Below, one piece after another: positions 1 to 64,000 of a DNA stretch of 64,000 bases. The translations under genes and the position numbers were made by a program. How positions within the stretch are numbered: the stretch's first letter is position 1; each line of letters starts with the position of its first letter. The notes under the pieces were generated by a model. That model did no database searches. It saw only the letters and a list, made by a program, of their open reading frames with translations, and was not told where the DNA came from. The stretch comes from Patescibacteria group bacterium (GTDB taxonomy: Bacteria > Patescibacteriota > Minisyncoccia > JACQLN01): the NCBI GenBank assembly GCA_038065095.1, contig JBBTRR010000006.1, positions 20,713 through 84,712 of the forward strand, read 5' to 3'.

Positions 1-948
1 AATACTCAAAAAATAGACACACTTATTCAATTAATTAAAAACACTGAGCTTAATGGTGTGGTACTAGATGTAAAAGATGCTACTGGCTATTTAACTTACA
101 CAGTAAATGTGCCACTGGCCGAACAAATTGGAGCTAACAACCAAATTAAAGTTCGTAATATAGACGATCTAATAAATAAGTTTCATAAAGAAAATATTTA
201 TGTAATTGGCAGAGTTCAGGTTTTTCAAGACCCAGTCTTGGCTACTGGACGCCCAGATATTGCCATTAAAGAAACAAAAACCGGTAAAGTTTGGAAAGAT
301 AACAAAGGCCTTGCTTGGATAGATCCCTCCAGCCGAATTGCCTGGCAATACAACATAGATATTGGCAAAGATATGGCGGGCCATGGTTTTGATGAAATTA
401 ACTTTGATTATGTCCGTTTTCCATCCGACGGTGAAACCAATAAAATGGATTACCCATTCTGGAATGCAGTTCAACCTAAATACGAACTCATTGGCAGTTT
501 TTTTGCATACTTAAACCAAGAATTAAAAAGTTCCAATGTGCCAATTTCCGCCGATATTTTTGGACTTGCCGCATGGCGAGCTATGGATTTTAATTTTGAT
601 TTAAATATAGGCCAACGTTTAATAGATGCTTTGCCATATTTTGATTATGTTTCGCCCATGATTTATCCATCGCACTATCCAGATAATTTTGACGGCATTA
701 AAAAACCTGCTACAAAACCATACGAGATAATTAAAGGTTCGCTAACTGCTTGGCAAGATTTAAAAGCTACAACTTCTTATAAAGCTATCTTACGGCCGTG
801 GTTGCAAGATTTTGACCTTGGTGGAATAAAATACGATGCCGCAAAAGTGCGGGCGCAAATACAAGCTACTTATGATTCTAGCGTAGACAGCTGGCTGTTA
901 TGGAATTCGTCTAACCGCTATACTAAAGATGCTCTGTTGCCAGAATAG
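1..948 (+). CDS. TIM-barrel glycoside-hydrolase-like protein (DUF4015-like); 5' end lies upstream of the window
   Basis: Open frame runs from position 1 (ORF track starts at 58). FDEINFDYVRFP and YVSPMIYPSHY motifs resemble the putative glycosyl hydrolase family. Confidence 0.45.
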   Translation, partial: NTQKIDTLIQLIKNTELNGVVLDVKDATGYLTYTVNVPLAEQIGANNQIKVRNIDDLINKFHKENIYVIGRVQVFQDPVLATGRPDIAIKETKTGKVWKDNKGLAWIDPSSRIAWQYNIDIGKDMAGHGFDEINFDYVRFPSDGETNKMDYPFWNAVQPKYELIGSFFAYLNQELKSSNVPISADIFGLAAWRAMDFNFDLNIGQRLIDALPYFDYVSPMIYPSHYPDNFDGIKKPATKPYEIIKGSLTAWQDLKATTSYKAILRPWLQDFDLGGIKYDAAKVRAQIQATYDSSVDSWLLWNSSNRYTKDALLPE

Positions 949-976
949 CTTAAAAACTATACAATCTGAGAATTAT

Positions 977-1354
977 ATGGACCTATTTGATTACCAAAAC
1001 TTAATACTCCTTTTTGCCAGAATTGTTCTGGGTGTTACTTTTATTGCTCACGGCTGGCCTAAAATAAAAAACCCTACCGGCATGGCCGATTGGCTTAAAA
1101 GCATGCGTTTTCCGGCCACAAGGCTGATGTCTATAATAGTAGCCATAGTAGAGTTTTTTGGTGGATTAGCCATTCTGTTTGGTGTATACACACAACTTCC
1201 GGCCATACTTATTGCTTTTAATATGCTAGTGGCAACAGGCGTTAGAAAAATCGCTAACAAAGACAAATGGGTTGGAGGATACGAACTAGATTTATCTTTA
1301 CTGGCTCTGGCTTTAATAATTGCTTTATATGGGCCGGGCGAATGGATTATATGA
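977..1354 (+). CDS. DoxX family membrane protein
   Basis: FARIVLGVTFIAHGWPKI DoxX-like N-terminus with 3-4 TM helices. ATG at 977 preferred over the ORF-track start. Confidence 0.6.
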   Translation: MDLFDYQNLILLFARIVLGVTFIAHGWPKIKNPTGMADWLKSMRFPATRLMSIIVAIVEFFGGLAILFGVYTQLPAILIAFNMLVATGVRKIANKDKWVGGYELDLSLLALALIIALYGPGEWII

Positions 1355-1956
1355 AAAAGAAAATAAAAGCTATAAAAAATGATAATTCCATATCTCCAGT
1401 GGCTATTTTAATAGCTATTATTTTTACTGTTTCGTTTTTCTTTTTTTATAAGGAAAATCCAAAACCAAAAGAAACCGAAGCCGCACCTGTGGTTCAAGAC
1501 CCAACTTTCGGCTGGTATTTACATCAAACAAAAACCAATAATCTTTTTCAAGTTAAGTATCCTTATGGCTGGCATGCTACTTATAGCGGTGGTTTTATAG
1601 GTGAAGAAAATTTATATGTAGAAAGCCCAGATAAAAAAACCGTAATAAAAATAATGGCTAGAACCACCGAAAAATATACAAATATTGAATCACTTTTAAA
1701 AGATATAGATACAATCAACGCCAAAAATAATAGCTTTTATTTGATCAAACAAGAAGATGCTGTAGTAGATGGAAACACTGCTATTAGACGCGAAGAATAT
1801 TTAGCTGGCGAAAAAACAACTTCTATAATTACTTATGTATTAAAAGATAAATCTATAGTACAATTACAAGTAGATTTTATAGGATCCGAGAACATAAATG
1901 CTGAACAAATATCCTTTTATAGCTTAGTAGCCGATACGCTTAAATTCACCCCGTAA
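1351..1956 (+). CDS. hypothetical membrane-anchored/secreted protein
   Basis: ATGA overlap with the doxX stop. N-terminal TM/signal anchor (VAILIAIIFTVSFFFF). No recognisable domain. Confidence 0.4.
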   Translation: MKKKIKAIKNDNSISPVAILIAIIFTVSFFFFYKENPKPKETEAAPVVQDPTFGWYLHQTKTNNLFQVKYPYGWHATYSGGFIGEENLYVESPDKKTVIKIMARTTEKYTNIESLLKDIDTINAKNNSFYLIKQEDAVVDGNTAIRREEYLAGEKTTSIITYVLKDKSIVQLQVDFIGSENINAEQISFYSLVADTLKFTP

Positions 1957-1968
1957 TATTTAGTTTCA

Positions 1969-2712
1969 ATGTCCGAAAAAATAATAAGTGTAAAAAACTT
2001 AGGTTTTGGTTTTGGTAAAAGACAAATTCTAAAAAATGTCACCTTTGATATTACCGAGGGTGATATTTTGGCTATTATTGGCCCGAATGGCGCCGGTAAA
2101 ACAATGTTAGTGCGAAGTATTTTAGGTTTAAATGATAACTACACCGGCGATATTGTTTGGCATAAAAAACCAGAAACAGGTTATGTGCCACAAAAAATAT
2201 CTTTTGAAAAAGGTTTTCCTCTAACAGTTAAAGAATTTTTTTTGTTTGAAACAGGGAGTAATTTAAACTTTTGGTGGCCTAATAAAAAGAAAGAAGAAGA
2301 AATTAAACAAAGATTAGACGACGTAAAAATTGGCCATTTAATAAATGAAAGACTGGGCGATCTTTCCCAAGGCGAAATGCAAAGAATGTTAATTGCCAGA
2401 AGCCTGCTAGAAAACCCAAAACTTATTTTCTTTGATGAACCCGCTGCTGGCATAGATATTAGCACCGAAGAAACTGTTTATAATTTACTTTACGATTTAT
2501 ACAAGAAGCTAAATTTAACAATGGTTATGGTTTCACACGAACTTTCGGTTGTTTATAGGTTTGCCACCAAAGTTATTTGTTTAAACAAAGATTTGGTTTG
2601 CCAAGGCACACCCCAAGAAGTATTAACCCCCGAAGCTTTACAGGAAGTTTTTGGCCATCATGCTTCAGTTTATAAACATGCACATAATTTAGAACATGAT
2701 CATTCTTCCTAA
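1969..2712 (+). CDS. znuC: metal (Zn/Mn-type) ABC transporter ATP-binding protein
   Basis: Walker A GPNGAGKT, signature LSQGEMQRM, Walker B LIFFDEP. ZnuC/MntB-like length. Confidence 0.8.
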   Translation: MSEKIISVKNLGFGFGKRQILKNVTFDITEGDILAIIGPNGAGKTMLVRSILGLNDNYTGDIVWHKKPETGYVPQKISFEKGFPLTVKEFFLFETGSNLNFWWPNKKKEEEIKQRLDDVKIGHLINERLGDLSQGEMQRMLIARSLLENPKLIFFDEPAAGIDISTEETVYNLLYDLYKKLNLTMVMVSHELSVVYRFATKVICLNKDLVCQGTPQEVLTPEALQEVFGHHASVYKHAHNLEHDHSS

Positions 2713-2743
2713 TTTCTAATTACTAATATCTAATTCCTAAACA

Positions 2744-3538
2744 ATGGATTGGCTTGAAATATTAAATAACATTTACCCTATACTAATAAGCTTATCACTT
2801 GGGCTTTCGTTGCCTTTGATAGGTGTTTTTGTTATTTTACGCCGTGAAGCTTTATTACCCGACGCAATTTCTCATATCATACTTTTAGGCATAGCGCTTT
2901 CTATTACTTTCAAAATAAACCCTTTGGTCGGCATATTAGCTTTTGCTGTATTAGCTGGTTTAGCTATTTCCTTGCTAAAAAATAAAGCCAATTTAGCCTT
3001 AGATGCTATAGTAGGAGTTTTTTTTACAACATCTTTAGCCTTAGGTTCGCTTTTAATACCTTCCGAAGAACTTTTAGAAACATTTTTAGGCAATATAGAA
3101 AAACTAACAAGAGGAGATGTTTTATTATCCACTGTACTTGCCCTAATAATAATTATTAGTTTGTTAGTTAAATTTAGAGACTTTGCTTTTGTTTCTTTTG
3201 CGCCAGACTTAGCCAAAGTAGATAAAATAAATGTAAAAAAATACGAAATATTTTTCGTATTACTTCTTTCGCTGGGCGTGGCTATTGGCATTAAACTAAT
3301 GGGTACACTTTTGGTTAGTGCTTTAATAATTGTTCCCGCCGCTACCGCCAAAATATTTAGTTTTCAAATTCGCCCTATGACGGGCTGGAGTATGATCTTT
3401 GGTTTACTTTCTGTTTTAGTGGGACTAGGCACTACCACAACCTTAAATTCTCCTCCGGGGCCAACCATAATTTTGATAAGTGCCAGTATCTTCTTTTTAA
3501 CTTTTGTAATGCATTCTATATTTAGAAAGCGTAATTGA
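2744..3538 (+). CDS. znuB: metal ABC transporter permease (ZnuB/ABC-3 family)
   Basis: About 8 TM helices, ABC-3 permease-like. Adjacent to the ATPase. No substrate-binding protein adjacent. Confidence 0.7.
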   Translation: MDWLEILNNIYPILISLSLGLSLPLIGVFVILRREALLPDAISHIILLGIALSITFKINPLVGILAFAVLAGLAISLLKNKANLALDAIVGVFFTTSLALGSLLIPSEELLETFLGNIEKLTRGDVLLSTVLALIIIISLLVKFRDFAFVSFAPDLAKVDKINVKKYEIFFVLLLSLGVAIGIKLMGTLLVSALIIVPAATAKIFSFQIRPMTGWSMIFGLLSVLVGLGTTTTLNSPPGPTIILISASIFFLTFVMHSIFRKRN

Positions 3539-3554
3539 TTTATCTTAAAAGGCA

Positions 3555-3884
3555 GTGAAATTATCTAACGAATTTCACAAGAATGTAAAAGAGATTATCC
3601 CATCAAAAGACGGTAGGTTTTTGGTTAAAATTTGCGGAGATTCTATGATTGATGCCAATATAAACAATGGAGATACCGTACTTGTTGAAGAATTAAAAGA
3701 GTTTATTTCTGGTGATATAGTGCTGGCTTATAACGGCAAAAATCCCGTTATTGGAAAATTTATGTCTACAGATGAACCGCCTTATGTATATTTAAAACCA
3801 GAAAATTCAAATTATTCAAATATTTTATTTACTGATAGTATAAGAATGAAGGGAAAAGTTGTTTCGATTATTAAAAAACAATAA
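3555..3884 (+). CDS. UmuD'-like S24 peptidase (LexA C-terminal domain only; no HTH, no cleavable arm)
   Basis: GDSM Ser-nucleophile motif and downstream GK (Lys general base). Aligns with the UmuD' core ([21 protein letters not shown]). Only 109 aa. Confidence 0.65.
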   Translation: MKLSNEFHKNVKEIIPSKDGRFLVKICGDSMIDANINNGDTVLVEELKEFISGDIVLAYNGKNPVIGKFMSTDEPPYVYLKPENSNYSNILFTDSIRMKGKVVSIIKKQ

Positions 3885-5478
3885 AATAGCTGGGATGCAA
3901 CAAGAAAAACTACTAACGATTAAAGAAGCGAGCCAGTGGGCAACTAATCTTTTAAAACGGGATGTTAGTGAATCTAATATCTCGTATTTAGTGCAGTATG
4001 GGAAGGTTAAAAAACATAACGGTGGTAGTTCTGTTTTTATTGATATAGATGATTTAAAAAAATATTATGATTCATACCAAGGTAAAAGAGAAACAGACTG
4101 GAAAATAAAACTGGGTAATGATTTAAATTGGGCATTATCCTTTGATAATCTTCGGGAAATAGACACAACAAAACATGTCCACCGCCTACACCCTTATAAA
4201 GGAAAATTTATTCCTCAACTAGTTCAATATTTTGTTGATGATCATACTGATAATTTTAAAAAAGAAGTTTATTTTAAGACTGGTAATGTTATTTTAGATC
4301 CATTTTCTGGTTCAGGTACAACTTTAGTCCAAGCACAAGAAATGGGTATACACTCTATAGGAATTGATGTATCAAATTTTAATTGTATAATGGCAGAAGT
4401 AAAGCTTCTTAATTACGATCTAATAAAACTAGAAGAAGAAATAAAAAAAATAAAACAGACAATACAAAATTACGAAGTAGATAACAAAATTATGATTTTT
4501 GAAAATGAGTTATCAGCCAAAATAACTAGCTTTAATACTAAATATTTTCCAAGTCCCCAATTTAAATACGATCTTCAGCAAAAACATATTAATGAGAATA
4601 AATATGCAATAGAAAAAGAAAGTGAATTTCTAAAGATTTATAATGGTTTAATTAAGAAATACAATATTGAATTAAACAATTTTTCTGCCAAAAGCTTTTT
4701 AGATAAATGGTATATAGGAAATATCAGAAAAGAAATCAGGTTTGCTTTTGAGCAAATCAAAAAAATAAAAGATAGAAAAAATAAAAAAATAATTGCAATA
4801 GTTTTAAGCCGTACTATTAGATCGTGCCGCGCCACAACACATTCAGATTTAGCCACTCTAAAAGAGCCGCAGATAACAACATACTATTGCTGGAAACATA
4901 AGAAAATTTGCAAACCGCTTTTCTCAATAAAAGATTGGTTTGACCGTTACGCCACCGATACAGTTTATAGGCTTAAAATATTTACAAAACTAAAAACTAA
5001 CTCCCATTTTACAGTCATACCCGCAGACTCTCGTACAGTTGATATTTTTAAAGAAATAGAAAAAAGGAATAAGGAATTTTACAAAATTCTAAAAAAACAG
5101 AAAATAAGTGGCATTTTTACTTCTCCGCCATATGTTGGACAAATTGATTACCACGAACAACATGCTTACGCCTACGATTTATTTGGATTTAAAAGAAATG
5201 ATGATATGGAAATAGGACCTCTTTATAAAGGGCAAGGTAAAGAGGCTAAAGAATCTTATATAGACGGAATTTCAAAAGTCTTGCTAAACTCTAAGAGGTT
5301 TTTAGCTGATGGTTTTAATATTTTTTTAGTTGCAAATGATAAATATAACCTGTATCCTACAATTGCCGAAAGAGCGGGAATGAAGATTGTAAACCAATAC
5401 AAGCGACCTGTGCTAAATAGAACCGAGCGAGATAAATCACCTTATTCAGAAATCATATTTCACTTAAAAAATATATAA
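3859..5478 (+). CDS. DNA amino-methyltransferase (N4-C or N6-A), motif I precedes motif IV
   Basis: HPYKGKFIPQL, then LDPFSGSGTT (motif I), then a roughly 270-aa TRD-like spacer, then SPPY (motif IV). N-terminal HTH-like LLTIKEASQWA. Overlaps the S24 gene by 26 nt; alternative start at 3895. Confidence 0.8.
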   Translation: MFRLLKNNKIAGMQQEKLLTIKEASQWATNLLKRDVSESNISYLVQYGKVKKHNGGSSVFIDIDDLKKYYDSYQGKRETDWKIKLGNDLNWALSFDNLREIDTTKHVHRLHPYKGKFIPQLVQYFVDDHTDNFKKEVYFKTGNVILDPFSGSGTTLVQAQEMGIHSIGIDVSNFNCIMAEVKLLNYDLIKLEEEIKKIKQTIQNYEVDNKIMIFENELSAKITSFNTKYFPSPQFKYDLQQKHINENKYAIEKESEFLKIYNGLIKKYNIELNNFSAKSFLDKWYIGNIRKEIRFAFEQIKKIKDRKNKKIIAIVLSRTIRSCRATTHSDLATLKEPQITTYYCWKHKKICKPLFSIKDWFDRYATDTVYRLKIFTKLKTNSHFTVIPADSRTVDIFKEIEKRNKEFYKILKKQKISGIFTSPPYVGQIDYHEQHAYAYDLFGFKRNDDMEIGPLYKGQGKEAKESYIDGISKVLLNSKRFLADGFNIFLVANDKYNLYPTIAERAGMKIVNQYKRPVLNRTERDKSPYSEIIFHLKNI

Positions 5479-5479
5479 T

Positions 5480-6259
5480 ATGGCTTTATCAAACACACAA
5501 AAAAGCAAAATTTCGGCATTATTAGAAAGAAAAATTGAAGATAAACTTCGTCGTTATACCCGCGAAACTTCTTCAATGCCATTTTTAGCTCGTCTTATTC
5601 AAGATAGCGAGAAAGTTGCAGCATATTCTTTCATACATTCAGTGGCAACCACACTCGGTATGTCAATCTACGAACATATCTCGGTTATTCTCGCTGAAGA
5701 AACAGCAACAGAATGTTTTAGAAATTATGATGTTGGCGGTGTTATTTCGCGTGAGCAAAAATCAGTTATCGATGATATAGTCAGAAAACTTCGCAATGGT
5801 GAAAGAGAAGTTAATAACACACAAGAAATAAAATTAGTACTTAATGCTTCTGCTAAAGATGGAAAGGCACAAAAAGAAGGTAAAATCGCTGATTTTTATA
5901 TGAAGCGAGACGGAAGAGAATACTACTTTGAGATTAAGACAGTAAAACCCAATATAGATGTTTTTACAAAATCAAAAACAAAACTTTTGGAATGGGTAGC
6001 GCGCCGCCGAAGTCCAATCAAAGTTTTCCTCGCTTTTCCATATAATCCATACCATCCACAACCATACGAGCGATTTACAGAACAAGGTGTTTTGGATAGG
6101 GGAAAAGAATTTTTAATCGGCAAAGAATACTGGGATTTTCTTGGTGGCGAGAATACTTTTGAAGAATTGCTATCACTTTTTGATAATATTGGTAAAAAAT
6201 TCAAAGAAAAAATAAAAAATAAAATTCAAGAAGTGGCGCAAAATAGAATGTCCAGTTAA
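5480..6259 (+). CDS. putative type II restriction endonuclease (PD-(D/E)xK)
   Basis: Starts 1 nt after the MTase stop. ADFYM...(12 aa)...FEIKTVKP fits D-x(n)-E-x-K. No other domain evident. Confidence 0.55.
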   Translation: MALSNTQKSKISALLERKIEDKLRRYTRETSSMPFLARLIQDSEKVAAYSFIHSVATTLGMSIYEHISVILAEETATECFRNYDVGGVISREQKSVIDDIVRKLRNGEREVNNTQEIKLVLNASAKDGKAQKEGKIADFYMKRDGREYYFEIKTVKPNIDVFTKSKTKLLEWVARRRSPIKVFLAFPYNPYHPQPYERFTEQGVLDRGKEFLIGKEYWDFLGGENTFEELLSLFDNIGKKFKEKIKNKIQEVAQNRMSS

Positions 6260-6282
6260 TATCTTTATTTAAGAAAAAATTT

Positions 6283-6594
6283 ATGGAAATAGAATCAAAA
6301 CAACAAATTTTTGAACGACGGAAAGAAATCGAACAGGAACTCGTGAATATGCTTAAAGAAACTAAGAATGATTTTAATTTAGAATATATCAAGGATATCA
6401 TTTATAACGAAGATGATGGTGATGATTTAATGAAAGTTCTTGCTGTTTTTGACCAGGGACAAGATACTGATGAACTGAACAATATCCTTGAATTAGTAAA
6501 CGATGCCTGGAATTACTTTCCCCATAAAATCATAAACGGTCTTTCCCCAGCCGAAAAATTACTAGAATATCAAAAGAGTGAAAAACTATCCTAG
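6283..6594 (+). CDS. small acidic hypothetical protein
   Basis: 103 aa, D/E-rich (NEDDGDDLMKV). Immediately downstream of the REase. Confidence 0.4.
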   Translation: MEIESKQQIFERRKEIEQELVNMLKETKNDFNLEYIKDIIYNEDDGDDLMKVLAVFDQGQDTDELNNILELVNDAWNYFPHKIINGLSPAEKLLEYQKSEKLS

Positions 6595-7536
6595 TTTTTG
6601 TCCCACAATTTCTTTGTGACCATTTAAAAAATCTTGGGCATTTAGTATTTTTGAACCTTCGGGTTGAACTCTAATTAATTTTATTGCGCCATCGTTACAG
6701 GCGATATAGAGATTTTTAGATTCGTCTGTAAAAACTTCGCCTGACAACTTTTGTCCAACCTCGGAGGTTTGACACTTCTCCAATTCAATTAATTTGAGGC
6801 GGATGTTTTGGCCCGACTTGTTTTTGAAAAAAGTATATACACTTGGCCAATTTATGTAAGCTCGCCATAAATTATAAACTTCTTCAGCCGACATTTTTTG
6901 GTAATCAACCAAGCCATCTTCTTTTTTTATTAACTTGGTAAAAGTAGCTTCAGTGTGGTTTTGTTCTTGTGGTTTAATTTCGCCCGAAACATATTTGGGC
7001 AAATCACGAATTAGCATAGAAGCCCCTATTTGAGCTAATTGAAATTCTAAAGTTAAATAGTTCTCGCTTTGATCAATTAAAAAAACCTCTTGTGAAATTA
7101 CAGGACCATGATCCATCTTTTCGTCTATTACCATAAGCGATACACCTGTTTCGGTTAAACCCTGTGCTAAAGCATTTTGAATAGGCGATGGGCCACGTAA
7201 GCGCGGTAAAAGCGAAGGATGAATATTTATAGTTTTAAACTTTGGAATCTCAAGTACTTCTAGGGGAAGTAACTGGCCATAAGAAATCACTATCATAACG
7301 TCGGGATTTATATTTTTGATTTCACTGCTAATATCTTCAATAGAGATTGGTGTAGTCAAATTTAAATTTAATTCTTTAGCTAATTTAGAAACAGGGGAAT
7401 CTATTAATTGATTTTTGCGACCAGCAGGTTTAGCAGGTTCCGAAATAACCAAAGAAATATCCCAGTCCGTTTGAGATGTTATAGCTTTTAATATAGGAAC
7501 CGCAAATTCGCTGGTACCAGCAAATATTATCTTCAT
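6586..7536 (-). CDS. fmt: methionyl-tRNA formyltransferase
   Basis: MKIIFAGTSEFAVPIL N-terminus and formyl-transferase core with C-terminal domain. 316 aa. Confidence 0.9.
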   Translation of the reverse strand: MKIIFAGTSEFAVPILKAITSQTDWDISLVISEPAKPAGRKNQLIDSPVSKLAKELNLNLTTPISIEDISSEIKNINPDVMIVISYGQLLPLEVLEIPKFKTINIHPSLLPRLRGPSPIQNALAQGLTETGVSLMVIDEKMDHGPVISQEVFLIDQSENYLTLEFQLAQIGASMLIRDLPKYVSGEIKPQEQNHTEATFTKLIKKEDGLVDYQKMSAEEVYNLWRAYINWPSVYTFFKNKSGQNIRLKLIELEKCQTSEVGQKLSGEVFTDESKNLYIACNDGAIKLIRVQPEGSKILNAQDFLNGHKEIVGQKLG

Positions 7537-7602
7537 CGCTCAAATTATACTTAATTGTTTTGCAAATAGCTAGTAAATTGCTACTATAAAAGCAAGCAAA
7601 TT

Positions 7603-7890
7603 ATGCATATTGGCGATATAATAAGGGCTAACAAAGTTAATAAAAGACTTCATTCCAAAGAACATTTATTAGCCGAGGACATTTCTCGTTTAATGCACGA
7701 ACCTAAAAAATTTGCGGCATATTTAGGAATCGCTAATCTTTACCACGAAAGCGATTTACGAGGATTAGCTAAAAGAGTTATAGAAAAAAATAATCTACCT
7801 TTAGAAGCTAGGGGTAAATATTTTTTTGGAGCTTTAAAAGGACTAGTTAAAAAACCTACAGGAAAAATAGTTAAGGATTTTCCTAAATAG
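7603..7890 (+). CDS. hypothetical protein
   Basis: 95 aa. Its stop is 2 nt before the def start. Confidence 0.35.
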   Translation: MHIGDIIRANKVNKRLHSKEHLLAEDISRLMHEPKKFAAYLGIANLYHESDLRGLAKRVIEKNNLPLEARGKYFFGALKGLVKKPTGKIVKDFPK

Positions 7891-7891
7891 C

Positions 7892-8344
7892 ATGGAAATA
7901 ATTACAGGACCAAAAAATAAAATATTGCGAGCGAAATCTGAACTGGTAAAAGAAATCACGCCAGAAATTTTAAGCTTGGTTAAAGAAATGAAAGAAACTT
8001 TGGCTAAAGCCGAAAATGGTGTTGGTTTAGCCGCACCTCAAGTTGGTAAAAATATACGTTTGTTTGTGGCTGCCGAAGAAGTAGCCAAGGAAGGGCGCAT
8101 TGTTTTTATTAACCCAGAAATTACTCAGGTTTCTAAAAAACTTATAGGAGAAGAGGAGGGTTGTTTAAGTTTGCCTGGAGAATGGCACGAATTACCTCGA
8201 GCCGATAAAGTAACCATAAAAGCTATGAATGAAAAAGGTGAGAAATTTAAAATTAGAGTAAAGGGAATATTGGCCCGCTTAATGCTTCACGAAGTAGATC
8301 ATTTGAATGGCACTTTATTTATAGATCATTTAAAAAGTAAATAA
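7892..8344 (+). CDS. def: peptide deformylase
   Basis: GVGLAAPQ, EGCLSLPG and HEVDHLNG motifs. Confidence 0.92.
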   Translation: MEIITGPKNKILRAKSELVKEITPEILSLVKEMKETLAKAENGVGLAAPQVGKNIRLFVAAEEVAKEGRIVFINPEITQVSKKLIGEEEGCLSLPGEWHELPRADKVTIKAMNEKGEKFKIRVKGILARLMLHEVDHLNGTLFIDHLKSK

Positions 8345-8346
8345 AC

Positions 8347-8943
8347 TTGATAATTATTTATGCTATTTTTCAAAGAATAGTTTGGCTGGTTACTTTTATT
8401 TGTAGCCGGTTTTTTGGTTCGTTTAAAATTATTGGCCACGAAAATTTAAAATATTTAAAAAAACCTGTAATGATTATTTCTAACCACCAAGGTTTTTTTG
8501 ACCCGCTTATAATTGGTACAGTTTTTCCTTTCTTCTCTAACTATCTACCGATAACCTTTATGGTAGATGACAAATATTATAAAAATATATTTTTAAAACC
8601 TTTTTTTCTTTTAACCCAAACCTTTCCTTCTTATTATGGCCAAGGCTTAGATGTTTCTCTACGCGAACCCAGAAAAATTTTACGAAACGGCGGGGTATTT
8701 TTAATTTTCCCTACAGGTGAAAGGCACACATATGGCCCACGCCCTCGGCCTAAAAGAGGCGCTGCGGTTTTAGCCATAGAAATGCCAGATATTAATATTG
8801 TTCCAATATATATAAGCACAAATAAAAAGAAAACAACTCTTAACATAGGAAAATCATTTAAGTTAAGTGGCATTACAAACAGCCAAGATATTGAAACAGT
8901 TTCTCAACTTTTAGCCGAAAAAATATATGAGCTTGATGTATAA
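8347..8943 (+). CDS. plsC: lysophospholipid acyltransferase (PlsC family)
   Basis: NHQGFFD (HX4D) and FPTGER motifs. N-terminal TM. TTG start. Confidence 0.7.
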   Translation: MIIIYAIFQRIVWLVTFICSRFFGSFKIIGHENLKYLKKPVMIISNHQGFFDPLIIGTVFPFFSNYLPITFMVDDKYYKNIFLKPFFLLTQTFPSYYGQGLDVSLREPRKILRNGGVFLIFPTGERHTYGPRPRPKRGAAVLAIEMPDINIVPIYISTNKKKTTLNIGKSFKLSGITNSQDIETVSQLLAEKIYELDV

Positions 8944-8984
8944 ATATACTGAGCCAGCGATCGCTGGCTCAGTATAGATAAAAT

Positions 8985-9512
8985 ATGATGACTATATTAA
9001 TAATAACCGAAATAATAATCTTAACAGGGTTAGGCCTAGCTTTTTTATTTTTAGGCTTACCACTTCTTTTTACCGGCGCACCTTTTATGCCTTCGTATAA
9101 AAGAAATAAAAAAGATGTTCTAGAAGGTTTGTTTGAAATCGCTAAAAAAGAAAATGTTAAAAAAATTGTAGATGTAGGTTCGGGCGACGCTCGTGTGGTT
9201 ATAGAATTTGCCCGCCAAGGTTTTGAAAGCTACGGCATAGAATTTAACCCGCTACTTGTTTGGTATAGCCGTTATAAAATTAAACGATCAGGTTTAAAAA
9301 ATGCGCATATTATAAAAGGGAATTTTTGGAAAATAAATTTAAGCGAGTTTGATTTGGTTTATTTATTTCAACTTAATTACGTAAACGCATTATTAACTGA
9401 TAAATTTAAAAAGGAATTAAAAACCGGCGCTATTATTGCTAGTGCCGGCTTCCCAATGTTTGGTTTTGACCTTGTTAAACAAGAGGGGATATTTTGGGTT
9501 TATAGGAATTAA
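8985..9512 (+). CDS. class I SAM-dependent methyltransferase, membrane-anchored
   Basis: N-terminal TM then VDVGSGDARV motif I. Confidence 0.55.
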   Translation: MMTILIITEIIILTGLGLAFLFLGLPLLFTGAPFMPSYKRNKKDVLEGLFEIAKKENVKKIVDVGSGDARVVIEFARQGFESYGIEFNPLLVWYSRYKIKRSGLKNAHIIKGNFWKINLSEFDLVYLFQLNYVNALLTDKFKKELKTGAIIASAGFPMFGFDLVKQEGIFWVYRN

Positions 9513-9562
9513 GCATATTTGCCAAATAATATAATATTTAGTATAATAATCTATACGGAAAT

Positions 9563-10804
9563 ATGTCTAAATACCGAGAAAGTATATTAAAAAATGGTTT
9601 AAAAATAATCACATCAACGAATGAAAGCGCTTCTGTCGCTATAGTTTCGTTATGGGTAAAAGTCGGTTCGCGACACGAAAAAAAAGGTCAATCGGGTTAT
9701 ACTCATTTTTTAGAACATCTTCTTTGTAAAAAAATAAGTAATCTCTATGGTGGAGATAGTAGAAAACAAATTGGTGCTTATACAAACGCCTTTACAAGCA
9801 GAGAAAACACTCGTTTTGTAATAGAAGTGCCAATAAAGTATGTAAATGACTCTATAAAAGTTTTAAGCTCAGTAATAAGTGATTTTGAAATAAATACTGA
9901 AAATTTTGAAATAAATAAAAAGATTATTATAGAAGAAACACTGGGGGACGAAAATAAACCAATTAGAAAGTTTAATCATTTAACATTAAAGAAATTTTTT
10001 GGCGAACATCCACTTTCTCAAGATCCAATCGGATCTATAGACATAATTAAAAGCTCAACAGTAGAGCAATTAAGAGAATATCAGCACAATTACTTTGTTC
10101 CGGAAAACAGTGCTGTTATAATCATAAGTAATTTACAACATGAACAAATACTAAAAGAAGTAGAAAAATACTTCAAATTATGGGCCAACATTCAAACAAG
10201 AGAAAAAGAGGTACTTGTACCAGTTCACGATAGCAACGAAAATTATTTATATGTACCGACCCAGACAGAACAAACAAGAATAATATTAAATTTTCACTCT
10301 CCGGGAGGACTAAGCCCACAAGAAGAAGCCTCCCTTGTAGTTATAGGTAATTATCTAGGTTTTGGAGTAAAAAGCTTTTTATCTGAAAAATTAAGACATG
10401 CAACAGGATTAGTTTATACAGTAAACACTTTCAATGTCAGATATACGGACGCTGGAATTTTTCAAATACAAACAGCTTCTTCTGATCCAATAAAAACAGT
10501 TAAGATAATATTTGATTTAATTAACAATTTTTTACAAAATATATCTCCACAAGAAATAGAAGAAACTAAAGAAAAAATATATAATATTTCTGAACGTTTT
10601 TATGCAGATCCAAAAAATGAACTGGGATTTTTAGGAGAAGGATTTATTTTATTTAGTAAATTATTTGAACCAGAAGATTATAAAAAATTGATTAAAGAAA
10701 CCACCTTTGAAAAAATAACAGCTACAGGTAAAAAATACCTTAAAAAAGAAAACAGCTTACTAGCAATAATGGGACCAATTAACATAAAAGAAAGCATAAA
10801 TTAA
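9563..10804 (+). CDS. M16 family zinc peptidase (pitrilysin-like)
   Basis: Inverted zinc motif HFLEH (HxxEH). 413 aa. Confidence 0.75.
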   Translation: MSKYRESILKNGLKIITSTNESASVAIVSLWVKVGSRHEKKGQSGYTHFLEHLLCKKISNLYGGDSRKQIGAYTNAFTSRENTRFVIEVPIKYVNDSIKVLSSVISDFEINTENFEINKKIIIEETLGDENKPIRKFNHLTLKKFFGEHPLSQDPIGSIDIIKSSTVEQLREYQHNYFVPENSAVIIISNLQHEQILKEVEKYFKLWANIQTREKEVLVPVHDSNENYLYVPTQTEQTRIILNFHSPGGLSPQEEASLVVIGNYLGFGVKSFLSEKLRHATGLVYTVNTFNVRYTDAGIFQIQTASSDPIKTVKIIFDLINNFLQNISPQEIEETKEKIYNISERFYADPKNELGFLGEGFILFSKLFEPEDYKKLIKETTFEKITATGKKYLKKENSLLAIMGPINIKESIN

Positions 10805-10882
10805 CGTAACCGTTGACCTATCTACAATTAGGTGGTAAGAATACTCACAATAGAACATTGACAATTAAAAGGAGGTTATGGA

Positions 10883-11470
10883 ATGGATAATTCAGGATTA
10901 GAAACAAAACGTATAATCCTCAAACCAATAGAAGAAGCAGATTATTCTATACTATATAAGTGGAGAAATGAGTTTAGGTTTCTTTCTCTATTTTCTGCAA
11001 AAAGGGAAACCATTAGTTTGGGAGATTTTACAAAAGAAATAAAAAGAGAATTTGAACGCAATAGACACCTGCAATTCATCATCCGACGGAAAGATAAAGA
11101 TATTCCGATCGGTACTATGTTTTCTTTCAATTTTAATCCAATAGACGGTTATGTCTTTGTAAACGTATATATTGATTCTGAAGAAGAAAACAAGGGATAT
11201 GGAGTTGAAGCGATAGTATTATTTGTTCATTATCTTTTTATATTTTTACCAATAAGAAAGGTTTGTTTTGAAATATTCTCTTATAACAACCTCTCTCTTT
11301 CAACGATGCAAAACGGATCAAAATATGGCTTCTGCGAAGAAGGTAGGTTTAGAGAACATAGATTTTTTAACGGTAATTATTATGACGTATTTCGTTTTGC
11401 AATTCATAGAAATTCAATTGATAAAATTACTAAAATTTTACAACGTCTTAGAAAAAAACAATATGCTTGA
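10883..11470 (+). CDS. GNAT family N-acetyltransferase (RimJ/RimL-like)
   Basis: RimL-like N-terminus LKPIEEADYSILYKWRNE. Strong SD AAGGAGG upstream. Confidence 0.6.
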   Translation: MDNSGLETKRIILKPIEEADYSILYKWRNEFRFLSLFSAKRETISLGDFTKEIKREFERNRHLQFIIRRKDKDIPIGTMFSFNFNPIDGYVFVNVYIDSEEENKGYGVEAIVLFVHYLFIFLPIRKVCFEIFSYNNLSLSTMQNGSKYGFCEEGRFREHRFFNGNYYDVFRFAIHRNSIDKITKILQRLRKKQYA

Positions 11471-11482
11471 CAATCCTTTTAG

Positions 11483-11752
11483 ACAGAGATAATCTACTTA
11501 TTAGCACATTTTCAAATCGAAATACCACCAAGCATATCTGTGGCCGTCGCTGTACAGAAACTAAAGCAAGAATCAAGCAAAGTTCTAAAGAGTAAATTTA
11601 ACTTCATTCAAAACATGTATATAGACGGCCACATCTGGAGTGTGGGGTATTTCTCCTCGACCATTGGTTTAAACGAGGATCAGATAAAGAAATATATAGA
11701 ATACCAAAACAAGAAAGACTTACCCATACAACCTGAGTGTGAATTCTCATGA
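11483..11752 (+). pseudogene. tnpA: IS200/IS605-family TnpA (HUH Y1 transposase) C-terminal remnant
   Basis: HFQIEIPPSISV...KLKQESSKVLK...GHIWSVGYFSSTIG...IKKYIEYQ matches HVHLLVEIPPKISVS...YLKGKSS...HFWARGYFVSTVG...IKEYIQNQ. The N-terminal roughly 45 aa are missing and the frame opens just after a stop. Confidence 0.75.
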
Positions 11753-11760
11753 GACCAAAG

Positions 11761-11800
11761 AAAACCCCGCACAGAGTGCGGGGAGGAGGTCATTTATTTT
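11761..11800. terminator. bidirectional intrinsic terminator between convergent genes
   Basis: ccccgcac-aga-gtgcgggg hairpin flanked by A-run and T-run. Confidence 0.6.
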
Positions 11801-12312
11801 TTAAATAAAAACTCTTGAATAGAATGTGTATGTTCTCCTAATGGGGGGTGACTATCTTTTTCATCGTATTCGTTATAGGTTATCAGATTAAGAGGACTAA
11901 CACATTTTTCCATTTCCTCTTTAGAGAAAAAAACAGATCTATCTGGTAAAGAAAATATTTTATCTTTTTCTCCAAAAGAAGTTATCACTAAAAAACCGTT
12001 ATTATTTAAAGATTTTATAATATTTGGAAAAAGAGAATGAATAATGAAATTTTTGTCTAAAAAATGCAAAACAAATTTTATTATAATTAAATCGTATTTA
12101 TTATTGAAGTTAAAATCTTCTATTTTTGTTTGAATAGCATTAATACGTGGGTGATCTTTAAGATACGATGGAACTTCTTTTTTATCTACCCAATCTACAT
12201 CCGCACCAAAACTAGCACAGTATAAAGCCTCGGTAGCATGTCCAGCACCTAAATCTAAAACTTTTTTGATACTGTTTTCTGTTAAAATTTTATGTAAATA
12301 AGAAACAATCAT
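11794..12312 (-). CDS. TehB-like SAM-dependent methyltransferase
   Basis: VLDLGAGHATEALYCASFGADVDWVD resembles TehB VLDLGCGNGRNSLYLA..GYDVTAWD. Confidence 0.65.
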   Translation of the reverse strand: MIVSYLHKILTENSIKKVLDLGAGHATEALYCASFGADVDWVDKKEVPSYLKDHPRINAIQTKIEDFNFNNKYDLIIIKFVLHFLDKNFIIHSLFPNIIKSLNNNGFLVITSFGEKDKIFSLPDRSVFFSKEEMEKCVSPLNLITYNEYDEKDSHPPLGEHTHSIQEFLFKK

Positions 12313-12372
12313 AAAAATATGATATTTAATAAAAACGGAAGAGGGTTATTTTTCCTCTTCCGAACAAGTATA

Positions 12373-12654
12373 TTAATCTCGACCCGAAGGATTGTCATTA
12401 CAGCTCCAATTACTGCCTTCTCGAGCATCTGAATCGGAACCGCTTCGCCCTTGACTGTCTTCATCTATACCTTTCCAATATTCTTCCTGCATATCCTTCT
12501 CATATTCTCCGTAGCCATCACTTACAGCGTCTTCTACTGTAGTATATTCGTTACCACTACCAGCCGCATCCTCTGCTGTAACATATTCACTCTCATCGTT
12601 ATCTCCACCGCCAAAATAAGCCATATCATCCTTCCTTTCTTGGCTTAAAGCCAA
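12373..12654 (-). CDS. acidic low-complexity (disordered) protein
   Basis: 93 aa rich in D/E/G/S. Good SD AAGGAAGGA. Locally GC-richer than surroundings. Confidence 0.4.
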   Translation of the reverse strand: MALSQERKDDMAYFGGGDNDESEYVTAEDAAGSGNEYTTVEDAVSDGYGEYEKDMQEEYWKGIDEDSQGRSGSDSDAREGSNWSCNDNPSGRD

Positions 12655-12771
12655 TTAATTAAAGAACCAAAAACTTAATCTATTATATCTAAAGTGTTGC
12701 ATTTCAAGGGACAAAATGTCAAATAGAGTGCTATTGCGCCTAATAATATTCTAATATATAATTAACATTCT

Positions 12772-13374
12772 GTGAGAATAGATCAATTAGATAGATTTAG
12801 ATCCTCCGACAGTAGAGAAGAATCTAGTAAAGAAGCTTTGGGAGAAAAAGATGAAAAAGTAAAAAAACCTGAAGCGAATCGGGAAAAAATAACTACAACA
12901 GAAATTGCGCTTTTTGCTGGCTTGCTTGGATTAAAAGCCTATGTGATTTATGATAACAAAAGAAAAGAAGTACAAGAAGCTGTTAATGAGGCTAAAAAAG
13001 ATTTTCAAACTCAACCGGCATCTGTAAAAGAAATAGCTGGCGGATTACTTATGAGGTTTGGCTCGTTAGCGCTCGAATATCAACGAGAACGACAAGAAGA
13101 AAAATTAAAAATAAAACAAAAAGTTTTAAGCTCTTTACAAAAAATAGCTACCGAAGAAGAACGAATTGATTTACTTAGAGATTATGAAAAATTACAAAAT
13201 GAAACTATAAACGAATCTTTGAGAAGTCCCCGAGAAAGAGCAGAAATGACCGAAGAAGAAAAAACAGAAATTAAAACATCAATAGATCCATTAGCACAAG
13301 CCAAACAACAAGCAAAACAAGAAGTTGCTGATTTTGTAAAGGGATTACTAGGTATATCAAGATCTAAAAAATAA
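12772..13374 (+). CDS. charged coiled-coil protein with one TM helix
   Basis: K/E-rich heptad-like sequence. TM segment ITTTEIALFAGLLGLKAYVIY. Confidence 0.4.
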   Translation: MRIDQLDRFRSSDSREESSKEALGEKDEKVKKPEANREKITTTEIALFAGLLGLKAYVIYDNKRKEVQEAVNEAKKDFQTQPASVKEIAGGLLMRFGSLALEYQRERQEEKLKIKQKVLSSLQKIATEEERIDLLRDYEKLQNETINESLRSPRERAEMTEEEKTEIKTSIDPLAQAKQQAKQEVADFVKGLLGISRSKK

Positions 13375-13388
13375 TAAGGAGGTAAAAA

Positions 13389-13646
13389 ATGGATGCTACT
13401 AATTTTTTAAAAGAAAAAGGGAAACTTAAAGAGCTTGCCAGAAAAACGGTATTATTTGGACTTTCGCCAAAAGAAAACCTAGAAGAGTTTGAAAAATTTG
13501 TTGATAGTTTGATCCAATGCCCAGGCTCAGAAAGGTGCATACAATTTTTTATTAATTTATTTGAGGAAGAAAAGCGCGAATTAGCCCCTTATATAGATAC
13601 CCTTAGAAAAGTCTGGCTAGATATTCATACTTCTACCCCTGAATAA
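13389..13646 (+). CDS. hypothetical small protein
   Basis: Strong SD AAGGAGGT 7 nt upstream. 85 aa. Confidence 0.45.
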   Translation: MDATNFLKEKGKLKELARKTVLFGLSPKENLEEFEKFVDSLIQCPGSERCIQFFINLFEEEKRELAPYIDTLRKVWLDIHTSTPE

Positions 13647-13665
13647 CTTAGTAAAAAATGATCCT

Positions 13666-13694
13666 ACGCCCGTGTAAAAAACGGGCGTTTTTTG
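13666..13694 (+). terminator. intrinsic terminator
   Basis: acgcccgt-gtaaaaa-acgggcgt then TTTTTTG. Confidence 0.75.
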
Positions 13695-13707
13695 TTATAA
13701 TTTAACT

Positions 13708-15285
13708 ATGTTAAGCCAACAAGCAGTAGAAAAAATACTTGGAATTGAAAATGCCACACTATTAGACCCTAAAGATATGGCAAAAAAGTTGGTTATTACT
13801 TTTTATCCCCATGAAAAACATAAAGTAAGCGAAAATATACTTAGTTTTGCGAATAAATTTAAAGAGGCTCTCAAAAATATAGGGGTTACAATAATACCTT
13901 ACGAAGAATCGTTAGTTGAAGTACCTATAAAAAGAAAGCTAAAAATATTATTTTATTCAATAATAGGAAAGATTCCAAAAGGTCTCAAGAAGGGGAAAAA
14001 AATTAAAAGAGGTGTATCAGTTATAACCTTAGGAGAGGGTATCACCGGAGATTTAGCTATGGATAATACACTCGGATTCGCACAAAACAGCGTAATCACA
14101 ATCTTAGATATGCCAGAGGGGATAGGCCACGATACAGAGTTCCATGAACACTTTAATACGGCTATGAATTTATTTGCATACCATATGACAAATATAGCTA
14201 TTGTTATAGATAAGGAAAAATGGATACCTTATAACTTTAATGCCTCTCATCCAATTTATTTAATAGATGAAAATTTAGAAAAAAATATATTAAAAGGCGT
14301 TATACCAAAAATCGCAGCTCCGATAAAGCCTCCTAAACTAAGTGAATTTAAAATTCTTAAGGAAAAATTTGACCCATTTGATAAAGAGCACAAACACATA
14401 ACAGACGACTTTACTGAAAGCGGTTCCATGTTAGAAAAAACAAATTTATATCCCCCTGGTAAATTATTAGACTCACTACCATTTAGAAATGATTTCTATA
14501 AATGGATAGGTAAAATTCATTTAGACCATAGAAACGGAATGAGTTATGGGTTTTTAGCAAGACAACTGCCTACAAAGTTAGGTAGCGTTTATGACAGTAT
14601 AAGTTTTAAAAATAAATTTTCTAAAAACATAGAAAATTTTAATGATTTTTTTAGTCATGATAACGAAAATTATATAATTATTGATACAGCTAAAGGTAAA
14701 ATATGTATACAAATAACCCCAATTTGGGTGCTGGCACAGAAATCAGGTTCAAAAAAAACAAACATAAATCCTGAAAGAGATTTGATTAAAATAGGGTTGG
14801 TTGAGGGAAAAATGCTGATCCAAATACCAAAAAGACTCAAGATTACCCCAGATTACAAGCCTTCTTTTGATACAAAAGTAATATTGGCCCACGCAATAGG
14901 TAATGCAATTATAGCTTCCTTGATAAGACATTTTGATCCAAACTCAAAATTTGTAGATAACGTAGAAGAAAGAGGATTGGCTATAGCTCACTGGCATGGA
15001 TATATAAATCCAGAAATGATACCTGACGGCTGGAGTGTATATGGTGAAAATAATGTCCCTGTTTCTTGTTCAACTCCTCAATCTGCTATATTCGCACTAT
15101 CTGGTAAATTAAATAAGTTTTTAGAGATTTTCAATAACAATAAAAAATATCGGGGAGATATTCATATAGAACCTCATCACGGAAACAATATATGTTTTGA
15201 TTCCTTAAAAGAACTTGGTCAGTTTTTAAGCAAAGAAAATACTTCTAGATTAGGAAATCATTTTTTAAATTTTTATAAACAATAA
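13708..15285 (+). CDS. large hypothetical protein (no recognisable domain)
   Basis: 525-aa ORF with its own terminator upstream. The histidine kinase starts 15 nt after its stop. Confidence 0.5.
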   Translation: MLSQQAVEKILGIENATLLDPKDMAKKLVITFYPHEKHKVSENILSFANKFKEALKNIGVTIIPYEESLVEVPIKRKLKILFYSIIGKIPKGLKKGKKIKRGVSVITLGEGITGDLAMDNTLGFAQNSVITILDMPEGIGHDTEFHEHFNTAMNLFAYHMTNIAIVIDKEKWIPYNFNASHPIYLIDENLEKNILKGVIPKIAAPIKPPKLSEFKILKEKFDPFDKEHKHITDDFTESGSMLEKTNLYPPGKLLDSLPFRNDFYKWIGKIHLDHRNGMSYGFLARQLPTKLGSVYDSISFKNKFSKNIENFNDFFSHDNENYIIIDTAKGKICIQITPIWVLAQKSGSKKTNINPERDLIKIGLVEGKMLIQIPKRLKITPDYKPSFDTKVILAHAIGNAIIASLIRHFDPNSKFVDNVEERGLAIAHWHGYINPEMIPDGWSVYGENNVPVSCSTPQSAIFALSGKLNKFLEIFNNNKKYRGDIHIEPHHGNNICFDSLKELGQFLSKENTSRLGNHFLNFYKQ

Positions 15286-15299
15286 AAAAACTTACATAA

Positions 15300-16964
15300 A
15301 TGGGGTTTTTATTTAGCAACTACTATCAGGTAACTCTTTTTATTGGGGGAGTCATCGCTTTAATATCAAGTCTTACTGTTTATTACGACGGCCCAAAAAA
15401 AGCCGAAAATATTGGGTGGTTTTTATCTAACTTTTTTGCAGCAATTTGGAGTTTTGGTTATCTGCTTATGATCTCAACCAAAAACTATGAGCAGGCCTAC
15501 CTTAGCAATATAGTTCTTCATTGGGCCGCCATATTTATACCATTATTTTATTTTTTCTTTGCTTTAGCTATAACAAATACCTATGAAAAATATAAAAATG
15601 TATTTTATTTATATTCTGTAATGGGAATAGTTTTAGAAATTCTAAATCCTTCTAGAAATTTTGTAACAGATGTTTTCCCAAAATATATATTTAATTTTGC
15701 TCCCAATGCTGGGTATTTGTATAAATATTTCACAATATATTTTTTTGCAGTAGTAATATCAGCTTTATTAATAATATATAGAAGCTTAAAAGACCCTAGT
15801 AATTCTGAGAAGATAGATAAACTAAGAATAAAGTATATTTTTATTGCATCGGTATTTGGCTTCGCTGGAGGTAGTAGTGTATTTTTGTTAACTTTCAATA
15901 TTCCGATTCCACCTTATAGCTTAGCTCTCTTTTCTCTCTACCCAATAGTAATAACCTTTGCAATACTTAAGCATCATCTATTTAACGTGCGAGTGATTGC
16001 TACAGAACTTTTTATATTTTCTTTATGGATGTTCATAATTATAAAAATTCTATTTTCACAAGATATTACTGAAAGAATTTCTAACATTATACTTCTGGCC
16101 ATTACAATAGCTGTTGGAATTTTACTAATCAAAAGTGTATGGAAAGAAGTTAGAAACAGAGAAAAATTAGAAAAAATGAGTATTCAGTTGGCAGTGGCTA
16201 ATGATGAATTAAAAAGAGTTGACGCGGCTAAATCAGAATTTCTTTCTATAGTTTCGCATCAATTGCGAACCCCGCTGACTGCCATTAAGGGTTATATTTC
16301 TATGATGATAGAAGGCACCTACGGCAAGCTAGAAGAAATTCAAAATGGAACTTTGGAAAAAGTTTTTCAATCGGCTGAACGTTTAATAGTTTTAGTAAAC
16401 GATCTTTTAAACTTAAACCGCATAGAAGACGGCCGAATAATTTATACATTTGCTCCAGTAGATATAGCTCAAATGATAGACGATGCAATTTTTGATCTTA
16501 AATCTATGGCGGAAAATAAGGGTTTAAAACTTGCTTGGATAAAACCGCACGGCTTACCGATGGCTTGGGCTGATGCCGATAAAATCCGACAAGTTGTTAT
16601 TAACTTTATAGATAATTCTATAAAATATACTGCTTCAGGCAATGTAAACGTTAGCTTACGCTTAGAAAATGATTATTTGGTTTATGCTGTAAAAGATACT
16701 GGTGTTGGTATGACTCCAGAAGGTAAAAGTAGGTTATTTAGAAAATTTGAACGCGGAGAGGGTGGGCGATTGATGTATACCGAAGGCACGGGTTTAGGTT
16801 TGTATGTGGCTAAACTTATGACCGAGGCTCACAAAGGCACCGTCAGCGGAGAATCGGAAGGTAAAGACAAGGGCAGTACATTTAGCATCAGAATTCCAAC
16901 CGAAGAATACGCCAAGAAAAATAACGTCAACCAGCAACCCATTGAACCTATAAAACCAGCGTAA
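15300..16964 (+). CDS. sensor histidine kinase with N-terminal polytopic membrane sensor
   Basis: About 7 TM helices. HisKA H-box SIVSHQLRTPLTAIKGY. HATPase_c N/G boxes (IDNSIKYT, DTGVGM, GTGLGL). Confidence 0.85.
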   Translation: MGFLFSNYYQVTLFIGGVIALISSLTVYYDGPKKAENIGWFLSNFFAAIWSFGYLLMISTKNYEQAYLSNIVLHWAAIFIPLFYFFFALAITNTYEKYKNVFYLYSVMGIVLEILNPSRNFVTDVFPKYIFNFAPNAGYLYKYFTIYFFAVVISALLIIYRSLKDPSNSEKIDKLRIKYIFIASVFGFAGGSSVFLLTFNIPIPPYSLALFSLYPIVITFAILKHHLFNVRVIATELFIFSLWMFIIIKILFSQDITERISNIILLAITIAVGILLIKSVWKEVRNREKLEKMSIQLAVANDELKRVDAAKSEFLSIVSHQLRTPLTAIKGYISMMIEGTYGKLEEIQNGTLEKVFQSAERLIVLVNDLLNLNRIEDGRIIYTFAPVDIAQMIDDAIFDLKSMAENKGLKLAWIKPHGLPMAWADADKIRQVVINFIDNSIKYTASGNVNVSLRLENDYLVYAVKDTGVGMTPEGKSRLFRKFERGEGGRLMYTEGTGLGLYVAKLMTEAHKGTVSGESEGKDKGSTFSIRIPTEEYAKKNNVNQQPIEPIKPA

Positions 16965-16990
16965 CCCTTAATTAAATAAACCTAAACATT

Positions 16991-17695
16991 ATGAAAGAAA
17001 ACTTTGATAAGATAGCAGAAGTTGATCAAGAAAATTTAATGGTCAACAAAGTAGTTGAAGACTTTAATAAAATAGAAATACCATTAAAAATTAGAAAAAT
17101 AAAGCTTTTAGAGACAATGGAATTGCCTATTTCAAAAATTGACTTTATCAAAAAAGAAGATGCAGATAGCTTAGAAAGTATGATATTGAAAAAATTTGAA
17201 TACCAAGATTACCCCTTAATAATAAGATTTGCCTGCATACCAGACAAATTTTCTATGCCTTCTTTTTATATTGAAAAAGAAATGGATGGTGAAGAAAAAA
17301 GAGCAATAATAGAGAAGATCAATTCTTTAACTAAAGATGATATGTCCATCAAGTATCTAATCATACAAGATGCGACACCTGTTGAAAGTGCGAAAGATAA
17401 AATATCGGGAAGAATCTCATTTGAAAAAGAAGAATTAATGCCGGTACAGGAAATACTAGAAATATATAAAGGAGCACGAAGTACTGGAATATTAAACAAT
17501 GTTGATATTAATGATCCTAATTTTCAAAGATTTACTAAAAAAGCAGGTGAGTTTATGAAACCAACCAAGAAACTAGATACTGATTCATTAATAAAAGAGA
17601 GTGAGGTTAGAGAAATTTACAGCTTCTTAAACATATACCAAGAAAAAATAGAAACTATTACAGACATAATAGCAAAAAGCCAAAATAACAAATAA
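16991..17695 (+). CDS. hypothetical protein
   Basis: 234 aa, acidic/lysine-rich. No motif recognised. Confidence 0.4.
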   Translation: MKENFDKIAEVDQENLMVNKVVEDFNKIEIPLKIRKIKLLETMELPISKIDFIKKEDADSLESMILKKFEYQDYPLIIRFACIPDKFSMPSFYIEKEMDGEEKRAIIEKINSLTKDDMSIKYLIIQDATPVESAKDKISGRISFEKEELMPVQEILEIYKGARSTGILNNVDINDPNFQRFTKKAGEFMKPTKKLDTDSLIKESEVREIYSFLNIYQEKIETITDIIAKSQNNK

Positions 17696-17720
17696 AAGTT
17701 ACAATGTCAAATATAAACAC

Positions 17721-18128
17721 ATGAACCAACAAATTCAAAAAACAACAGTTAAAGGAACACTAAAAAGGGACGATAAAATCCTTTTTGTTAAGGATACTAA
17801 AGGTATATGGGAACTACCCGGTGGCAGAATAGATTTTGGTGAAAATCCAGAAGAAACTTTAAAAAGAGAATTTAAAGAAGAGCTTGGATGGGATAATGTA
17901 AAGGTTGGCAACACTATTAACGCTTGGAGTTTTACTTCACAAAAAGAAGATGTAGATTACCAATTTATAGTTTTAGTATACGAATGTTTTTCTGAAGAAA
18001 AATATATTAAATATAGCGATGAACATATCGAATACAAGTGGATACCTATATCTGGTGTTAATGAATTAAACATGAGAGATGGCTATAAAAACTCTGTGAG
18101 AAAATTCTTGTCTGGTTTGGACAAGTAA
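17721..18128 (+). CDS. NUDIX hydrolase
   Basis: Nudix box GGRIDFGENPEETLKREFKEELG. Confidence 0.85.
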   Translation: MNQQIQKTTVKGTLKRDDKILFVKDTKGIWELPGGRIDFGENPEETLKREFKEELGWDNVKVGNTINAWSFTSQKEDVDYQFIVLVYECFSEEKYIKYSDEHIEYKWIPISGVNELNMRDGYKNSVRKFLSGLDK

Positions 18129-18197
18129 ATTAAAGATCACCCCAATAACCGAACTTCGTCACGGTGAAAGAAGAGGTAGTCTGAAGGCAAGGGTTTG

Positions 18198-18250
18198 GGC
18201 AGTACATTTAGCATCAGAATTCCAACCGAAGAATACGCCAAGAAAAATAA
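18198..18250 (+). repeat. 53-nt exact copy of the histidine-kinase 3' coding end (16872-16924)
   Basis: ggcagtacatttagcatcagaattccaaccgaagaatacgccaagaaaaataa is identical at both loci. Flanks are partly similar. Confidence 0.85.
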
Positions 18251-18309
18251 TATAAACCAGTAGAATCAACCAAGTCATCTTAACTGACACAAATGACAGA
18301 TAGTAAAAT

Positions 18310-18343
18310 AACATTCCAACATTCTCAAGAATGTCAGAATGTT
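18310..18343. promoter_or_regulatory. nested inverted repeat, candidate operator
   Basis: aacattc-ca-acattct-caag-aatgt-ca-gaatgtt, about 45 nt upstream of the next start codon. Confidence 0.35.
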
Positions 18344-18388
18344 TATATTGTGTTTTAATATCATAATGAAATTTTCCTTCAATAATTT

Positions 18389-18751
18389 ATGAGAAGTAAA
18401 CCTCGGGATTATCTAAATCTTTTAGTGGAAGTGGTAATTGATAGACCGTTTAATAGTTTACATCCTAAACACGGTTTCAAATATGAAACTAATTATGGAT
18501 TTATACCTAATACTATATCCGCAGACGGAGAAGAACTAGATGCTTATGTTTTAAAAGTAGAAAAACCTATAGAAAAATTTCGTGGTAAATGCATAGCCAT
18601 AATTCATCGTGTTAATGATAATGATGATAAATTAGTGGTAATTCCAGAAGATGTGGAAAATATATCCGACGAGGAAATTAAAAAATTAACCCATTTTCAA
18701 GAGCAATATTTTAAATCAATAATTATCAGAGACAATATGTTTGATAACTAA
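18389..18751 (+). CDS. inorganic-pyrophosphatase-like protein, short and divergent
   Basis: NYGFIPNTISADGEELDAYVL resembles Ppa NYGYIPHTLSLDGDPVDVLV. Only 120 aa, with the DGDP D/P changed to E/E. Confidence 0.5.
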   Translation: MRSKPRDYLNLLVEVVIDRPFNSLHPKHGFKYETNYGFIPNTISADGEELDAYVLKVEKPIEKFRGKCIAIIHRVNDNDDKLVVIPEDVENISDEEIKKLTHFQEQYFKSIIIRDNMFDN

Positions 18752-18772
18752 ATTAATATATTAAATAAAAAT

Positions 18773-18806
18773 ATCCCCACCGTGTTGCGGCTGGGGATTT
18801 GTTTTA
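18773..18806 (+). terminator. intrinsic terminator
   Basis: atcccca...tggggat stem then TTGTTTTA. Confidence 0.6.
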
Positions 18807-19092
18807 TCAACTTATTACTTCTAAGGAAAAAGGTTTTCTCTCTAGCTCAGCCTTGAGTTTTTTTCTGGCCCAAAAAAGCATAAAAGTTATTTGCGAATAT
18901 TACCTTTCTAGGTTCTGCCATTATTAATGACATCCAAAACCTCCTTTATTTTTATAAAAACAATTAATTTATAAAACTTATTCCTAAATTATCACTTTGA
19001 TTGAATTACGTCAAGTAAAGTTTTACCTTGTAAAAACCCTGTGTAAAAGGTTAAAATGGACACTATATAGATTCGATAAAAACTCACTATAA

Positions 19093-20544
19093 ATGGAACG
19101 AATTTTGATATCTAAAACCCCTCAAAGTAAGGGGCAAAATGTTAGTGTTTCCGGCTGGGTTTGGGGCCGGCGCGATCATGGCAAATTAATCTTTATTGAC
19201 GTAAAAGACCGCACTGGTATTTTACAGTGCGTATTTTTGCCTAATAATAGAGAACTACATAAACTAGGTGATACCCTGCGCACAGGCTTTGTGGTGCAAT
19301 TAGAAGGTCAAGTTTCGGAACGCCCCAAGGGTATGGTAAACGCCGAAATAGCTACTGGGGAAGTTGAACTACAGGTCTCAAATCTTATTATATTAAACGA
19401 ATCAGAAACCCCACCTTTTGCTTTGGATACCGATGGTTTAGAAATAGGCGAGAACTTGCGAATGAAGTATCGCTATTTAGATTTGCGCCGAGATAGATTG
19501 CAAAAAAATATACGCACACGTCACCAAATATTGCAGTTTATTAGAAACTGGCTTACCGAAAAAGAATTTGTAGAAATAGAAACTCCTATTTTAACCAAAT
19601 CCACACCCGAAGGCGCACGTGATTATGTGGTACCTTCGCGTTTACAAAACGGCAAGTTTTACGCCTTGCCTCAAGCCCCTCAACAATACAAACAACTTTT
19701 AATGGTGGCTGGGTTCGAAAAATATTTTCAAATTGCTAGATGCTTTAGAGACGAAGATACTAGGGGAGACAGACAACCAGAATTTACACAGTTAGATATG
19801 GAAATGTCTTTTGTGGAGCGCGAAGATGTTATGACTTTAAACGAAGCCTTGCTTATTGCTTTAATAAAAAATCTATTTCCAGAAAAAAAGATCCAAGAAA
19901 CTCCATTTCCAAGAATAAGCTATGCCGAAGCTATGGAAAAATATAGTACCGATAAGCCAGATTTACGAAAAGACAAAGATGATAAAGATTTATTGGCTTT
20001 TTGTTGGGTTATAGATTTTCCATTTTTCGAGGAAGTTACAAAAGATAATTCTCATTTGTCAGATGAAGTGCTCGCACTTCGAAGCTCCGAAGGAGCGAAG
20101 AAGTGGACGTTTACACATAACCCATTTTCTAAACCAAAAGATGAGCATATGGAATGGTTAATGAACAAAGAAAATATTGGTGAAATTTTAACAACTCAAT
20201 ACGACATCGCCTTAAACGGTTTTGAAATTGGGGGTGGCAGTATTAGAAACCATAAACCAGAACCATTAAAAAAGGTTTTTGAAATAATGGGTTTTTCGGA
20301 AGAAAGAATCGCTTCAAATTTTGGTCATATACTTACAGCCTTAGGTTATGGCGCACCACCGCATGGTGGCATTGCTTGGGGTTTAGATAGAGTAATTACA
20401 ATATTAACGAATGAACTAAATATCCGCGAAGTCTTTTCTTTCCCTAAAACAGGCGATGGCCGAGATTTAATGATGGACGCCCCAGCCGAAATATCGGAAA
20501 AGCAATTAAAAGAACTTGGTATAAAAATAAAAAAGGACGATTAA
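19093..20544 (+). CDS. aspS: aspartyl-tRNA synthetase, short form lacking GAD insertion
   Basis: N-terminal OB fold, class II motifs, LPQAPQQYKQLLMVAGFEKYFQIARCFRDED, GGGSIR. 483 aa. Confidence 0.9.
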   Translation: MERILISKTPQSKGQNVSVSGWVWGRRDHGKLIFIDVKDRTGILQCVFLPNNRELHKLGDTLRTGFVVQLEGQVSERPKGMVNAEIATGEVELQVSNLIILNESETPPFALDTDGLEIGENLRMKYRYLDLRRDRLQKNIRTRHQILQFIRNWLTEKEFVEIETPILTKSTPEGARDYVVPSRLQNGKFYALPQAPQQYKQLLMVAGFEKYFQIARCFRDEDTRGDRQPEFTQLDMEMSFVEREDVMTLNEALLIALIKNLFPEKKIQETPFPRISYAEAMEKYSTDKPDLRKDKDDKDLLAFCWVIDFPFFEEVTKDNSHLSDEVLALRSSEGAKKWTFTHNPFSKPKDEHMEWLMNKENIGEILTTQYDIALNGFEIGGGSIRNHKPEPLKKVFEIMGFSEERIASNFGHILTALGYGAPPHGGIAWGLDRVITILTNELNIREVFSFPKTGDGRDLMMDAPAEISEKQLKELGIKIKKDD

Positions 20545-20661
20545 TTTTAAACAATGTTGTAAAATTTCTAATTACTAATATCTAATCAATTTCAAATGAT
20601 TAAATGACTAATGATAAATTCTTTTTTTGACATTGGGATTTAGACATTAGAAATTTCTGAT

Positions 20662-21375
20662 TTGTATATGTACCAAATTAAACTAGCAAAATTTGAAGGC
20701 CCACTAGACTTATTACACCAACTTATAGAATCTAAAAAATTAGAAATAACCGAAATATCTTTGGCCGAAGTAGCAGATCAGTTTTTAGTTTATTTAAAAA
20801 GTTCCGCCAATTTAGCTATGGAGGATATGGCTAATTTTTTAAATATTGCAGGCCGTCTGGCTTTAATAAAATCGCGGGCGCTTTTGCCGCTTTTAAAACT
20901 AACCGAAGAAGAAGAAAAAGATATTGAAAGTCTAAAAAACCAGCTAGCCGAATATCAAAAATATAAAGAATTAGCTAAAGAAATTCATAAAATAGATTTA
21001 AAAGGGGAAAGATATTACAACCGCACTTATTTGGCCAACATTGAACCTATTTTTTATTTCCCTAAAAAACTAACCAGCGAGATTTTAGCTACATCTTTAA
21101 GTAATCTAATAAGTACAATAACTTTACCTCAAAGAATTCCTCAAGCTCAACTTATAGAAAAAGTTTCCCTAGAAGAAAAAATAGCGGATTTAGAAAAAAA
21201 TATTAGGGAAAAGCTAGAATTAAATTTTTCCCAAATTGTGAGTTCAGAAAATCCAGAAGCTAGATTAGTAATATTTCTTTCCATGCTAGAATTATTAAAA
21301 CGTTCAAAAATTTCGGCAGAACAAAATTCAAATTTTGAAGATATAAAATTGAGATGGTTAGAAGTTAATAGTTAG
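20662..21375 (+). CDS. scpA: segregation and condensation protein A
   Basis: FEGPLDLLHQLIESKKLEITEISLAEVADQFL. Confidence 0.85.
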   Translation: MYMYQIKLAKFEGPLDLLHQLIESKKLEITEISLAEVADQFLVYLKSSANLAMEDMANFLNIAGRLALIKSRALLPLLKLTEEEEKDIESLKNQLAEYQKYKELAKEIHKIDLKGERYYNRTYLANIEPIFYFPKKLTSEILATSLSNLISTITLPQRIPQAQLIEKVSLEEKIADLEKNIREKLELNFSQIVSSENPEARLVIFLSMLELLKRSKISAEQNSNFEDIKLRWLEVNS

Positions 21376-21410
21376 TAGTTTTCATTTAACTAAAACTATA
21401 ACCAAAAACA

Positions 21411-22034
21411 ATGACTAATAACCAAAAACTACAAACTACAAACATGGATCCCGTTAGAAGCCACCCTGCCAAAGGCACGGCTACGACCACCTTGGGACGA
21501 TCTGCTTCTAACGGGATGGAACAGATTCTGGAAAGCTTGCTTTTTACTTATGGTGAATCTATAAGCTTAAAAAAACTAGCCGAAGTTACAAAAACATCGC
21601 CTAACAATATTCTTTTGGCTTTAGAAAATTTAAAAGCTAATTTAAAAAATAGGGGAATAAAACTTATAAATAAAGATAATTACTGGCAAATGGTTTCTAC
21701 TAAGGAATCATCAGAATTTATAGAAAAACTTGTCAAAAGCGAGATACAGGAAGAGTTAACTGCGGCTAGTTTAGAAGTCTTGGCTGTAGTAGCTTATCGT
21801 GGACCAGCCTCTAAAAGCGAAATAGAGATGCTACGTGGTGTAAATTCAGGCTATGCCTTACGCAATCTAACCCTTAGAGGGCTTATAAATAAAAACGAAG
21901 TTACAAAACCTCAAACTTATCAAATATCTTTGGGTGCTTTAAAAAAATTAGGTTTAAATACAGAGCATGAATTACCAAAATATAACGAACTAAAAACAGA
22001 ATTACTTAGAACAGAAAAATTGCTTCAAAACTAA
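21411..22034 (+). CDS. scpB: segregation and condensation protein B
   Basis: LESLLFTYGESISLKKLAEV and winged-helix repeats. Directly follows scpA. Confidence 0.8.
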   Translation: MTNNQKLQTTNMDPVRSHPAKGTATTTLGRSASNGMEQILESLLFTYGESISLKKLAEVTKTSPNNILLALENLKANLKNRGIKLINKDNYWQMVSTKESSEFIEKLVKSEIQEELTAASLEVLAVVAYRGPASKSEIEMLRGVNSGYALRNLTLRGLINKNEVTKPQTYQISLGALKKLGLNTEHELPKYNELKTELLRTEKLLQN

Positions 22035-23032
22035 TGCGACAAATTTTAAACATTTTAATTAGTGCTTTTATTGTAATACCACTCTTGCTTTTGTCGTACC
22101 AAGTGGGTTCACCCAAGTATCTAGCCGCCAGTGCTTATTTTAATGAACCGGCTCTAAAAATAAATATAGAAAAAGATACCCCTTCACCAGTAAAAATTAA
22201 AATTATTCCGCAAAGAAATATTATTATTCCAGATATTGAAACTGATGCAACTTCTTTTTTAGCTTGGGATTTTAAAGAAGATTTTTATTATTATTCAAAA
22301 AATATAGATGACCCTCGCCCCATCGCCTCATTAACAAAACTAGTAACAATGGCTGTAGTTTTAGATTATACCGAACCACAAGAAACAGCTTCGGTTTCTG
22401 GAAATGCCATTAAAAATGATGGCGATAGCGGTAATCTTAAAGAAGGAGAAATTCTTACTGTAAAAGATTTAATGGCCGCCTCTCTTTTAGAATCTTCCAA
22501 TGATGCGGCCTATGCCTTAGCAGAATATGTTGGTTCTAAATTGCAAACAAACTCCGAAGCTAAAGTCACCCCTGTAAGAGAATTTGTAAGAATGATGAAC
22601 CAAAAATTTAACGACCTAAACTTGGTTCATTCAAATTTTACGGATCCCACTGGTTTAGAAGATATAAATTCTTTTAGTACGGCTAATGATTTATCAAAAT
22701 TTATAAAATACTTAAGAGAAAATCCTAAATATACTATTATTTGGGAAATCTTAAAACTGAAAAATTATCACACTAGGTCTTTAAATAACATTGCTATACA
22801 CGATTTTAAAACCACAAATCTATTTTTAAGTGAATATAGTAATGTGTTGGGTGGTAAAACAGGTTTTACAAATAGAGCTTTAGGAAATATGATTCTTGTT
22901 ACAACAAGTTTAAATAATACAGAAATTATATATATAGTACTAGGCTCTAACAATAGATTTGAACAAATTAGAAAAGTGATAAAATGGGTAGAAGAAGCTT
23001 GGACTTGGCCGGCAAATAACACAAACATTTAA
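22034..23032 (+). CDS. dacA: D-alanyl-D-alanine carboxypeptidase (S11, PBP5-like)
   Basis: SxxK (ASLTK), SxN (SSND) and KTG (KTGFT) motifs. N-terminal signal/TM. Confidence 0.8.
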   Translation: MRQILNILISAFIVIPLLLLSYQVGSPKYLAASAYFNEPALKINIEKDTPSPVKIKIIPQRNIIIPDIETDATSFLAWDFKEDFYYYSKNIDDPRPIASLTKLVTMAVVLDYTEPQETASVSGNAIKNDGDSGNLKEGEILTVKDLMAASLLESSNDAAYALAEYVGSKLQTNSEAKVTPVREFVRMMNQKFNDLNLVHSNFTDPTGLEDINSFSTANDLSKFIKYLRENPKYTIIWEILKLKNYHTRSLNNIAIHDFKTTNLFLSEYSNVLGGKTGFTNRALGNMILVTTSLNNTEIIYIVLGSNNRFEQIRKVIKWVEEAWTWPANNTNI

Positions 23033-23034
23033 CT

Positions 23035-24081
23035 ATGCTAGATATTTCATTTCAAGTAGCAAAAATATTAACTTTAGCTTTTGGAGCTTTTGCTTTGGCT
23101 ATGATTTTAACTCCGTGGTGGACAAATATTCTTTATAAATATCGCCTAGGCAAACAAATAAGAACCGAGGGCGCGCCAATTTTTACCTCTATGCATAAAG
23201 ATAAAGAGGGTACACCCACAATGGGTGGTGTAATTATTTGGCTAACAACACTTATTTTAATTGCTGGATTGGCGATCTTAAAAGAATTAATGCCAAATAG
23301 TTTGGCCTCTGGTTTAAGTTTTTTATCTAGACCTCAAACATTATTACCCATAGGTATTATGATTTTTTCGGCCATAATAGGCTTAGGCGACGATATTTTA
23401 GGTGTATTTAAAATAGGTCCTAAGGGTGGTGGTTTAAAAATGCGTCATCGTTTACTTCTTTATACAGTAGTAGCCATAATAGGAGCGTTATGGTTTTATT
23501 TCAAACTAGACTGGACAACTGTTAAAGTTCCATTTTTAGGAAATTTTGATATAGGCTACTGGTTTATACCTTTTGCCACATTTATTATTGTAGCTACTTC
23601 TTTTTCTGTAAACGAATCCGATGGTTTAGATGGCTTAGCCGGAGGCTTGATGCTAACAGCTTTTGCCAGTTACGGCTTAATAGCTTTTTTTGAAAGTAAA
23701 TATGAATTAGCTGTTTTTTGTGCTGTGGTTGTAGGCGCTCTACTTTCTTTTCTTTGGTTTAATATACATCCAGCTAGATTTTTTATGGGTGACACCGGTG
23801 CGATGCCTCTTGGTATAACTTTAGCAGTTATTGCTTTGTTAACTAATTCAGCTTTGGTTTTACCCCTTATAGCTTTTGTGCCAATGATGGAATCAGTTTC
23901 AGTTATTGTGCAGGTTATTAGCAAAAAATTACGCCACGGTAAAAAAATCTTTCTTTCGGCTCCAATACATCATCATTTTCAAGCCAAAGGCTGGCCAGAA
24001 ACTAAGGTTACGGAAAGATTTTGGATTATTTCAGTTGTTATGGCTGCAATTGGAATAATCATACAATTGATAGGAAAATAA
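23035..24081 (+). CDS. mraY: phospho-N-acetylmuramoyl-pentapeptide transferase
   Basis: 10-TM MraY topology. Motifs GGVIIW, NESDGLDGLAGG and MGDTGAMPLG. Confidence 0.9.
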   Translation: MLDISFQVAKILTLAFGAFALAMILTPWWTNILYKYRLGKQIRTEGAPIFTSMHKDKEGTPTMGGVIIWLTTLILIAGLAILKELMPNSLASGLSFLSRPQTLLPIGIMIFSAIIGLGDDILGVFKIGPKGGGLKMRHRLLLYTVVAIIGALWFYFKLDWTTVKVPFLGNFDIGYWFIPFATFIIVATSFSVNESDGLDGLAGGLMLTAFASYGLIAFFESKYELAVFCAVVVGALLSFLWFNIHPARFFMGDTGAMPLGITLAVIALLTNSALVLPLIAFVPMMESVSVIVQVISKKLRHGKKIFLSAPIHHHFQAKGWPETKVTERFWIISVVMAAIGIIIQLIGK

Positions 24082-24110
24082 ATTATTTTAAATATGCTAA
24101 AATAATATCA

Positions 24111-25691
24111 ATGGCATTTGATATTCTCATTAAAAATGGATCTATTGTAGATGGAACTAGCCAACATCCTGCTTACAAAGCAGACATTGGTATTATTGGC
24201 GATAAGATTTTCGAAATAGGAAACCTTTCTAAAGCCAAGGCTAAAAAAGAAATAGATGCAGCAGGAATGGTTGTATCTCCGGGTTTTATAGATGTTCAAA
24301 ATCATTCCGATAGCTACGGCAGTATTTTAAATGACAATATTTTAGAAAGTATGGTTCGCCAAGGTATAACAACTATACTTATGGGGCAATGCGGATCTTC
24401 CCTAGCTCCACTTCTTAAAGGTTCTTTGGTATCTGTTCAGAAATGGGCCAGTACCGCTGGCATAAATATAAACTGGACAAGTATGGCAGAATTTTTAGAG
24501 ACTCTTTCAAAAAGAAAAACCAGCTTAAATGTTGCTTCACTTACCGGACACGCTACATTAAGAAGAGACTTTGTAGGAAACTCTGTTAGACCATTAACTC
24601 CTAAAGAAGAAATGCAAGTAAGCTCTCTATTAAAAAGATCTTTAACAGAAGGTTCTTATGGTTTATCTATTGGCTTGGCTTATAGTCACGAAAGATTGGC
24701 TACAGCAGAAGAACTTATAAAATTATTAAACACAACTAGATATTCTGGTGGAGTAGCTTCTTTCCATTTACGAAACGAAGGCGCCGAAATTTATGCTTCA
24801 TTAAACGAAGTTTTAGGTTTTTTGCATCATGCACCAATTAAAGCAAAAATAAGCCATTTAAAAATGCTGGGCGAGAAAAATATTATGGCCGCTGAAAAAC
24901 TTTTACGAATGATTGATGTCGCTAAAAGCAATGGAATTAATTTAAGTTTTGATGTTTACCCATATACAGCTTCGGCTATTATTCTTTATCTTTTGCTTCC
25001 CGAATGGGCTATTGTCGGCGGAAAAAATGAACTTATTAAAAAAATAAAAAATAGTGGCACGCACGAAAAAATTGTTCGTGATATTGAAAGCAAAAATTAT
25101 CCTTACGAAAAAATAACTATTGCCACCAGCGCCTTAGGACAGCTTTTTGTAGGAAAAAGTCTAGCTCAAATAGCCCGCGATCAAATTACTTCTGGTGCTG
25201 AAGCTATTTTAAACCTACTGCTAGCAGCCCGCGATCAAATTACTGTATTTTGGAACGATATAGATGAAACAGTTTTTGAAACCCTGTTAAAACACCCAGC
25301 TTCTATTATTGCCACTGATGGTTCTGGCTATAATAATGCAGTTAAAGAAAAGAATACTGTGCCTCACCCGCGCTCTTTTGGTACAACCGCCAAAATTTTA
25401 GAACGCTACGTAAAAGAAAAAAAGGTTTTAAGCTTAGAAGAAGCTGTGCATAAAATGTCGGCTAAACCAGCCGAATGGCTGGGTTTAAGAAATAGGGGAA
25501 TTATAAAAAAAGGTTTTTTTGCCGATATCGTAATTTTTGATCCTTTAAACATTAAAGATAATTCTACCTTTGAAAACCCTTTAAAATATCCATCAGGTAT
25601 TAAAAATGTCTTGGTTAATGGAAAAATTGTAGTAAATGAATCTGGATTTTCCGGAACCCTAGCTGGCCAAGTATTAAAAAAAGGATTTTAA
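24111..25691 (+). CDS. amidohydrolase, N-acyl-D-amino-acid deacylase (D-aminoacylase) family
   Basis: ILIKNGSIVDG...ADIGIIGDKIFEIG...GMVVSPGFIDVQNHSD. ATG at 24111 preferred over the ORF-track start. Confidence 0.7.
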   Translation: MAFDILIKNGSIVDGTSQHPAYKADIGIIGDKIFEIGNLSKAKAKKEIDAAGMVVSPGFIDVQNHSDSYGSILNDNILESMVRQGITTILMGQCGSSLAPLLKGSLVSVQKWASTAGININWTSMAEFLETLSKRKTSLNVASLTGHATLRRDFVGNSVRPLTPKEEMQVSSLLKRSLTEGSYGLSIGLAYSHERLATAEELIKLLNTTRYSGGVASFHLRNEGAEIYASLNEVLGFLHHAPIKAKISHLKMLGEKNIMAAEKLLRMIDVAKSNGINLSFDVYPYTASAIILYLLLPEWAIVGGKNELIKKIKNSGTHEKIVRDIESKNYPYEKITIATSALGQLFVGKSLAQIARDQITSGAEAILNLLLAARDQITVFWNDIDETVFETLLKHPASIIATDGSGYNNAVKEKNTVPHPRSFGTTAKILERYVKEKKVLSLEEAVHKMSAKPAEWLGLRNRGIIKKGFFADIVIFDPLNIKDNSTFENPLKYPSGIKNVLVNGKIVVNESGFSGTLAGQVLKKGF

Positions 25692-25692
25692 A

Positions 25693-26784
25693 ATGAAAAA
25701 CCATAGTAAAGCGGCAACAACATTTATAATGGCTACCGCTGTTTTGGTTTTGCTTGGTATAGCTGTAATGACCAACGCTTCTATACCTCTTGCTCAATCC
25801 AACCACGGCGAAAGTTTTTATTATTTTAAACATCAAATAACATATGGCTTAGGTTTAGGGCTTTTAGCCTTTTTTATTTTTTATAGAATAAATATAGCTC
25901 TGCTTAAAAAATTCGCGTTACCAGTTTTGATTTTTGCGATAGTTTTATTAAGTTTGGTTTTTGTGCCTAAGATAGGTTTTGAGGCTTTAGGAGCCAAACG
26001 TTGGATAAATATTTTTGGTTTTTCATTTCAACCTTCGGAATTTGCCAAATTAGCTTTGGTGATTTACTTAGCCCATTGGCTAGAATCTAAGAAAGATAAA
26101 ATTAAAAAACCCACGATGATATTTCCTTTTTTATTATGGACAGGAATTATTGGCGGATTAATAATTTTAGAACCAGATTTTGGAACATTCATAATAATCT
26201 GTGCCACAGCTTTTGCAATGTATTTTATGGCAGGTTCTGATTTAAAAACTATGGGTTTAGTTTTTTTAACTGGCATAGTTTTGCTTATTTCTTTAGTTGC
26301 TGTAGAACCATATCGTAGAGAACGCTTTACTTCGTTTCTTAATCCAGATCGTGATGCCGCAGGTTCCGGCTATCAATTAAAACAAGCTCTTATTGCTATA
26401 GGTTCGGGAGAATTTACCGGTTTAGGTTTAGGCAAAGGAATACAAAAATATAATTATTTACCAGAAACCATTGGCGATTCTGTTTTTGCTGTGGTTTCCG
26501 AAGAACTTGGTTTTATAGGATCAACTTTGGTTTTATTTATTTATTTAATTTGGGTGCTAAGTGGTTTAAAAATCGCTTCGCTTTCCAAAGATCTTTTTTC
26601 GCGATATTTAGTTATAGGTATAGTGGCTTGGATAGGCTTGCAAGCTTTTATAAACGCTCTGGGAATTTTAGGCATGATTCCTTTCACAGGTATTCCCTTA
26701 CCGTTTATAAGCTATGGTGGCACGGCCTTAATGATAGAACTAGCAAGTATTGGTATGGTGGCCAATATTGCTAAAAATAGATAG
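25693..26784 (+). CDS. ftsW: SEDS family peptidoglycan glycosyltransferase (FtsW/RodA)
   Basis: 10 TM helices, GSGY, GxSxxxxxxxLW-like regions. Follows mraY. Confidence 0.85.
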   Translation: MKNHSKAATTFIMATAVLVLLGIAVMTNASIPLAQSNHGESFYYFKHQITYGLGLGLLAFFIFYRINIALLKKFALPVLIFAIVLLSLVFVPKIGFEALGAKRWINIFGFSFQPSEFAKLALVIYLAHWLESKKDKIKKPTMIFPFLLWTGIIGGLIILEPDFGTFIIICATAFAMYFMAGSDLKTMGLVFLTGIVLLISLVAVEPYRRERFTSFLNPDRDAAGSGYQLKQALIAIGSGEFTGLGLGKGIQKYNYLPETIGDSVFAVVSEELGFIGSTLVLFIYLIWVLSGLKIASLSKDLFSRYLVIGIVAWIGLQAFINALGILGMIPFTGIPLPFISYGGTALMIELASIGMVANIAKNR

Positions 26785-26805
26785 ACTTTCAGAAATCATA
26801 TCGTA

Positions 26806-26849
26806 GTGTCCCGAGCATACGATCGTATGCTCGGGACACGTTTTAGTTT
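26806..26849 (+). terminator. 34-nt perfect palindrome intrinsic terminator
   Basis: gtgtcccgagcatacgat|cgtatgctcgggacac followed by GTTTTAGTTT. Confidence 0.8.
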
Positions 26850-26900
26850 GACAAATATGTTTTAATATTTTAGACTCAAGCCAAGTTCCTTAATATGTCT

Positions 26901-26948
26901 CCGAGAGGAGACTCACATTCCCGAGAGGGAATAAACCTTCGAGAGGAG
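26901..26948 (+). promoter_or_regulatory. three direct repeats yCGAGAGGRR at about 19-nt spacing ending at the start codon
   Basis: ccgagaggag at 26901, ccgagaggga at 26921, tcgagaggag at 26939. The last doubles as the SD. The first lies in the palindrome gtctccgagaggagac. Confidence 0.5.
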
Positions 26949-26955
26949 AAGTTTT

Positions 26956-27714
26956 ATGGATATTTTCGTAAAACAAAGCGCTGAAATATTGTTAGGAAAA
27001 AAATTAAGTATGAATCTGTTAGATTCTCTTGTGGAATTACGAAAAGAAATAGATGAAATAGATTTTGAATATATATTGAATCGTTCCCAAAATGAAGAAT
27101 GGGAAGTAGCCGCAAAAATATCACAAGCCGTAGTGGTGCGTACATACGGAGGTGATGCTTGGTCTAAATTAATCCGAAAAGAAATTTTTACTAGTAAATT
27201 TGGGGCTACACCTTTTTTCTTGGCAGGATTAGTACTTGGTTCTTTTAGAGCCGCTATTTGGTTAGATGAAAATTGTCCAACCAGAACATCTTTCTCGGAT
27301 CGTTTTCCTAGAATTATTGAGGAGTTTATTATTTGCCAAACCGAAGTTACAAAAATTACCGGTGCAACTATTTCAAATCCTAAATATGCATCGGAACTTT
27401 CAACTTTAGTAAAAAAATGGGCGGGTGGTAATCCCGATAAGAGCGCACCTGCTTCTTGGTGTAGCCAAGGAATCAGGCTAGGCGAAATAGGAAATATTTT
27501 TGTTCACGTGCAAGCCACCATAGAAGATGCGATGTTCGGTAAACTATCGCCGATAGGACAAGAAGTGTTGAATCAGTTAAACTATGCGGCTTTTAGCCTA
27601 CTGTCTGTAGAAGGTAGGTCGGCAGCGATGGAATATATGTTAAGTGGATCACATACAAACAGGATTTCAGAAAGACTAGCAAAAAGAGCTAGAGGAGCTA
27701 CCCCAATGAGGTAA
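26956..27714 (+). CDS. hypothetical protein, GC-richer insert between ftsW and murG
   Basis: 252-aa ORF with no recognisable motif. Flanked by strong terminators on both sides. Composition differs from neighbours. Confidence 0.5.
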   Translation: MDIFVKQSAEILLGKKLSMNLLDSLVELRKEIDEIDFEYILNRSQNEEWEVAAKISQAVVVRTYGGDAWSKLIRKEIFTSKFGATPFFLAGLVLGSFRAAIWLDENCPTRTSFSDRFPRIIEEFIICQTEVTKITGATISNPKYASELSTLVKKWAGGNPDKSAPASWCSQGIRLGEIGNIFVHVQATIEDAMFGKLSPIGQEVLNQLNYAAFSLLSVEGRSAAMEYMLSGSHTNRISERLAKRARGATPMR

Positions 27715-27721
27715 ATAACCA

Positions 27722-27756
27722 CAGGCAATCGATAATCGGTTGCCTGCTTTTTAATT
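27722..27756 (+). terminator. intrinsic terminator
   Basis: caggcaatcg-ataat-cggttgcctg then CTTTTTAATTT. Confidence 0.65.
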
Positions 27757-27782
27757 TAAAAAAATACTGCTAAAGTAGGTAT

Positions 27783-28910
27783 ATGAAAAACCTAAGGATA
27801 ATGCTGTGTGGCGGGGGAACAGGCGGGCATGTTTTGCCGTTGGTAGCCGTAGCTAGAGCCATTAAAAAACTTAATCCAACTGCCAAAATATACTTTGTTG
27901 GCCCAGAAGAATTCTCTTTAAATGCTTTACGCGAAGAAGGCGTAATAGTTAAAACCATAATCGCCGCGGGCAAAATAAGACGATATTTTTCGTTTAAAAA
28001 CTTTTGGGAAATAATAAAAATCCCTTTTGCCTTTATACAATCTTTAATAGTTGTGACATCCATAAACCCTAATGTGACTTTGGGCAAAGGCAGTTATGGC
28101 AGTGTGTTGCCCGTGCTAGCAGCCGATATTTTATTTAAAAAAACAATAATACATGAATCTGATGCTATACCCGGTTTAGCTAATAGATTTCTTTCTTATG
28201 TTACAGATAATGTGGCAATTTCTTTTGAAGAAGCCAGAAAATATTTTAATAACAAAAATGTATATTTAACCGGTAACCCTATACGAACAAATTTTATAAA
28301 CTTAAGTAAGGGGGAGGCGAGTAGTGTTTTAGATATTCAAACCGACAACCCTCCTTCGCATAAAGCTTCGGAAGGGCAAGGAAAAGTTATATTTATAAGT
28401 GGTGGGTCACAAGGTGCACAAAGAATTAATAATGCTGTATTAAAAGCTTTAGATTCGCTTTTAGAAAAATATTTTGTCATTTGGAGTGTAGGCAAAAATA
28501 ATTTTGATTCTATAAAACAAAAAATATCAAACAAAGATAATATAAAACTGTTTGATTTCTTAAACGAAAAAGAAATAGCTTCGGCTTACATACTATGCGA
28601 CCTTGCCGTGGGCCGCGCTGGCGCTGGCACAATTTTTGAACTAGCTGCTTTTGCTAAACCAAGTATCTTAATTCCACTGGAAAGAAAAGGTGGCGACCAG
28701 CCTGTAAATGCCTTCTCCTACACTAAAACAGGCGCTTCTTTTCTATTAAGAGAACGTGATTTAGATAACTTTAAAGAAACCCTAGAGAATATACTAAACG
28801 ACGACTCCAAACTAGATTCAATGCATGAAAATGCCGAAAAATTTGGTAAAATAGAAGCAGCCGATAGCTTAGCAAAAATATTATTAGATCTAGCAAAAAA
28901 TGAAAGTTAG
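27783..28910 (+). CDS. murG: undecaprenyldiphospho-muramoylpentapeptide beta-N-acetylglucosaminyltransferase
   Basis: GGGTGGHVLPLVAVARAI N-terminus. GT28 C-terminal domain. Confidence 0.9.
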   Translation: MKNLRIMLCGGGTGGHVLPLVAVARAIKKLNPTAKIYFVGPEEFSLNALREEGVIVKTIIAAGKIRRYFSFKNFWEIIKIPFAFIQSLIVVTSINPNVTLGKGSYGSVLPVLAADILFKKTIIHESDAIPGLANRFLSYVTDNVAISFEEARKYFNNKNVYLTGNPIRTNFINLSKGEASSVLDIQTDNPPSHKASEGQGKVIFISGGSQGAQRINNAVLKALDSLLEKYFVIWSVGKNNFDSIKQKISNKDNIKLFDFLNEKEIASAYILCDLAVGRAGAGTIFELAAFAKPSILIPLERKGGDQPVNAFSYTKTGASFLLRERDLDNFKETLENILNDDSKLDSMHENAEKFGKIEAADSLAKILLDLAKNES

Positions 28911-30306
28911 AACCCGTATTGCTCCCAGCCCTACAGGCTATATGCACGTTGGTACAGCTCGTACCGCGCTTTTTAATTATTTATTCGCCAAACAAAATCA
29001 CGGCGAATTTTTATTACGTATAGAAGACACTGATACTGAAAGATCAAAAGAAGAATATGAAACCGATATTATAAACGGCTTAAAATGGCTGGGTTTAAAT
29101 TGGGACGGTGAAATAATAAGACAAAGCGAGAGACTTGGTCTCTATAAAAAATATCTAGTTCAATTACTTAATGAAAAGAAAGCATATTACTGCCCACATA
29201 TAAAAGAATACATTGAAAAAGAAAAAGAAAGTCAGCTAGAAAACAAACAAGTACTCTTTCATCGATGCACCGAAAGAGATAGTAACCTAAAAGTTGGTGA
29301 GATTATAAGGTTTAAAAACAGAGCCTTAAATAGTGTCTCAAATGAAGATTCACTGATTCGAACGTTTCAAGATAATATACGAGGTCAAATTGAATTTTTT
29401 CCAAAACTACTTGGAGATTTTTCCTTAGCTAAAAATCTAGACGCCCCGCTTTATAATTTCGCAGTTGTTATAGACGATCACGAAACCGAAATAACCCATG
29501 TAATACGTGGTGAAGATCATTTACCTAACACTCCTAAACAAATACTCATACAGGAAGCTCTTGGTTTTGAACAACCAGAATATGCTCATCTGCCCCTGAT
29601 ATTAGCCGCCGATCGATCAAAGCTTTCCAAACGCCACGGCGCTGTTTCAGTTAATGAATTTACTAAGCTGGGCTATTTGCCAGAAGCTATGAACAATTTT
29701 TTAGCCTTGATTGGTTGGCATCCTAAAGATGAAAAAGAAATTTTTAGTTTAGAAGAACTAGCCAAAGAATTTCAACTGGAAAGAGTTCAAAAAGCTGGTG
29801 CAATTTTTAATATAGAAAAACTAAATTCTATAAACAATCATTACATAAAAGAAATGGTGCCAGCGGAAATATCTAAATTAATAGCGCCATATTTAGATAT
29901 GTATAACCCAACCGAAGCTCAACTTATTAAAGTAGCTCACTTATTTAAAGACCGTTTAAATATATTTTCCGAAATAAAAGAATTAGCTGGTTTTATATTT
30001 GCCTTACCAATTTATGAAACAAAATTATTAAGCTGGAAAGAAGAACCAAAAGAAAAAATTAAGGAAAACTTACAAATAGTTTTATCTATACTAGAAAATA
30101 TACCAAAAAACTCATTCGATATAGACGCAACCACAACCGAACTTATGCCTAAAGCCAACGAAATAGGTCGAGGCGATTTATTATGGCCATTAAGAGTGGC
30201 GCTATCCGGTATAGCTAAATCACCAAGCCCGTTTGAGATTTTAGACGTTTTAGGCAAAAAAGAATCAATAAATAGGATTAAAAAAACTATAGAAAAATTA
30301 AAATGA
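28900..30306 (+). CDS. gltX: glutamyl-tRNA synthetase
   Basis: HIGH-class motifs PSPTGYMHVGTARTALFNY and KLSKR. Confidence 0.92.
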   Translation: MKVRTRIAPSPTGYMHVGTARTALFNYLFAKQNHGEFLLRIEDTDTERSKEEYETDIINGLKWLGLNWDGEIIRQSERLGLYKKYLVQLLNEKKAYYCPHIKEYIEKEKESQLENKQVLFHRCTERDSNLKVGEIIRFKNRALNSVSNEDSLIRTFQDNIRGQIEFFPKLLGDFSLAKNLDAPLYNFAVVIDDHETEITHVIRGEDHLPNTPKQILIQEALGFEQPEYAHLPLILAADRSKLSKRHGAVSVNEFTKLGYLPEAMNNFLALIGWHPKDEKEIFSLEELAKEFQLERVQKAGAIFNIEKLNSINNHYIKEMVPAEISKLIAPYLDMYNPTEAQLIKVAHLFKDRLNIFSEIKELAGFIFALPIYETKLLSWKEEPKEKIKENLQIVLSILENIPKNSFDIDATTTELMPKANEIGRGDLLWPLRVALSGIAKSPSPFEILDVLGKKESINRIKKTIEKLK

Positions 30307-31592
30307 GTTTTTCTTTTAAAAGATTTGGGATATTCTTTATTTTTTTGGCGTTGTTTTTTGCACCAACTTTTGCTTATGCCGATCAATTAGAAAATTTGAA
30401 AATTGAAAGAGAGGGTTTACAAAATAATATTTCCGAATTAGAAGCAAAAATAACCGAATATCAAAAAAATTTAGATTCTAAAAGGGGAGAGATAACTTCT
30501 TTAAAAAATGAAATTTCGGGTATAAATACTCAAATAAACAAACTTAATTTAGATATTAAAAAAACCGAAAGCCAAATCAGTTTAACGCGTATAGATATTC
30601 GAGAAACTCAAACCAATATTCAAGAAACAGAACTAAGTATAGAAGAAAAACAAGAAGTGCTTGGAAGCATACTAAGGGAACTTCGCAAATTTGATGACGA
30701 AAGCCTATTAGAAAGAGCTTTAAAATATAAAACACTAACGGAGGCTGTAAAACAAACTGAACAATTAGATTCTTTGCAAAATAAAATGAACGATGTGCTT
30801 AAAGACACTAGAAAACTAAAAAATAATCTAGAAAACAAAGAAGTGGATTTAAAAGAAAATAAAAAAGAATTAGAAAATAAAACCGCTCAACTTTCTGTTC
30901 AAAAATCGGCTCAACAAGAACAAAAAACAAGAAAGGACACCGTACTTAAAGTAACTAAGGGCCAAGAACAAATATACCAAACACTACTAAACCAAGTAGA
31001 ACAACAGCAAGCCGATCTTTTGTCGCGTTTAGCAAAAATTGAAAACGATATTTTAATTCAAAAAAACTTTGTCGGTTATTTTCAGGCAGGCACTATTCCT
31101 AAACCAGGAACTAAAATCTTTGCTTGGCCCGAAGATAATGCTCGAGTTACCCAAAACTATGGTATGACCAAATACGCTAAACGTGGAGCTTATGGTGGCC
31201 AAGGCCACAACGGTATAGATATTTCTGCAGGCTTAGCCAGCCCTATAAAAGCTGCGGCCGGTGGCAAAATTGTCGCCAAAGGTTTAGAATCTTGCCAAAA
31301 CTATATTCGCCCATCTTGTAATAGTTATTGGGGCAACTGGGTTGCAATTCAACACCCTGGAGGCTTAGTAACTTTGTATGCACATATGTCTAAAATCTCT
31401 ACAAAATCTGTTAACGATGAGGTTCAAACTGGCGATGTTATTGGCTACGAAGGTGCTAGCGGTAATGTTACTGGCCCTCATTTACACTTTTCTGTTTACA
31501 CAGAATTCTTTACTTATAATGATCCAAAAACAGGGGACTTACGAATAAGTTATGGCTATCTAAAAACTTTAAACCCATTGGATTATCTATAA
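30303..31592 (+). CDS. M23 peptidase with N-terminal coiled coil (EnvC-like)
   Basis: Signal peptide and long coiled coil. C-terminal HNGIDISA ... GPHLHFSV (HxxxD, HxH). Confidence 0.85.
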   Translation: MSFSFKRFGIFFIFLALFFAPTFAYADQLENLKIEREGLQNNISELEAKITEYQKNLDSKRGEITSLKNEISGINTQINKLNLDIKKTESQISLTRIDIRETQTNIQETELSIEEKQEVLGSILRELRKFDDESLLERALKYKTLTEAVKQTEQLDSLQNKMNDVLKDTRKLKNNLENKEVDLKENKKELENKTAQLSVQKSAQQEQKTRKDTVLKVTKGQEQIYQTLLNQVEQQQADLLSRLAKIENDILIQKNFVGYFQAGTIPKPGTKIFAWPEDNARVTQNYGMTKYAKRGAYGGQGHNGIDISAGLASPIKAAAGGKIVAKGLESCQNYIRPSCNSYWGNWVAIQHPGGLVTLYAHMSKISTKSVNDEVQTGDVIGYEGASGNVTGPHLHFSVYTEFFTYNDPKTGDLRISYGYLKTLNPLDYL

Positions 31593-31856
31593 ATATAAAA
31601 AGTAAATATTTTGCGATATACTACACCAAAAGAAAGGGGGAGATAAAAAAATCATTATTCCGAACAGCATCCCGCCAAAGGCGGGCAGGTATGGAGTTTG
31701 CCTGCCGTAGGCAGGAAGACCACTTATATAAATAAAGAGGCTCCATACCCGCTTCGCCAGAGCTTTAGCGAGGCGAGTCGTCTGTGAGGAATAATGTTTT
31801 TTTGCTATAGATTAGTGTCGCATAAGCTACATTGTGCGACAGTTAGTTATCCACAT

Positions 31857-32312
31857 TCACTCTAAGCCCGGGCAATTACCCGCAGGCCTAAACCCAGAAT
31901 TTTTAGCTTCTAATATAGATGCAAAATATATTTTATTTTCTTCTTTCATCTTTAGCGCGCCGGCACAATTTTCAAAGTGATAAATTTTACTTCCTTTATT
32001 CCCTACAATTTTTTGTGTGGGTAATACCATAGCCGCAACATCAGGGTCAGTCCCCTCTATTGTAGGTGGGGAGGGGCTAAATTCTTTAGTATTGATAGTT
32101 TTAACAACAGCTTTATCTTTAACAGAATTATCTGTAACAATTTTATTTAAATCAGCAGTATTTAAAAGCGTGCTTTTTATATTAAGCCCCACAGTTTTGT
32201 TTTCTGCGCTTAAACGACCCAAACCAAAACTAATAAGCCCAACCAACATAATAACTGTAATTAAAAATATTTCGTTCTGGTATAATTTTAATTTTTCAAT
32301 AATAGACTTCAT
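31857..32312 (-). CDS. membrane-anchored protein with C-terminal Ada-like zinc-binding domain
   Basis: N-terminal TM. C-terminus KIYHFENCAG...KIYFASILEAKNSGFRPAGNCP resembles Ada_Zn_binding FYYG..CRPSC...FFxSxxEAxxAGFRPCKRC. Confidence 0.55.
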   Translation of the reverse strand: MKSIIEKLKLYQNEIFLITVIMLVGLISFGLGRLSAENKTVGLNIKSTLLNTADLNKIVTDNSVKDKAVVKTINTKEFSPSPPTIEGTDPDVAAMVLPTQKIVGNKGSKIYHFENCAGALKMKEENKIYFASILEAKNSGFRPAGNCPGLE

Positions 32313-32346
32313 AATTCTATATAGAAAATTTATGGTTCGAAATAGC

Positions 32347-33996
32347 TCACCACAAGTAAATTTTAAAAATATCTATACCTTTATTGTTTTTTATAATTAT
32401 TGGGCTTATACCTTGTTTTAATAAATCTTTCTCTAAAACGGGCGACGCTGTTAAAGCACCAGACCTTAAAGGTAATTCGACAGTAGGTATTATTAAATAA
32501 TTATTTTTAAAAACATTTTTTTCGGGGAGGGTTAAATAATCCATACTCTTTATAACTGGCCAGCCGTGGTATATCTGGCGCCTATCTAATATCCAAAGTT
32601 GAGCTGTTTCATATATAGATTCATCGTATACTATTAATGCATTATAATTACTATCCCCTTTTTCTTTAGCCTGTTCCACACTCGCAGATTGAAAAGTTTC
32701 TATAAACTTATATCTGGAATCAAAAACATATTTAGGATATTTATTTTTTAATTCTTCGGAAAAGAATTTTTCTAATTCATTATAACCCCAATTATAATTT
32801 TCCTGCCTAACAGGGGAATAAGCCAATACTTCCCTACCCCATGGAAAATTTATTACATGGCTGTTTAACGAATAAAATAATTCAAAAATAATTACTGGAA
32901 CTAAAATATATTTATAATTAAATTTTGATATAAAATTACCTGCCGTTAAAACCATAGTCGGCGTTAACATAGTTAAGAACCGACGAGTTGGGCCAATTAA
33001 CAAAAACAACGAAACTTGAAACACTAACCAAATAAATAAAAACCTATTTTTAGACTTAATCCAAAAAATACTTATGGCAAATAACATAAGCAAGACATAA
33101 GAATTTGATTTTACTAAATTAGGTATAAAATCTTTAACTCTATCATCTAGCGAACCAATTTCTTCCTTGCCAGGAGCCTCCAGCCACTCTTTAGGGTGTT
33201 GATTAAGTATATAAGAAAGCTGAAAATCAAAATGTCCTACATTTTTATAAAGACCAATATTATAAATGATTACCGGGCTAAATATTATTAACCCCACTAA
33301 CACGCCCAGCCATAAATTTATATCCTTAAAATAACTTCGTTTATAGATTAAAAGATAAGTGAATATTATTGGCACTACTATAAAAGTTGTGTATTTGGTT
33401 AACCCGCCCAAACCGACAGCCATGCCCATTAAAATTAAGTATCGCGAATTTTCTAAAGACTTTAAAAATAAAAATAATGTTAAAAGTATAAAAAAGATTA
33501 CGTAAGATTCCTGTAAACCAACTCGAGAAATAAATACGTTGTTAACTGTAACCGCCATCAAAAAAGCTGATATTAACCCAGCTTTTTCATAGAAAAGCCT
33601 TCGACCTATTAAATAGATCAACCAGACTGATAAAACTCCCAATAATGTCGAAGGAAATCTAAAAGCAAAGTTATTTTCACCAAATAATTTTATAAATATA
33701 TGTTGAATCCAAAACACTAAAGGTGGATGATCGTGCCAAGATAATCTCGCCCAAAATGGTACTCTAGTCGAGCCGAACCCCTCGACTCCGCTCGGGGCAA
33801 GCCACTCCCAAGGCGTTGACTGCTTATTGGCTACATCAAAATCCATTGGGCCGACAGCACGAAAAGCATAAAGCATCTCGTCGCCCAGCGGATCACCGCT
33901 AGATAAGTTAATAAAGCGCAACAAAGCTGCTAGAACCAAAATAAAAACTAAAATCTTTTTATTCTTAACCATAGAACTTTTATAAAACTCTCCCAA
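32347..33996 (-). CDS. GT-C family glycosyltransferase (PMT_2/ArnT-like)
   Basis: About 11 TM helices. DE motif in the first loop (GDPLGDEMLYAFRA). C-terminal soluble domain. Start possibly at 33972. Confidence 0.75.
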   Translation of the reverse strand: MGEFYKSSMVKNKKILVFILVLAALLRFINLSSGDPLGDEMLYAFRAVGPMDFDVANKQSTPWEWLAPSGVEGFGSTRVPFWARLSWHDHPPLVFWIQHIFIKLFGENNFAFRFPSTLLGVLSVWLIYLIGRRLFYEKAGLISAFLMAVTVNNVFISRVGLQESYVIFFILLTLFLFLKSLENSRYLILMGMAVGLGGLTKYTTFIVVPIIFTYLLIYKRSYFKDINLWLGVLVGLIIFSPVIIYNIGLYKNVGHFDFQLSYILNQHPKEWLEAPGKEEIGSLDDRVKDFIPNLVKSNSYVLLMLFAISIFWIKSKNRFLFIWLVFQVSLFLLIGPTRRFLTMLTPTMVLTAGNFISKFNYKYILVPVIIFELFYSLNSHVINFPWGREVLAYSPVRQENYNWGYNELEKFFSEELKNKYPKYVFDSRYKFIETFQSASVEQAKEKGDSNYNALIVYDESIYETAQLWILDRRQIYHGWPVIKSMDYLTLPEKNVFKNNYLIIPTVELPLRSGALTASPVLEKDLLKQGISPIIIKNNKGIDIFKIYLW

Positions 33997-34655
33997 ATTA
34001 TACCTAGGTTAAATTTGGATTTACCCGTTTTTCTTTCGGTAAAAATTATAGGTGTTTCGCAAATTTTATAACCCAATTTTTGAGCCTTATATGTTGTTTC
34101 AATTTGAAAGTTGTAACCAGTAGAACTTAACGAATCTAAATTTATTTTTTCTAACACTCCCCTTTTCCAACATTTAAAACCGCCAGTTAAATCTTTGTAA
34201 GGTAAACTCAAAATAAGCTGAGCATAAATATTACCAAACCTACTTACCATTTTTCTTATAACATCCCAATTTTCCGTGCCCCCACCTTTAATATACCTAG
34301 AACCTAAAACCAAGTCCCATTCCCCTATTTTGTGTAAAAAATCTAATATGTTTTTAGGATTATGCGATAGATCGGCGTCCATCTGTATAATATAGTCTGG
34401 CTTATCTTGAGCCGATAAAATTAATTTAAAGGCCGAAACATAGGCTTTGCCTAAACCTTCTTTCTTAGCTCGGCTTAATAATTTAATTGGATATTTTAGA
34501 GATAACTCCTTTACCACTTCGGCTGTGCCATCGGGCGAGTTATCATCTACAACCAAAACTTCTAGGTCGTTTAGGCCTAGTGCGAATATCTTTTCTATGA
34601 CTTCTATAATATTAGATCTTTCGTTATAAGTAGGTATAACTACTACTGCTTTCAT
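33948..34655 (-). CDS. GT2 polyprenyl-phosphate glycosyltransferase (Dpm1/GtrB-like)
   Basis: VVIPTYNE ... VLVVDDNSPDGT ... DADLSH motifs. Overlaps the downstream GT-C gene. Confidence 0.85.
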   Translation of the reverse strand: MKAVVVIPTYNERSNIIEVIEKIFALGLNDLEVLVVDDNSPDGTAEVVKELSLKYPIKLLSRAKKEGLGKAYVSAFKLILSAQDKPDYIIQMDADLSHNPKNILDFLHKIGEWDLVLGSRYIKGGGTENWDVIRKMVSRFGNIYAQLILSLPYKDLTGGFKCWKRGVLEKINLDSLSSTGYNFQIETTYKAQKLGYKICETPIIFTERKTGKSKFNLGIIWESFIKVLWLRIKRF

Positions 34656-34678
34656 TATTTATACACGATTTATATATT

Positions 34679-34706
34679 CCACACTTGGGAGCGAAGCTCC
34701 CAAGTG
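34679..34706. terminator. hairpin between the GT2 and cupin genes
   Basis: cacttgggagc-gaa-gctcccaagtg perfect stem with TTTTATATTT on the plus side. Confidence 0.5.
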
Positions 34707-34714
34707 TTTTATAT

Positions 34715-35110
34715 TTATTCTGTCGTTTTGCCATCATATTCTTCGTCATCGGCCATAGCTTCTTCTTTGGTTTTATGCACTAAACCATCTATATGATTCG
34801 GCGGAGAATAAACTGTATAAAGCTTTAACGGCTTATCATCAGATGTATTAATTATGTTGTGATTTGCACCAGCTGGCACAACTATAGCAAATCCATCCGA
34901 TATTAAATGTTCTACTCCATCTAAAATAGCCTTGCCTTCCCCTTGTTCACAACGAATAAATTGGTCTAAGTGATGAACCTCGGCACCAATATCTTCACCT
35001 GGTTTTAAACTCATTAATACAAGCTGACTATTTTTACTAGTATATAAAACATGTCTAAAATTTTCGTTGTTTATAGACTCTTGTTCTATATTGTTTACAT
35101 ATCCTTTCAT
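34715..35110 (-). CDS. cupin domain protein
   Basis: GEDIGAEVHHLDQFI...GFAIVVPAGANHNIIN cupin_2 motifs. Confidence 0.7.
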   Translation of the reverse strand: MKGYVNNIEQESINNENFRHVLYTSKNSQLVLMSLKPGEDIGAEVHHLDQFIRCEQGEGKAILDGVEHLISDGFAIVVPAGANHNIINTSDDKPLKLYTVYSPPNHIDGLVHKTKEEAMADDEEYDGKTTE

Positions 35111-35217
35111 GTTTAAATTAATTTAATTAATAATAGATCAACAGCTATAATAACAAACAATAACAAAAACAGCCATATTAAGAGGCTGTTTTTGTTCGGT
35201 AAAAGTAATTACAAAAA

Positions 35218-35466
35218 TTAAGAAAGATGTTTAGAAACCAGCTTTGTCATTTCGAACATGCTAACAGTAGCTTTGCCACCAAATACTTTCTTAAGGTTGG
35301 CATCGGCGTTTATATTGCGCTTGTTAGTAGGATCTTGAAGATTGTTCTTCTTGATGTAGACCCAGAGTTTTTTAACAACTTCCGAACGAGGCATAGGCCC
35401 CTTACCAACGACTTCAGCCAACTCGGAGCTGATATTCATTGGTTTCATAAATGCAGTGTTTGCCAT
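35218..35466 (-). CDS. SWIB/MDM2 domain protein
   Basis: PMPRSEVVKKLWVYIKKNNLQDPTNKRNINADANLKKVFG is the classic SWIB signature. 82 aa standalone. Confidence 0.8.
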   Translation of the reverse strand: MANTAFMKPMNISSELAEVVGKGPMPRSEVVKKLWVYIKKNNLQDPTNKRNINADANLKKVFGGKATVSMFEMTKLVSKHLS

Positions 35467-35603
35467 ATGTTTTTATTTTATTGATTAAGCTTTTACTAAT
35501 GGTATCTTAATTTCTGAAAAATGCAAGCGCTTAGGTTAGTTTAGCCATTAATTGAATCTTTATCGAGCTTGGTTCGATTTCACTTCGATAATTAAAATAT
35601 AAA

Positions 35604-35888
35604 TTAAATGCGCTTTTCTGTTTTAAGATAAACTTCAGATCTGTGTTTAATGGCGAATACTTTTACCTTATTTCCTTCAACTCTAAAAATAATCCTGTAG
35701 TCTCCCACCCGTAATTTGCGATAATTCTTGAGTGAACGGCGGAGCGGTTTACCGTAAACTTCTGGTTTTGTTATTAGTTTTGTTATTAGTTTTGTTTCAA
35801 TGGCTCGCTTTATATTCTTTTTCCACACAGCCGATAATTTTGGAATATCGTCCTGCACCACCAAATAATGATAAAATATTTCAAACAT
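35604..35888 (-). CDS. RelE/ParE family toxin
   Basis: C-terminal YRIIFRVEGNKVKVFAIKHR. ATG at 35888 overlaps the antitoxin stop by 1 nt (TAATG). Contains the LITKLITK tandem repeat. Confidence 0.75.
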   Translation of the reverse strand: MFEIFYHYLVVQDDIPKLSAVWKKNIKRAIETKLITKLITKPEVYGKPLRRSLKNYRKLRVGDYRIIFRVEGNKVKVFAIKHRSEVYLKTEKRI

Positions 35889-36109
35889 TATTTCCAAGCC
35901 TTGGCATGAGAAACAAACTGAGTTTGTTTTTTATCCCGTTTTTCGGCAATTTCATTCCAAAACAAATCTTCCTCAACCTCTAAAGCAACTTCAAGTAATC
36001 GAACTGCTTTAGTAGCTTCAGGCATACGATCGCGTTTGGCCAGCTTTTGAAGCGCTTCCTTTACTTCATCGGGTAAACTTATATTGATTCTAGACTTTAA
36101 AGTAGGCAT
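35888..36109 (-). CDS. ribbon-helix-helix antitoxin (CopG/RelB-like)
   Basis: RINISLPDEVKEALQKLAKRDRM beta-strand plus helix. Immediately upstream of the toxin. Confidence 0.7.
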   Translation of the reverse strand: MPTLKSRINISLPDEVKEALQKLAKRDRMPEATKAVRLLEVALEVEEDLFWNEIAEKRDKKQTQFVSHAKAWK

Positions 36110-36201
36110 GCGCTAAGTGTACCAAAAGTGTATCACTCAAGTCAACAAACTAAAATTCTATCTTGGGCTTCGCCCCAAAAAACTTTTCGGCGGACGGATT
36201 T

Positions 36202-36519
36202 TTAGAAAAGTTGAAAATAATGACCCATGAAAAATAATGTGAGAATAACGGTACCGAGCACCGTAGATATAAAAAGAAAACCGAGTGTTTTCTTGAGACG
36301 ATCATCGCTATATTTATGGTGCGACAAATATAATACTATGGTGGCAATCACATACAACAATACAGAAAAAATACTTTTAGATGTCCAATGATGACCGAAA
36401 AAGTCTTTAAGCCAATCTTTCAACGGCGCGGATAGTTCTGCCCCGACAGTAATAACCACGACAAAAATGATTGCAATAATTGCCGCGTATGCCGAGGAAA
36501 TGATTAATTTTGGTTTATC
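36202..36519 (-). CDS. hypothetical membrane protein
   Basis: Three TM helices. Start moved to MDKPKL, 11 nt downstream of the preceding gene. GC-richer block. Confidence 0.45.
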   Translation of the reverse strand, partial: DKPKLIISSAYAAIIAIIFVVVITVGAELSAPLKDWLKDFFGHHWTSKSIFSVLLYVIATIVLYLSHHKYSDDRLKKTLGFLFISTVLGTVILTLFFMGHYFQLF

Positions 36520-36530
36520 CATAAGATATA

Positions 36531-37013
36531 TCAGTTGATTGCACCCCAGCGAACCGTGGCAGAAATTATGAACCCCATCACGCCGATGAGAAGCCCAATC
36601 ACAGCAACAGCACCAGAAAGCCACAAGGCAAGTCGACGAAGTTTAAGCCGATCCATCTCCTCTTTCGGAAGCAAGGTGATGAAAAATACGGTCATCGCAA
36701 GCGGGATAACAAATAGGAAAATATGCTCCTTAGTTTCCATGATAATATTGTGTACCCACGGCGCAACACCACTTTTGATTACCGGCTTCACAAGCGTCCC
36801 ATAGTAAGCGACATAGTAGTAACCGCCAGCAAGCCAGCTTGCAATAAAAGCGACAGTACCTATTGCCGCAGTGATAACCATACTCCTCTGCGAGTTCCCA
36901 TCGCCTTTTAATTTTCCCAACAGCCACAAGAACGCGTCAATACCAATAATACCAAAGCCAAGGTGAAGGCCGATAAGAACAGGTTTACTTTGTAGTATAG
37001 CGACAATATCCAT
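36531..37013 (-). CDS. hypothetical membrane protein
   Basis: Four or five TM helices. No motif recognised. Confidence 0.45.
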   Translation of the reverse strand: MDIVAILQSKPVLIGLHLGFGIIGIDAFLWLLGKLKGDGNSQRSMVITAAIGTVAFIASWLAGGYYYVAYYGTLVKPVIKSGVAPWVHNIIMETKEHIFLFVIPLAMTVFFITLLPKEEMDRLKLRRLALWLSGAVAVIGLLIGVMGFIISATVRWGAIN

Positions 37014-37065
37014 AGGATAATTTTATCACTAAAATACACTTTGGGACAAAAACTAAAACCAAGTG

Positions 37066-37317
37066 TTAACTTAAATCTTCTTTTCTCTCCTCAAATTCTT
37101 TTTTGTCAATTTCACCTTTAGCGTAACGTTCTTTTAAGATTTCAAGCGGAGACTTATCTTTTCCGTGCGTGTTATCGCCATGATCGTGTCCACACATATG
37201 ACCCCTCCCAAAACTACCTCTTATTAAAGCGATAATCGCCCAAATTATAAGGCCCCAAAAGACCACCATAAAAATCCAGCCGAACCCGCCAAAGGGCGTA
37301 AATCCAAAATTCATCAT
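37066..37317 (-). CDS. SHOCT domain membrane protein
   Basis: N-terminal TM. His-rich [14 protein letters not shown]-terminal [31 protein letters not shown]. Confidence 0.7.
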
Positions 37318-37396
37318 AGAATTGTTTCCTTGATTAAGTCCTTGTGGGAGACGACCACCCTCCCATCATCATTTGCATCAATTGGAGGGTCATAAG

Positions 37397-37780
37397 CTAT
37401 TTCGCGTTATTAATAATGTTTTGAATGATTTGATCAATTTCTTTTGGTCGCTCGCCCAGATCGGCTTGCGGGAAAAACTGCGACAGGACAATCGGGCGCA
37501 TGCCGGAAATGAAAGTTTGCCGATCTTTAGTATAAACATTTATTTTGCAAGGTAAACAAAGTCCGATTTTAATATCCTTATTCAGAAACTCATTGGCAAA
37601 CTTTGCGTTGCAAAATTCAATAATCTTAAACGGTTCTCGTTTAAAACCCTTCTCGACTAAAGTTTCTTGTACATTATGAATATATAAAACCCGCATACCA
37701 GCTTTAGCAATTTCGCCTTGCACGCTTAAAACCGCCTCATCAAAAGTTTTTGCTGTTGTTATTGTGTAATCAAATTCCAT
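37397..37780 (-). CDS. DUF302 domain protein
   Basis: FDEAVLSVQGEIAKAGMRVL...FKIIEFCNAKFANEFL...IGLCLPCKINVY matches the DUF302 pattern. Confidence 0.7.
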   Translation of the reverse strand: MEFDYTITTAKTFDEAVLSVQGEIAKAGMRVLYIHNVQETLVEKGFKREPFKIIEFCNAKFANEFLNKDIKIGLCLPCKINVYTKDRQTFISGMRPIVLSQFFPQADLGERPKEIDQIIQNIINNAK

Positions 37781-37798
37781 ATCTTCAAATTTTAATTC

Positions 37799-38422
37799 TT
37801 AATTTCTTTTGAAAATGCTAAACAGAAAACTTTGCTTTGTGTTAAATGGCGTAGTATGTATTTCTTCAAAACTCCGTACATGACTAAAGTCTTTCTCAAA
37901 AGTTCTTGTTATTGAATCCTCGGAATACTGCGTAATGTCCAGCCCACTGCATTTTTTGGGCCCGTTCATGGAAAAAGTTGATATAATGAGGTATCCATTT
38001 GGCTTTATAAATTTGCCTGCACTTTCAACATAATGAGTAATATCATCCTCTTTAGTTAAAAAATGGAACGCGGCTCTATCGTGCCAAACATCAAAACGAG
38101 ATTCCGTGTCAAATTCCAAAACATCCGTCTCAATCCAAGTGACTGATCTCGCCTTTCCTGCAAGCCTTGTTTTTGCTTTTTGCAGAGCTTTGGCTGAAAT
38201 ATCCAACACGGATATATTTTTGAAACCAAGCTCTAAAAATTTATCAACGAGATTGGAATCTCCGCCACCAATATCAATGATAGCGTTACTCTTTTCCACT
38301 CCGGTTGATAGAACAAGATCAATTGAAGTCTCTGGAGTGTCTTGATACCAGCTTACATCATGTACCATATCCTTCGTTTGGTATATTTCCTCCCAGTGTT
38401 TTTTTGTTGAATTACTGCTCAT
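37799..38422 (-). CDS. class I SAM-dependent methyltransferase
   Basis: WEEIYQ...SWYQ N-terminus and motif I IIDIGGGDSNLV. Confidence 0.65.
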   Translation of the reverse strand: MSSNSTKKHWEEIYQTKDMVHDVSWYQDTPETSIDLVLSTGVEKSNAIIDIGGGDSNLVDKFLELGFKNISVLDISAKALQKAKTRLAGKARSVTWIETDVLEFDTESRFDVWHDRAAFHFLTKEDDITHYVESAGKFIKPNGYLIISTFSMNGPKKCSGLDITQYSEDSITRTFEKDFSHVRSFEEIHTTPFNTKQSFLFSIFKRN

Positions 38423-38497
38423 ATTAAAATTTTTCTAATAGTGAACCTATCGAAGTCTCACTTCAATATATTATGAAGTATTCCTATTTTTTGTAAA

Positions 38498-38587
38498 TGG
38501 CGGAGGAGGTGGGATTTGAACCCACGATACCGGTAAAGGTATGCCGCCTTTCCAAGGCGGTGCACTAGGCCACTATGCGACTCCTCC
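38498..38587 (-). tRNA. tRNA-Ser(GGA), CCA encoded
   Basis: Minus-strand sequence ggaggagtcgcatagtggcctagtgcaccgccTTGGAAAggcgg...gtgggttcaaatcccacctcctccgcca. Long variable arm. Anticodon GGA. Confidence 0.85.
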
Positions 38588-38817
38588 TATTTTTTTATTA
38601 ACTCAACAAAACCTCTGTTTGATATTCCTGACTGGGACAAAATATGTTTTATCACTTTTCTTGTTAAATCACCAGCGTGCATTGCCACAGTTGTACTTTT
38701 ATTTGTTAGCGGATGATGCAATCTAATATGACTACCTTTTTGACGAATAATTTTAAGTCCTGCTTTAAGCAGGACTATTACCATTTCCCGAGCGCTAACT
38801 ATTGGAATAATGCTCAT
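38587..38817 (-). CDS. hicA: HicA toxin (mRNA interferase)
   Basis: LLKAGLKIIRQKGSHIRLHHP...TTVAMHAGDLTRKVIKHILSQSGI fits the HicA pattern. Its stop abuts the tRNA-Ser 5' end. Confidence 0.75.
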   Translation of the reverse strand: MSIIPIVSAREMVIVLLKAGLKIIRQKGSHIRLHHPLTNKSTTVAMHAGDLTRKVIKHILSQSGISNRGFVELIKK

Positions 38818-39083
38818 ACCCCTAAGGTAGCCAGTTTTTTGCCAGTTTTTTTAACAAAACCTAACCTTATCAATTCTTCTTCGGCTACGCATTCAATACA
38901 AAGCTCAATCGCCTCTTTGACCATTTCCTTGGCTTGTTTAATATTTTTGCCCCAAGTTACAACTCCTTTTAATCCCGGAGCTGTTACCATATATCCCTTT
39001 TCATCTTTTTCTAAAACTATTCGATGCTCTCCATATTTGGTTTTAACAACATCTTGTTTTTTCATGCTAAAAATATAACCCAA
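38814..39083 (-). CDS. hicB: HicB antitoxin
   Basis: YMVTAPGLKGVVTWGKNIKQAKEMVKEAIELCIE HicB N-domain. Overlaps hicA by 4 nt. Confidence 0.7.
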   Translation of the reverse strand: MGYIFSMKKQDVVKTKYGEHRIVLEKDEKGYMVTAPGLKGVVTWGKNIKQAKEMVKEAIELCIECVAEEELIRLGFVKKTGKKLATLGV

Positions 39084-39088
39084 AACTA

Positions 39089-40021
39089 TTAAACTTTCAA
39101 CCCTTGCAAAGCCTTTATACGTTCTTCGATTGGGGGGTGTGTAGAGAATAATTTAGCCAACCAAGGCGTTTTTTGTTTGTGATCCGGAATGCCATCGCCA
39201 TCTGCATCCGCACCAAATGGGTTTTCGAAAAACAAATGTGCGGTGGCATTGGTAGCGGTACGAATTGGCTGATGATCGTATTGGGAAATTTTCCTTAAAG
39301 CCAAAACCAAACCTTCGGGGTAACGGGTTAATAAGACCGCAGAAGCGTCAGCCAAAAATTCGCGCTTTCTTGAAATAGCTAAATGTATTAATGTGGCAAA
39401 AATTGGCGCTAAAATAGAAAGTAAAATTCCGACTATAATCATAACCCCATTTCCCCCTCTATTTTCACCATCTCTATTGTGCCCACCAAACCAAAGCGAA
39501 CGCATAAACATATCGGCTAGTATTGAAACAAAACCAACCAACACCACCGCAACCGTAGAAACCAACATATCGCGGTTACCAATATGCGAAAGTTCGTGAG
39601 CTAAAACTCCTTCAATTTCTGATCTATCTAACTTATTTAATAAACCCGATGTAACTGCCACAACAGCATGTTCCGGATTTCTACCAGTAGCAAAGGCGTT
39701 TGGAGCAGGATCTTCTATAACAAAAAACCTTGGCATGGGCAAACCTGCGGTTATGGTTAAATTTTCTAAAATTCTAAAAAGTTCTGGGTTTGATTTTAAT
39801 TCAACTGGTTTGGCTTTGTGCATAGCCAAAACAATTTTGTCGGAAAACCAATAGCTTATAAAATTCATACCGATACTAAAAATAACAGCTATGTAGAGAA
39901 TGCTTGGATTTTGGTAATATTGACTAACTACAAAACCAATTCCAATAACCGCGCCAAAAAACACAGCCATCAAAAGCCATGTTTTTCGGATATTAGAAGA
40001 TTGATTCGAATATATTGTCAT
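39089..40021 (-). CDS. htpX: M48 protease HtpX
   Basis: HELSHIGNRD (HExxH). Four TM helices. Paired with lemA. Confidence 0.88.
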   Translation of the reverse strand: MTIYSNQSSNIRKTWLLMAVFFGAVIGIGFVVSQYYQNPSILYIAVIFSIGMNFISYWFSDKIVLAMHKAKPVELKSNPELFRILENLTITAGLPMPRFFVIEDPAPNAFATGRNPEHAVVAVTSGLLNKLDRSEIEGVLAHELSHIGNRDMLVSTVAVVLVGFVSILADMFMRSLWFGGHNRDGENRGGNGVMIIVGILLSILAPIFATLIHLAISRKREFLADASAVLLTRYPEGLVLALRKISQYDHQPIRTATNATAHLFFENPFGADADGDGIPDHKQKTPWLAKLFSTHPPIEERIKALQGLKV

Positions 40022-40029
40022 CTAATATT

Positions 40030-40602
40030 TTAGAACTTTACCGCTACTGGTTCTTGCGCCGGAGAATTATCGTCCAGATCAAAAAATTCTTTCTTTTTAA
40101 AACCAAACATTCCGGCAATTAGATTAGACGGAAAAGAATCTACTGCGACATTAAGATCGCGCACGTTGCCGTTATAGAATCTACGGGCGGCTTGAATTTT
40201 ATTTTCAGTGTCAGCCAGTTCGCGTTGCAAATCCAAAAAGTTGGCGTTGGCTTTAAGATCGGGATAATTTTCGGCCACGGCAAAAAGAGTTTTCAAAGTA
40301 TCGGTGAGCATATTCTCTTTGGCCGCCTTTTCGTGAGCGCCAGTCGCGTTTGACGCGACGCCCATGGCTTGAGTTCGGGCTTTGGTCACATTTTCTAGAA
40401 CGCTTCGCTCATGACTCATATAGCCTTTTACGGCTTCTATTACGTTCGGAATTAAATCGTAACGGCGTTTTAACTGCACCTCGATATCGGAAAAAGCTTC
40501 CTCTATTCTGGTTCGCAAAGTTACTAACCTATTAAAGGCATAAATAATCCAAAGAATTATTACTCCGCCCACGCCAATTAGAATCCAAGATATTAATGTC
40601 AT
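40030..40602 (-). CDS. lemA: LemA family protein
   Basis: N-terminal TM and LemA core NRLVTLRTRIEEAFSDIEVQLKRRYDLIPN. Confidence 0.85.
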   Translation of the reverse strand: MTLISWILIGVGGVIILWIIYAFNRLVTLRTRIEEAFSDIEVQLKRRYDLIPNVIEAVKGYMSHERSVLENVTKARTQAMGVASNATGAHEKAAKENMLTDTLKTLFAVAENYPDLKANANFLDLQRELADTENKIQAARRFYNGNVRDLNVAVDSFPSNLIAGMFGFKKKEFFDLDDNSPAQEPVAVKF

Positions 40603-40719
40603 GTTTTTATTATATCACCAAGTTAATAATTTTCAAATTCCAATTTACAATCAATTATCAATAATTCAATTTTCAAAAAAAGACTTTAATAATTGTTTGA
40701 TTGAGAATTGTAAATTTCT

Positions 40720-42363
40720 TTAGTAATCTTCCATCCCTCCTTGTGGCATCGCCGGCATTTCTTTCTTTTCTGGAATTTCGGTTATAGCCGCGCCAACTGT
40801 TAAATAATTAGCCGCCACCGAAACCGCATTTACAAAAGCAGTCTTGGTAACTTTTAACGGATCCATAATGCCATAATCTTTTAAGTTTTCTACTTTATTA
40901 GTTACCGCATTAAAACCAATCCAATTAGAATTTGGTTTAGACTTAGCTTGCATCAATTCACCAATAACTTCTTCAACAGATTCACCGCTGTTTTCAATAA
41001 TAGCTTTTACAGGCGACCTTAAAGCTTCAAACATTATTTTTGCGGCCGCCTTTACTATTGGTTGTTCATTTTTACTTTTGACATTTTTGCTTAAAACAAT
41101 ATTAAACAAAGCCATACCACCACCAGGCACAATACCTTCTTCCATAGCCGCTTTAGTAGCCGCCACTGCGTCTTCCACGCGCTGTTTTAATTCTTTTTGA
41201 GCCGATTCTGTTGGCGCACCAACTTTAATAATAGCTACACCACCCGAAAGTTTACCCGATCTTTCTTCTAATTTATCCTTATCAAAATCGGAAGTACTCT
41301 TTTCTATTTGAGTTTTTATTTGTTTAATTCTTTTTTCTATTTCTATTTTTTTACCAGCACCACCAATAATGGTTGTGCTTTCTTTAGTACAAATAACTTT
41401 TTTAGCTTGCCCTAAAACATTTATTTCTATGGCGTCTAAACGTAAACCTTTTTCTTCGGTAATAACTTCGGCGCCAGTTAAAATAGCTAAATCTTCCAAC
41501 ATATCTTTTCGTCTATCGCCAAAACCCGGAGCCTTAATGGCTAGAGCATTAAACGTGCCACGAATTTTATTTACAATTAATGTAGCCAAAGATTCACCTT
41601 CTACGTCTTCGGCAATAATTACTAAATTCTTTTTACCGGCTTTCGCTAATTTTTCTAAAAATGGCAAAAAATCGGTTAAGGTAGATATTTTTTTGTCGGT
41701 AATAAGTATTAACGGATTTTCATAAACCGCTTCCATTTTTTCGGCATTGGTTACCATATAGTGCGAAATGTAACCACGATCAAACTGCATACCTTCTACC
41801 ACTTCGTATGAACTGCCGACAGTGTTAGCGTCTTCCACCGAAATTACCCCGTCTTTACCAACTTCATCTACAACTTCGGCAATTAACTTGCCAATGTTTA
41901 CATCTTTGGCAGAAAGCGTGGCTACTTCCTGAATTTTTTTATTATCGTCTATAAGTTCGCGCTGGCTTTCTAATGTTTTTATAATTATATTAGAAGCTTC
42001 TTTAAGTTCGTTAGCCAATTGAATAACATTAAAACCACCTTTCTTTATAGATTCTTCGCCAGCCCTAATCATAGCTTGAGCCAAAACCACCGAAGTGGTT
42101 GTACCATCGCCTACATTTGTATTAGTTTTATCAGCCGCCTGTTTTACAAATTCCGCGCCCAAGTTTTCGTATTTATCAGCCAGTTCAATTTCTTTAGCTA
42201 CCGTTACACCATCAAAAGTAACTTGCGGTGCACCATAACTTTTTTCTATAACCACCGCTCGGCCTCGTGGCCCGAGTGTCATTTTTACAGCTTCGGCTAA
42301 TTTATCTATTCCCCGCCTCATAGCTGTTCTTGCGTTTTCATTAAATAATATTTGTTTTGCCAT
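40720..42363 (-). CDS. groEL: chaperonin GroEL
   Basis: AKQILFNENAR...TLGPRGR... and C-terminal GGM tail. Confidence 0.97.
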   Translation of the reverse strand: MAKQILFNENARTAMRRGIDKLAEAVKMTLGPRGRAVVIEKSYGAPQVTFDGVTVAKEIELADKYENLGAEFVKQAADKTNTNVGDGTTTSVVLAQAMIRAGEESIKKGGFNVIQLANELKEASNIIIKTLESQRELIDDNKKIQEVATLSAKDVNIGKLIAEVVDEVGKDGVISVEDANTVGSSYEVVEGMQFDRGYISHYMVTNAEKMEAVYENPLILITDKKISTLTDFLPFLEKLAKAGKKNLVIIAEDVEGESLATLIVNKIRGTFNALAIKAPGFGDRRKDMLEDLAILTGAEVITEEKGLRLDAIEINVLGQAKKVICTKESTTIIGGAGKKIEIEKRIKQIKTQIEKSTSDFDKDKLEERSGKLSGGVAIIKVGAPTESAQKELKQRVEDAVAATKAAMEEGIVPGGGMALFNIVLSKNVKSKNEQPIVKAAAKIMFEALRSPVKAIIENSGESVEEVIGELMQAKSKPNSNWIGFNAVTNKVENLKDYGIMDPLKVTKTAFVNAVSVAANYLTVGAAITEIPEKKEMPAMPQGGMEDY

Positions 42364-42454
42364 ATTTGTCTAAATTTAATTTATTAAATTTAGCTACAAA
42401 TATGTGTCCTGCGAAGCTTTAGCGAAGTAGGACCATATCTGTAACTGATTTTAT

Positions 42455-42745
42455 TTATTCGAGCACAGCGAGAATATCTTCTTCTCGTGCTATTAAATAA
42501 GTCTTACCGTCAACCTTTATTTCTTGTGGACCATATTTTGTAAATAAAACCACATCACCTTTTTTAACTGTCATCTTTACAATTTCTCCATCGTCTATTT
42601 TTCCTGGGCCAACTTCCAAAATTTTGCCTTGTTCTGGTCGTTCTTTATCTATAGTATCGGGTAGATAAATTCCCGATTTTGTTTTTTCTTCTTTGGACAT
42701 AGGCTCTATCAAAACCCTGTCGGCTAATGGTTTAATCTTCATCAT
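42455..42745 (-). CDS. groES: co-chaperonin GroES
   Basis: IKPLADRVLIE...ILAVLE. 96 aa. Confidence 0.95.
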   Translation of the reverse strand: MMKIKPLADRVLIEPMSKEEKTKSGIYLPDTIDKERPEQGKILEVGPGKIDDGEIVKMTVKKGDVVLFTKYGPQEIKVDGKTYLIAREEDILAVLE

Positions 42746-42939
42746 GATATGTTTAGAATTTAGAAAGTAGATTTTTAGAGTGTAGATTTAAAACCACTTT
42801 CTACCTTCTACATTCTACTGTCTAATATTGTTTTTATCACTCTTCTATTACGATTGATAATGTAACAAATGTTAAAACTGGAGTCAAGCCAGATTGGTTT
42901 TATATAGAGTAACCCTTCGACTCGAAGACTCGCTCAGGA

Positions 42940-42970
42940 TATTTGTTCAACACTTAGTGTTGAACAAATA
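42940..42970. promoter_or_regulatory. perfect 14-bp-arm palindrome about 195 nt upstream of groES
   Basis: tatttgttcaacac-tta-gtgttgaacaaata. Confidence 0.45.
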
Positions 42971-43001
42971 AAAAGTCGCTCCGATAATACATCGGAGCGA
43001 C
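42971..43001 (-). terminator. intrinsic terminator (minus sense) ending the structured GC-rich block
   Basis: Minus sense reads gtcgctccgat-gtatt-atcggagcgac then TTTTTATTTG. Confidence 0.7.
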
Positions 43002-43590
43002 TGGTGCGAAAGACTTCCCTCTGCACGTGACCATATCAACCATCTTTCCCTAGAAAGGAGGTTTATACGGCACTCGTAGAAGTCTCTCGACTTTATACTA
43101 CTGGGAAGATCATGAGGAATACTCACGTTCACCTGTCGAAGGTTCATGAGTAGTTCAGAGACCTTCCCAGCAAAATAATAAAGAACTGAATCCTCTGCTT
43201 AAAAAACAAAGGATTAATTTCGGGCTGGATGCCTAACGGTCGCACCCAGCCTTTCAGCCAAACAGGTATCAGACCACATCCAACTCACGAGGCATCGTGG
43301 GGAGGTAGAGTATTTCAGTCAGACTAGTCCGACGTAGGTCCTGTTTAGCTTACAATGGCGAGGTTCTAGGGAGGGTAGTCCCCCGCCAAAAACCAAACCA
43401 ATATACCATATTTATAGAACACTCTCATTATACATATATACAAAAAGGTGTCAACCCCGTTAGAGACAGAGGGTCGCTACGAGCCCTCGCGGTCTCTAAC
43501 GGGGTCAAGCCCATCTTAAGAACTAATTCCCAGAAGGACTGCCCTTCATAGGAAGGGCAGTCCTTCTGGTTGGGTTCCTACTACCTATGG
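43002..43590 (-). ncRNA. candidate large structured non-coding RNA (identity unknown) or non-coding foreign remnant
   Basis: About 50% GC against an AT-rich background. No ORF of 60 aa or more on the plus strand. Perfect 18-bp hairpin (43530-43569), 14-bp stem with nested hairpin (43454-43505), further helices. Bounded by terminators on the minus strand. Confidence 0.4.
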
Positions 43591-43625
43591 AATTAAAAAT
43601 CCGCTCCGACTTTTTGTCGGAGCGG
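43591..43625 (-). terminator. intrinsic terminator (minus sense) for the upstream GT-B-like gene
   Basis: Minus sense reads ccgctccgac-aaaaa-gtcggagcgg then ATTTTTAATT. Shares the cgctccga core with the 42971 terminator. Confidence 0.7.
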
Positions 43626-43631
43626 AAATAC

Positions 43632-44729
43632 TCACATTACCTTTTCCAAAAACTCAATAATCTTTCTTTCCGTATGCCAATCATCTGGCAGAGGAAAAGC
43701 TTTCTCCTGCTGGCGACAGCACCTATCTTGACCTGCCGAAGTTAATAGGAATTGGATAGCATCAGCTAGTTGATCACGACTACTGGCTTTGACAGCCCCA
43801 CCAAGTTCAGCAACAAACCAAGTTTCACCACCTGTTTGAATCTTCACACGAGCCCGAACACCTTCGTCGTTAAGGTAAATACCCGGCACACGGGCATAAG
43901 CACCAGCAATGGAAATATTCGTACCACTGGCGTAAATCATTACATCAGCCGAGCCCGCAATCCGCGCACCTTTCCAAATCTTTGTATCGTTTGTATTAGC
44001 AACCCAGATATCTTCCAATATTTTAGAACGTTCAACGAAGAGTTGAGTGAAACGCTCTTCATCACCGGGTTTATTGGGATCAGGCCTTTCGCCGGGGTGT
44101 TTGCCGACCACTAGCACGATACCCCTTGCATCCATACCAGCGAGAGCTTCCTTGACCACTTTGATGATGCGGTTGTTTTCCTCGGGCTCTTTGCCTAAAA
44201 TCAAGCCGACAGACCGGTCATTCTTGCTCAAACCGATTTCTGTGCTGACTCCAGAGATCTCCACTAATTTCTTCCGCCGTGGCCAGTTTTCGGCCTTGGC
44301 TTGCATCAGCGACTCATATTCTAACCTCCATTGCGGTGGTGGACCAAGATACACAGTCCCATCATATCCAAATTCTTTTGCGGCTTCAGATCCAGAAGGA
44401 TGAGCTAGAAAAACCAACTTGGCCCGATAAGCCCAATAATCCTTGGCCTTGGGTCGGAGACAAGCGCCGGGTACATCTTCAAACACAAACCATGGTGTTT
44501 GAAATTTGAGACAAAAATCCGCAAACTCCAACTCCTGTTCCGTTTCAAAACTGGAAAGGCCAGTAACCATAGCATCCAAATCTATTAGTTCTTGTCCTCT
44601 CTCTTTGGCCAAACCACGAACCTGTTTGGGGAATAGGGTCACTTCGTGACCCCTAGTTTCAGCCTCTTTGGCAAGCAACGCCATAGCATCGCCTCCAGCA
44701 TTATCAAAGCAGAAAAATCCGATCTTCAT
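43632..44729 (-). CDS. GT-B fold glycosyltransferase-like protein, anomalously GC-rich
   Basis: MKIGFFCFDNAGGDAMALLAKEAETRGHEV resembles the GT-B N-terminal glycine-rich loop. C-terminal ASGTN...RVPGIYL. R/G/A-rich composition unlike neighbours. Confidence 0.45.
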   Translation of the reverse strand: MKIGFFCFDNAGGDAMALLAKEAETRGHEVTLFPKQVRGLAKERGQELIDLDAMVTGLSSFETEQELEFADFCLKFQTPWFVFEDVPGACLRPKAKDYWAYRAKLVFLAHPSGSEAAKEFGYDGTVYLGPPPQWRLEYESLMQAKAENWPRRKKLVEISGVSTEIGLSKNDRSVGLILGKEPEENNRIIKVVKEALAGMDARGIVLVVGKHPGERPDPNKPGDEERFTQLFVERSKILEDIWVANTNDTKIWKGARIAGSADVMIYASGTNISIAGAYARVPGIYLNDEGVRARVKIQTGGETWFVAELGGAVKASSRDQLADAIQFLLTSAGQDRCCRQQEKAFPLPDDWHTERKIIEFLEKVM

Positions 44730-44904
44730 ATTGTGCCTCCATATAAGGGGTTTTTGGAAAATTAGTAAAAAAAGAACATGTAGAATATATCAGGTATTTA
44801 CCAATATTGTCAAACGTAACGATAAACCACGATCGTGTACTATTGTTACGTTTTATTTATTAACTTTTAATCAAGTCACCAAAGTTTAATTTTGATTTTG
44901 ATAA

Positions 44905-47847
44905 TTACTTTTTTAAAAACTTTCCCGTATAACTATTTTTAGCTTTTATAATTTCCCCAAGTGTTCCAGTAGCCACAACCTTGCCTCCACCGTTTCCACC
45001 TTCAGGGCCAAGGTCGATTATATGGTGAGCAGTTCGAATTACATCTAAGTTATGTTCAATTACCAAAACTGTATTCTTTTTCTCTACCAACAAATGCAAA
45101 ACTTTTAATAATTTATTTATATCTTCAAAATGCAAACCGGTGGTAGGTTCATCTAAAATATATAAAGTTTTTCCGGTATCTCGACGCGATAATTCTGTAG
45201 CCAGTTTAATACGTTGCGCTTCACCACCAGAAAGTGTTGTAGCCGGCTGGCCTAATTCCATATAACCTAAACCAACTTCTAACAGTGTTCCAATTTTTTG
45301 CTTTAAGGCTGGAATATTTTTGAAAAATTCAAAAGCATCTTCCACTGGCATTTTTAAAACCTGCGCAATACTTTTACCTTTGTATTCCACTTCCAAAGCT
45401 TCTTTGTTATAGCGCGTGCCGTGGCATTCTTCACATTCCACATAAACATCGGGCAAAAAGTGCATTTCTATTTTTTTAACACCCTGCCCTTCACAAACTT
45501 CACATCTGCCACCTTTTACATTAAAACTAAACCTGCCTGGTCCAAACCCGCGAATTTTTGCTTCACGAGTCGCGGCGTATAAATCTCTAATCACCCCAAA
45601 CATTCCTGTGTAGGTGGCTGGATTAGAACGCGGTGTTCTACCAATAGGGCTTTGATCTACCACTACCACTTTATCTAAATTTTCCCAACCAACAATTGAT
45701 TCAAATTTTCCTGGAGAATCTTTGGCACCATAAAATTTTTGTAATAAAAATTTAGCTAAAATATCGTTTACCAAACTAGATTTACCTGAACCTGAAACTC
45801 CGGTAACCGCCACAAATTTTGAAAGAGGAATACTAACCGTAATATTTTTTAAATTGTTTTCCCCCGCTCCTTTAATAACAATAGAGGGTAGATTTTTATC
45901 TTCTACTTTCAACTTTCCACCTTCTACTTTCTTTTTTCCGGACAGATACTCTCCAGTAATAGAATTAGACTTTTTAAGTTGCGCCGGCGTTCCTTCAAAA
46001 ACAATTTTGCCCCCGTGCTTGCCTGCTCCTGGGCCAACATCTATTAACCAATCAGCATTTTCCATAGTTTGTTCATCGTGTTCAACCACCACAACCGTAT
46101 TGCCAATATCACGAAGATGCTTAAGAGTTGAAATCAATCTATTTTGATCGCGCTGGTGCAAACCAATAGAAGGCTCATCCAAAATATACAGAACTCCGGT
46201 CAAGCCAGAACCTATCTGCGTAGCTAAACGAATTCTCTGGGCTTCGCCACCAGAAAGCGTAGCCGAAGACCGAGCCAGTGTTAAGTAATCTAAACCGACA
46301 TTTAGCAAAAATTCTAAACGATTTAAAATTTCTTTAATAATTGGTCCAGCAATCTTCATTTCGAAATCACTTAATGTCAGCTTTTTAGGCGATCGCCTAA
46401 AAAGCTGACTATTGTCTTGCCAATCAATGCCCTTCCTTTGTCCAACAATCTGAATAAAAAATTTCTGACACTCGTAAATAGAAAGACTAACTACATCCTG
46501 GATATTTATATTCAAAAATTTAACCGAGAGTACTTCTGGCTTTAATCTAGCTCCCTTACAAACCGGGCAAACTTTGTCTATCATATAACGCTCTATTTCG
46601 GCTCGTGTAAATTCTGATTCAGTTTCGTGATAGCGCCTAAGTAAGTTTGGTATAACTCCTTCAAAATCGCCATCTCTATCTTTATCGCCATATAAAATAA
46701 TATCTATAAATTTTTGTGGTAGATCTTTTACTGGCACCGAAACAGAAAAACCATATTTTGAAGAAATCTCTTCCACAATACTCCAATACCAACCTTGATA
46801 GCCAACACGGTAAGAAGCCGAAGCCCAAGGTTTAATGGCACCTTCCGCTAGAGTTATATTCTTACTTGGAAAAACTAAATCTGGATCAATCTCTTTTGTT
46901 ATTCCTAAACCCGTACAATGTGGACAAGCTCCGTGAGGACTATTGAAAGAAAAACTTCTGGGTTCAACATTTGGAAAATTTATACCGCAATAAGCACAAG
47001 ACATAGCTTCGGAAAAAAGTTCATCCTCACTTTTCCCTTTCATCCCCTTTACCCCATTAGCCCCGTTTGACTTAGAAATAATCATCAAACCATCACCAAG
47101 TTTTAAAGCCTGCTCTATAGATTCTGCAATACGTGCTCTAAGATCGGGATCATTTTCTATTTCTACCCTATCTATAACAGCTTCTATAGAATGACGTTTA
47201 TACTTTTCTAAATTTAGTTTTAAAGCCTCTTCTACTTTTAAAATTTCGCCGTTGACTCTGACGCGAGCATATCCAGAATTTGATAGCTTTGTAATAACTG
47301 CCTTGTGTTCGCCTTTTTGATCGCGAATAATTGGCGCCAAAATTACCAAAGCCGTCCCCTTTTTAAATTTTAGAATTTTATCTGTAATTTGTGTTGGGCT
47401 TTGGCGCGAAACAATGCGATCACATTTTGGACAATGCGGTACACCTACACGTGCAAACAATAAACGCAAATAATCATAAATTTCGGTGATAGTACCAACT
47501 GTAGAACGTGGATTTTTTGATACACTTTTTTGGTCAATTGATATTGCTGGCGACAGACCATCTATACTGTCTACATCCGGCTTATCCATAATACCTAAAA
47601 ATTGTCTGGCGTAAGCCGACAAACTTTCTACATACCGCCTTTGACCTTCGGCATATAAAGTATCAAAAGCGAGTGAAGACTTTCCCGAACCCGAAAGACC
47701 GGTTATAACCACCAGCTTGTTTTTGGGAATATCTAAGCTAACGTTTTTGAGATTGTGAACCCTAGCACCGCGTACTTTTATAAATTCCACCTGCCCCGTG
47801 GAGCGCAAGCTCTTTACGGGGCGAATTTTGATGTAGTTTTGCTCCAT
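44905..47847 (-). CDS. uvrA: excinuclease ABC subunit A
   Basis: Two ABC cassettes ([14 protein letters not shown] and [14 protein letters not shown]), zinc fingers CPKC/CxxC. Start taken at MEQNY. Confidence 0.95.
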
Positions 47848-47930
47848 ATATAAACAGTGGATTATACACCAAATCAATGTGAAAATCCAGCCTTTGACAC
47901 GAACGCCTTAGGGTTTATAATGGAAGTATT

Positions 47931-48179
47931 ATGCTAGCCAAAAAAACTACAATTGATGACCTAGCCAGAATGGTAGCTCGCGGGTTTAATAATGTTGAAA
48001 GTAAAATGGCTACCAAAGAACAACTTGAGAATGTTGAAAAACGTCTTGATGTAAGATTAACCAATGTAGAAAATAAATTAGATAATATAGAAAAAATAAT
48101 TCTTAAACAGCAAGGTGAGCATATTAAAAATCTCGATAAAAGAATAACTCATCTAGAAGAAATGTTCGCGGTAAAATAG
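47931..48179 (+). CDS. small coiled-coil protein
   Basis: 82 aa, heptad-like. Followed by two tandem terminators. Confidence 0.4.
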   Translation: MLAKKTTIDDLARMVARGFNNVESKMATKEQLENVEKRLDVRLTNVENKLDNIEKIILKQQGEHIKNLDKRITHLEEMFAVK

Positions 48180-48180
48180 A

Positions 48181-48255
48181 TCCAGCACCTTTTTATTTAA
48201 AAAGGTGCTGGATAAAAATTACTCCTCCGACACAAGGTCGGAGGAGTTTTGGTTT
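48181..48255. terminator. two tandem hairpin terminators
   Basis: ccagcacc-ttttt...-ggtgctgg, then ctcctccgac-acaag-gtcggaggag-TTTTGGTTTT. Confidence 0.7.
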
Positions 48256-48263
48256 TAGAGAAA

Positions 48264-48515
48264 TTACTTGATTATTATAGATACAATCAAAAGCACCGAA
48301 CTTACAAGCATGAAAATAAAGCCTCTTCTAGCAACATCTGTTACCTCAATCATATCCCGTGTTGCTAGTGTTATTTGTGCTATGTTTTGCCTAAATCCTG
48401 AAGAACAAAGTGCTTCTAAAAAACCTTTGATTTTACCTAACTGGTCAGAAAGAAGAAAAGCTCCGTACGAGAGGCAGATTATGCCCAAACTGGCTATAGC
48501 TGCTGTTACTCTCAT
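48264..48515 (-). CDS. small membrane protein
   Basis: GGAGGG SD 8 nt upstream on the minus strand. Two TM helices. Preferred over the overlapping plus-strand ORF. Confidence 0.4.
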   Translation of the reverse strand: MRVTAAIASLGIICLSYGAFLLSDQLGKIKGFLEALCSSGFRQNIAQITLATRDMIEVTDVARRGFIFMLVSSVLLIVSIIIK

Positions 48516-48594
48516 CTTCTAATCCCTCCTGTTTGTATTGGTTTAAGAGCTTGCCTTCGCTGAATTATTGCTTTAATATTACCAGATAATAAAA

Positions 48595-49944
48595 ATGCTG
48601 TCAAATAGTAAAAAACTAGCCAAATTACCCGCTTCAGCAGGGGTGTATTTCTTTAAGGATAAAGACGGAAAGACAATATACATAGGTAAATCGGGTAATC
48701 TAAAAAATCGTGTTAAAAGCTACTTTAGTAAAGGAGTTAAGTTTTTTAGTCCAGCTAAAGTCAAAATGCTAGCTGAAATTACTGACTTTGAAATTTTAAA
48801 AACAGAATCTGAAATTGAAGCGCTCATAAAAGAATCAGAACTTATTAAAAAACATAAACCCAAGTTTAATGTTTTAATGCGCGACAGTAAAAATTATCTA
48901 TATGTTGCTTTTACCCGCGAAGAATTCCCTAAGATAATTCTGACCCATCAACCTAGTGGCTATACATCATCGAGCCTGAAGGCTCCTCAGAGCCTGAACG
49001 GCCTAGTGGCTAAAAACTATCTCGGCCCCTTTACCGATGGCACCGCCGTTAGAAAAACTTTGCACATTTTACGAGATATTTTCCCTTATTGCACCTGCCA
49101 ACAAAAACACGAAACTAAATGCTTAAATGCTCATATGGGTAAGTGTTTAACTTTCTGCTGTCTTAAAGAATCCTCCAAGATATACCGAATTTACGATCGT
49201 AAATTCGGTATACGGGGGCAATATCAAAAAAATATTAGAGCCATAAAGTCTGTGCTAATTGGCCGAAGCCGAGTTTTGCTTAAAGAACTTAAAAAAGAAA
49301 TTAAACAAGCTATAAAAAATCAAAATTTTGAATTAGCTAAAACAATTAAAAATCAAATAATAAATTTGGATTCGGTTTTAAAACACGCCCATGTTTTAAC
49401 CGAAAAATTTGAATTTTCTTCCCCATCTATATTTAAAGATACTTTGCCAGATTTTACGTTGCTGGGTTTTAAAAATAACCCAAAACGAATAGAAACTTAC
49501 GATATTTCTAATTTCCATGGCGCGGAAGCCGTGGGTTCTATGGTTGTTTTTGAACTTCAAGAAAATGGACAATATAAAGCCAATAAAAACGAATATAGAA
49601 AATTTAAAATTAAAACTGTTTCGGGCATAAACGATCCCGCTATGATGGCAGAAATTATTAAACGCCGTTTAAATAATAATTGGCCACTGCCACAATTGAT
49701 AATTGTAGATGGCGGACGAACACAGTTGAATGCGGCATTAGAAATATTACAAAAAACAAATATTCGTGTAGTTTCTTTGGCTAAAAAATTAGAAGAAATA
49801 TATTTACCCGAAAACAAGGAACCAATCCTTGCTCAAAAATTTGGCCGAAGCTTAAAATATCTTTTTCAAGCGATACGCGATGAAGCGCATAGATTTGCTA
49901 TTAGCTATCATAGAAAACTGCATCGCCAAGCTATTTCTAAATAA
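48595..49944 (+). CDS. uvrC: excinuclease ABC subunit C, short form
   Basis: GIY-YIG AGVYFFKDKDGKTIYIGKSGNLKNRVKSYF. UVR-like FELAKTIKNQI. RNase H-like nuclease domain (DISNFHG, IVDGGRTQL). No C-terminal (HhH)2. Confidence 0.85.
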   Translation: MLSNSKKLAKLPASAGVYFFKDKDGKTIYIGKSGNLKNRVKSYFSKGVKFFSPAKVKMLAEITDFEILKTESEIEALIKESELIKKHKPKFNVLMRDSKNYLYVAFTREEFPKIILTHQPSGYTSSSLKAPQSLNGLVAKNYLGPFTDGTAVRKTLHILRDIFPYCTCQQKHETKCLNAHMGKCLTFCCLKESSKIYRIYDRKFGIRGQYQKNIRAIKSVLIGRSRVLLKELKKEIKQAIKNQNFELAKTIKNQIINLDSVLKHAHVLTEKFEFSSPSIFKDTLPDFTLLGFKNNPKRIETYDISNFHGAEAVGSMVVFELQENGQYKANKNEYRKFKIKTVSGINDPAMMAEIIKRRLNNNWPLPQLIIVDGGRTQLNAALEILQKTNIRVVSLAKKLEEIYLPENKEPILAQKFGRSLKYLFQAIRDEAHRFAISYHRKLHRQAISK

Positions 49945-49947
49945 TAC

Positions 49948-49976
49948 TTGACAACTTAACAATAAAAGATTTTAAT
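49948..49976 (+). promoter_or_regulatory. sigma70-like promoter
   Basis: TTGACA, 17-nt spacer, TTTAAT. Confidence 0.5.
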
Positions 49977-49989
49977 TATAGTATTAGTA

Positions 49990-50232
49990 CCTTAAACTGC
50001 TTATCCTCATGAAAAATGAGGGCTGACAACCAAAAGCGTATGTATTACGTAGACGGAACGGATAAAGTAGACCTCCCCTCTGCTCTATTCCGTGGTCAGC
50101 CCTCTTTACAAAAAACGGGGAGATATTAAAAGATAAAGAAAGGAGTTTTTTAAGGTCAACAGACAAAACGAATTTCATCCCACTAAGTGGGCAAGCAAAA
50201 ACATATTTCCAATATCTGGGGAGAAATTGGAA
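49990..50232 (+). promoter_or_regulatory. structured 5' leader with mutually exclusive helices (candidate riboswitch or attenuator)
   Basis: Local hairpin cctcat-gaaaa-atgagg (50005-50021) competes with the 10-bp long-range pairing gagggctgac (50018-27) and gtcagccctc (50094-50103). Further hairpins before SD GGGGAGA. Confidence 0.45.
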
Positions 50233-50604
50233 ATGCAAACGACCAGAGAAGCTCCAGACCTAAGCAAGGTAGTGTTGCCAGAAGGATATAGAGTCGTCGG
50301 CTACTTCAAGAATGGAGCCGAGCACCTACTCCTTTCCACGAGGCATGGGCTCATAGGGTGTCTAAAAAAGAAGGATGACACCCTTGGGAGGGAGGTCAAG
50401 GTGGCAACTTCCAGAGAGTTTGTCGATACTAGGAAGTCTCGCCACACCAACTTCTTCCTCTGCCTCGCCAGCGATCCGGGCAACCAAGAAAAAGGTCTGG
50501 ATCTGGTGTACCAGTCAGACAGAGAGTTGGCCAGATCCAAGTTCACTCTTGTCTGTTCTGGATCATCATATGTAAGGGTCATGAGCGCACAAAACGCTTC
50601 ATGA
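50233..50604 (+). CDS. hypothetical small protein, GC-richer
   Basis: ATG at 50233 with SD GGGGAGA. 123 aa. Strong terminator downstream. Confidence 0.45.
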   Translation: MQTTREAPDLSKVVLPEGYRVVGYFKNGAEHLLLSTRHGLIGCLKKKDDTLGREVKVATSREFVDTRKSRHTNFFLCLASDPGNQEKGLDLVYQSDRELARSKFTLVCSGSSYVRVMSAQNAS

Positions 50605-50611
50605 TCAACGT

Positions 50612-50650
50612 GCCGGCAGCTTAAAACAAAGCTGCCGGTCTTTTATTTTT
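50612..50650 (+). terminator. intrinsic terminator
   Basis: ccggcagctt-aaaacaa-agctgccgg then TCTTTTATTTTTT. Confidence 0.8.
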
Positions 50651-50830
50651 TTAAATTGACTTATCTAATCAAAATTGCTAGCATTATTGTGTACTGAAAA
50701 AATCTCTTTTTACTTAATAGATACTCTATGTATGACCCTAAAAGGGTGAGGTTTTTAATTGTCCCATTTTAGAAACAGCCCGCTCTAGGTCATTTGGGCG
50801 CGCGAAGCGCGGGCGGGGTTTCTAACGGGA

Positions 50831-51049
50831 TTGCTTAATATGATAATAAACATAATACAAATAGTTTTAGCTGTCTTGTTGGTAATTACTGTGTTGCTAC
50901 AACAACAAGGTTCTGGTTTATCTGGCGCCTTTGGCGGTGAAGGAGAATTTCATCATACTAAAAGAGGTGCCGAAAAATATCTTTTCGTAGCTACGATTGT
51001 TTTGTCTGTTCTATTCTTTGGAACTGCCTTGGCTAATATAGTTTTCTAA
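50831..51049 (+). CDS. secG: preprotein translocase subunit SecG
   Basis: 72 aa. TM, LLQQQGSGLSGAFGG, second TM, as in SecG. Confidence 0.8.
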   Translation: MLNMIINIIQIVLAVLLVITVLLQQQGSGLSGAFGGEGEFHHTKRGAEKYLFVATIVLSVLFFGTALANIVF

Positions 51050-51077
51050 ATATATCTCGCGATCCGAGATAACTTAT

Positions 51078-52823
51078 TTGAAAGTGAAGGAAAAAATTAA
51101 CAAAATTTGGAAACGCATAAAGTTTATGCGTTCGTTATCTATAAAACACTGGCGTTATTTGCTTAGACAACTAAGCAAGAAAGAAATAAACGCTATTTTA
51201 GTTTTTCTTGGATTAGCCATCACCTCATCTTTATTTTTAGGTGTTTATGATTATTGGTTTTTAAGAACTTCGGTCGCATCCTCTGGTGGAACATATTCCG
51301 AAGGTGTTATTGGCGAACCTCGTTATATAAACCCCGCTTTAGCTTCGGCTAGCGAAGTTGACCGCGACCTAACTACACTTATTTTTTCTGGCTTAGTTAA
51401 ACACAATGAACTTGGAAATATTATTCCAGATCTAGCCGAAAGTTATCAAATAAGAGATAACGGAAAAACTTATGAATTTAAACTTAAAGAAAATTTAAGC
51501 TGGCCCGACAAAAAGCCATTAACTAGTGATGATGTAATTTTCACAATAAACTTAATTAAAGATTCTAAATTTCAAAGCCCGCTACGCAACAACTGGCAAG
51601 GTGTAAGAATAGAAAAAATTGATGAGCTTAGATTTGTAATAAAATTGCCGGTAGCCTATGAACCTTTTTTAGAAAATGCTACCCTAGGAATTTTACCTCA
51701 ACATATTTGGGAAAATGTTCAACCACAAAACTTTCTATTAACTCAACTTAACTTAAAACCAATAGGTTTTGGTCAATATCAAGTTACAAAAATAACCAAG
51801 AATGCTTCTGGAGTTATAAAGTCTATGGAATTTTCTCCCAATCCGCGCTATTATGAAAAAGCAAATATATCTCTTTTAAGAATTCGTTTCTATGAAAACC
51901 AAGAAGATTTGGTTAATGCTTTTAAGCGCCGAGAGATTGATGGTTTTTCTTTAAGCTCAGTTTTAGATAAAATAGAACTTAAAAAATCTAGAGATCTTGT
52001 TTTTTACGACATTAAGTTGCCTAGGTATTATGGAGTATTTTTTAATCAAACAAGATCCGATGTCTTAGCCGAGCTTGATGTAAGAAAAGCTTTATCTTAT
52101 GCCACAGATAAAGAAACACTAATAAAGGATATTTTAAAATCTGAAGCTCAAACTCAAAAAGGACCATTGCCTTTTGGGCTTTTGAATATAGGTATACCGG
52201 AAATAAACTATAATTTTGATATTGAAACTGCTAAAAACATACTAGATAAATCTGGCTGGAAGATTGGGGAAAACGGCATAAGAGAAAAAAAATTAAAAGG
52301 TAAAACAACAAAATTAGAATTTGCGCTTACTACTACGGATTGGCCGGAACATACGCAAGTTGCCAGTAATTTAAAACAAAACTGGGAAAAGATAGGCGCA
52401 AAAATAGATTTAGATGTTGTGCCAGTTAACGGCATTCAAACCCAAAACATAAGACCACGCCAGTACCAAGCCCTACTTTTTGGAGAAGTTTTAAGCTTAA
52501 ACCCAGACCCATTTTCTTTTTGGCATTCCACACAAAGAAGAGATCCTGGTTTGAATTTAGCATTATATAACAACAAAAAAGTTGACGGACTTTTAGAATC
52601 AGCTCGCCAAGAAAACGACCCCAACAAAAGAATAAAATCTTACGAAGCCTTCCAAAAAATAATAATGCAAGACATCCCAGCCATATTCCTTTATAGCCCA
52701 AATTATATTTATGCTGTATCTGGAAAAATTAAAGGTATTAACACCAAAGCTATTAACACTCCATCGCAAAGATTTGAAAATATAAACAAATGGCATACCG
52801 CCACCAAGAGAGTAAAAAAATAA
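51078..52823 (+). CDS. ABC transporter substrate-binding protein, family 5 (OppA/DppA-like)
   Basis: N-terminal anchor. SBP_bac_5 architecture and length. Start may be at 51126. Confidence 0.75.
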   Translation: MKVKEKINKIWKRIKFMRSLSIKHWRYLLRQLSKKEINAILVFLGLAITSSLFLGVYDYWFLRTSVASSGGTYSEGVIGEPRYINPALASASEVDRDLTTLIFSGLVKHNELGNIIPDLAESYQIRDNGKTYEFKLKENLSWPDKKPLTSDDVIFTINLIKDSKFQSPLRNNWQGVRIEKIDELRFVIKLPVAYEPFLENATLGILPQHIWENVQPQNFLLTQLNLKPIGFGQYQVTKITKNASGVIKSMEFSPNPRYYEKANISLLRIRFYENQEDLVNAFKRREIDGFSLSSVLDKIELKKSRDLVFYDIKLPRYYGVFFNQTRSDVLAELDVRKALSYATDKETLIKDILKSEAQTQKGPLPFGLLNIGIPEINYNFDIETAKNILDKSGWKIGENGIREKKLKGKTTKLEFALTTTDWPEHTQVASNLKQNWEKIGAKIDLDVVPVNGIQTQNIRPRQYQALLFGEVLSLNPDPFSFWHSTQRRDPGLNLALYNNKKVDGLLESARQENDPNKRIKSYEAFQKIIMQDIPAIFLYSPNYIYAVSGKIKGINTKAINTPSQRFENINKWHTATKRVKK

Positions 52824-52830
52824 AGCTCTC

Positions 52831-52915
52831 GGGGATGTGGTGAAATTGGCAGACACGCAGCGTTCAGGTCGCTGTGAGCGCAAGCTCTTGGGAGTTCAAA
52901 TCTCCCCATCCCCAC
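52831..52915 (+). tRNA. tRNA-Leu(CAG)
   Basis: ggggatg acceptor, D-arm GGTGAAATTGGCAG, anticodon loop TTCAGGT, long variable arm, T-arm GGGAGTTCAAATCTCCC. Confidence 0.85.
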
Positions 52916-53009
52916 CTTCAAAATAAAAAATTAAAGATTAAAAATTAAAGTTTTTTAATTTTGAATTTAAATTTTACATTTTGAATTTTAACTTTTAAAT
53001 TTATTAAAT

Positions 53010-54905
53010 ATGAATCAACCATACAGACCACATAGTGGCGATAGACAAAATAATAGACAAGGTAACAGACACAGCGGTCGACCATCCAATTCGGGAAAAT
53101 TATTTTTTAGATCATCAACTAATCAAGATAACGAAAACCCTCGCGGACCAAGAAACCTTAGGGGTAATTTTGTTCCAAAAACTAACGAAGAATACCAGGA
53201 CACAGGCCCTAAAGTACCTCAACAGAATTGCTTACGTATTATTCCTTTGGGTGGCTTAGGCGAAGTTGGTCGCAATATGACAGTTATAGAATGGCGTGAT
53301 TACGACAAAGACGATCGCGATATTTTACTTATTGATGCTGGCGTAAGATTTCCCGAAGAAGACATGCCTGGTATTGATTTGCTAATTCCAAACATAAAAT
53401 ATTTAGAAGATAAAACCGACAAAATTAGCGGACTAGTATTTACACATGGTCACTTCGACCATATCGGCGCCTTGCCTTATATGCTTGAACAAATTGGTAA
53501 CCCAATGATTTATGCCGCTCCATTAACTAAGGGTTTGATTATAAAACGCCACGAAGAGTTTAAACAACTACCCAAGTTAATGATAGACGAAATTAGAAAT
53601 GGTGATAAAAGAAAGATTGGCGTTTTTGAAGTTGAATTTATTCACATCAATCATAGTATTCCCGACGATATGGCTTTGCTTATTAAAACTCCAGCGGGCA
53701 ATATTATGTGCACTTCCGATTTTAAATTTGATCATAACCCTGTTATAGATAAGCCCGCCGAAATTGAACGCTTAAAGAAAATTGGTGACGACGGTTTACT
53801 TTTAGTAATGAGCGATAGCACTGGTGCCGAAGAACCAGGCCACTCTATTTCTGAATCCGACATTCAAGCCAACCTAGAAAAACTTATTCAAGATGCTCCA
53901 GGGCGAGTTATTGTGGGTATGTTTGCTTCGGCTATTAATCGTGTTCAACAAATTATTGCTATTTCCGAAAAATTTAATCGCAAGGTTGTAGTGGAAGGTT
54001 TTAGTATGAAAGCTGCAGTAGAAGTTTCTAAAGTTTTGGGCTACATCAAAACCAAAAAAGGAACTTTAATTTCGGCTTCCGAAAGCAATAAATATCCAGA
54101 TAGCAAAATAACTATTTTAGGCACTGGTGGCCAAGGCGAAGAAAACGCTGTTTTAATGAGATTAGCCACCCACCGCCATAAACAATTAGAACTTAAAAAA
54201 GGAGATACCATTATATTCTCTTCTTCTATTATTCCGGGCAACGAAAGAACCATTCAACAATTAAAAGATAATTTATTGCGTCACGGCGTAAAAGTTTATA
54301 ACTACCGAATGTTAGACATTCATGCTGGCGGACACGGCCATCAAGAGGATTTAATGTATATGTTGGAACTTGTTAGACCAAAATTTTTAATGCCAGTACA
54401 CGGCCAACTTTCAATGTTGTTTGCTATGAAAGACCTTGGCATACGTTTTGGTATGAAAGAAGAAAATATTGTTGTGGTTGAAAACGGTAATGTGGTTAGA
54501 GTAACCGCCGATCAAATTTCTGTAGATAAAAAACCAGTGCCAGCCGAAATGGTTATGGTAGATGGGCTTGGTGTGGGCGATGTAGGTTCGGTAGTGCTTC
54601 GCGACCGCCAAATGTTAGCCGAAGATGGCATGTTTATGGTGGTAGCTGTGGTAGATTCTAAAACCGGCCGAGTGCGCGGTAGCCCAGATATTATTTCCCG
54701 TGGATTTATTTATTTACGCGACAACAAACAAATGCTGTTAGACGCTAGAATGATAATTAGAAAAGTTATAGAAGGGGCTACTGGCGGTGAACATCCATTT
54801 AACGATGCGTTGGTTAAAGATGAAATTAGAGAACGCTTAGGCCAATTCTTATTCCAAAAAACTCATAGACGACCAATGATTCTGCCAGTGTTGATTCAGG
54901 TGTAG
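53010..54905 (+). CDS. rnj: ribonuclease J with about 70-aa R/N/G-rich N-terminal extension
   Basis: HGHFDHIGALPY (MBL HxHxDH). Beta-CASP and C-terminal domain. 631 aa. Confidence 0.88.
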   Translation: MNQPYRPHSGDRQNNRQGNRHSGRPSNSGKLFFRSSTNQDNENPRGPRNLRGNFVPKTNEEYQDTGPKVPQQNCLRIIPLGGLGEVGRNMTVIEWRDYDKDDRDILLIDAGVRFPEEDMPGIDLLIPNIKYLEDKTDKISGLVFTHGHFDHIGALPYMLEQIGNPMIYAAPLTKGLIIKRHEEFKQLPKLMIDEIRNGDKRKIGVFEVEFIHINHSIPDDMALLIKTPAGNIMCTSDFKFDHNPVIDKPAEIERLKKIGDDGLLLVMSDSTGAEEPGHSISESDIQANLEKLIQDAPGRVIVGMFASAINRVQQIIAISEKFNRKVVVEGFSMKAAVEVSKVLGYIKTKKGTLISASESNKYPDSKITILGTGGQGEENAVLMRLATHRHKQLELKKGDTIIFSSSIIPGNERTIQQLKDNLLRHGVKVYNYRMLDIHAGGHGHQEDLMYMLELVRPKFLMPVHGQLSMLFAMKDLGIRFGMKEENIVVVENGNVVRVTADQISVDKKPVPAEMVMVDGLGVGDVGSVVLRDRQMLAEDGMFMVVAVVDSKTGRVRGSPDIISRGFIYLRDNKQMLLDARMIIRKVIEGATGGEHPFNDALVKDEIRERLGQFLFQKTHRRPMILPVLIQV

Positions 54906-54949
54906 GTTCTTGATAAACTAACCTCAGTTCTTACCTAAAGGAGGTTTGT

Positions 54950-55258
54950 ATGCCCAACCTACCAAAAACATGGGGGGTTTCGTATCAACATGGAAATCCC
55001 GACGTTCCACACAGCTGGGATTATGAATGTTTGGAATGTAAGTGGAGTTATTTTAGTGCGGAATCTTTTGACCAAATAGTAGGATTTCATTTGCTGTCCG
55101 AACCAGAATATGGAATTACAACAAGTTATAAAAAAATAGGTATATTTATAATTGAATGCCCCAAATGTTTTTCGAAGTTTTGGATACATGCAACAGAAGA
55201 TATTATGGAATATGCGATACACGGTTGCCAAAAATGGCCGAAAGAAAACCCCGAATGA
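54950..55258 (+). CDS. small zinc-ribbon protein
   Basis: Strong SD AAGGAGG. CLEC and CPKC pairs plus HGC. Bidirectional terminator follows. Confidence 0.45.
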   Translation: MPNLPKTWGVSYQHGNPDVPHSWDYECLECKWSYFSAESFDQIVGFHLLSEPEYGITTSYKKIGIFIIECPKCFSKFWIHATEDIMEYAIHGCQKWPKENPE

Positions 55259-55275
55259 TTTCGGGGTTTTTTATG
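55247..55275. terminator. bidirectional terminator
   Basis: aaaaccccgaa-tgatt-tcggggtttttt. Confidence 0.7.
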
Positions 55276-56607
55276 CTTTCAAAATATTTTCTATTTCCTC
55301 TTTCAGCTTATTTATCTCTTCCCTATTCTTGCCTTCTAAATTTAGCCTCCAAACGCTTTCGGTATTAGAACGGCGTAGGTTAAAACGCCACGCTGAGTTT
55401 TCCACACTTAAGCCATCAATTTCGCTTATGTTTTCGTTTTTATATTTTTCTTTTATGGTTCCAATAATTTTATCTATTCTGCCTTCAAAAGGAATATTTA
55501 TTTCGGGAATAATTATATAATTTCTGTAAGGTTCTAAAAGTTTAGACAGTGGTTTTTTCTTTTTATTTAAAACAAAAACCATAGCCAGCACCGCCACTAT
55601 AGCATTATCGCCATAATATAAATCTTTAAAAAAATAATGCCCCGATTTCTCCGCGCCCATTTCTGCTTTAATTTTTTTCATTGTGGCCTGCATTTTGGTT
55701 CGGCCAACCGGCACCACACCTAATTGCATGCCTTTCTTTTTGGCAGTTTCATCTACAACACGTGCTAATGCAATATTTTTTACAACTGCTTTGGCTTTTT
55801 TATAAGGCAGGTAGTTTTCTATAAACAAAGAAAAAACATAACTTGGGTCTATAACCTCGCCCAGTTCGTCTAAAAACAAAACCCTATCACCATCGCCATC
55901 TATAACAACGCCAAAACCAAACTTACTCTGCTTCATTAGTATTTTTATTCCCTTTTGGCTTTCGGGTAAAAGCGGGTTCGGGCTATGTGCCGGAAATTTA
56001 CCATTGGGAGTTTCGTTTAATGTAGCAAAATCTATTTTTAATTTTTCTAAAACTAAAACAAATTCTGGTCCAGAGGAACCATTAGAAAAGTCTAGAGCAA
56101 TTTTCAGCTTTGATCTAAATGAAGGCATTTTTTTAATTATAAAATCAACATATTCCCCTATGGGCGAATGTTTTTTAGAATCAATTTTATGCTCTACTTT
56201 TGCCTCGCTTGTATTTACATTTTTGAATTTATTTTCTAATTTATTAAGCCCAGTCAGTTTATCTACAATCCCATTTTTTGCCGAAAAAAGTTTAAGCCCG
56301 TTTTGGTCTTTAGGATTATGCGAAGCCGTTATCATTAAAGTATCTACTTTATATTTTTGCGAATACCACAAACAAAATGGGGTGCTAACACAGCCCAAAT
56401 CTATAATTTTTACTTTCTTATTTTGCAAAGCCGAAGCTAAATACAAAAACAAAGTTTCGCCCGAAAGCCGAGAATCTCGCCCTATAGCAATCTTTTTAGG
56501 TTTAAAAGCTTCGTAATATGCTTTGCCTAAATTATAAAAAATAGTTTCGTTTACTTCGCCTGGGTAGTGACCCCGAATATCGTATTCGTGAAATATACTA
56601 GAAGACA
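55271..56607 (-). CDS. phosphoglucomutase/phosphomannomutase (alpha-D-phosphohexomutase)
   Basis: Active-site TASHNPKDQNGLK. Four-domain length. Start at MSSSIFHEYDIRG. Confidence 0.85.
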
Positions 56608-56636
56608 TAATTATTATATGATAGCATAATAGGCTT

Positions 56637-57710
56637 ATGAAGATCGGCATTGTTGGATTACCAAATGTTGGTAAATCTACCTTATTTAAAACCATAACAG
56701 AAAAGGAGGTTGTTATTGCTAATTACCCTTTCGCCACAATAGATCCAAACATTGGAGTTGTGGCAATACCCGACGAACGCTTACAAAAACTAGCGGAGTT
56801 TTCTAATTCTAAAAAAACTGTACCAGCCATAATAGAATTTGCCGATATTGCCGGATTAGTAAAAGGCGCTTCGCAAGGCTTAGGTTTAGGCAATGAATTT
56901 TTAAATAATATTCGCGATGTAGATGCAATTTTGCACTTGGTTAGAGTTTTTAAAGATAGCAATATAATTCACGTAGAAAACGAACCCGATCCTGTTCGTG
57001 ATTTTGAGATAATAAATTTGGAACTTATTTTAAAAGATTTAGATATAGTTTCTAAGGCTTTGACCAAAGCTGAATCGGAAGCCAAAACTAACGACAAATT
57101 AAAAGTTAAACGAAAAGAAATTTTCCAAAAAATGAAATCTTTGCTAGAAGAAAACAAACTTCTTTATGGGCATCTTGATGCAGACGAAACCAAAATAGCT
57201 TATGAAGTTGGATTGTTAACATATAAACCAATGCTAGTTGTTTTTAATATTTCCGAAGAAGAACTTTCAATAAATTGGGAACCAGATGCAAAACTTAAAA
57301 ACCTTCTTGGAAATATTCCTTACTTAGCTATAGCTATAGCTGTAGAAGAAATGGCTACTGGAGCCAACGAAAACGAAAAGAAAGAAATACTAGAAATGGC
57401 AGGAATTAAAGAAACTGGTTTGACTAAACTTATACGCAAAAGCTACGAAACTTTGGGCTTAATGACATATTTTACAACAGGCGAAGACGAAACCCGAGCA
57501 TGGACAATTCCAGTGGGTTCCAAAGCTCCACGCGCGGGCCGTGCCATACATTCCGATTTTGAAGACCGATTTATTAGGGCCGAAGTAATACACTGGGATA
57601 AGCTCTTAGAAGCTGGTTCTTGGGCCAAAGCACGCGATCTAGGCCTATTACGCATTGAGGGCAAGGAATACGTGGTTAAAGATGGGGATGTAGTTGAGTT
57701 TAGAGTCTAA
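56637..57710 (+). CDS. ychF: ribosome-binding ATPase YchF
   Basis: MKIGIVGLPNVGKSTLF G1 box and TGS domain C-terminus. Confidence 0.92.
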   Translation: MKIGIVGLPNVGKSTLFKTITEKEVVIANYPFATIDPNIGVVAIPDERLQKLAEFSNSKKTVPAIIEFADIAGLVKGASQGLGLGNEFLNNIRDVDAILHLVRVFKDSNIIHVENEPDPVRDFEIINLELILKDLDIVSKALTKAESEAKTNDKLKVKRKEIFQKMKSLLEENKLLYGHLDADETKIAYEVGLLTYKPMLVVFNISEEELSINWEPDAKLKNLLGNIPYLAIAIAVEEMATGANENEKKEILEMAGIKETGLTKLIRKSYETLGLMTYFTTGEDETRAWTIPVGSKAPRAGRAIHSDFEDRFIRAEVIHWDKLLEAGSWAKARDLGLLRIEGKEYVVKDGDVVEFRV

Positions 57711-57764
57711 TATTGACCTAACTGGCTGGATTTGTTAGGATATGGGAACAATTTTACTAAGGAT

Positions 57765-58037
57765 ATGGCGCATACAAAAGCAACTGGGTCTACTACATTA
57801 GGACGAGACTCAATATCAAAAAGATTAGGTTTAAAACTACACGACGGCCAAATAGCCAAAGCCGGTAATCTTATAGTTAAGCAAAGAGGTAGCCGAGTTT
57901 GGCCTGGTAAGAATGTTAAAAAAGGTGGCGATGATACACTTTATGCCGCTAAAGATGGAATTATAAAATTCAGCACAAAATTAAAGATAGATTTTACGGG
58001 GCACAAAAAACTAGTGAAAGTGGTGAGTGTAATATAA
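57765..58037 (+). CDS. rpmA: 50S ribosomal protein L27
   Basis: MAHTKATGSTTLGRDSISKRLGLK aligns to the L27 N-terminus. Confidence 0.88.
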   Translation: MAHTKATGSTTLGRDSISKRLGLKLHDGQIAKAGNLIVKQRGSRVWPGKNVKKGGDDTLYAAKDGIIKFSTKLKIDFTGHKKLVKVVSVI

Positions 58038-58053
58038 AGATTAAAAAAGACTA

Positions 58054-58090
58054 ATATCCGACCTTCTATAGAAGGTCGGATATTTTAAAT
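58054..58090. terminator. bidirectional terminator between rpmA and rplI
   Basis: atatccgacct-tctatag-aaggtcggatat then TTTAAATTATTTT. Confidence 0.7.
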
Positions 58091-58118
58091 TATTTTGTTA
58101 ATTCTTAATTCTTTATTA

Positions 58119-58568
58119 TTATGAATCTTCAGAAACCACCACCACTTTAACCTCGGCTTCTAATCCATGAGGCAAAGAAACAACTATCATATGATCCCCT
58201 ACTTTTTTAATAGCAGATTTAATCTTTATTTGGCTCTTAGATATTTTAAAACCAATACCACTTAAAGTTTCAGCAATTTTTTGAGCCGATAAACCAGCAT
58301 AACCCACACCTTCCTTAGAAACTTTCATTGGAATCTCAACTTCTAAACCTTCCAATTTTTGAGCCATACTTTCAAATTCCACCAATTCTTTTTCGGCTTT
58401 TTTCTTTTTAGCTTCACTCTGAACATCTAAATCCATCGCCACTGCCGAAGTTAAAACCATAGCTAAACCACGGGGAAACAAAAAATTCTTAGCGTACCCT
58501 GGGGTAACGGTTTTAACTTGTGATTTCTTTCCAAGACTCGGTACATCTTTTAGTAATACCACTTTCAT
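58119..58568 (-). CDS. rplI: 50S ribosomal protein L9
   Basis: MKVVLLKDVPSLGKKSQVKTVTPGYAKNFLFPRGLA. Confidence 0.9.
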   Translation of the reverse strand: MKVVLLKDVPSLGKKSQVKTVTPGYAKNFLFPRGLAMVLTSAVAMDLDVQSEAKKKKAEKELVEFESMAQKLEGLEVEIPMKVSKEGVGYAGLSAQKIAETLSGIGFKISKSQIKIKSAIKKVGDHMIVVSLPHGLEAEVKVVVVSEDS

Positions 58569-58577
58569 AATTTTATA

Positions 58578-59789
58578 TTACTTAGAATTTAAAATTACTT
58601 CAATAGCCTTATCTAACTGTGGATCTCTTAAGTTTTCTATATCATCTTTAGTAAATTCAACCTTAACATCAGCCTCCAAACCTTCGTGCATAATAGATTT
58701 TCCCGAAGGTGTTAACCATTTAGCAATAGTCACCTTTAAACTGGTACCTTCACGCATATTTTCGAGTTGTTGCACCGAACCCTTACCAAAACTTTTAGCA
58801 CCAATTAATTGTATTTTGCGGTTATCCCGCAAAGCTCCTGCCAAAATTTCCGAAGCCGAAGCTGAACCTTCGTTCATTAAAACCACCATCGGCATATTTT
58901 TTAAAACAGCATTGCCACTAGCTAAATATTTTTTGGTTTGAGTGCCATCGCCAAAATCTTCTATAGCCACCACACTTTCTACATCCATAAACCAACCAGC
59001 AATATCTTGCGAGACTTCTAAATAACCACCTGGGTTATTTCTTATATCTAAAACGATCCTATCGGCAGGACTTCGCAAAACATCTAGTACTGCTTTTCTA
59101 AATTCTGTAGGTGCAGTTTCACCAAAATTAAATAGCTGAATATACGCAACTTTATCTTTTTTAAGTTGCCATTTTACTGTAGGAATTTTAATATCGTCGC
59201 GAACAATGCTTATTTCTTTAATAGCGTCGTCCCCTGGTCTGCTTATGGTTAATTTAACCGCAGAACCTTTTGGACCACGTATCAAGCCCACGGCTTCACT
59301 TATACCCATATCTGCTGTAATAGTATCGTTAATTTTTAAAATTCTATCACCCGCTCTTAACCCAGCTTTTTGAGAAGGAGAATCTTCTAGTGGAGAAATA
59401 ACCGTTAACACTTCTTTTCTAACACCAATTTCGGCACCAATTCCACCAAACGAACCAGAAACATCATCTTTAAACTGTTTTGCTTCTACGGGTTCAAAAA
59501 AGGTTGTGTAAGGGTCTTTTAAAGATTTTACCATGCCATCTATAGCACCATAAACCATTTTCTTTCTATCCAAACTGGATCTATCCACATATTTATCTTG
59601 AATAATCTTCCAAGCATCCCAAAACAAACTAAAATCTACATCGTCAGGCTGAGTTAAAGATTTATTACCAACACCTTCTATGGCATATATAGATGGCACT
59701 TGGCTTTTGCCATAATAAAAACCACCATAAAAAGTGGTGACTGCAAGTGCTAAGGCAAAAATAAATAAACTAGCCGATTTCCTGTTCAT
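58578..59789 (-). CDS. ctpA: carboxyl-terminal processing protease (S41)
   Basis: PDZ plus S41 core. GAKSFGKGSVQ catalytic region. N-terminal TM. Confidence 0.85.
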   Translation of the reverse strand: MNRKSASLFIFALALAVTTFYGGFYYGKSQVPSIYAIEGVGNKSLTQPDDVDFSLFWDAWKIIQDKYVDRSSLDRKKMVYGAIDGMVKSLKDPYTTFFEPVEAKQFKDDVSGSFGGIGAEIGVRKEVLTVISPLEDSPSQKAGLRAGDRILKINDTITADMGISEAVGLIRGPKGSAVKLTISRPGDDAIKEISIVRDDIKIPTVKWQLKKDKVAYIQLFNFGETAPTEFRKAVLDVLRSPADRIVLDIRNNPGGYLEVSQDIAGWFMDVESVVAIEDFGDGTQTKKYLASGNAVLKNMPMVVLMNEGSASASEILAGALRDNRKIQLIGAKSFGKGSVQQLENMREGTSLKVTIAKWLTPSGKSIMHEGLEADVKVEFTKDDIENLRDPQLDKAIEVILNSK

Positions 59790-59876
59790 TTTGTGTTACT
59801 TTTTCCTTTTTTTAAGATTAAAAAAATAAGCCCAAACCAACCCCAAAATTATAGCTAATGCAAAATAAAAAAGATA

Positions 59877-59898
59877 CATGTCCGCCCAGTAGGAGTCG
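59877..59898 (-). repeat. partial copy of the tRNA-Lys 3' end (22 nt, 1 mismatch)
   Basis: atgtccgcccagtaggagtcg versus atgtccgcccggtaggagtcg at 60023-60044. Confidence 0.75.
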
Positions 59899-60026
59899 TC
59901 CCCTCGTCGCTAACGCGACTCTTTAAAACCTTGCGGTTTTAATATTTCCACATCGGGAAACCGAATCGTTTCCCGACCCCTTCGTTAAGGTTCGCCACCT
60001 ACCGGAATATTTTTAATTAATAAATG

Positions 60027-60099
60027 TCCGCCCGGTAGGAGTCGAACCTACGACCATCTCCTTAAAAGGGAGCTGCTCTACCAACTGAGCTACGGGCGG
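60027..60099 (-). tRNA. tRNA-Lys(UUU)
   Basis: Minus-strand sequence ccgcccgTAGCTCAGTTGGTAGAGCagctccCTTTTAAggagatggtcGTAGGTTCGACTCCTACcgggcgga. No CCA encoded. Confidence 0.85.
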
Positions 60100-60200
60100 A
60101 TAAATTTTCTAGTCTGTCCACTGGCGTCCAAAGGTCAAGTTGAGTCGGATAACAACTACTTGTCCTTCCGAAGCTCGAATATCATTCGAGCGAAGGAGGA

Positions 60201-60214
60201 AGCTACGGGCGGAT
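60201..60214 (-). repeat. partial copy of the tRNA-Lys 5' end (14 nt exact)
   Basis: agctacgggcggat at 60201-60214 and 60088-60101. Confidence 0.6.
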
Positions 60215-60281
60215 TATCTAAAGCATAATAGCAAAAAACGCCAAGAAATCAAACCAAAGGCTTAACCTTGATATAAGTAAC

Positions 60282-60809
60282 CTATTTTCTCAATAACAAA
60301 AACCCTAACAAGGGCAATCCAGCCCAAATTCCACGACTTATATCGCCCGAAAAAAGTTTATCCACCAAAGAAATATTACTTAAAACATCTACATCCGTAA
60401 CAAAATTAAGTGCGCTAGAAACCAAAAAACCCAATGTTATAACCGAAAGCAAAATCATCTTTATTCGGCCGGCATGGTCATTGCTAGCTCCGCCATAAAT
60501 ACCTTTAGCAATGGTGGTGTAAAGCAAAAAGAAAATAGCTAAAACTGCACCTAAGAAAATATAAACATTATCACCATAAGCCAACGCCCAATCAAAAGGT
60601 AGGGCTTGATATAGAGCTGTAACAATATATACAGCCACACCGAGTAATATTATTTTTCGTCTTTTTAAAAACATTGAAACCAAAACCGAAGCCACCAAAA
60701 AACCGAGTATAAAAAATGTATCCATTCTTTGCGCACCTAAAAAGAAAAGATCAAATTTAGAATTGATATTTCGAGATAAATCTATAACCCAATTTAAAAA
60801 CTTAGACAT
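60282..60809 (-). CDS. polytopic membrane protein (possibly CvpA-like)
   Basis: Four TM helices. About 175 aa. Weak resemblance to the CvpA architecture only. Confidence 0.4.
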   Translation of the reverse strand: MSKFLNWVIDLSRNINSKFDLFFLGAQRMDTFFILGFLVASVLVSMFLKRRKIILLGVAVYIVTALYQALPFDWALAYGDNVYIFLGAVLAIFFLLYTTIAKGIYGGASNDHAGRIKMILLSVITLGFLVSSALNFVTDVDVLSNISLVDKLFSGDISRGIWAGLPLLGFLLLRK

Positions 60810-60986
60810 AACTGTATTTTAACATAAAAAAGAATCAGAAAGACCAACTTTACAACTATGTTTACATCCGCTTGACGGCTATAAAATACCTGCTATACTT
60901 GTTTATAAATGGCTTCGGCCCTCCCCGTAAGGGGTAACAATTGCTTCGGCACGACTCTGTCGCAAGGCAGAGGTAAAAAGAAAAAC

Positions 60987-61388
60987 TCAAGGTAACAATG
61001 CCTTGAGTTTTTCAGTTAGACCTACAAAATCTTTCTGATTGATTTCCCCTATTCTATAAGACAGCCTACGCGCGTCAACCGTTCTAATTTGGGAGAGTAT
61101 TGCAAGACTTTCAGTTCCAGATCCAAAAGAGAATTTAAAATAATAAATTTCCTTTTTATTATTTTCCTTCTTAGGCTTCGTTAACGGTAACGCCCAAAAC
61201 ATATAAACATTAAATTTTCTTAAAATTAAAACTGGTCTCAAAAAATCTTCACCTATACCGTCCTGTTCAAAACCAACATTCGCGCCCAAATGACAAAACC
61301 AAATTTCTCTTTCATGAAAAAATGGCCTTTTTTCAATATCATCGATTTGCGATTTTTTATTGTGCCAAGTTTGAAAATCTTTTTTCAC
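60987..61388 (-). CDS. MazF/PemK-like toxin-fold protein (orphan)
   Basis: REIWFCHLGANVGFEQDGIGEDFLRPVLIL...ALPLT...SQIRTVDARRLSYRIGEINQKDFVGLTEKLKALL parallels MazF GEIWWVDLDPTRGSEQAGHRPAVVL...CVPCT...DQVKSIAW... Confidence 0.55.
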   Translation of the reverse strand: MKKDFQTWHNKKSQIDDIEKRPFFHEREIWFCHLGANVGFEQDGIGEDFLRPVLILRKFNVYMFWALPLTKPKKENNKKEIYYFKFSFGSGTESLAILSQIRTVDARRLSYRIGEINQKDFVGLTEKLKALLP

Positions 61389-61410
61389 ATTAGAAAAGAA
61401 AAGATTATTT

Positions 61411-62502
61411 TTATAACTCTCCTGCTATTTCTTTTAATACTTTTTGCGCCTTACTAGAAAGTTTTTTAGGCGTGCGAATGTAAACTTCCACATATTGATC
61501 ACCCCTTCGTGAAGCCGAATACGGCATACCTTTACCGCCCATTTTGAATATCGCGCCAGATTCCGTGCCAGAAGGAATTTTTAAATCTACTTTGCCATCT
61601 ATAGTTTTTATTTCTGCGCTACCACCTAAAACCGCCATATCAAACGGTACACCAAGTTCACTATATAAATCGGCGCCATCACGTTCAAAAATTTCGTGTT
61701 CTTTAATGTTAACTTTAATTTCTAGGTCTCCTGCTTCACCTCCGCGTATACCTTCTTCACCTTTGCTATGTATACGTAAAACTCCGCCAGATTCAATTCC
61801 TGCCGGAATTGGTATAGAAAGTTTTTCTATTTTTCTAACCCGCCCTTCACCTGAACAGTCCTTACAGGCTTGTTCCGGATATTGGCCTTCACCATGACAG
61901 GTTGGGCAAACTGCTGTTTGAGAAAAAACTCCAAAAAAAGTTCGCTGGGTTTTTTTAAGCTCACCCGCGCCTTCGCAGGTTTTACATTTTATTTTTCCAG
62001 TGCCCGGTTCTGTACCATCGCCTTTGCAACGCATACAACGAACTAATTTTCTTAATTCCAATTCTTTAGCTACGCCTTTAAAAGCTTCTTCCAAAGAAAT
62101 TTCTAGCGTTACACCAATATCGCGTCCACGTTGGGCCACATTATTACGACCCTTACGACCACCCCAGCCCGAGGCTGGTCCGCCTTGGGCGGAAAAAAAA
62201 TCAGAAAATATATCACCTAAATCAAATTCAACATTGTTAAAATCAAAATTAGAAAAATCAAAACCAGCTGGCCCGCCTTGTGGACCGCCAAAACCTTCTG
62301 CCGTGCCAAAACGATCATATTGCGCACGCTTATCGGGGTTACCCAAAATTTGGTAAGCCTCGTTTATTTCTTTAAACTTAGCTTCATCGCCACCAGATTT
62401 ATCAGGGTGAAATTTATGAGCCTTATCCCTATAAGCTTTCTTAACCTCTTCTTGCGAAGCGGTTTTATTAACTCCGAGTATGTTGTAGTAATCCTTTGCC
62501 AT
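61411..62502 (-). CDS. dnaJ: molecular chaperone DnaJ
   Basis: J domain with HPD (HKFHPDK). G/F region. Four CxxCxGxG repeats. Confidence 0.95.
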   Translation of the reverse strand: MAKDYYNILGVNKTASQEEVKKAYRDKAHKFHPDKSGGDEAKFKEINEAYQILGNPDKRAQYDRFGTAEGFGGPQGGPAGFDFSNFDFNNVEFDLGDIFSDFFSAQGGPASGWGGRKGRNNVAQRGRDIGVTLEISLEEAFKGVAKELELRKLVRCMRCKGDGTEPGTGKIKCKTCEGAGELKKTQRTFFGVFSQTAVCPTCHGEGQYPEQACKDCSGEGRVRKIEKLSIPIPAGIESGGVLRIHSKGEEGIRGGEAGDLEIKVNIKEHEIFERDGADLYSELGVPFDMAVLGGSAEIKTIDGKVDLKIPSGTESGAIFKMGGKGMPYSASRRGDQYVEVYIRTPKKLSSKAQKVLKEIAGEL

Positions 62503-62596
62503 AAATTAAAAATTAAAAATAAAACATTAAAATTACAGATTAAAATCTAAAAATTTAAATTTTGATTTGTCATTTTTATTTTTTATACTTGATATT

Positions 62597-64000
62597 TTAT
62601 TTTTCTTTAAATTCCCCTTCCTGCGGTTTCTCACCTTCATCCGATTTTTTTTCTGCACTCGGTTCAGCTGGTTGACCAGCTTGGGCCTGTTTATATAAGT
62701 CCGCACCAAATTTTTGTATAGTCTGGCTTAAAGCCTCTGTTTTAGATTTTATCACATCAATATCGGCCGAGTCTTTTACCTTCTTTAAATCTTCTAATTT
62801 TTCGTCTATTTCTTTTTTAACTTCTGGTGGAATCTTTGCTTGCCCTGAGCCTGCTTGCGGTGAGCCTGTCGAATCCGTCGAAGGGTCAGCAAGGTCACGC
62901 AAAGTTTTTTCGGTACTATAAATTATAGTTTCTGCATTTATTTTTACTTCCGAAACTTCTTTCTTTTTGGCATCTTCCACTGCATGCATTTCTGCTTCTT
63001 TTTTCATTCTCTCTATTTCTTCTTTAGATAAGCCTGAAGAACCCTCTATACGAATAGACTGTGCTTTACCAGTAGCCTTGTCTTTAGCAGAAACGGAAAG
63101 TATACCGTTAGCATCAATATCTATGGCAACTTCTATTTGAGGTGTGCCACGCGGAGCTGGTGGAATACCATCTAAAATAAACCTACCTAAGGTTTTATTG
63201 TCTGTAGCCATTGGGCGTTCGCCTTGCAAAATATGAATTTCTACTTGAGGTTGGCTATCGGCCGCAGTAGAAAAAACTTGAGACTTTGAAGTTGGTATGG
63301 TTGTATTTTTGCCAATAAGTACGGTCATTACCCCACCCAATGTTTCCAAACCCAAAGATAGAGGCGTAACATCTAACAAAAGAATGTCTTTAACATCGCC
63401 TTGCAAGATTCCGGCCTGAATAGCCGCACCTAATGCCACAACTTCGTCTGGGTTAATATTTTTATGAGCATCTTTACCAAAAAGCTTTTTAACAGCTTCT
63501 TGCATCGCCGGCATTCTGGTTTGTCCACCTACTAAAATAACTTCGTTGATTTCGGAAATTTTAAATTCAGCTTCTTCTACAGTTTTTTTAGTAATCTCTA
63601 TAGATTTTTCTATTTCGTTTCTAACTAAATCTTCCAACTTGGCCCGAGAAAGATTCATTAAAAAATGCTTTGGACCATTAGCATCCGTAGTTATGAAAGG
63701 AATATTTACTTCGGTTTCCAAAGACGAAGAAAGTTCATGCTTAGCTCTTTCGGCGCCTTCTTTTAAACGCTGTAAAGCCAAAGTATCTTTACCTAAATCT
63801 ATACCCTGATCTTTTCTAAATTCGTCTATTAAGAAGTGAATTATTTTTTGATCAAAATCGTCACCACCCAAGTGAGTGTCCCCTCCCACAGCTTTAACCT
63901 CTACTGTATTTTCGGATACTTCTAAAACAGACACGTCAAACGTGCCTCCGCCAAAATCGTAAACTACAATTTTTTCCTCTTTCTTTTTATCTAACCCATA
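62597..64000 (-). CDS. dnaK: molecular chaperone DnaK (3' portion; 5' end beyond window)
   Basis: [11 protein letters not shown]...[16 protein letters not shown]. Frame stays open to the window edge. Confidence 0.95.

Follow-up and report, generated by a model that had tools for sequence, protein, structure and literature searches.

Insertions at tRNA genes are marked by a regenerated target gene and a displaced gene fragment, with crossover sites in the T loop (PMC4383910), and the same logic of regenerated target and displaced fragment is found in the tRNA-targeting islands of PMC9897764. Fragments of the 5' end are rare, being present in 159 of 3919 islands (PMC4383910). The locus described here is a tRNA-Lys(UUU) gene that stands between two small modules, A on its 5' side and C on its 3' side, each bordered on the outside by a partial copy of the corresponding end of the gene. 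It resembles the tRNA-gene islands (Islander, PMC4383910) in having an intact gene with a direct terminal copy that runs from the T loop to the gene end, and in having empty sites in related genomes; the rare 5' fragment class exists there as well. Unlike these islands, it has no integrase and no cargo, its inserts are only 101 and 121 nt long, both ends are duplicated around one gene, an extra inverted copy is present, and one of the two modules is ancient, with a fragment that co-varies with the tRNA. In such islands, fragments begin at the anticodon loop, the T loop or the T/acceptor junction; the 3' fragment, with its start in the T loop, agrees with this, whereas the 5' fragment (nt 1-12, D stem) is outside the described sublocations. 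Since neither an integrase nor island-sized DNA was found, the locus was not assigned to the integrase islands.

Processing stems formed by leader and trailer are a feature of rRNA operons, and tRNA spacers can be functional, as in the case of the 3'ETS-derived RNAs. The pairing predicted here between the leader (5' fragment and start of module A) and the trailer (end of module C and 3' fragment) would likewise enclose a mature RNA; unlike the rRNA stems, its two strands duplicate the ends of the RNA that they enclose, and it is absent where only A or only C is present. Module A contains a hairpin, H1, of a family that we take to be comparable to REP sequences and Rickettsia palindromic elements. 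The likeness to these and to MITE-like repeats lies in the presence of H1 at several places, its compensatory changes, an in-frame position (in murG) at a polymorphic site, and long retention at an orthologous site. In contrast to such repeats, only a handful of H1 copies were found in 64 kb, the other copies had no long target duplication, module C stood outside the H1 family, and no transposase was seen in the window. We know of no transposase or RAYT for the H1 repeats.

The locus is partly ordinary, as the duplication of tRNA ends around inserted DNA is well known. Its unusual features are gene-less inserts of ~100 nt at both ends, an old leader made of hairpin repeats, and a trailer in which an ultraconserved core is combined with a T-arm copy in inverted orientation. 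The window, that is, the whole analysed stretch of DNA, comprises 64,000 nucleotides. Matches of the flanking proteins were named Parcubacteria group, Minisyncoccia, Candidatus Yanofskybacteria and Candidatus Sungbacteria, which places the window in a Parcubacteria-like genome of the Patescibacteria.

Structure of the tRNA-Lys(UUU) Locus

The elements are arranged on the minus strand in the order promoter, 5' fragment, module A, tRNA-Lys, spacer, inverted copy X(-), core of module C, 3' fragment, and ATG of a small ORF (sORF). The following features were delimited:

60282-60809, minus strand: gene for a 175-aa membrane protein, the upstream syntenic anchor, used as bait for relatives
60225-60252, minus strand: putative sigma-70-like promoter of the tRNA unit, TTGATT-16 nt-TATTAT with TG
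60201-60214, minus strand: 5' fragment, an exact copy of tRNA nt 1-12 and 2 leader nt
60100-60200, minus strand: module A, 101 nt, hairpin-rich, with hairpins H1 (60159-60200) and H2 (60136-60162) and a decayed right arm
60026-60099, minus strand: intact tRNA-Lys(UUU) gene (ARAGORN and Rfam)
60006-60025, minus strand: AT-rich spacer of 20 nt from the tRNA to X(-), diverged among the window, L014 and L015
59988-60005, minus strand: X(-), inverted copy of tRNA nt 51-68, CCGGTAGGTGGCGAACCT, 16/18
59899-59987, minus strand: core of module C, 89 nt, with three hairpins, one of them with a GCAA loop
59880-59898, minus strand: 3' fragment CGACTCCTACTGGGCGGAC, tRNA nt 56-74 with C66 changed to T
59796-59879, minus strand: conserved sORF for a hydrophobic protein of 27 aa, MYLFYFALAIILGLVWAYFFNLKKRKK, located 5' of the S41 peptidase gene
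58578-59789, minus strand: S41 (CtpB-like) peptidase gene, the downstream syntenic anchor

Module C was taken as the sum of the spacer, X(-) and the core, about 121 nt in total. Neither module A (101 nt) nor module C contains an ORF, and the 175-aa membrane protein matched no Pfam family. The -10 element of the promoter is located 14 nt 5' of the 5' fragment. At the other end of the unit, the ATG of the 27-aa sORF, which is not preceded by a Shine-Dalgarno sequence, adjoins the 3' fragment directly. No terminator-like site was found from the 5' fragment through module A, the tRNA, module C, the 3' fragment and the sORF to the S41 gene.

tRNA calling and the Rfam search at the locus yielded one tRNA-Lys only, with the UUU anticodon (60026/60027-60099, minus strand; 70.5 bits in Rfam), and ARAGORN reported neither a tmRNA nor a second tRNA. 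A first-pass annotation of the window had described this gene as flanked by partial copies of its own ends, and both repeats proved to be real and beyond chance: in dinucleotide shuffles of the window, 0.00 matches were expected for the 3' pattern with at most three mismatches and 0.19 for the 5' pattern with at most two. The 14-nt exact copy of the 5' end that had been reported upstream, at 60201-60214, was confirmed, ATCCGCCCGTAGCT being present both there and at 60088-60101, where it consists of tRNA nt 1-12 and 2 leader nt. Downstream of the gene, 59880-59898 matches 60026-60044 (tRNA nt 56-74) with one mismatch over 19 nt, and the repeat extends to 25 nt with 92% identity (59874-59898 vs 60020-60044). 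This 3' copy had been given as 22 nt with one mismatch; it is present, but its length has to be corrected to 21 nt with one mismatch or 22 nt with two. The inverted 18-nt copy of tRNA nt 51-68, complementary at 16 of 18 positions, had not been recorded before. The two other tRNA genes of the window (Ser and Leu) have no comparable flanking copies. The same arrangement was found in several independent assemblies from the same Hainich groundwater population (L001/L004, L005, L006, L022 and L037; L numbers denote individual loci), and it is therefore not an assembly artefact.

Comparison with Related Loci

The search with the 175-aa protein retrieved at least 30 homologous loci from about 20 distinct lineages, with protein identities of 52-93%. 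All of them encode a hydrophobic sORF product of 27-30 aa (MY[LI][FI]Y...LGLVW.YF[FY].LKKR..) just 5' of the S41 gene. In the simple loci, the tRNA-Lys gene is located between the 175-aa gene and the sORF, and in L020, L026, L030 and L031 its 3' end (GGGCGGAC) adjoins the sORF start (ATGTAT). In the window, the ATGTAT junction is occupied by the 3' fragment and not by the tRNA. On the promoter side, L036 (90% protein identity) has the same promoter with the same 14-nt spacing and a full tRNA at the position of the window's 5' fragment, and in L020 and L038 the same promoter is present upstream of the 5' fragment. Since the outer fragments keep the ancestral junctions, they appear to be the ends of the ancestral gene, with the intact gene placed between two inserts.

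Module A was found without module C in L020 and L049, module C without module A in L015, and both together in the window and L014; L038/L039 carry module A on a contig that ends before the tRNA. Neither module is present in L036, L026, L030 and most other lineages. The comparison with relatives proposed in the first-pass annotation thus revealed precise empty sites in some of them, namely in L020, L026, L030 and L031 for module C and in L036 and L015 for module A. The direct repeats run from tRNA position 12/13 or 55/56 to the exact gene end. The indel of module A that distinguishes L014 from L015 is bounded by two AGCTA(C/T)GGGCGG repeats, which are copies of the tRNA 5' end, and this indicates that the modules behave as units between direct repeats.

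Local alignment of module A and of the C core against the rest of the tRNA gave no similarity beyond that of shuffled sequences (p = 0.19-0.74), and no other copy of the whole of A or C was detected in the window or the fetched loci by blastn. The idea that A and C belong to one element family on opposite strands was rejected, as they have no mutual similarity on either strand. At nt 7, the 5' fragment equals the tRNA of its own locus in three of four lineages (G/G in the window, T/T in L020 and A/A in L049), despite a divergence of 13-30% in module A. The exception is L014, where A7 of the 5' fragment is opposite C66. In summary, the topology of the locus, the ancestral junctions, the independent presence of A and C with repeat borders, and the lack of residual tRNA similarity were shown by sequence comparison.

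Module A and the H1 Hairpin Family

Module A sits after tRNA nt 12, and homologous modules are found in the tRNA-Lys leaders of L014, L020, L038 and L049. Its first ~70 nt are recognisable in the window, L007 (a strain variant), L014, L038, L020 and L049, and it can be traced to relatives with an anchor protein identity of 57%. The identity to the window copy tracks host relatedness, amounting to 90% in L038, 87.5% in L014 and 73% in L020. Hairpin H1 has the form (C/U)CCUCC-UUC-GCUC...GAGC-UUC-GGAAGG(G/A) and is followed by hairpin H2; in H1 and H2 together, 96% of the possible pairs are formed and three pairs are changed on both sides, as counted over only six sequences. For the invariant CUUCGGAAGG segment, a second, mutually exclusive pairing with downstream sequence was also supported. 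According to the H1 covariance model, the tRNA-proximal end of module A in L014 and L020 is a second H1 in inverted orientation, so that the module may be described as a long imperfect palindrome, H1-H2-inverted H1; its ends are ~70% inverted repeats in these two loci. The right arm is decayed in the window, and L016 keeps only the right-arm tip, as a tRNA leader.

Within the window, the H1 family is represented at three further places:

28349-28380, plus strand: second copy of the H1 base, CCCTCCTTCGC-ATAA-AGCTTCGGAAGGGCAAG, in frame in murG (50.7 bits)
20071-20105, minus strand: weaker H1-family hairpin, in frame in the ORF 19093-20544 (27.7 bits)
42403-42432, minus strand: marginal H1-family hairpin, 40 nt 5' of the groEL start

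H1-type hairpins were also detected by the covariance model in L036, L017 and L026. The murG linker site is polymorphic, with relatives having the same palindrome, a different one, or none. The H1 hairpins found elsewhere indicate that module A is built from a dispersed hairpin-repeat family. Since no long target duplication was seen at these other copies, the 12-nt repeat at the tRNA is not explained by H1 insertion alone. Within the set of loci compared, module A was shown to be an old, vertically inherited and structurally conserved element composed of dispersed hairpin-repeat units.

Module C and Predicted Folds

Module C, which the window shares with L014 and L015, is placed within the T loop, after tRNA nt 55. 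In these two related loci, X(-) matches tRNA nt 51-67 at 17 of 17 positions, and in L015 the inverted copy reaches A73, with a 2-nt deletion. The segment from X(-) through the 3' fragment is predicted to form a closed multi-hairpin domain (z = -5 to -7), whose closing helix between X(-) and the 3' fragment comprises 12 perfect pairs in L014 and L015 and is weaker in the window. A 92-nt core stretch is identical in the window and L014, at an identity of 85-87% in their flanking coding DNA and with a diverged spacer next to the core. The calculated neutral chance of 92 identical nucleotides at 15% divergence is <1e-6, which suggests that the C core is constrained or has recently spread. It is not part of the dispersed H1 family and has no further copy in the window or the related loci.

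In L018 (60% identity), a spacer separates the tRNA from an inverted T-loop copy (CAGGAGTCGAA); then come unrelated hairpins rich in GC and a 19-nt fragment without mismatches, which starts at C56 and equals that lineage's own tRNA variant. Because L018 has its own version, the architecture of module C is considered recurrent, with different cargo; a C-like architecture with an unrelated core was thereby shown for another lineage. The 3' fragment spans nt 56-74 in all four loci (the window, L014, L015 and L018). For the complete 339-nt unit, a fold closed by an 11-bp stem of the 5' and 3' fragments was predicted whether or not the cloverleaf was enforced (z = -5.4), and the predicted pairing of X(-) with the T arm outcompetes the cloverleaf by 7.3 kcal/mol.

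Plasticity and Orientation of the Locus

The neighbourhood of the locus is variable: a PemK toxin gene adjoins it here, and PIN, NYN or HicAB modules are present in relatives. In L018, an insertion of 1.8 kb is accompanied by a duplication of the 3' end of the 175-aa gene. The tRNA and its promoter are co-directional with the flanking genes in the window and 11 other lineages, and have the opposite direction in L014, L015, L017, L021/L033 and L032/L034. Both orientations occur within each of three clades delimited by flank identity. Across clades, the inverted-type intergenic regions reached local alignment scores of 46-67 with one another vs 10-22 with the direct-type regions of their own clade. 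Judged by these scores, the orientations are two old haplotypes that are discordant with the flank phylogeny, and not recent flips. A recent simple inversion between the window and L014 was rejected, as the upstream region of L014 is the old inverted-type haplotype and not the inverted region of the window. The presence of both A and C on both haplotypes implies movement between lineages, either of the modules or of the haplotypes, and we infer that the conserved tRNA sequence may be the shared anchor for this movement.

Search for Recombinases, Mobile Elements and RNA Families

No recombinase was found among 107 window ORFs using phmmer, with approximate sequences of XerD, lambda Int and Hin as queries, and no recombinase or transposase was found among 20 ORFs at 31.8-64 kb using Pfam; the recombinase screen of the ORFs at 0-31 kb was by phmmer alone. 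The first-pass annotation had proposed to look for integrase genes elsewhere in the genome; within the window, none was found. The C core had 0 matches in the IMG/VR viral contigs, the tRNA 3'-end pattern matched only unrelated phage tRNA-Arg and tRNA-Met genes in viral contigs, and the modules had no matches in a phage genome collection. The Rfam search (Rfam 15) of the window and six loci, with gathering and permissive thresholds, returned tRNA only. In the literature on tRNA att sites of Patescibacteria, nothing specific was found.

Origin of the Terminal Copies

The explanation that we prefer, with a probability of roughly 50%, is that the tRNA-Lys gene originally ended in what are now the partial copies, which were displaced when two small, unrelated, hairpin-rich non-coding modules were inserted within the ancestral gene. 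Along with each module, a substitute for the displaced gene end would have been brought in, leaving one complete tRNA between the two, and the old ends would have remained next to the promoter and the sORF ATG, respectively. The modules may have entered by recombination at the tRNA gene, module C either by homology-guided transfer with tRNA arms or, as a miniature or eroded element, by site-specific recombination in the T loop, and module A through a palindromic repeat whose insertion was coupled to the duplication of local sequence. Their loss by deletion between the direct repeats would account for the patchy distribution. The middle gene is presumed to be the functional tRNA-Lys(UUU), and the outer copies are read as displaced ends because only such events would leave a working single-copy gene. 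One promoter would transcribe the series from the 5' fragment through module A, the tRNA, module C, the 3' fragment and the sORF to the S41 gene, and the tRNA would be freed by ordinary end processing. Several points run counter to this explanation: neither a recombinase nor a transposase was detected in the window, any autonomous element would be far larger than 101 or 121 nt, the H1 copies elsewhere have no long target duplication, the C core does not differ from that of L014 over 92 nt in spite of the more divergent flanks, the match at nt 7 between the 5' fragment and its own tRNA is unexpected for a neutral leftover, and simple insertion does not account for the inverted copy X(-). The nt 7 match, the invariant core, the competition of X(-) with the cloverleaf, and the 11-bp stem keep a function at the RNA level alive.

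A functional leader and trailer, in which the tRNA-end copies are working parts of the precursor RNA, is rather unlikely as the explanation of the locus. The partner of the 5' fragment would be the acceptor 3' strand, of either the tRNA or the 3' fragment, and X(-) would pair with the T arm or the 3' fragment, giving alternative folds or an outer processing stem; this stem could control tRNA maturation and, in the haplotype of the window, cut before the sORF that has no Shine-Dalgarno sequence. Such a role is consistent with the co-variation of the 5' fragment with tRNA nt 7 in 3/4 lineages, the conservation of module A with compensatory changes to relatives at 57% protein identity, the two mutually exclusive partners of CUUCGGAAGG, both supported, the invariance of the C core over 92 nt, the 11-bp stem predicted to close the 339-nt unit (z = -5.4), the 7.3 kcal/mol predicted in favour of the X(-):T-arm pairing over the cloverleaf, and the abutment of tRNA and ATG kept in distant relatives. 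However, neither module is indispensable, A being absent from L015, C from L020 and both from many relatives, the 3' fragment is far from the sORF in L014 and L015, A7 is opposite C66 in the L014 fragment, X(-) of the window has two uncompensated mismatches, no Rfam family was matched, and the covariation comes from only six sequences. The counter-reading named in the first-pass annotation, a conserved structured RNA, applies to the enclosed DNA, which is conserved and structured, but not to the fragments themselves, which are tRNA-derived repeats. It is also conceivable, though unlikely, that the modules are homing cassettes, the tRNA-end copies being working arms into tRNA-Lys genes in any flank or orientation, and that they then form a nested precursor. 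The tRNA sequence might act as portable homology, or the hairpin of inverted and direct T-arm copies might mimic the target duplex, by analogy with the integron attC and the CTX-phage attP. In the precursor, an outer tRNA-like stem would govern maturation and punctuate the transcript before a leaderless mRNA for a small protein.

The first-pass annotation had interpreted the duplicated termini as footprints of an integrase or as a decayed tandem tRNA copy. The former interpretation holds in part, given the regenerated gene, the fragments in direct orientation and reaching the exact gene ends, the stretch from the T-loop start C56 (the same in three lineages) to the 3' end, and the empty sites in relatives. 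It also fits the general principle of PMC4383910 and PMC9897764 and the hot-spot character of the neighbourhood (PemK, PIN, NYN, HicAB; the 1.8-kb insertion in L018). Nevertheless, classical scars, that is, one or two islands or prophages internally deleted to attL, about 100 nt, and attR, are a decidedly improbable origin. The inserts are gene-less and measure only 101 and about 121 nt, neither a tyrosine or serine recombinase nor an integrase remnant was found in the window, and independent erosion to a nearly equal tiny size would be needed in the window clade and L018. Moreover, the 5' module is not island DNA but an old, vertically inherited, structured palindrome of dispersed hairpin repeats, its fragment co-varies with the tRNA, which is unexpected for a neutral scar, and the conservation of the C core, which has no match in viral contigs or phage genomes, is much too high for a dead remnant. 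A replication template switch, in which a fork stalled in the tRNA gene would have changed strands at the palindrome of the T arm and then returned, is very doubtful. It would yield a triplication of tRNA, X(-) and 3' fragment with filler, and a similar slip would give the 5' duplication. The direct-inverted-direct order with differing end points (51-68 inverted, 56-74 direct), the inverted copy of L015 extending to A73 with its 2-nt deletion, and the same pattern in L018 with its own tRNA variant are in line with such an event; it leaves the 89-nt core without a donor (no other copy is present in the window or the fetched loci) and explains neither the conservation of the core nor the C56 start in independent cases. 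The decay of tandem tRNA-Lys copies to the point where nothing but their outermost ends can be recognised was largely refuted and is hardly credible. The invariant H1 stem GCUC...GAGC, which comes after the 5' fragment, is a D-stem sequence, and L028 has a degenerate second tRNA-Lys downstream, with anticodon-arm and T-loop pieces. Against this, the fragments have sharp borders, the rest of both modules has no tRNA similarity beyond chance, the ancestral junctions are held by the outer fragments and not by the inner gene, and A and C are kept or lost as whole units.

Implications

If the terminal copies are indeed displaced ends of the ancestral gene, duplicated tRNA termini can surround gene-less inserts of ~100 nt and would therefore be an unreliable marker of integrase-borne islands in reduced genomes such as those of Patescibacteria. 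Island finders and tRNA annotators that use displaced fragments would then mis-call such loci. The analysis also exposed a family of hairpin repeats whose members are intergenic, part of tRNA leaders or in frame within genes, a tRNA unit in two old orientation haplotypes shuffled across lineages, and a small membrane protein whose start codon adjoins a tRNA 3' end. Should the fragments prove functional, the locus would exemplify the regulation of a pre-tRNA by duplicates of its own termini.

Orientation of the tRNA-Lys unit and the adjacent sORF

The tRNA-Lys gene and its promoter lie between the same two flanking genes in either orientation, depending on the lineage. Among the homologous loci of relatives (L numbers), one orientation was found in L014, L015, L017, L021/L033, and L032/L034, and the other in the window, L016, L020, L026, L028, L030, L031, L036, and L041. 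The two arrangements are old haplotypes, each found in all three clades, so the orientation of the unit is incongruent with the phylogeny of the flanks.

In every lineage, the S41 peptidase gene is preceded by a conserved hydrophobic sORF, which has no Shine-Dalgarno sequence in the window or the related loci:

59796-59879 (-), hydrophobic sORF of 27-30 aa, MYLFYFALAIILGLVWAYFFNLKKRKK, conserved in all related loci

In direct-type loci, where the tRNA unit runs in the same direction as the flanking genes, the tRNA 3' end directly adjoins the sORF start codon (GGGCGGAC|ATG). Judging from this sequence arrangement, tRNA 3' processing could yield a near-leaderless sORF mRNA. In inverted-type loci, a separate promoter lies 12-20 nt before the sORF.

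Other tRNA-derived pieces, insertions, and toxin genes

A degenerate second tRNA-Lys copy, consisting of the anticodon arm (nt 24-44) and the T loop (nt 52-63) and broken up by perfect hairpins, was present in L028 (3186-3330). In the low-coverage contig L013 (1138-1295), the tRNA is followed by a tRNA-Lys-like 3' half ending in CCA, whose anticodon loop carries a 30-nt two-hairpin insertion.

In L018 (4860-4940 and 3286-4795), roughly the final 70 nt of the 175-aa membrane protein gene is duplicated downstream of a 1.8-kb insertion, which encodes a 365-aa HExxH protein and a 153-aa ORF. This event is an insertion into the 3' end of the 175-aa gene with restoration of that end; no integrase was seen with it. 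L014 (3030-3177) differs from L015 in the stretch separating the 175-aa gene from the tRNA unit, where L014 alone carries about 95 nt of additional hairpin-rich sequence as an insertion (ATCCCGATAT...ATATCGGGAT; CCCGACTTCT...AGAAGCGTCGGG).

Toxin or toxin-antitoxin genes near the 175-aa gene differ by lineage (window, L042/L047, and L049), with PIN in other lineages and NYN and HicAB in L049, where the HicA stop codon falls within the outer copy of the tRNA 5' end. The window contains:

60987-61388 (-), PemK/MazF-like toxin gene

Hairpins related to the tRNA leader

Additional CCUUCGCUC...GAGCUUCGG-type hairpins, resembling hairpin H1 of the tRNA leader, were found in the window, L036, L017, and L026:

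window 20071-20105 (-)
window 42403-42432 (-)
window 43600-43627
L036 5467-5498
L017 494-563
L026 3002-3030

ORF 19093-20544 holds one such hairpin in frame (LALRSSEGAKK), and several of the hairpins are followed closely by a conserved CATATTTGTAGCTAAATTTA... motif that precedes genes, including groEL. Another palindrome shares 28 nt with H1:

28349-28380 (+), 32-nt in-frame palindromic insertion in the MurG linker (NPPSHKASEGQG), within murG (27783-28910)

At this linker site, relatives, including L051 and L052 compared at the same position, have different palindromes (e.g., GTACACCGAGCTTACGATCGTATGCTCGGTGTAC, giving ...PSLRSYA...) or none. The murG variation is an in-frame hairpin polymorphism similar to that of Rickettsia palindromic elements.
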